Below are positions 1 to 24,403 of a DNA stretch of 24,403 nucleotides, piece after piece. A program made the position numbers and the translations under genes. The stretch is from a virus. Taxonomy: Duplodnaviria > Caudoviricetes. The notes beneath the pieces were generated by a model. That model saw only the letters and a list, made by a program, of their open reading frames with translations, did not search any database and had not been told where the DNA came from. Location of the stretch: positions 1 to 24,403 of IMG/VR virus record IMGVR_UViG_3300012940_000883; one strand, given 5' to 3'. Within the stretch, counting starts at the first letter, position 1, and every line of letters starts with the position of its first letter.

Positions 1-159
1 CCGGCGCAGCACCTCGCGGGCGCCAGTCCATTGCCCCGTGAGGTCGGCGTAGGCGAGGTCAGGGTGGCTCTCGTCCTTGCGCGCCACCGCGTCCTTGCAC
101 GCCCTGACGTACTCCTCCACCACTTGCACCACCTCCTCGTGGGTGTACGTGCGGCTCAT
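1..159 (-). CDS. hypothetical phage protein (partial, runs off the window)
   Basis: ATG at 159 overlaps the TGA of the methyltransferase (ATGA). Frame reads MSRTYTHEEVVQVVEEYVRACKD... and is open to the window edge. Confidence 0.65.
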   Translation of the reverse strand, partial: MSRTYTHEEVVQVVEEYVRACKDAVARKDESHPDLAYADLTGQWTGAREVLRR

Positions 160-2048
160 GACTCGTCCTCCGCTGGCTTGCTGGCGAGCGGGCACCACGA
201 CACCCGCGTGGCGGGGTTGTTCTGGGGGCACTTCTCCCACGTACAGTCCCCGTCGCTGTCCGCGTGGCACGTGTTGTCGGGCAGGCTCCGTGGCGGCTTC
301 GACTCTCCCGGCCTGGACCGGGGCTGTGACTGCGCCTGCCTCATCTCATGCAGGAGGACATCTCCCGTATCGACGTCGCACCCAAGACACTCAGGCTCTG
401 GCCCAGTCGTGGGCGCGTCGAGGCCGAGCACGTGGTGGACGGCGGCGCGTCCGAGCGGGGCATAGTGCTCCATAGCGATTCCACCCGTGGCGATGTCGCG
501 GAGGCCGTCCGCAGCGGCGACAGCGCGCCCGATGCCCTCGGCGTCCTTCGCCCGCGCCACCGCCGCGCGGTACTTCGCGGCGGGTTTCTCGGCGTGGGCG
601 AGTCGGTGTCGAGCGATCTCCACGTACTCCCCGGACTGCTCGACGCCGACAAATTGGAACCCCTCTTGGAGTGCAGCGACGCCCGTCGTCCCGGAGCCGG
701 CAAACGGGTCCAGCACCAGGCCGGCCGGCGGCGTCACGAGGCGCACCAACCAGCGCATCAGCGCCACCGGCTTGACGGTGGGGTGGATGTTCCGCGCGCC
801 TCCGGTGCGTCCGGCGCCCGCACGCGGGTTGTTCAGCCCGGCGCTACCGTCCTCGCGATCCGTGGCCTCGCCACCGGAGCGCACGGGGAGAGATTCACAG
901 CCTGCGTCGCGCTCAGAGCGTGAAGCTTTCGCGACGTAGAAGAAGCGAGAGGCGCCGCCGCTGTCCCCCGTGTATTGGGTGTCGTCAGCGCTTCCGGCGG
1001 CGGCTCGGAAGATCTCGCCGGTTGACCGCCGGGTGTTCTTCTGGCCGCTCCCGCTCTTGAGAACTCCCGTCTGCGCATCGAGCGCGGCTGCGGCCTCTTC
1101 GTCCAGGACGACGTTCGCGGGCCAGCGTCCCAATGGCTGGGCATACTCGCGGCCGGTGACACCGAGCACACCACCCTCAAGGCTTCCGCTATGCCCCTTC
1201 GACGTCTCAGTCGCGTAGGCCCCCCCGTTCAGGTTTTCGGTAGTCGCGATCCGGCACCCGTCGATGTTGAGCGCACCCGTGCCCCACGCCTGCACGTTCG
1301 CCGCGACGGTGCCCATCAACGGCTTGCGTGCGAGGATGATCGGCTCCCACGCTGGCTTCAACGCCGTCCCCCAGCCCTCCCACTGTCGGGCGGCGTCGGA
1401 AACGGGAGCCCCTTTCTCCGACCGCGCGTAGTTCGCCGCTGACATGGCCATATTACCTGAAAGCACTTCACCGGCTTTGCCGCGCCAAACCCCCGATGCC
1501 TCAAAGCCGGCCAGCAGCGTCGCCAACTGCTCTTGACGGGCGGGCGGCGGAACATGGCCACCGTTAACGTAATCGCTGACGCTCGACGCTGAGGGCCAAC
1601 CGAGTTGTTTGGCGATGTCCGCCGCTGAGAGTCCGGCTGCGGAGATTGCCCCCCGTAGCTCAGCCGCGAGGGCGGCCCAGTTCCTTCCTCCGGCTTTGTC
1701 AAGCGCCTTGCTTACGTCCAGCGACTTCGGAAACCCGCTCCCGTAGAGCCACGACAGCGTGTCGCGGATCTCGAAGCCGGCGTCTTCGATCGCACAGGCG
1801 ATGCGGTGGAACGTTCGCGAACCGCCGAACGCAAGCAGGTGGCCGCCGGGCTTGAGCACACGCAGCACTGCGGCCCACGTCTCGCGCCTGAACGAAACTC
1901 CTGCCGCGTCCCACGACTTGCCCATGAACCCGAGTTCGTACGGCGGGTCCGTGACGACGGCGTCCATGGACGCGGCCGGAAGGCGCTGCATCGTCGCAAC
2001 GCAGTCCGCGTGCACGAGGGTCCAACGGGAAGCGCGGTGGATCGTCAT
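156..2048 (-). CDS. beta-class amino (N6-A/N4-C) DNA methyltransferase with inserted Cro/CI-type HTH and Cys-rich C-terminal extension
   Basis: Motif IV VTDPPY near the N-terminus, GFEIRD, WxYGSGFPKS, GRWPAN, HPTVKP, and motif I LDPFAGSGTTG. Motif IV preceding motif I defines the beta class. Confidence 0.93.
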   Translation of the reverse strand: MTIHRASRWTLVHADCVATMQRLPAASMDAVVTDPPYELGFMGKSWDAAGVSFRRETWAAVLRVLKPGGHLLAFGGSRTFHRIACAIEDAGFEIRDTLSWLYGSGFPKSLDVSKALDKAGGRNWAALAAELRGAISAAGLSAADIAKQLGWPSASSVSDYVNGGHVPPPARQEQLATLLAGFEASGVWRGKAGEVLSGNMAMSAANYARSEKGAPVSDAARQWEGWGTALKPAWEPIILARKPLMGTVAANVQAWGTGALNIDGCRIATTENLNGGAYATETSKGHSGSLEGGVLGVTGREYAQPLGRWPANVVLDEEAAAALDAQTGVLKSGSGQKNTRRSTGEIFRAAAGSADDTQYTGDSGGASRFFYVAKASRSERDAGCESLPVRSGGEATDREDGSAGLNNPRAGAGRTGGARNIHPTVKPVALMRWLVRLVTPPAGLVLDPFAGSGTTGVAALQEGFQFVGVEQSGEYVEIARHRLAHAEKPAAKYRAAVARAKDAEGIGRAVAAADGLRDIATGGIAMEHYAPLGRAAVHHVLGLDAPTTGPEPECLGCDVDTGDVLLHEMRQAQSQPRSRPGESKPPRSLPDNTCHADSDGDCTWEKCPQNNPATRVSWCPLASKPAEDES

Positions 2049-3235
2049 CGCGCACCGCCCTTCGCGGCGTCGTAGGCGGCGACCAGTCGGCGTGCGAAGC
2101 CGAGCGTGAAGACGTGGCCGCCCATGTACGCCGTCTTCGTGTCATCGGGCTGGCTGGCGTCCCAGAAGTCCACAAGCTCGCGTGCCCACGGGACGAACGG
2201 CCCCACCGCCTCCAGCAGTCCCTGGGGCCCGGGAGCAGACCGGGCGGCGTCGTAGGCGGCGCGGAGCGACGCGACAGCGGCGTCTCGCGCGCGGAGGGCC
2301 GGCACGACGTCATCGGGTTGACCGGGCCGCTTCGTCGCGTCGAAAGCCTCCAGCACCTTGGCCACCGCCTCCACCAGCGCGGGCGGGGGCTGGGAGGCGC
2401 CGCGCAGCACGCGCTCGGCCCAGTCCACCATCGGGTGCGGGCCCTCCGCGTCCTCGCCGTGGCTGGCGCGGTAGTCGTCCGCCTTCGCGCGGATGGCCGC
2501 CTCCAACTCCTTCACGCGCGCCTCGGCGCGGACGAGGGCAGCTCGGGCGTTGTCCTTGAGCACCTCTTCGACCTTGAGAACGTCTCGCCAGCCGCCCGGT
2601 CCGTTAACGGCGAGGTCTGACTCCCGCTCCAGCGTGGCCACGCGCTCGCGGAGGGTGGCGGCCTTCTGCCGGGCCTCGTCGCGCTCTGCCTCGGCCTTGG
2701 CGAGGCGCTCCAGCAGGGCGGCGACGTGACGGCTCGGCCTGTCATTGTACCCAGGCCCCCACTCGCCAGCCCACAGCAGCACTCCGTGGATGGCGTAGCG
2801 GTCGGCCTCCCGCTCCCGCTCCAACGTCGCAATGCGCGCGATGGCGCGGTCACGGTCCGCCGTGACGTTGGCGAGCGACTCCTTGAGGGCGTCACGCTCG
2901 GACTCGGCCTTGGCGAGGCGCTCCAGCAGGGCGGCGTGCTGGGTCACGACTCGCTCAACGGTCGTATACGCACCATCCATGCTGGTGGGGTCAGCCAACT
3001 CCGCGAGCGTCGCAATCTGCTGCGCTCGCCACTCGACCGCACTCCTGAGTGAGTCCGCATCCTTCGTCGCTTGATGCCACGCCGCCCGGACATCAGCCAA
3101 TTCCGCCTCCAGTCCCGGCACCTTGGCCGCCTCGTCGCGGAGGCGAGCAACGGCGGCGTGGCCCTCCTCATAGGCGCTGCACAGCCCGTGGCGCACCGTC
3201 TCGTAGTCCTGCACATGCTGCGGCTTGCTCGTCAT
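2045..3235 (-). CDS. coiled-coil phage protein with internal repeats
   Basis: Long Ala/Glu/Arg-rich heptad ORF. Start placed at the ATG at 3235, which overlaps the upstream TGA; its stop overlaps the MTase ATG. Confidence 0.8.
   Translation of the reverse strand: MTSKPQHVQDYETVRHGLCSAYEEGHAAVARLRDEAAKVPGLEAELADVRAAWHQATKDADSLRSAVEWRAQQIATLAELADPTSMDGAYTTVERVVTQHAALLERLAKAESERDALKESLANVTADRDRAIARIATLEREREADRYAIHGVLLWAGEWGPGYNDRPSRHVAALLERLAKAEAERDEARQKAATLRERVATLERESDLAVNGPGGWRDVLKVEEVLKDNARAALVRAEARVKELEAAIRAKADDYRASHGEDAEGPHPMVDWAERVLRGASQPPPALVEAVAKVLEAFDATKRPGQPDDVVPALRARDAAVASLRAAYDAARSAPGPQGLLEAVGPFVPWARELVDFWDASQPDDTKTAYMGGHVFTLGFARRLVAAYDAAKGGAR
2690..2936. repeat. 34-bp exact direct repeat (2690-2723 and 2903-2936) inside the coiled-coil gene
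   Basis: ctcggccttggcgaggcgctccagcagggcggcg occurs twice and encodes AALLERLAKAE. Confidence 0.9.
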
Positions 3236-3429
3236 GACTCCACCTCCCAGCTCCACTCGATATGGTTGAACATCCAGTCTCGGGCCGCCTCTTCGACGGC
3301 CTCCTCATCCAAACTCCCATCCGCCTTCATGTAGTCTTCGCGATACAACTCCAGCACGTCCTCGCACTCCGAGCCGACCATGTTGGTGCTGACGCGTACC
3401 TTGATGCGGATGACTCCGTCTCCGTCCAT
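3232..3429 (-). CDS. small acidic hypothetical phage protein
   Basis: AGGAGG RBS upstream of the ATG, directly downstream of a good promoter, with an ATGA overlap to the next gene. Confidence 0.8.
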   Translation of the reverse strand: MDGDGVIRIKVRVSTNMVGSECEDVLELYREDYMKADGSLDEEAVEEAARDWMFNHIEWSWEVES

Positions 3430-3449
3430 GCGACCTCCTGATTGACGTC

Positions 3450-3478
3450 CTTATACTGCGGCGCCGAGCATGCGTCAA
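3450..3478 (-). promoter_or_regulatory. sigma70-type leftward promoter
   Basis: Minus strand reads TTGACG-N17-TATAAG, then AGGAGG and the ATG at 3429. Confidence 0.75.
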
Positions 3479-3494
3479 GATTGGCGCGGGTCTC

Positions 3495-3523
3495 TTGACG
3501 CGGGCTGAATCCTGTGCCAAGGT
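3495..3523 (+). promoter_or_regulatory. putative rightward promoter of the divergent pair
   Basis: TTGACG-N17-CAAGGT (weak -10 preceded by TG), then GGAGG and the GTG at 3542. Confidence 0.5.
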
Positions 3524-3541
3524 GCTTGTCGGAGGTGACGA

Positions 3542-3730
3542 GTGGACGAGAGAGACGACATGCTGGAGAGGGCGCGGGATCTGGAGCTGAGGGCCGCCCG
3601 GAAGGAGCGAATGTCCGTGCAGGAGTGGGTGTCCGCGAGTACGGCGAGCGGCCTCCGCAGGGACGCGCGCATGTTCCGCGAGGAGGCGGCAGGCTTGCGC
3701 CGCCGCGCGGAGAAGGAAGTGAAGCCATGA
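3542..3730 (+). CDS. hypothetical phage protein
   Basis: GGAGG RBS, GTG start and ATGA coupling to the next gene. Confidence 0.7.
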   Translation: MDERDDMLERARDLELRAARKERMSVQEWVSASTASGLRRDARMFREEAAGLRRRAEKEVKP

Positions 3731-3930
3731 AGGGGATCCGCTGGGGAGTCCAGAGGGCGCCGCACCCGTGCGCTGTCGACGTCGTCCACGAGTTCGCCTC
3801 GGAGGCCGCCCGCGACGCCTGGGTGGCCGAGAGTCCATTGACGCGGCGCGCGGTTGGCGTCCGTCATAAGGCAGTGCGGCAGTACCGAGATGATCAGGAG
3901 GCGCTGTTGCGCGCCAGGGGGCAGTCATGA
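3727..3930 (+). CDS. hypothetical phage protein (MKGIRWGVQR...)
   Basis: ATGA overlaps at both ends. Confidence 0.7.
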   Translation: MKGIRWGVQRAPHPCAVDVVHEFASEAARDAWVAESPLTRRAVGVRHKAVRQYRDDQEALLRARGQS

Positions 3931-4190
3931 AGCCGTGGCAAGACGAGTGGGAGTACGACAACGCCGACTCGGAGGTCCGCAGGGTGGGCGGAGGGGTCGT
4001 CGGGCGCATCATGGACACCGAGGAGGGGCGTCTGGCCGCGCAGGCGCCCAGCATGGCGCAGGAGCTGCTGGCCGTCATCGCGACATGCGAGACGTTGGCG
4101 GGGCTCGTTGCCCCCGAGGCCGCACAGGAACTCGCCATCCGCGCGCGCAAGGCCCGGGAGGTGCTCAAGGACGCGGGGGTCGAGCCGTGA
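3927..4190 (+). CDS. small phage protein, AAP(D/S)M-type family, paralog 1
   Basis: MKPWQDEW...RLAAQAPSMAQEL...AREVLKDAGVEP, coupled by ATGA/GTGA overlaps. Confidence 0.75.
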   Translation: MKPWQDEWEYDNADSEVRRVGGGVVGRIMDTEEGRLAAQAPSMAQELLAVIATCETLAGLVAPEAAQELAIRARKAREVLKDAGVEP

Positions 4191-4480
4191 AGCCGTGGGA
4201 GCAGGAGTGGGGGCAATTCAACCTCGACGCGCGAGTGGTCACCCGCTCCCATGATGGACTTGTCGTTGCCGACCCTCGCGGAGATTCGCACGCGGAGACG
4301 GTCGGCCTCGCTCAATTCATTTCCGCCGCGCCGGACATGGCGAGGGCGCTGATGATGACTGGCGGCGTGCATCATGGCGAGTGGCACGCAAACTCATGTT
4401 GGATTGCTCCGTTTCAGCCCTGCAACGACAAGTGCCGGGCGGCCCGCGAGGCTCTCCGCAAGGCGGGAGTCCTGCCGTGA
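4187..4480 (+). CDS. small phage protein, AAP(D/S)M-type family, paralog 2
   Basis: GTG start. Reads MKPWEQEW...FISAAPDMARAL...AREALRKAGVLP, similar to the previous gene. Confidence 0.75.
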   Translation: MKPWEQEWGQFNLDARVVTRSHDGLVVADPRGDSHAETVGLAQFISAAPDMARALMMTGGVHHGEWHANSCWIAPFQPCNDKCRAAREALRKAGVLP

Positions 4481-4599
4481 AGACGCCGAATGACGATGCC
4501 AAGGTCTCGCTCGATTCCGGATGCGACTCGCTGATCAATCTGATTGAGTCATTAGAGTGGGACGAACAATTCCGCGCATATATGGGGTGGGACGAATGA
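4477..4599 (+). CDS. very small hypothetical protein (MKTPNDDAK...)
   Basis: 40-aa frame that exactly fills the gap between GTGA and ATGA overlaps. Confidence 0.5.
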   Translation: MKTPNDDAKVSLDSGCDSLINLIESLEWDEQFRAYMGWDE

Positions 4600-4793
4600 A
4601 GACGCCGATTCTCGTCGCGGTGCGCCTCAAGGGACAACGAGGCCGCAAGGAGTACGCCCATACGGAGCCCGGCAAGGTGACTGCTGGTTTCGAGACGTGG
4701 TGTCTTAATCGCTGGCCCCCGAAGGAGGAGGACAAGGCGTTCCGCAGATGGTCCGGATTCGACGGTGACGGGTGGGACAATGGCCCTCGCTGA
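4596..4793 (+). CDS. hypothetical phage protein (MKTPILVAVR...)
   Basis: ATGA overlap with the upstream stop. Confidence 0.6.
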   Translation: MKTPILVAVRLKGQRGRKEYAHTEPGKVTAGFETWCLNRWPPKEEDKAFRRWSGFDGDGWDNGPR

Positions 4794-4998
4794 CATCGTC
4801 GCCGCGCGCCAGAAGGCCGAGGAAGCGCGTGGAGATGCGTTGGAGGCAGCAGTGTGCGCCAGTGCTGAGCACGCCATGCACGTCTCCATGTTGGCTGAGC
4901 GCCTCGCGAAGTCGGTTGAGGGGCTTGGACCAATCCCGGATGAAACGGTCAAGAACCTTTTATTGGCGGTAGCTACTTTCGCAGGAAAGGGGAAGTGA
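4780..4998 (+). CDS. hypothetical phage protein
   Basis: Helical Ala-rich ORF in a packed operon, with GGTGGG upstream of the ATG. Confidence 0.6.
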   Translation: MALADIVAARQKAEEARGDALEAAVCASAEHAMHVSMLAERLAKSVEGLGPIPDETVKNLLLAVATFAGKGK

Positions 4999-4999
4999 A

Positions 5000-5212
5000 A
5001 TGAGGACTGGAGTCGAAGTTGGGCAGGTGCGGATTTCCGTGTGCGGTCGCTGGTCGTGCGAGGTGAACGAAGTCCTGGCGACCGGGAAGGACTTCGTGTG
5101 TCGCACCTCCCGGACGAGTGGTGCGAAGCCGGCGCTGGAGATGTTGAGACTGGGGGACGTGTTGACGCGGTATCCCACGGTCGTGCACTCGCCGTTGCCG
5201 GTGGACGTGTGA
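5000..5212 (+). CDS. hypothetical phage protein
   Basis: Purine-rich RBS (AGGGGA) and a GTGA overlap downstream. Confidence 0.55.
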   Translation: MRTGVEVGQVRISVCGRWSCEVNEVLATGKDFVCRTSRTSGAKPALEMLRLGDVLTRYPTVVHSPLPVDV

Positions 5213-5436
5213 GCAACGCGAAGCCGATCCGGTTGGTGGTGCTGGCGCCTGACGGGAAACCGTTGGGCGTCTGGCCCAAGGCGCCCACTAATTCAAACTG
5301 GAGACTCCTCGGGCAGTCTCCGCACGTCAGCTTCAATGGCGGCCCACTTCGACACTGTGAGCGTCATGGCGATGGATGGGCGTTTCGTCTCCGTGAGGGT
5401 GAGTTGCCGCCCCATACAATGGAGGAAGCATCATGA
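5209..5436 (+). CDS. hypothetical phage protein (MSNAKPIRLVV...)
   Basis: GTGA and ATGA overlaps at its ends. Confidence 0.55.
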   Translation: MSNAKPIRLVVLAPDGKPLGVWPKAPTNSNWRLLGQSPHVSFNGGPLRHCERHGDGWAFRLREGELPPHTMEEAS

Positions 5437-5588
5437 GCCGGCTCCTCTTCGCGCTGGTGGATGCCATCTACCTCTCGGCCCGCGAGGAGTCGGGATTCTT
5501 CTGCGACCCGTTCGACCATGAGTGCCCAACATGCGAGCGATACGTGCTCCAACTCGGTTGGTGGCGCTCGACGTGGGTGGGCGCGTGA
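5433..5588 (+). CDS. small Cys/His-containing hypothetical protein (51 aa, not in the ORF track)
   Basis: GGAGGA RBS. Reads MSRLLFALVDAIYLSAREESGFFCDPFDHECPTCERY...; its TGA overlaps the MTase GTG. Confidence 0.55.
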   Translation: MSRLLFALVDAIYLSAREESGFFCDPFDHECPTCERYVLQLGWWRSTWVGA

Positions 5589-6535
5589 GTTACTCATGCC
5601 ACTCTGACGGCGACGCCACCCTCTACGTGGGCGACTGCCGGGAGGTGCTGGCGGGCCTGCCGGAGGGCTCCGCGCGAACCTGCGTCACCTCACCCCCGTA
5701 CTGGGGGCTGCGCGACTACGGGCACCCCGACCAGCTCGGCGCCGAGCGCACGCCCGACGAGTACGTGGCCAATCTCGTGGAGGTCTTCCGAGAGGTGCGC
5801 CGGGTGCTACGTCCGGACGGCACCCTCTGGCTCAACCTGGGGGACAGCTACATCAATGCTAAGGGCGCAGCGCATGGCGTCGACCCCAAGCAGGGGGCTC
5901 GTCGATTCGGCGTGCGTGTCGTTGACATGCCCCCGCCCCCGGGGCTCAAGCGCAAGGACCTCGTCGGGATGCCCTGGCGCGTCGCCTTCGCGCTCCAGGC
6001 TGACGGGTGGTGGCTCCGCTCAGACATCATCTGGGCCAAGCCCAACGCCATGCCGGAGTCCGTCACCGACAGGCCAACGAAGGCCCACGAGTACGTGTTC
6101 CTGTTGGCGAAGTCGGAGCGCTACTTCTACGACGCGGACGCGGTGAAAGAGGCGGCGAAGAAGGGGCACGCTGGGAGCAAGTTCCACACGGGCAAAACAG
6201 CGGAGCACCAACTCAGGCGAGCCAGCGACAAGCCGCGCAAGGACGACGGGAACCGCAACGCTCGCAGCGTGTGGAGCATCGCCACCCAGCCCAGCGGCAT
6301 CGAGCACTTCGCAATGATGCCGCCCGAACTCGCGCAGCGCTGCATCCTCGCGGGCAGCGCTCGCGGCGACACCGTCCTAGACCCGTTCTCCGGCGCGGGA
6401 ACGACGGGGCTCGTGGCGATGGAGCACGGGCGGCGCTACCTCGGCGTGGAGCTGAATCCGCGCTACGCCGACCTCTCCGTGGAGAGATGGAGCCGCGTGC
6501 AGCGCACCCTCTTTGCAGCCGGGGCCGGTCGATGA
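5585..6535 (+). CDS. beta-class DNA methyltransferase (SPPY, likely N4-cytosine or N6-adenine)
   Basis: GDCREVL, CVTSPPYWGLRDYG, DGTLWLNLGDSY, IIWAKPNAMPESVTDRPTKAHEYVFLLAKS, HFA, LDPFSGAGTTG, GVELN. Start placed at the GTGA overlap. Confidence 0.95.
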   Translation: MSYSCHSDGDATLYVGDCREVLAGLPEGSARTCVTSPPYWGLRDYGHPDQLGAERTPDEYVANLVEVFREVRRVLRPDGTLWLNLGDSYINAKGAAHGVDPKQGARRFGVRVVDMPPPPGLKRKDLVGMPWRVAFALQADGWWLRSDIIWAKPNAMPESVTDRPTKAHEYVFLLAKSERYFYDADAVKEAAKKGHAGSKFHTGKTAEHQLRRASDKPRKDDGNRNARSVWSIATQPSGIEHFAMMPPELAQRCILAGSARGDTVLDPFSGAGTTGLVAMEHGRRYLGVELNPRYADLSVERWSRVQRTLFAAGAGR

Positions 6536-6774
6536 GACTCGTCGCCACCGGGAGCCGTGCGCTGACGGAGGCGCATGTACCGCAGTTGCGCTCCTTCCTC
6601 GGCACGGTGTTGCGCGCCCACCTGCCCTACGAGCCCGGGTACGTCTTGCAGGCGCTTTTCAGTGGGGAATGTCCGTCCCGGCATGGCCATCCACGCTTTC
6701 GATGGCGGGAGGAGCCAGCCTGTGGTGGTTTGGCGCTGTGCTCATTGAATGGCGTCGCGGGAGGCGAAACATAG
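6532..6774 (+). pseudogene. truncated YspA/SLOG (DUF2493-like) gene
   Basis: Begins MRLVATGSR, like SLOG MRVLVTGSR, and reaches FSGECP where G-A-D is expected; the rest does not resemble the family. Confidence 0.4.
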
Positions 6775-6778
6775 GGGG

Positions 6779-6807
6779 TTGACACATGCCGTTGAAACGT
6801 GCGTGCT
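6779..6807 (+). promoter_or_regulatory. possible promoter for the HTH/late region
   Basis: Perfect TTGACA just after the stop at 6774; the -10 is poor (CGTGCT). Confidence 0.3.
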
Positions 6808-6822
6808 CATGGCGGGGCACGC

Positions 6823-7002
6823 ATGGGGAACGACAAAGCGGCAATTCTTGCCGCCGAATCAGCACGAAGACGCAAAGAGCGCGAGGAGCGCCGGGCGAAA
6901 GCCTTGGCCCTCCTCGCTTCTGGCGTTTCCGCCATTGAGGTTGCGTCTCGGCTGAGAGTCTCTCCGCGCACCGTGCGCGCTTGGCGCCAGGGGGCCGCAT
7001 GA
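6823..7002 (+). CDS. helix-turn-helix DNA-binding protein
   Basis: RAKALALLASGVSAIEVASRLRVSPRTVRAW is a homeodomain-like HTH pattern. Confidence 0.8.
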   Translation: MGNDKAAILAAESARRRKEREERRAKALALLASGVSAIEVASRLRVSPRTVRAWRQGAA

Positions 7003-7532
7003 GCCCCCACCCCAAGCTGATAGGCCTCAAGCGAAGCGCCTACCGGCCATACCGCCAATGGGCGGTAGACTCCCTGGAATACGCGGACAAGCTGCCGCCT
7101 GACGCGCAAGCATGGCTTGAGCGCTTCCTCCGCGAGCACTACGACGCAGACACGGAGTTGCTCAACCCTGAGCGACACCTGCGCAAATGCCGCCGCTGTC
7201 GCAATGGCGAGCCATGCAACAAGCGCCGAGAGGGCCCTGCCATCCACCGAGACGAGGTGGTGTTGACGGATGAGTGCGTGCTGCCTCGCCGCTGGCGCCG
7301 CTGGTGGGGGAAGCAGTTGGAGTTGTGGCCCGCGCTGGTGGCGGAGTGGCTCAACCGCGCCCATGGCGGCGTCGAGGTGGCCACATGGCGCGACTACCGG
7401 CGCGAATGCTTCCGGCGCCAAAACTACGCATATGACGACGTCTACTCTCGCGGCGGAGTCTCGCTGTGGGAGGACTTGGAGCGAGTGGAGGCCGAGGGGC
7501 TTGTGCCCGTCGTCCGCTCGACGCGAGGGTGA
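6999..7532 (+). CDS. hypothetical phage protein with CxxCxxC...C motif
   Basis: ATGA overlap. Contains EYADKLPPDAQAWLERFLREHY and KCRRCRNGEPC. Confidence 0.7.
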   Translation: MSPHPKLIGLKRSAYRPYRQWAVDSLEYADKLPPDAQAWLERFLREHYDADTELLNPERHLRKCRRCRNGEPCNKRREGPAIHRDEVVLTDECVLPRRWRRWWGKQLELWPALVAEWLNRAHGGVEVATWRDYRRECFRRQNYAYDDVYSRGGVSLWEDLERVEAEGLVPVVRSTRG

Positions 7533-7533
7533 C

Positions 7534-8064
7534 ATGGCGAAACACCACCAACAGCCGCAACAGCAGTCTCTTCCGCGCCCCACGGCGCCCCTGACTCCCG
7601 TCCAGCCGAAGGACGAAACGGCGGAGGTGAGGACATGGCTTGCCCTCGGCCGCGTCGAAGGAGGCCGTCATGCCGTGGCCTACCTCAAGACGCAAGGGAC
7701 GCGAGTTGTGGAGTCTCTCCTGTTGAATTCGCGCTATGGCCCCATGCCGTGCAAGGACGCCAGCATGGCGGAGGACACGTGGGAAGAGGCGAGTTACCCC
7801 GTCCTCTTCCTCGGCCAGCCGCCCCTCACGGTGAAGGCCGAGACGCTGACGGAGGGCAAGGCGCTGGGCCTCCATAGGGTGGGCGGGAAGACGCTGGCGG
7901 TGGAGGTGGAAGTGGAGGGGAGCCGCCTTCTCTCCGAAGAAGGACGCGCGCTGTGGGCGGGCAGCAAAATGGACGCATGGGCGGAATTGACGAGTTACGC
8001 CGCTCACAACCTCCTGCCGAATTGGCAGGCCGAGCGGCGCCGCGCCGCACGGAGGAACGCATGA
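7534..8064 (+). CDS. hypothetical phage protein with a duplicated beta-rich unit
   Basis: GAGGGT RBS before the ATG at 7534; GC-rich third codon positions. Confidence 0.75.
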   Translation: MAKHHQQPQQQSLPRPTAPLTPVQPKDETAEVRTWLALGRVEGGRHAVAYLKTQGTRVVESLLLNSRYGPMPCKDASMAEDTWEEASYPVLFLGQPPLTVKAETLTEGKALGLHRVGGKTLAVEVEVEGSRLLSEEGRALWAGSKMDAWAELTSYAAHNLLPNWQAERRRAARRNA

Positions 8065-8225
8065 ATCATTACCCCGTCCATTTCGTCCATTGCTTCGAGT
8101 GCCGACTACCTGTGACGCCCACAGGCAGGCCGTTGGGCGGCGGCACAGCGCAACATGCGGCCGATGCCGTGGCGCGGCTGTGCGAGATGCTGCGCATCGC
8201 CTACCGACAGCAGGTGACGCCGTGA
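8061..8225 (+). CDS. small CxxC hypothetical protein
   Basis: GGAGGA RBS, ATGA/GTGA overlaps and an HCFEC motif. Confidence 0.55.
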   Translation: MNHYPVHFVHCFECRLPVTPTGRPLGGGTAQHAADAVARLCEMLRIAYRQQVTP

Positions 8226-8524
8226 GCGCATGGCAACATGCAGGCGCCTATGTGGCGGCCTTTGCCGTCACAGCCATCGGATGTGTCGGCATCGGCTGTG
8301 GCGTGGAGTGGCCGGGAGTCGTCGCCATTGGCCTCGCCGTGGGTCTCCTGCTCGGCTTTCGCGCCCTGGAGACGCTGGACGGTCGGCACCGCGCGCAGGA
8401 CGTGGCGGCCCTTGTGGCGCAGGTGGCCGCGCTGAAGGCCGAGATGGCCAAGGCCACTGAGACGGCTGAGGGCGCGTTGCGCACGGCGCGCGCCGCAAAC
8501 GAATCCCGCAAGCACACCTACTGA
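8222..8524 (+). CDS. membrane protein with two hydrophobic helices and a C-terminal coiled coil (possibly holin-like)
   Basis: Hydrophobic stretches YVAAFAVTAIGCVGIGC and VVAIGLAVGLLLGF, followed by VAALVAQVAALKAEMAK. Confidence 0.6.
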   Translation: MSAWQHAGAYVAAFAVTAIGCVGIGCGVEWPGVVAIGLAVGLLLGFRALETLDGRHRAQDVAALVAQVAALKAEMAKATETAEGALRTARAANESRKHTY

Positions 8525-8531
8525 GGGCAAC

Positions 8532-8996
8532 ATGGGCGACAACGACGAGACGAAGAACGCTGAGAAGCTGCCGCCCGCGTGGGACCGCAAGGGCGGACTG
8601 ATTCCTGGGCGCGGTAGCCTCAACCCTGGAGGCAAGCCCAAGTGGGTGAAGGAGTTCCAGATCGTCTTCCGCGACAGGTTGGCACAGCGCGCCGCCGATG
8701 TCCTGGAGAGGGTCATGGACAGGGCCCTCAACGTCGAGGACATCGAGAAGGCTGTGAGAGAGGCGGAGGCGCAGAACAAGCCCCACGTTATCGCCAGCCT
8801 CGAAGGCGCGCTCAACGAGCGCTACAAGCAGGCAACCAACGCGGCCGGGCACGCTTTGAAGTATATCCTGCCCGTCGTGAAGATGGACAATAAGCCGACG
8901 CCCGAGGAGCGGGAGGAGGCTTCCGCGCTGCGGAAGCTGTCGACTGGCGAGTTGCTGGCGCTGGCGAGGAAGCGGGAGAAGGGCGAAGAACACTGA
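8532..8996 (+). CDS. terS: terminase small subunit
   Basis: GxSxNPGGxPK (DUF5681-like) motif, a C-terminal LRKLSTGELLAL helix, and position directly upstream of TerL. Confidence 0.75.
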   Translation: MGDNDETKNAEKLPPAWDRKGGLIPGRGSLNPGGKPKWVKEFQIVFRDRLAQRAADVLERVMDRALNVEDIEKAVREAEAQNKPHVIASLEGALNERYKQATNAAGHALKYILPVVKMDNKPTPEEREEASALRKLSTGELLALARKREKGEEH

Positions 8997-10486
8997 TGGA
9001 TGACTTGACGCCCGAGGAGTGGGACGCACTACGCCACGACGCCATGGAGGAGTTGTGGCGCCGTGGTGAGGTGTGGCCACTCCTTGAGGCGCTGTTGGAC
9101 CGCGACCAGCTGTCGGATGCGCGCGCCATTTTCGAGGGCTGCGACATCCAGCGAGGACAGTTGCCGCAAGACGATTACGTGCTGGACATCAGCCGCCAGC
9201 GCGGCAAGTCGTGGCTGTGCTGCGTGCTGTGGGTGGTGCTGTGCCGATGCCTTTCAGGATTCATCGTCAAGTATTGCGCCCAAGAGCAGAAGTCCGTTCG
9301 CGCCATCGTACAGCCCACCGTGGACGCCATTCTCGTTGACTGTCCGCCCGAGTGGCGCCCGCGTTTCGTGCCGGATGACTCGAAGTGGGTTTTCCCGAAT
9401 GGCAGCAACTGCACGGCTGCCGGTGCGGACAACAAGCAGTACACCGCCCTTCGTGGCCAGAAGAGTCACCTGAACATTAAGGACGAGTCCGCATTCTATT
9501 CGGACTATGAGGCCGTGGAACGCGTCCTGGCGCCGCAGACGCAGACGACGAAGGGCTTTGCGATTGACGCCTCCACGCCTCCTGAATCTCCGGGGCACCC
9601 GTATACCACGGTAGCCAAGGCGGCGAAGCGGCGTGGGCGGTATTCGCACCGCACCATCTACAACCACCCGCGCATGACTCCCGCCGAGGTGGACTCCTTC
9701 TTGCGCAAGGAGGCCGCCAAGAAGGGTCTCACGCTGGAGCAATTCAAGGAGACATCTTACTACAAGCGCGAATTTCTCTGTCAGCACGTCGTGGAAGAGG
9801 CGCGCGTCATCGTCCCTGAGTGGCAACACGTGGACGAGTCGAAGGTTGTTGTCGACCACCCGCGCCCGGTGCGGTACACGGCGTACTCCGTTATTGACCC
9901 GGGAGAGACGCGCAGCCTCTTTGTCGGCCTCCATGGCTTCTGGGACTTCGTTCTGGGCGTGCTTCATGTAGAGCGAGAGACGGTGCTTCGCTATCCATCC
10001 ACTTCGGAGTCCGGAGAGGCGCTGGTGGAGGCTGAGCGGGTGTTGTGGAAGGACGATTTGGCGAATGGACGGATTGACGCAATTATCCGCAAGTCAGACG
10101 TGGATGTGACGCTGATTCGGGACCTCAACAAGCACCCTTACAACCTGCCTTTCGAGGCCACAGAGAAGACGAATGCGGATGCCGCGCGCAACGCCACACG
10201 CGCCGCCATTGCCAGCGGGCAGATTCTCATCAGCCCCAAGTGCAAGGTGCTGCTGCTGACGCTCGACACGGGCATTTGGAACAAGCAGCGAACCAGCTAT
10301 GAGTTCAGCGAGCAGACGGGCCATGCCGACGCGTGGGACACGTTGTGCTATATGTGGCGCAACGTGCAACGCAACCGCAACCCCATGCTGACGGTGCCCG
10401 CGCACGTACATATTCCGGGGCAGCAACTGCCGCGCACGCCCGCGCAGGCGGCCTTCAAGGGCGCTTTCAAGAGGATTGGGACATGA
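8996..10486 (+). CDS. terL: terminase large subunit
   Basis: Walker A ISRQRGKS, LRG then Walker B NIKDES, motif III ASTP, YKREFLC, nuclease VIDPG and C-terminal GHADAWDTLCY. Confidence 0.92.
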   Translation: MDDLTPEEWDALRHDAMEELWRRGEVWPLLEALLDRDQLSDARAIFEGCDIQRGQLPQDDYVLDISRQRGKSWLCCVLWVVLCRCLSGFIVKYCAQEQKSVRAIVQPTVDAILVDCPPEWRPRFVPDDSKWVFPNGSNCTAAGADNKQYTALRGQKSHLNIKDESAFYSDYEAVERVLAPQTQTTKGFAIDASTPPESPGHPYTTVAKAAKRRGRYSHRTIYNHPRMTPAEVDSFLRKEAAKKGLTLEQFKETSYYKREFLCQHVVEEARVIVPEWQHVDESKVVVDHPRPVRYTAYSVIDPGETRSLFVGLHGFWDFVLGVLHVERETVLRYPSTSESGEALVEAERVLWKDDLANGRIDAIIRKSDVDVTLIRDLNKHPYNLPFEATEKTNADAARNATRAAIASGQILISPKCKVLLLTLDTGIWNKQRTSYEFSEQTGHADAWDTLCYMWRNVQRNRNPMLTVPAHVHIPGQQLPRTPAQAAFKGAFKRIGT

Positions 10487-10716
10487 GCCTGGGGCTGCCT
10501 CCGCTGCGCATTTCGCTGACGCCCGAGACGCACCGCGCGCTGGAAATCTGGCTGCAAGCCTGCATTGAGCGCGTGGAGCGCGAGGGCCGTATGGCGTCGC
10601 TGGAGGGCGGTGAGTACCGGGGCCGCGTCAACGGTGCGAAGAGAATGGCCACACTCCTGTCCGAGACTTTGACGCCCGTGAAGCAAGGCGTAGAGTCGGA
10701 ACAGGAGGAGGCATGA
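10483..10716 (+). CDS. hypothetical protein inserted between terL and portal
   Basis: ATGA overlaps at both ends. Confidence 0.6.
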   Translation: MSLGLPPLRISLTPETHRALEIWLQACIERVEREGRMASLEGGEYRGRVNGAKRMATLLSETLTPVKQGVESEQEEA

Positions 10717-10979
10717 AAATTCTCGATGTGTTGCCGCTGGGATTGAGCCGAGACAGGCAACTCGAAGACTTCCGCCTCATGGTGACGGAATACGAGTGGC
10801 GCTTCTACTATGAGCCACTCGGGTTCCAAACTGGAAGCATCAGCCGCAAGAAGGTTGCTGAAATGCAGCTGCGACTCGGTGGCCGCTTTGCGCTTGAGGA
10901 GTGGCTGGAGGCCGAGATTCGACGCGCCTGTGACGTTGACCCGCTGCGCGTCATGCAGATTGCGCAGGTGGGGCCATGA
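10713..10979 (+). CDS. hypothetical protein
   Basis: GGAGGAGG RBS and ATGA overlaps. Confidence 0.65.
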   Translation: MKILDVLPLGLSRDRQLEDFRLMVTEYEWRFYYEPLGFQTGSISRKKVAEMQLRLGGRFALEEWLEAEIRRACDVDPLRVMQIAQVGP

Positions 10980-11194
10980 GCGCCGCTGGCTTCTTCAGCG
11001 CATTCACCCACGCCGTGGACGCCATTGGACGCATGGTGGAGTGTGAGACGCAGGCGAGCGCTGCCAACTACCACCGCAAGGTGATGGCGGCCTATGGGCA
11101 GGTATATGGGCCGCTCCACGCTCGCGAGGTACAGCGGCAAATGGCTGCGATTCTGGATGGCTGCGAGGCCCTTCGGCAGGGGGCGGACCCGTGA
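10976..11194 (+). CDS. hypothetical protein
   Basis: ATGA/GTGA overlaps. Confidence 0.6.
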   Translation: MSAAGFFSAFTHAVDAIGRMVECETQASAANYHRKVMAAYGQVYGPLHAREVQRQMAAILDGCEALRQGADP

Positions 11195-11400
11195 ACTACA
11201 TGCAATGCGAGTGTGGCGCCTATCACTTCGCTGGACGCCCCTTTTGTGAGGGCTGTGGCGCACAGCCTCCGCGCCCCAGGTCAACGCATCGGACTGACGC
11301 CGACGCGGACCCGGAGACGTCGCCCGATGACTTCTGCGCCGTCACCATCGCCCTGACGGCAGCGCTGGAGGCCAACAACGGGAAATGGGCTGTCGCCTAG
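11191..11400 (+). CDS. small zinc-ribbon protein
   Basis: CECG...FCEGCG pattern. Confidence 0.6.
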   Translation: MNYMQCECGAYHFAGRPFCEGCGAQPPRPRSTHRTDADADPETSPDDFCAVTIALTAALEANNGKWAVA

Positions 11401-11413
11401 TAATAGGAAAAGC

Positions 11414-13465
11414 ATGGCCCTCTCATACTTCGCACGCCTTCCGCCCTACAGTCACGAACTTGGGGCGCGCCTTATGGGCATGGTGGACCGTTGGTATCAG
11501 GGACTCCCTGGCCTCCGGGCGTACCAGCGCGCGCGGCGCGTGCGAAACCTTTACTACGGGCTGCCGTCCACGACGTCGCCATTCGATATCACCAGTGTGG
11601 CCATGCTGGGCGAGCAGGGCGAGTTGAGCGCAATCCAGGTGAATCGGCTTCACCACCTCGGCCAGCGGCTTCTCACCATGGCGGGTACGGACGACTTCGG
11701 CTGGCAGCCCGTGGCCACGAATGCGGACACCGCCAGCCGGGAAGAGGCCATTCTGGCGGGCAGTGTGTTGGAGCATGAGAAGCGCGCCAGTCGTCTCCAG
11801 AACCTCCGCCACTCCTTCGACGAGTTGTCGATTCTGGATGGCTTCTCGTACTTCTCCGTCCGGTGGGACCCGAGCGCCGGCCCGAAGTACGAAGACCTCG
11901 AAGGGCAGGCTGTCTACGAGGGCCGTCTGAAAACAGCGCCACACTCGTGGTGGCGCACCGTCATGGACGTCAACCGTCGTGACTCCAAACACGACTGGCT
12001 GATTCTCACCGAGTTCCACAACCGCTGGGACTTGGCCGAGCAGTATGGGCGCGGCAACCCATCCCTCTACGACAAGCTGACGCGCCTGCCGCCCGAAAAC
12101 CGCTTCGTCCTCCAGTGGCAGGAGTCGGTTCGCGGGCGCATGTGGGACTTCGACACGGACCCGCAGGTGCCGCTGTATACCCTCTTCCACAAGCCGACGC
12201 CTTCTGTTCCAGAGGGGCGCGAAGTCCGCTTCGTCGCGGACGGCACCATCCTCTGGGACGGCCCCTCCGTGTATGGCGAGGAGTTGCCGGTGTACCGCGT
12301 GGCCTCGGCCGACGTGGTGGATACGCCATTTGGCGTGTCTCCGCTGGCAGACGTAGTGGCGCTCCAGCAGGTCGTCAACATGATGTTTTCCACGATGACG
12401 ACCAACGCCGTCAATCACGGCGTGGCCAATATCGCTGTGCGCAGCCAAGCCAACCTGTCCCGCAGCCAGTGGGACGGCGCGAATATCTGGGAGGTGGAGG
12501 ACCCGGAGAAGGACGTCAAGGCGCTGGATCTCGTCCGCATGTCGGCTGACGTGAAGGACTTGGCGCAAATGCTATTGGGAGAGATGACGACCCTTATGGG
12601 CTTCAATGCCGTCTCCCTCGGCATGCAGGAACACCAGATGTCCGGGCGCCTCGCCGCGCTGCTGGACTCCAAGTCCGTGCAGTACGCCTCTCTATTCATC
12701 GCTGGCGACAGGCAGGCAGTGACGGACCTCGGAACGGCTGTCATCGACCGTTACCGGAGATTCGCGCGCGCGCCGCGTAACCTCGAAGTCATCGCTGGCG
12801 AGGGCCGGCGCTACATGCTGGAGGGCTTCGTCGGCAAGCAACTGGGCTCCATCGCCCGCGTCACGGTGGACACGCGCAACGGCATCATGTCGACGGTGTC
12901 CGGGAAAATGGCCTTTGCGGAGACGTTGGTGGAGTCGGGCGTGCTGGAGAACCCCAACCCCCTGCCGCTGCGCGTCCTCACCAGCGTCTACACCCAGGGC
13001 AACCTGGACGTGGCCCTGCTGCCCGTCGAGACGAGCGACATGTTGATGGCGCGAGAGAATGACATGCTCGCCCGAGGCGAAATGCCGGTGGTGCGCGCGA
13101 CGGACGACCACGTCGCCCACATCCTCAAGCACCGCGAGGTGGAGGCGAACCCGAGCGTGCGCATGGACGAAGCAGTTGCTGCCGCCACTGGCGACCACAT
13201 CAACGAGCACATTGCCAACTTGCGCATGCTGGACCCGGCACTCCTCAAGATTCTTGGCCAGCCTGCGTTGGCGCTGGAGCCCGGCATGGCTCCTCCGATG
13301 CAGGACGCCGCAGCCCCACTCCCTCCCGGCAGCATGCCCGCTGAGGGCCCCCGGGTTGATGACGGCATGGCGGGAATGATGGCACCTGACCAACTGCCAG
13401 ACATGCCAGACATGCCAGACATGCCTGCCCCTGCCGAGCCTCCGCCCGGCACCCTTCCCATGTAA
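11414..13465 (+). CDS. portal protein (P22/podovirus-like) with Pro/Met-rich C-terminal tail
   Basis: 683 aa between TerL and scaffold. Contains PFGVSPLADVVALQQVVN and SGRLAALL segments and a DDHVAHILKH tail motif typical of such portals. Confidence 0.85.
   Translation: MALSYFARLPPYSHELGARLMGMVDRWYQGLPGLRAYQRARRVRNLYYGLPSTTSPFDITSVAMLGEQGELSAIQVNRLHHLGQRLLTMAGTDDFGWQPVATNADTASREEAILAGSVLEHEKRASRLQNLRHSFDELSILDGFSYFSVRWDPSAGPKYEDLEGQAVYEGRLKTAPHSWWRTVMDVNRRDSKHDWLILTEFHNRWDLAEQYGRGNPSLYDKLTRLPPENRFVLQWQESVRGRMWDFDTDPQVPLYTLFHKPTPSVPEGREVRFVADGTILWDGPSVYGEELPVYRVASADVVDTPFGVSPLADVVALQQVVNMMFSTMTTNAVNHGVANIAVRSQANLSRSQWDGANIWEVEDPEKDVKALDLVRMSADVKDLAQMLLGEMTTLMGFNAVSLGMQEHQMSGRLAALLDSKSVQYASLFIAGDRQAVTDLGTAVIDRYRRFARAPRNLEVIAGEGRRYMLEGFVGKQLGSIARVTVDTRNGIMSTVSGKMAFAETLVESGVLENPNPLPLRVLTSVYTQGNLDVALLPVETSDMLMARENDMLARGEMPVVRATDDHVAHILKHREVEANPSVRMDEAVAAATGDHINEHIANLRMLDPALLKILGQPALALEPGMAPPMQDAAAPLPPGSMPAEGPRVDDGMAGMMAPDQLPDMPDMPDMPAPAEPPPGTLPM
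13395..13425 (+). repeat. 9-bp tandem repeat (tgccagaca)x3.4 encoding PDM repeats
   Basis: Directly visible in the portal 3' end. Confidence 0.9.
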
Positions 13466-13476
13466 GGAGACTCGCC

Positions 13477-14505
13477 ATGGCTGATACCGCACCTGCCGCA
13501 CCTGCCGCACCGCCTACCCCAGCTGAGCCTCACAAGCCGCACCACTCCGCCCTTCAGCCGCGCGACCAGGGGAAGTTTGCCGGCGCGCCTGACGCCTCAA
13601 AGGCGCCTCCTCAGGGCGCCACGGCAGCGCCCCCCGCGCCGAAGGTCTACAAGTTGGGGGGAAAGGAGTACACGGACCCGGACGCCCTTTACGCCCACGC
13701 GCAGGCCGCCCACGCTGCCGCGCTAGAGGCCAAGGCCGAGAGAGAGGCCCTCGCCGCTTTTAAGAAGCAGGCGGAGGAGGCCGCGCGCCGAGCGAAGGAG
13801 TTGGAGGCCAAGGCGGCCAACCCGCTGGCGTCGCTGACCGCCGAGCAACGTCGGGAGTTGCTGTTGGAAGAGGCGCGTCAGTGGCAATTGGAGGAGGAAA
13901 TCCGGAAGATGCCTCCGGAGCAACAGGCCATCGTCCGCGCCCGGCAGGAGTTGGACAAGGAGCGCAAGGCGCTGGAGGCAGAGAAGGCTGAGCGCCAGCG
14001 GCAGGCCGAAGAGGCGAAGGCAAAGGCCGAGCGGGAGCGGCAGGCCGCCGAGGACAAGGCCGCCGAGGACCAGCTGCGCGGACATATTGGCGCCAGTTTG
14101 GAGGCGTCTGGGCTGCCGATGACGGCGAACAACTTCCTGCGCGTCACGGCGATTGTCCGTGGCGGCCTCGACAGAGGCGTCCTGTACCCCGCCGAGGTGA
14201 TTGGCGCCAAGGTGCGTCAGCAGGTGGCGCTGGAGCGCGCGGAGACGCTGAAGGCCGCGACGCTGGCGGACCTGCTGACTCCGGAAAACATCGCCAAGCT
14301 GGAGGCGATTGAGGACCCGGCGCAGCTGCGGCTGCTGGGGAAGCTGGGCGAGAAGTTGCGCAAGCTCAACCTCGCTGACGCGGGACTGCGCCCCGTCGTC
14401 GCTCCTCCGCCCACCCAAGGCAACCTCCAGACGACGGAGCCGGACTGGCCTCCGGGTGACCCGCGCTGGGAAAAGCACGTCCGCGACAAGGTGCGCGGGC
14501 GCTAG
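13477..14505 (+). CDS. capsid scaffolding protein
   Basis: Charged coiled-coil protein between portal and MCP with a Pro/Ala N-terminus, RDQGKFA motif and AAGGAG RBS. Confidence 0.75.
   Translation: MADTAPAAPAAPPTPAEPHKPHHSALQPRDQGKFAGAPDASKAPPQGATAAPPAPKVYKLGGKEYTDPDALYAHAQAAHAAALEAKAEREALAAFKKQAEEAARRAKELEAKAANPLASLTAEQRRELLLEEARQWQLEEEIRKMPPEQQAIVRARQELDKERKALEAEKAERQRQAEEAKAKAERERQAAEDKAAEDQLRGHIGASLEASGLPMTANNFLRVTAIVRGGLDRGVLYPAEVIGAKVRQQVALERAETLKAATLADLLTPENIAKLEAIEDPAQLRLLGKLGEKLRKLNLADAGLRPVVAPPPTQGNLQTTEPDWPPGDPRWEKHVRDKVRGR
13487..13511 (+). repeat. 9-bp tandem repeat (ccgcacctg)x2.8 encoding APA repeats
   Basis: Directly visible at the scaffold 5' end. Confidence 0.8.
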
Positions 14506-14516
14506 CCGCTGGCACC

Positions 14517-14578
14517 GGGCTCCATGGAATAGGGCCGTGTAGAGGTCAAAAGCCTACACACCTTCCTCCATGGAGCCC
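14517..14578 (+). promoter_or_regulatory. RNA stem-loop covering the major capsid RBS
   Basis: 12-bp perfect inverted repeat gggctccatgga/tccatggagccc with an inner gtgtag/ctacac stem; the GGAG lies in the 3' arm. Confidence 0.7.
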
Positions 14579-14580
14579 TC

Positions 14581-15903
14581 ATGGCGCCCCCTCCTCCGGT
14601 AATCGACACCAACCAGCTGTACGCGAACTTCAAGGAGATTTACGGGGACAAGTTCCTCACGATGTCTCCGGTGGATCGCCAGTTGTATGACGCGTTCCCC
14701 TTCGAGGCTGGAGATGAGCCCGGCCGCGCGTACTACGAAGCCATTCGCATGACGGAGGAGCAGGGTTACACCTTCAACCTGCAAGGCACCTCCAACCGCA
14801 CGTTGAACCCGTCGATCGCGCTCAAGACGGAGCGCGCCAGCATCATCGGCAACATCATGGAGTTCCGCTCCTCGGTGGACATGGAGGCCATCAAGCGTGG
14901 CGGCTCGACGAAGCAGGCTTTCCGCGAGACGATCGGCATCAAGCAGGAGGGCCTGCGCGACTCTATGCTGTTCCACACGGAGTGGACGCTTCTGCGCGGC
15001 GGCACGCCCTGTGGCACCATCACCGCCCTGGCGGCGGACCCTGCTGGCAATGCCGCGCGCCGCCTGCTGACGCTCTCCACCACCGGCTACGCTGACGCCT
15101 TCTGGTCGAACAGTGAGAACATGCCGATGGACATCTACGACACCACGAGCGCGACCCTCGCGCCGGGTGCCGTGCGGCGCAACACGGTGACGGCGGGAAC
15201 GCTGAACAAGTTCCGCGTCATCTCGTGGCTGCCCGACACGCGGCAGATTCTCGTCGAGGCGGACCTGAACACGGACTGGACCGCCGTCGTCGCGAATGAC
15301 CGGCTGTGGCGCACTGGCGCGTACCTCGCGGAGGACCTCGGTATGCTGACGATCTGCGGCATGTCCGGGCAAACCGTCTTCGGCATCTCTCAGACCGTCT
15401 ATGGCAAGTGGAACTCGTACCGCGACGTCACGGGCGGCCCGCTGACCATGTCGAAGATTCAGCGCGCCATCGCCGGGATTCGTGGCCGCTCCGCGATGAA
15501 GGCCGCCTACACGGCGCGCATGCACCCTCTCCAGTGGGAGGCTGTGCACAACGACCTGACGGCGCTGCGTCGCTTCGACTCGTCCTACAAGATGAGCAAG
15601 GCCGACGCGGGGCACTCGGAAATCGAGTTCTACAGCGCGGCTGGCACCGTGAAGCTGATCTCCAACGTGTTCATGCCGCTGGACTCGTGCATCATCACCG
15701 ACGAGTCCACGTGGAGCCGGCGCGGCGTCAGCGACATCGACTTCAACATGCCCGGCGCGGGGGCCGACGGCAACCCGCAGATGTACGTCATCAACCAGGA
15801 CCAGAACGTCATCCAGTTCCGCGCGTACGGCCAGCAGGGGATGTTCTGCAACCGGCTGAACCGGAACGCGTACCTCGGCAACCTGGACATCCCCGGCACC
15901 TGA
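14581..15903 (+). CDS. major capsid protein (HK97 fold)
   Basis: 440 aa after the scaffold with the strongest codon bias in the window. N-terminal NFKEIYG and C-terminal FRAYGQQGMFCNRLNRNAYLGNL are MCP-like. Confidence 0.85.
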   Translation: MAPPPPVIDTNQLYANFKEIYGDKFLTMSPVDRQLYDAFPFEAGDEPGRAYYEAIRMTEEQGYTFNLQGTSNRTLNPSIALKTERASIIGNIMEFRSSVDMEAIKRGGSTKQAFRETIGIKQEGLRDSMLFHTEWTLLRGGTPCGTITALAADPAGNAARRLLTLSTTGYADAFWSNSENMPMDIYDTTSATLAPGAVRRNTVTAGTLNKFRVISWLPDTRQILVEADLNTDWTAVVANDRLWRTGAYLAEDLGMLTICGMSGQTVFGISQTVYGKWNSYRDVTGGPLTMSKIQRAIAGIRGRSAMKAAYTARMHPLQWEAVHNDLTALRRFDSSYKMSKADAGHSEIEFYSAAGTVKLISNVFMPLDSCIITDESTWSRRGVSDIDFNMPGAGADGNPQMYVINQDQNVIQFRAYGQQGMFCNRLNRNAYLGNLDIPGT

Positions 15904-15910
15904 TGCCAAC

Positions 15911-15936
15911 GGGCCCGGTTGAGTAGCGCCGGGCCC
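15911..15936 (+). other. GC hairpin downstream of the MCP stop (mRNA stabiliser or attenuator)
   Basis: gggcccgg-N10-ccgggccc with no U-tract. Confidence 0.5.
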
Positions 15937-15958
15937 TCATCCTCTCCAGGAGACTGCA

Positions 15959-16453
15959 ATGGCATACGGACGAACGGTCATCACGATTACCCACCCCAAC
16001 GACGACCTCACGCTTCCGAGCGGAACCGAGGCCGGCCGCGTCACCAATGCGGCAGTGGTGTTTCTCGAAAAGAACTACGCTGGCGGCACGCGCACGGGGA
16101 CGACTGTTGCCATTGGCCAGGGTGGCACGCAAGCCACGGGGACGCTGACGTTCAGCAGTGCTACGGGCACCGTGGGTGCCACCATCAACGGTATCGCCGC
16201 GACGGTGACGGCTGCGGGTGGCGACAACAACACCGCGACGCTGGTCGCCAATACCATCAACGGGAGCGTCAACCCGCTGATTCAGGGCATTGTCACGGCG
16301 AGTGCCACGGGCAACGTGGTGACGATTACCGCCGTTGCGTATGGTGCCAGCGGCAATGCCGTCACTCTGGCTGCGTCTGGCACGGGTGTTACGGCGTCTG
16401 GCGCGCGCCTGACTGGCGGAGTCTCGCCAACCACTCGGACGCTGGTGAGGTGA
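15959..16453 (+). CDS. virion structural protein (probable head decoration), Thr/Gly/Ala-rich beta fold
   Basis: AGGAG RBS, position after the MCP, and an ATGTLTF...IN...VTAS...VVTITA...GN...LTGG pattern. Confidence 0.7.
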   Translation: MAYGRTVITITHPNDDLTLPSGTEAGRVTNAAVVFLEKNYAGGTRTGTTVAIGQGGTQATGTLTFSSATGTVGATINGIAATVTAAGGDNNTATLVANTINGSVNPLIQGIVTASATGNVVTITAVAYGASGNAVTLAASGTGVTASGARLTGGVSPTTRTLVR

Positions 16454-16457
16454 CACC

Positions 16458-16736
16458 ATGGCCCTGACTGCGCAGAAGGCGTTGGAAATGCTGACTGACC
16501 TCGAAGGGTGGCTGTCCATGAAGGCCGCCGAGGAGGCGGGCATGGATGAGCCCGACGAGCCTCCCTCCGAGGAAGCCATGGAAGGCGCTGGCGAGTCTGG
16601 CGCCCCTCCTGGTGCCGGGGACAAGGGTGTGGGCGTCGTCATCGCGCTCAAGCCCAAGGGTGGCCCTGGCGGCGAGAAGGTGCCTGGGTGTGCCGACTGC
16701 GAGGCTGGCACGCCTCACCAGCACATGGGGCGCTGA
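16458..16736 (+). CDS. small acidic protein with a C-terminal CxxC-x5-HxH motif
   Basis: GAGGTG RBS; last gene before the terminator. Confidence 0.7.
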   Translation: MALTAQKALEMLTDLEGWLSMKAAEEAGMDEPDEPPSEEAMEGAGESGAPPGAGDKGVGVVIALKPKGGPGGEKVPGCADCEAGTPHQHMGR

Positions 16737-16754
16737 CTCGGCGCCGCAGACTTC

Positions 16755-16794
16755 GCCCGGCCAGTGCTTCGGCGCTGCGCCGGGCTTTCTTTTT
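16755..16794 (+). terminator. Rho-independent terminator ending the head operon
   Basis: GCCCGGC-CAGTGC-TTCG-GCGCTG-c-GCCGGGC stem with a cUUCGg loop followed by TTTCTTTTT. Confidence 0.85.
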
Positions 16795-16805
16795 GAGAGG
16801 CCACC

Positions 16806-17762
16806 ATGGCACAGGGCGACACCGCCGCACTCCTCAAGTCGATTCGCGGGCACACCCAACTGCCCACGGCGCAAATCACCTTCGACAACGCCACCACTCT
16901 GGAGATTGCGACAGAGGAGTTGTACTCCTACTTGCTGCCGACGCTACTCCAGGAGAGGCAGGAGTTTTGGACGGGGGCGCAAGGGCGCTACACCATTGCG
17001 TTACAGGAGGGCGTTGGAGTGTACCCCATTCGCCCGCGCGCGGCGGGCATGAAGATTCGCAGCGCACGGCTGCTGGACATCGTCGGCACGCCAACGCCAC
17101 TGGCCACCTATGAGTTGGAGGACGTCAACAAGTGGGTGCAGGACTCGGGCTACCCTTCGGGCTTGGTGCTGGAGGGCGGAAGTTTCCGCCTCTTCCCAAC
17201 GCCGCGTGGACTGGCCGGCTGGAGCGTAGAGGTGCAGACGTACCTGCGGCCCGCCGCGCTGGTGGAGTCCATTCGGTGCGCCGTCGTCAACAACATCCTC
17301 CCGGTGCCCGCTGGCCAGACGAGCGTCCAAGTCCTCATCAACGCTGACAACATGGACCTGATTTCCGGTGTTGGCACGCTGGACATTGTCCGCAGCACGC
17401 CGCCGTTTGAGGGCGTCGCCGTCAACGCGGCGCTGACGGATGCCATCAACATGGGTGGCTCAAGCTACCAGCTGATTTTCGCTGGCACTTTCGACGTTGC
17501 CGAAGGGGATTACGTGTGCTTGCCAGACACGGCGCCCGTGGTGCAGGCGCCCCTGGAGTGGCACCCGCTGCTGGCCCTCAAGGTGGCCGCGCGCCAGCTG
17601 GCCTCGGTGGGCGACACGGAGATGGCATCCGTCAAGGCAGCCGAGTTGAAGGAGAAGGAGGCGAAGGTAGGCATCGTCATTCGCCCGAGGCGTGAGGATG
17701 CAGGCCGAAAGGTGGGCAACGGCACCTCGAAGTGGCGCAGCGGCTGGCCCTCCACGTGGTGA
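16806..17762 (+). CDS. head-tail adaptor (tail tubular A / gp4-like) protein
   Basis: Position; N-terminal helices; central F(R)LFPTP beta region; C-terminal PLEWHPLLALKVAARQLASVGD adaptor-like motif. Confidence 0.7.
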   Translation: MAQGDTAALLKSIRGHTQLPTAQITFDNATTLEIATEELYSYLLPTLLQERQEFWTGAQGRYTIALQEGVGVYPIRPRAAGMKIRSARLLDIVGTPTPLATYELEDVNKWVQDSGYPSGLVLEGGSFRLFPTPRGLAGWSVEVQTYLRPAALVESIRCAVVNNILPVPAGQTSVQVLINADNMDLISGVGTLDIVRSTPPFEGVAVNAALTDAINMGGSSYQLIFAGTFDVAEGDYVCLPDTAPVVQAPLEWHPLLALKVAARQLASVGDTEMASVKAAELKEKEAKVGIVIRPRREDAGRKVGNGTSKWRSGWPSTW

Positions 17763-18003
17763 CAAGGGGAGTTTGCGTGACTGAGAGTGAACTTGTGTTA
17801 AATGGCGGACACCACCATCCCGTGAGGGTTTGTGGCTACCCATTGAAAACGAGGCGCATACGCGTCCCATCTTTCTCGTCCCTGTCCTGCTGTTGGCATG
17901 TGGTGCTGCCAAGCCCAAGTGCCCTCCCGTCAACTCCGCGCCGCCGACGACATGCGGTCTCAACCAGACATGCGAAACCGAGTGCGGAATTTGGGGGCCT
18001 GAA

Positions 18004-20520
18004 GTGAGTACCCAAGTATTCGCGGCAAAGGGGCTCTACCGTAGCCCCAACTACGTCTCGGATGTGCCTGCTGGTGCGGCGCTGGTCGCGGACAACCTCG
18101 TTGTGCCGCGCCCGGATATCTACGAGACGCACCGAGGCGCGGAGCGTCTGCCGGGCGTGTTCCCGGACGGCGTGGACATCACTGCCATGGTGGAGTTCCG
18201 AGGCGTCCTCATCGCCTATGGCGCTGGTCGCCTTGCGCGCTACTCCAGCGGCACGTGGGTTCAGTACACGGGGACCTACCTTCCGCCCGATGGTCCGCTG
18301 CGAGATTCAGAAGGGGAGATGCTCCCTGGCCGCGTCATCTTCCACGAGGTGGGCGAAGCGCTGTATTTCACCACGTCAAAGGGCGTCTTCCGTCTGGAGG
18401 ATCCTCTCTCACAGCCTGAGTTGTCGGGCGTTATCCAAGCGCTTGCTGGAGTCGTCACGCTGTCAGTGGGAGTCGGGACGGCGCTGCCCCCAGAGTCCTC
18501 AGTTGCGTTCCGCTATGTCTGGGGGAAACGGACGACAAAAGGGCGGCTGATTCTGGGCGCTCCCTCCGGACGCATGGTGATCTACAACACCAGCACGACC
18601 GACGCGAAAGACGTTGTCCATGCGGTTCCGGTCCCTGCTGAGGTTCGCGATGTAGACGGCTATTTCCTGCAAGTCTACAAGTCGCAGACCTTCCCGCTCA
18701 ATGTCGCTCCAGACGATGAGATGGCGCTGACCTATGAGCGCGCCGTCTCCGAGATGGGGACTGGTTCAGTCTTCACCTTCAGCGACATCGACCCAGAACC
18801 ACGTGGCGCTGCTGCGTATTTCGCTCCCAGTGTCGGATCTCTTCAAGACTCGAAGTATCGGCCGCCGATTGCTACGGACATCATCACCTTTGGTGGGTCG
18901 ACAGTCTTTCTGAATGCGCAAGGGCCGCAATCCATCGATCTTACTCTGCTGGGTGTCGGAGGGCCTAACGGCCTTCAGGTCGATGACGGACTAATCTTCC
19001 GCTTCGCGGATGGCACTGCCGAAAGCTACTATGGAGCCACGTCCGAGGGGCTTCCGGGCAGTGGCACCTTCCAGGTCTATACGACCGGGACTCCCGCCCA
19101 AAACATTGCCGACACGACGAATAGCCTCCTGCGAATGATGAATCGCCGTACCAACGGGAAGCTGTACGGGCAATACTTGTCCACCGACAACGACTTCCCA
19201 GGGCAATTTCAGGTGTCGGCACGCACTCTAGATCAGCCTGCGATCATCGTTCGCGCTGGGCAGACCCGGCCCTGTTTCGCCCCTGACCTCAACGTCCTAC
19301 AAATCCCATACTCTGTGTCCAGGAGTGCTGGCGTTGTGACGGTGACGATGTTTGCCGGGTATCCTCACGGATTCAACGTTGGCGATACTTTCGTATGGAG
19401 CACAAACCCGACCGACGCCATCAACTTCCCGCCTGGAGTCAAGACGGTTGCAACCGTCGTCGATTCACTGACGTTCACCTACAACGAGGCTGGCCCTAAT
19501 GCGGTAGTCGCGTTGACGGGGAGCACAATCATTCGAGACGTTCCAGACGTTGAGACAATCGCATCGGTCTATTCGGTAGCGTGGTCTCCGCTCCAAGAAC
19601 CAGATGCGGCGCCAGTGCTCCAAAACGCCCAGGCTGGCAACCCCGATTTGCCGGTGCTGCGCGCGCTGCTGCTGGACAATAGCCTCTATCTCCTCAAGGA
19701 GGACGGTCTCTTCCGGCTGAGTGGTAGCACGCCCAACACCTTCGCGGTGGACGCCTATGACACGACGGTGTCCTTCCGCTCGCCGTGGGCCTCATGGACG
19801 CTGGGCGGTCGTGCCTATGCCCTCACCACAGAGGGACTCAAGGTGTGGAGCGAGTCCGCCAAGCCGCAGCCGGCGAGTGTCTCTATCGAGCAAGACTTGC
19901 TCGACCTGATGGGGCAGTTCCCGGACGCCGTCAACAGCCTCTCGTTCGTCGTCAACTACGAGTCGGAGCGTCGCCTCTACCTATGGCTGCCCACGAGCAA
20001 CGACTCCGTGTCGGCGGACGCGGCGTGGGTGTACTCGTATTTGACGGACACGTGGACGCGATACGTGCAACCAGCAAATACCGCGATTGTCTCGCCGGAA
20101 CTCAATCGAATGGTGATTGCGCCCCCTGGCTCGCCGCAGCTGCTGCGCGAGCGCAAGACGCGCACCAACGCGGATTTCCAGGGCCCTGACGGTGAGGCGA
20201 TTCCCGTCGCGTTGGAGTACACGGCACAGGTGGGGGGCAGCCCGCTCGACTCCAAACAGTGGAGCCGCTTCTCGTGGCACTTCGAGGCCCAGACACCTTC
20301 GGTGGTGACGGCCTCCTACCGCACCGAAATCACCCTGGACCCACAGGTGGTGACAATTCCCGGAAGCGGCACCGCGTCCTCGGGCATCCTTCAAACGCTG
20401 GTGCCACCCGAGACAGCGCGGAGCCAGTACCTCTACAGTCGTATTGAGCATGCGGTGGCCCAGCAGCCATTCCGCTTGCTTGGCTACGTGGTGCGGCACC
20501 GCAACTACCGGCAGAAGTGA
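18004..20520 (+). CDS. tail nozzle / stabilisation protein (tail tubular B / P22 gp10-like)
   Basis: About 838 aa, beta-rich, following the adaptor. N-terminal GLYRSPN...PAGAALVADN and late AWVYSYLTDTWTRY are typical. Start placed at GTG 18004; the frame is open upstream to 17830. Confidence 0.72.
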   Translation: MSTQVFAAKGLYRSPNYVSDVPAGAALVADNLVVPRPDIYETHRGAERLPGVFPDGVDITAMVEFRGVLIAYGAGRLARYSSGTWVQYTGTYLPPDGPLRDSEGEMLPGRVIFHEVGEALYFTTSKGVFRLEDPLSQPELSGVIQALAGVVTLSVGVGTALPPESSVAFRYVWGKRTTKGRLILGAPSGRMVIYNTSTTDAKDVVHAVPVPAEVRDVDGYFLQVYKSQTFPLNVAPDDEMALTYERAVSEMGTGSVFTFSDIDPEPRGAAAYFAPSVGSLQDSKYRPPIATDIITFGGSTVFLNAQGPQSIDLTLLGVGGPNGLQVDDGLIFRFADGTAESYYGATSEGLPGSGTFQVYTTGTPAQNIADTTNSLLRMMNRRTNGKLYGQYLSTDNDFPGQFQVSARTLDQPAIIVRAGQTRPCFAPDLNVLQIPYSVSRSAGVVTVTMFAGYPHGFNVGDTFVWSTNPTDAINFPPGVKTVATVVDSLTFTYNEAGPNAVVALTGSTIIRDVPDVETIASVYSVAWSPLQEPDAAPVLQNAQAGNPDLPVLRALLLDNSLYLLKEDGLFRLSGSTPNTFAVDAYDTTVSFRSPWASWTLGGRAYALTTEGLKVWSESAKPQPASVSIEQDLLDLMGQFPDAVNSLSFVVNYESERRLYLWLPTSNDSVSADAAWVYSYLTDTWTRYVQPANTAIVSPELNRMVIAPPGSPQLLRERKTRTNADFQGPDGEAIPVALEYTAQVGGSPLDSKQWSRFSWHFEAQTPSVVTASYRTEITLDPQVVTIPGSGTASSGILQTLVPPETARSQYLYSRIEHAVAQQPFRLLGYVVRHRNYRQK

Positions 20521-20524
20521 TTTC

Positions 20525-20554
20525 TTGACTCGCACGGAGAGTCCGGTACTCTCC
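20525..20554 (+). promoter_or_regulatory. sigma70-type promoter with overlapping palindromic operator
   Basis: TTGACT-N16-TACTCT. The inverted repeat GGAGAGT-ccggt-ACTCTCC (20536-20554) overlaps the spacer and -10. Confidence 0.55.
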
Positions 20555-20559
20555 ACCTC

Positions 20560-20685
20560 GTCACTGGCGTCCTCCCAGTGGCCGTGCGCATCCTAGGCAT
20601 GCTTCCTCCTGCACAAGGCTGCGGGCTCCACTGGGCAACTGGTGGGGCCCGTAGTCTTTGGGTGTAGCCAACCCAAGGAGGCTGT
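20560..20685 (+). ncRNA. candidate structured sRNA or cis-regulatory leader
   Basis: Four successive stems, including a 20-bp helix with five G-U pairs closed by a GCAA (GNRA) tetraloop, and two CCUCC motifs. Confidence 0.55.
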
Positions 20686-21336
20686 ATGCGAGTCGCTGTG
20701 CTGCTGTTGCTGTGTGTGGCGTGCAGTGGGCCCTCGGAGTACGAGCGCGGGGTGTTGACGCGTCCTCCGCCCTCAACGACGTACACCCCGCAGGGTGCTG
20801 GCGCGCCCATGCGTGGTCAGCCAGGAGAGGCCAAGCAGGACGTGCCGCGCAGCCCCAACCGGCGCGTGCTGCCGCCAGAGTCGCGCCCTGGCATTTGGGC
20901 AGCAGACGAGAATGCGCCTAAACCCAAGCGCAACGTCAATCCCCAGGCCAACGCCAACCGCACCCGCGCGCCCATGGAGGACACTCCAGCCGGGATTCCG
21001 GATGCTGCATGGAAGGCGTGCTGGGACACTACCCAGAAGTGCCTCAACAACTACGAGGACACGTCCTACTACTCGGACGCGGACTATGACTGTATGCGCT
21101 GGTGGCTGCTGGTGGCGTGTGGCACCTCCGCCAATGGCTTCACAGAGTATCGCCCGGAGGTGGCGCAGAAGTGGGGAGAGGGGTGGGACACTAAGCGTTA
21201 CATCGACGCGTCCCATGAAATCCGCAGCATCGTCTGCCACTACGTGCCAGACATGCCGCGCCGGCTGAGCAAGGACTATGAGCGCCTCGCAGGCGCATGC
21301 ATGCCTCAGTGGAGGGCCCTTTTCACCGCGCCTTAG
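20686..21336 (+). CDS. lipoprotein (moron), Pro-rich linker plus Cys-rich domain
   Basis: AAGGAGG RBS, MRVAVLLLLCVA|C signal peptidase II-type signal, and six Cys in the C-terminal domain. Confidence 0.8.
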   Translation: MRVAVLLLLCVACSGPSEYERGVLTRPPPSTTYTPQGAGAPMRGQPGEAKQDVPRSPNRRVLPPESRPGIWAADENAPKPKRNVNPQANANRTRAPMEDTPAGIPDAAWKACWDTTQKCLNNYEDTSYYSDADYDCMRWWLLVACGTSANGFTEYRPEVAQKWGEGWDTKRYIDASHEIRSIVCHYVPDMPRRLSKDYERLAGACMPQWRALFTAP

Positions 21337-21404
21337 TTGCCAGCGAGTGCCACGAGTGTAGAGTCCGCCTGCCGCCCACGGGCGGACTCACACAGAGGTG
21401 ACAC

Positions 21405-21647
21405 ATGGCAGGGATGTACCGATTCGCAGTCAAGGGCGGTGGTTTCGCACGGGTGGACCCAACGCAGGTCCGCTCGATTCTCCCCAGCGGCGGAGAGTCC
21501 TCGGGCTACTCCAAGCTGGTGCTGGATGGAGGGCACTCGGTGACGGTTGAGGGGATGGTCGAGCGACTCCACGAGATCCTCTGCCAGTACACCGTGGCGC
21601 CCATCGCGCCCGACCAAACTGAGGAGTCTCCCGTCAGCGTCGGATAG
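21405..21647 (+). CDS. small hypothetical protein (FlbD-like beta pattern)
   Basis: GAGGTG RBS. Pattern VDPTQVRSI...SKLVLDGGHSVTVEGMVERLHEIL. Confidence 0.65.
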   Translation: MAGMYRFAVKGGGFARVDPTQVRSILPSGGESSGYSKLVLDGGHSVTVEGMVERLHEILCQYTVAPIAPDQTEESPVSVG

Positions 21648-22020
21648 TCGTTCCCGGCCGCTCCACCCTGCCCACAGGCTTCCAGCAGCGCCCCTTGTGC
21701 TCCCAGAGGTTGCGGGGGCACGGGGGCGCCGGGACTCCACCATCTGGGTAGGCTGGTAGCACCCAGCACGCTCCGTTGATTTCCACCTCCACCTCACCGC
21801 AGGGCGGCCGGCGCCAGTTGTCGCTGGGCGTCTTGGGGATGGGGGTGGACATCAACTCCAGGACAGAGGACAGCGCCACATCTGATTCGCAAGGCGCGGC
21901 CTCTGCCCGCACGGGCGGCGCATTGCGGCGCAGTAGGTGGGACTCCCCAACGTGCCACAGGAGGGACAGGGAGCAGGCGGCCAAATACCAGGGCCACCGC
22001 TTGGAGTGCAATCGGTACAT
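21634..22020 (-). CDS. membrane-anchored or secreted Cys-rich protein resembling the C-terminal domain of myxobacterial Ser/Thr kinases
   Basis: Hydrophobic WPWYLAACSLSLLW, then PIPKTPSDNWRRPPC-x-EVEINGACW...PPCP...WEHKGRCWKP. No kinase domain is present. Confidence 0.65.
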   Translation of the reverse strand: MYRLHSKRWPWYLAACSLSLLWHVGESHLLRRNAPPVRAEAAPCESDVALSSVLELMSTPIPKTPSDNWRRPPCGEVEVEINGACWVLPAYPDGGVPAPPCPRNLWEHKGRCWKPVGRVERPGTTIRR

Positions 22021-22062
22021 GCCGCCAGTGGACCACGGCTTAACCCGCAAGTCACGCTCGGC

Positions 22063-22091
22063 TTGACTCCCGGGCGACATGCACACAGACT
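22063..22091 (+). promoter_or_regulatory. promoter for a probable leaderless mRNA
   Basis: TTGACT-N17-CAGACT, with the ATG at 22098 six nt later and no SD. Confidence 0.5.
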
Positions 22092-22097
22092 GGCGTC

Positions 22098-22553
22098 ATG
22101 CTCTCGCTAATCCGCCGACTCTTTCGCCGTGAGCCGCCGCACCTGAGAGGTAGGGTGCCCGCCGAATGTGGCGTGGGCGTCTTTGATGACCGGCATTGCG
22201 CGTGGCCGTGGGCCAGCGGGGCACCGGGTGAACCCGCTTCCTGGTGCATTCACCAGCACCGTGCGAATGGGGATAATGCCTGTGGGCACTACGACGCCCC
22301 ATGGCGAGACCGCGACATGGAGGCAGCGCGCTCCGCCCAGCGGGCCTCAGAGGCCCAGCAACTTGCCATGCACAATGCTATCGCTCCTCCAAGGTTCATC
22401 GCGGCCAGGGACTGTTGGCACCACGATTCCATGGGGCTCCCCTTGACCGACAGGGCCATTTGGACGCCCGACATTGTCGAGTGCGACTGTCCAGCGAGGC
22501 CGAGCCCAGCGGAGAATGCCAAGCGCTACTCGCGCCCAGAGTGGACGTGGTAA
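22098..22553 (+). CDS. Cys/His/Trp-rich hypothetical protein
   Basis: 151-aa ORF filling the gap, with a promoter immediately upstream. Confidence 0.55.
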   Translation: MLSLIRRLFRREPPHLRGRVPAECGVGVFDDRHCAWPWASGAPGEPASWCIHQHRANGDNACGHYDAPWRDRDMEAARSAQRASEAQQLAMHNAIAPPRFIAARDCWHHDSMGLPLTDRAIWTPDIVECDCPARPSPAENAKRYSRPEWTW

Positions 22554-22562
22554 CCTGCACGG

Positions 22563-23330
22563 ATGGCGCCGAAACTTCCCGTCCGCAAGATCGACGAAGC
22601 CGATTGCCCCGACTTGCCGGGTGACTCCAGGACGCAGTTGCTGGAGCCACTCAACCGCAACCTGGACGTCCTGTCGCTGGCGCTGGATGCCGGCCTGACG
22701 CTGGCCAACCAGCGTGTCCTCGTCAAAACGGTGCAGGTGATTGGCCCCGACGAGTGGGTGCCGCTCACGCTGGCCCCCAACTGGGCCGCTGGCCTGGACA
22801 CCTCGGCGCCGTCCCCAGCTTACCGCTACAGCGTTGACGGCCTCTGGACGGAGTTGAGGGGTGCCGTCCGGTGGACGGGCGGCGGGAGCCCCGCTAGTGG
22901 GACGCTGGTCGCCACGCGCCTGCCCACCGCGACGGGTCGATGGCGGCATGTGGTGGACTCCGCGACGGGCTATGGCCGCGTGGACTCGTTTGGCGATGGG
23001 ACGCTGACGTACGTGACGGGCGGTGCGGCGGACCTCTCGTTGGCCGGCGCGCGCTACGAGGTGGCCAACCCCTCGTTGCCTGCTTGGGCCAAACCTCTCG
23101 ACGTCGTCCTAGGGGAGGTCAACAAGCCCCCCATGGGGCGCCCCGAGGACGTGCGCATTCTCTATGTGGAGCGGGAGGACAAGCAGCTTCCGGGCCCCGT
23201 GTCCATTGAGGGTTGGGTGGCGGGCCCCGTGTCTGCCGACAAGCGAAGCACCGTTCGCTTCAAACGCATCAACGGCCTTGCGCAAGGCGTCAAATACCGA
23301 ATCACCTTCCTCTTCCAATTGCCGGACTAG
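22563..23330 (+). CDS. tail-associated structural protein
   Basis: N-terminal LLEPLN...AL..GLT..N segment, then WVPLTLAPNW...PAYR...ELRGAV of the kind seen in tail/receptor-binding proteins; GC-rich third positions like the core genes. Confidence 0.6.
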   Translation: MAPKLPVRKIDEADCPDLPGDSRTQLLEPLNRNLDVLSLALDAGLTLANQRVLVKTVQVIGPDEWVPLTLAPNWAAGLDTSAPSPAYRYSVDGLWTELRGAVRWTGGGSPASGTLVATRLPTATGRWRHVVDSATGYGRVDSFGDGTLTYVTGGAADLSLAGARYEVANPSLPAWAKPLDVVLGEVNKPPMGRPEDVRILYVEREDKQLPGPVSIEGWVAGPVSADKRSTVRFKRINGLAQGVKYRITFLFQLPD

Positions 23331-23335
23331 TCCAC

Positions 23336-23364
23336 TTGACACGCCAGTAAGTCCGTGCGAGTCT
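23336..23364 (+). promoter_or_regulatory. putative promoter
   Basis: TTGACA-N17-GAGTCT (TG-extended) right after the stop at 23330, with a GGGAGG RBS downstream. Confidence 0.4.
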
Positions 23365-23389
23365 GCGTGCATACCGAGGGAGGCAGCAC

Positions 23390-24034
23390 ATGGACACGAT
23401 GCGGATTCGGACGGATAGCGGAGTCGTGGAGATGCCCGCGCGGATGCCGGACAGTTTCACCTTCGAGGTGTTCCTTCCCTCACGGGGGGTGAGGACGTTC
23501 ACCGCGTTTCTCGACAGCCGTAACGTCGCGCTGGCGGAGGTGCGCGACGTGCTGCTGGCGTCTCCGGAAAGCGACCCTCGCGTCGATGACCCCTACGAGG
23601 TCGACGCGGATGAGCAAGGGGCCGCCGACGAAGCGGCGGGAGACATCATGGAGCGCTTCTGCGAGTTGCTGGGGCTGACGTTCGCCCGGCCTCAGCCCGT
23701 GTTCGTGGCTGGCCCTCTCCTGCCCATTGCCCTGGCGTACGGCGCGGAGGTGAGGGCCTACCAGTCGCTGTCGGCGGCGTGGTCCTCGTTGCACGGGCAT
23801 GGGCACCCCTACCCGCAGCCGGACCCGACGCTGGACATGCTCCGAGACGGCCCCTCCTCGCAGGCCGTGCGGATGCTGGAGACATTGCTGGAGAGGACGC
23901 TGGACCGCTGCGTGCTGGAGCAACAGGCCAGGGCGAAGATGGCCGAGGCGGCGCACCGCAACGGCGACGAGGCCGCGCCGGGCAGCGAGCGGGGCTTCTC
24001 TGGGCGCGGCTTTGACGCGACGGAGGCGCCATGA
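23390..24034 (+). CDS. hypothetical phage protein
   Basis: GGGAGG RBS and an ATGA overlap with the next gene. Confidence 0.7.
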   Translation: MDTMRIRTDSGVVEMPARMPDSFTFEVFLPSRGVRTFTAFLDSRNVALAEVRDVLLASPESDPRVDDPYEVDADEQGAADEAAGDIMERFCELLGLTFARPQPVFVAGPLLPIALAYGAEVRAYQSLSAAWSSLHGHGHPYPQPDPTLDMLRDGPSSQAVRMLETLLERTLDRCVLEQQARAKMAEAAHRNGDEAAPGSERGFSGRGFDATEAP

Positions 24035-24402
24035 GCGCCAAGGACTTCGCGGCCAGCCTCCGTCGTCTCGGCGCCTGTGGCGAGGCGCGCACGTGGGCAA
24101 AGGGCAAGACTCTCCAGCAGGCGTGGGAGGAGTGTCCTCGCGGGGACTGGCTCCTCTGGCTCGCCGGCCACGCCGGGGTCGACCGCACGGTGGTCGTGCT
24201 CGCAGCGTGCGCCTGTGCGCGAGGCGCGCTCAAGCACGTCCGTCCGGGCGAGGAGCGCCCGCTGCGTGCCATTGAGACGGCCGAGGCATGGGCGCGCGGA
24301 GCCGCCTCGGTAAGCCTGGAGGACGTCCGCAAGGCTGCGCGGGCCGCCGACGCCGCCGCCGCCTACGCCTTCGCCGCCTTCGCCGCCGCCTACGCCGCCT
24401 AC
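24031..24402 (+). CDS. Imm5-like ('putative immunity protein') phage protein with Ala/Tyr low-complexity repeats (partial, not in the ORF track)
   Basis: GGAGG RBS. Reads MSAKDFAASLRRLGACGEA...GDWLLWLA...ACACAR...EERPLRAIETAEAWARG, then AAAAYAFAAFAAAYAAY. Confidence 0.7.
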   Translation, partial: MSAKDFAASLRRLGACGEARTWAKGKTLQQAWEECPRGDWLLWLAGHAGVDRTVVVLAACACARGALKHVRPGEERPLRAIETAEAWARGAASVSLEDVRKAARAADAAAAYAFAAFAAAYAAY

Positions 24403-24403
24403 G

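Follow-up and report, generated by a model that had tools for sequence, protein, structure and literature searches.

A structured leader RNA predicted to close the translation start of a lipoprotein gene in a putative myxobacterial phage genome

Translation of a lipoprotein gene in a phage genome may be kept off by default by the leader of its own transcript. In the window analysed here (the whole stretch of 24,403 nucleotides, from a 24.4-kb virus record that is ~34% complete), a strongly structured element lies between an 896-aa virion gene and the gene for a 216-aa predicted lipoprotein, and we judge the chances about even that it is the 5' leader of a self-standing phage gene, in which the Shine-Dalgarno (SD) sequence and the AUG are both covered by pairing with a strand upstream of them. 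A pairing probability of ~1, an energetic advantage of 13.4 kcal/mol and the coverage of AUG as well as SD support this cis lock as the favoured reading. The class of mechanism, an anti-SD strand acting in cis, is already known.

Results

Folding of the leader on the plus strand

The leader region was the best-folding of 405 sliding windows tested (z -6.1), and its folding was strand-asymmetric: the plus strand gave a z of -5.44, with 0 of 200 shuffles as good, and the reverse strand a z of -0.99, with 35 of 200 shuffles as good. These results support structure at the RNA level, as a first-pass annotation of this DNA had proposed, and place it on the plus strand only. All of the non-Watson-Crick pairs in the long helix P3 are G-U (5/5), and both changes in a natural copy (X2, described below) fall in loops, although two changes alone are not significant.

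Most of the architecture drawn in that annotation was recovered. P1 (20560..20582, plus strand; pairs 20560-67/20575-82) is an 8-bp 5' hairpin with a C-rich loop, a pair probability of ~0.8 and an energy of -11.3 kcal/mol. P3 (20615-34/20639-58, plus strand) is a 20-bp helix that contains five G-U pairs, is capped by a GCAA loop and has a short U run behind it, and P4 (20659-63/20671-75, plus strand), a 5-bp hairpin of -6.9 kcal/mol with pair probabilities of 0.85-0.99, completes a three-way junction immediately beside the AGGAGG at 20676-81. P3 is the sole stem of at least 13 uninterrupted pairs on either strand of the window and contributes -37.1 of -73.9 kcal/mol, about half of the total folding energy; taken by itself, the segment 20556-20614 does not stand out from shuffles in its folding (z -1.35). 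P3 is a candidate leaky terminator or double-strand RNase site, and a terminator scan of the window does not call it. P2 (20584..20614, plus strand) stood only in part: it can be drawn, but it is weak (-5.2 kcal/mol) and is displaced in the full transcript by the pairing over SD and AUG. P2 reaches minimum energy only for some of the transcripts truncated at 20661, and several similar weak folds of the P2 type alternate in prefix-by-prefix folding; P2 is best taken as an alternative fold that may hold the anti-AUG/anti-SD strand before the ribosome-binding site (RBS) is transcribed.

An Rfam scan, which had been proposed as a check on the element, has now been run and gave no match over it: Rfam 15 returned 0 matches in the window at the gathering threshold, and at E <= 10 across 20300-22700 three weak matches were found, none over the element. 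Other strongly folding windows are 6796-6930 (z -5.5), 8956-9150 (z -5.1) and 16696-16830 (z -4.6), the last of which includes a canonical terminator at 16768.

Predicted closure of the SD and the AUG

In the full transcript, the strand 20597..20610 (plus) pairs with the start of the lipoprotein gene. Its anti-AUG part (20597-602) pairs with 20684-89 and covers the AUG, and its anti-SD part (20605-10) pairs with the SD, giving 12 bp with a probability of ~1 that enclose P3 and P4 in the three-way junction; the same strand is also the candidate seed of a small RNA (sRNA), considered in the Discussion. The SD (AGGAGG) and AUG of the gene, at 20676..20688 (plus), are predicted to be sequestered, with an opening energy of 17.5 kcal/mol. 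The closed fold lies 13.4 kcal/mol below the four-stem form of the first-pass annotation. That annotation had offered pairing of CCUCCU with the SD as one option, and this pairing was found and is thermodynamically preferred, but its dominance and the pairing over the AUG had been missed.

The lock modestly exceeds what shuffled leaders give. The RBS duplex (-19.1) compares with -13.7 +/- 2.0 for dinucleotide-shuffled leaders (68 of 5000 as good), and the RBS opening energy of 17.5 kcal/mol with 10.9 +/- 2.7 (6 of 300 as high); the opening energy falls to 10.5-10.9 when the 5' end is placed at 20603-20611, that is, when the first ~45 nt are removed. Among 22 other starts in the window, some of them guessed and one wrong, two are harder to open than the lipoprotein start. 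Members of the lipoprotein family were also compared, in a set of 25 with automatically picked starts, after filtering that removed both the window's own gene and the homologue closest to it; two of the 25, whose upstream DNA is unrelated, equal the leader's opening energy, and the set has a median of 9.7. Thus, locking is not a trait of the lipoprotein family.

In prefix folding, SD pairing is the minimum-energy state once the SD emerges. The barrier from P2-type folds is 8.1 kcal/mol at 37 C and 10.9 at 30 C, compared with ~4 without P2 and 4.1 from the 37 C prefix fold, and the P2 trap is shallow. When tried on the MS2 leader, prefix folding did not reproduce the known trap, so the kinetic delay computed here is uncalibrated. 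An RNA thermometer is unlikely, because even at 45 C opening would cost 15.6 kcal/mol, and a riboswitch reading, though conceivable, finds neither an Rfam match nor metabolic cargo. Within the window of this ~34%-complete record, no partner stands out as an activator of the lock, and no antisense promoter against the leader is seen.

A putative promoter and transcription unit

A predicted sigma-70-type promoter lies at 20525..20552 (plus strand), beginning 5 nt past the stop codon of the upstream 896-aa virion gene, and consists of TTGACT (20525-20530), a 16-nt spacer and TACTCT (20547-20552), exactly as first described; its position suggests a transcription start near 20559. The site matches 8 of 12 consensus letters and is missing from the promoter scan list because the bar of that scan was 9 of 12. 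Three of the 18 TTGAC[ACT] sites in the window carry an A2/T6 -10 box, and all three precede plus-strand accessory ORFs (20686, 22098 and 23390); none of the seven minus-strand TTGAC[ACT] sites has such a box. The likely 3' end of the unit is an 11-bp hairpin after the lipoprotein gene (21361..21389, plus strand), in which both X2 changes keep a pair (C-G to U-G at 21368 and U-G to U-A at 21380). Promoter-like sites at 22063-22091 and 23336-23364 (plus strand), and also at 21337-21364 and 10669-10696, lie ahead of ORFs 22098, 23390, 21405 and 10713, respectively, and several of the accessory promoter-like sites have a common AGTCC/GAGTC-like word, perhaps an operator or else a promoter element.

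Gene neighbourhood and probable host

The record encodes a terminase, a P22-like portal, an SU10-type adaptor and the 896-aa virion protein (Pfam/PHROG), the last of these (virion/tail gene, 17830..20520, plus strand) with a weak PHROG virion match. Distant homologues of this tail gene occur in 2 of 208 Myxococcaceae-family genomes. In two related prophages, the tail homologue is followed directly by further large same-strand ORFs, and the post-tail stretch of neither prophage has a BLASTP match to the lipoprotein; the window instead has ~2 kb of small genes between the tail gene and the next gene, at 22563. We infer from this difference that 20521-22562 is a moron insert with approximate boundaries, its left edge at the tail gene. 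The 22563 gene appears to be the counterpart of the ORF that follows the tail homologue, on the basis of position and by-eye likeness with no BLAST match. The lipoprotein gene is likely a moron of a myxobacterial podophage-like genome; a myxobacterial host is suggested by the tail homologues in those 2 of 208 genomes together with the lipoprotein's nearest relative, which is a named Myxococcus protein among the matches listed. The 80-aa ORF after the lipoprotein gene (21405) has no Pfam or PHROG match. Farther downstream on the minus strand, a 150-aa ORF (21634-22086) has no Pfam match; its end resembles the cysteine-rich tail upstream of some lipoprotein-family members in host genomes (L020, L021, L086) and presumably also the end of myxobacterial Ser/Thr kinases.

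The lipoprotein cargo

The 216-aa predicted lipoprotein (Cys13; 20686..21336, plus strand) is conserved and Pro-rich in its N-terminal part, and its C-terminal domain is helical, variable and contains four cysteines. A search with its N-terminal 80 residues gave 192 clusters at E <= 0.001 (150 of them listed), and the aligned members (46, then 140 sequences) have in common a lipoprotein cysteine and a proline-rich motif, together with four cysteines within a domain that otherwise varies. Homologues are present in 32 of the 208 Myxococcaceae-family genomes, and the leader element is absent upstream of the homologues in host genomes. Neither Pfam nor PHROG matches the window protein; 139 of 140 aligned relatives likewise have no Pfam match, and one carries DUF6310. 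In the structure model (pLDDT 81.6), a long unstructured linker leads into a helical bundle. Foldseek gives the model no match at E <= 0.001, its best VIA Z scores (7.9 against a designed protein, ~6-7 against cyclin-like bundles of helices) do not rise above background, and its Atlas matches are all under 0.8. Sixteen of the 27 listed X2 substitutions lie in the second half of the protein, which suggests that the C-terminal half may be diversifying rapidly. The substitutions cluster at 21120-21210 of the window, in the C-terminal half, and 20929-20984 is uncovered by any X2 contig. Members of the family are also found in tandem pairs or triplets in host genomes (L057/L144, L078, L005), some of them frameshifted.

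The available part of one account (PMC8546572) describes the SitA lipoprotein toxins as a ~375-aa escort domain joined to a C-terminal nuclease. Like SitA as described there, the window protein would be a lipoprotein of myxobacteria that is encoded on a mobile element and is conserved towards its N terminus but variable towards its C terminus; unlike SitA, at 216 aa it is without the ~375-aa escort domain, and a nuclease domain was not detected. In the downstream place where SitA toxins have a cognate immunity gene, the window has the 80-aa ORF at 21405, which matches no known family.

Relatives of the leader

The leader RNA is a near-orphan, real and strongly structured. No usable distant copy was found in genome sets of 151-208 or in pattern scans of IMG/VR. 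Exact P1 has 0 IMG/VR matches and the exact seed has 12; the symmetric pattern anti-AUG/anti-SD...SD/AUG has 10, plus one in the 208 genomes, all of them unrelated, and the exact-seed and symmetric-pattern matches score at most 12 bits with model R1. That model finds 0 of 151 genomes, a set with no positive control among them, and its best non-self match among 52 sources (L098, E 0.012) was rejected for its many broken pairs. BLAST of the element reaches 59 of 208 genomes with only short, chance-level pieces, and GenBank phages give no meaningful match. Scans with the lipoprotein, tail and capsid proteins gave no related locus, and a metagenome scan for one returned the window's own contig only.

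One copy, ~98% identical (144 substitutions in 7.4 kb), is present in public run X2; X1, from which the window may derive, is not independent of it, and X3 and X4 do not reach the element. Across 20521-20685, X2 differs by one substitution (20593, in the P2 loop) and one inserted base (after 20671), both unpaired in the closed fold; the insertion enlarges the P4 loop with the five P4 pairs kept, and P1 is unchanged. There are 0 changes in the 90 paired leader bases. This pattern appears consistent with the closed fold but is not significant, because 1-2 changes are expected among 90 paired bases at 1-2% divergence.

A separate multi-hairpin RNA

A different, multi-hairpin prophage RNA precedes the two closest lipoprotein homologues and recurs ahead of varied genes in Myxococcaceae-family genomes; it is ~130-290 nt long and ends in a long GC hairpin and a short U run. 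Examples lie at L143:1935-2225 (+) and L144:7181-7470 (-), with core copies at L220-L227, L231, L234 and L235. BLAST matches to it occur in 12 of 208 genomes, neither of the two loci scanned matches Rfam, and covariation amounts to 26 double-sided changes (0 of 500 shuffles) in 11 selected copies, with the structure taken from the same alignment. As a candidate new RNA family, this RNA looks better supported than the leader. The leader was rejected as a copy of it: model R2 of the multi-hairpin RNA gives 37 matches at E <= 10, none over 20521-20690, and nhmmer likewise gives none there.

Discussion

Our data suggest a model whereby transcription starts near 20559, P1 caps the 5' end of the leader, and P3 and P4 fold locally and bring 20597-20610 beside the RBS, closing the three-way junction with the 12-bp lock. 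The lipoprotein would then be made only while the lock is absent. There are two candidates for the opener. Either the weak P2 may briefly retain the lock strand on the nascent RNA, much as happens in the MS2 maturation leader, or the 5' part may be cut away, with P3 as the obvious target of a double-strand RNase. In RNase III-activated leaders, a cut in a long helix takes away the inhibitory strand; here, the 20-bp P3 helix sits between the two lock strands, and 5' truncation lowers the RBS opening energy. In addition, the same lock would damp the lipoprotein gene during read-through from the late operon.

By analogy, the closest described layout appears to be that of the MS2 maturation leader. 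In the part of the source available (PMC4615214), that leader is described as having a 5' hairpin, an AGGAGG SD engaged in long-range pairing and a metastable fold that opens a short window for translation. The leader, at ~130 nt, is like this cloverleaf in its 5' hairpin, in the upstream strand that pairs with an AGGAGG SD across a multi-arm junction and in a weaker, mutually exclusive fold that can hold the anti-SD strand on the nascent RNA, the kinetic delay being here a computed one. It is unlike MS2 as described there in belonging to a double-stranded DNA phage, in enclosing two arms rather than three and in locking the AUG as well, and we claim no sequence homology. Type I toxin mRNAs (AapA3/IsoA3, timP, hok) also hide the SD by a cis anti-SD and are activated by processing or a structural switch, according to the portions of the sources available (PMC8594479, PMC6733600, PMC13000454), and in the computed fold of the leader the SD is hidden in the same way. 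The first-pass annotation had noted this likeness, which holds for the RNA logic but not for the cargo: the toxins described in the available part of PMC8594479 are of 20-60 aa, whereas the cargo here is a 216-aa lipoprotein. No antitoxin RNA was found, nor is any antisense antitoxin promoter or other minus-strand consensus promoter seen in the window of this ~34%-complete record.

Pxr (RF01812) provides a further comparison. Like Pxr as outlined in the available text of PMC5684412 and PMC5568312, the leader has ~105 nt in three stems, a C-rich loop, a long GC-rich 3' stem with a U run and a myxobacterial setting. Identity with Pxr was rejected, with 0 matches to RF01812 at E <= 10 in the record itself; the Pxr model finds 38 of 41 Myxococcaceae-family genomes at E <= 0.05, 10 of them above the Rfam cut-off. 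Unlike Pxr, the leader is without the conserved SL1 C-run loop and the 8-bp SL3 core, motifs seen in 27 Pxr copies, and whereas Pxr has a sigma-54 promoter behind pxrR/nla19, the leader has a sigma-70-like site behind a phage tail gene. Pxr homologues below the Rfam cut-off are themselves widespread, including apparent second copies off the main locus (L198 and L199; G087:C1:7815354-7815463 and G109:C14:36304-36418). The cuckoo/RSs0680 sRNAs, which have 2-4 adjacent hairpins, each with the loop CCUCCUCCC in the part of PMC4615179 available, were also considered and rejected, since the leader has one hairpin loop with a partial motif, a second motif that is not in a hairpin loop and no Rfam match.

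The main rival reading, though we lean against it, is that the functional product is instead a ~100-nt trans-acting sRNA comprising P1, P2 and P3 (~20559-20661), which would end at P3 and silence phage or host mRNAs through a seed at 20597-20611 and the P1 loop; the lipoprotein would then be expressed by leaky read-through, and the cis pairing would be a by-product or a second role. Its size and layout parallel Pxr (a C-rich loop, a weak middle stem, a long GC stem and a U run), M. xanthus is without Hfq, and the binding sites of Pxr and MXnc1 lie close to SD regions, according to the available part of a preprint (bioRxiv 10.1101/2025.09.11.675593). Opening of the seed is cheap in the short form (5.8 kcal/mol), and in another prophage RNA family, located ahead of cargo genes, no more than 3-4 U follow the long GC hairpin at the end. 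However, the tail after P3 is three U and then a G and fails the terminator scan, whereas both Pxr and the phage's own terminator at 16768 have longer U runs, and the Pxr model gives no match at E <= 10. The seed pairs with the RBS of ORF 10713 over 14 contiguous bp, with the best cofold gain of 22 starts and a gain that beats 394 of 394 random windows, and it also shows net binding to the RBSs of ORFs 5433 and 3429. The ORF 10713 match, however, is largely expected from the cis complement, since 7 of the 64 choices of the three free seed letters match a phage RBS equally well when the letters explained in cis are kept; moreover, ORF 10713 is an orphan, with no relatives and no usable Atlas match, and its RBS lies inside the upstream ORF. 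In five host-like genomes, the exact seed complement occurs 0-3 times per genome.

P3 might also be a mere insulating hairpin between the late operon and the moron, acting as a leaky terminator, pause or processing site, with P1 stabilising the 5' end and the anti-SD pairing coincidental; we regard this as unlikely. The share of the folding energy that resides in P3, the unremarkable folding of the 5' part alone and the lipoprotein-family members without a lock all suit such an insulator, as does a lock significance of only ~1-2%, reached after the region had been chosen for its structured look. Yet a chance lock of 12 bp would be costly for a gene whose reading frame is maintained while it diverges in X2, the closure by P4 and the junction falls precisely on the RBS, and a terminator 55 nt past its own promoter needs extra explanation.

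Even less probably, the anti-SD/anti-AUG strand is the RBS and ATG of a divergent 31-codon minus-strand gene (20600-20505), and the symmetry is that of back-to-back genes. The minus strand does show a strong SD, a 4-nt spacing, an ATG and an open 31-aa frame, and several of the 10 symmetric-pattern matches in IMG/VR are ordinary divergent gene pairs. But the codon score of 0.37 is the poorest of those tested, compared with 0.55-0.72 for seven window ORFs, and ranks among the bottom 7% when 2102 open minus-strand stretches are compared; Pfam and PHROG give no match, the frame crosses P1 and the promoter, and besides the lack of a -10 box at all seven minus-strand TTGAC[ACT] sites, the promoter scan lists no minus-strand promoter there. 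Least probable, and in our view a long shot, is an mRNA-sensing switch, in which short transcripts act as an anti-SD sRNA on phage mRNAs and a phage mRNA (the ORF 10713 RBS being the best candidate) displaces the cis lock in read-through transcripts, turning the lipoprotein on only when mRNA of a lytic or superinfecting phage appears: in cofolds this displacement is energetically possible, but with the full leader the ORF 10713 RBS gives weak net binding (~-1 to -4 kcal/mol), and the RBS that was freed regains part of its pairing.

Few regulatory RNAs have been described in myxobacteria, and for myxobacterial phages we found none in the literature searched, supplementary tables aside. The cis lock proposed here is a compact leader with a single 12-bp lock that could easily be tested in M. 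xanthus. If true, it would mean post-transcriptional dosing of a member of a large, variable and uncharacterised lipoprotein family that resembles kin-discrimination or exclusion factors in layout, and if the lock strand also acts in trans, the leader would be a dual cis/trans phage RNA.
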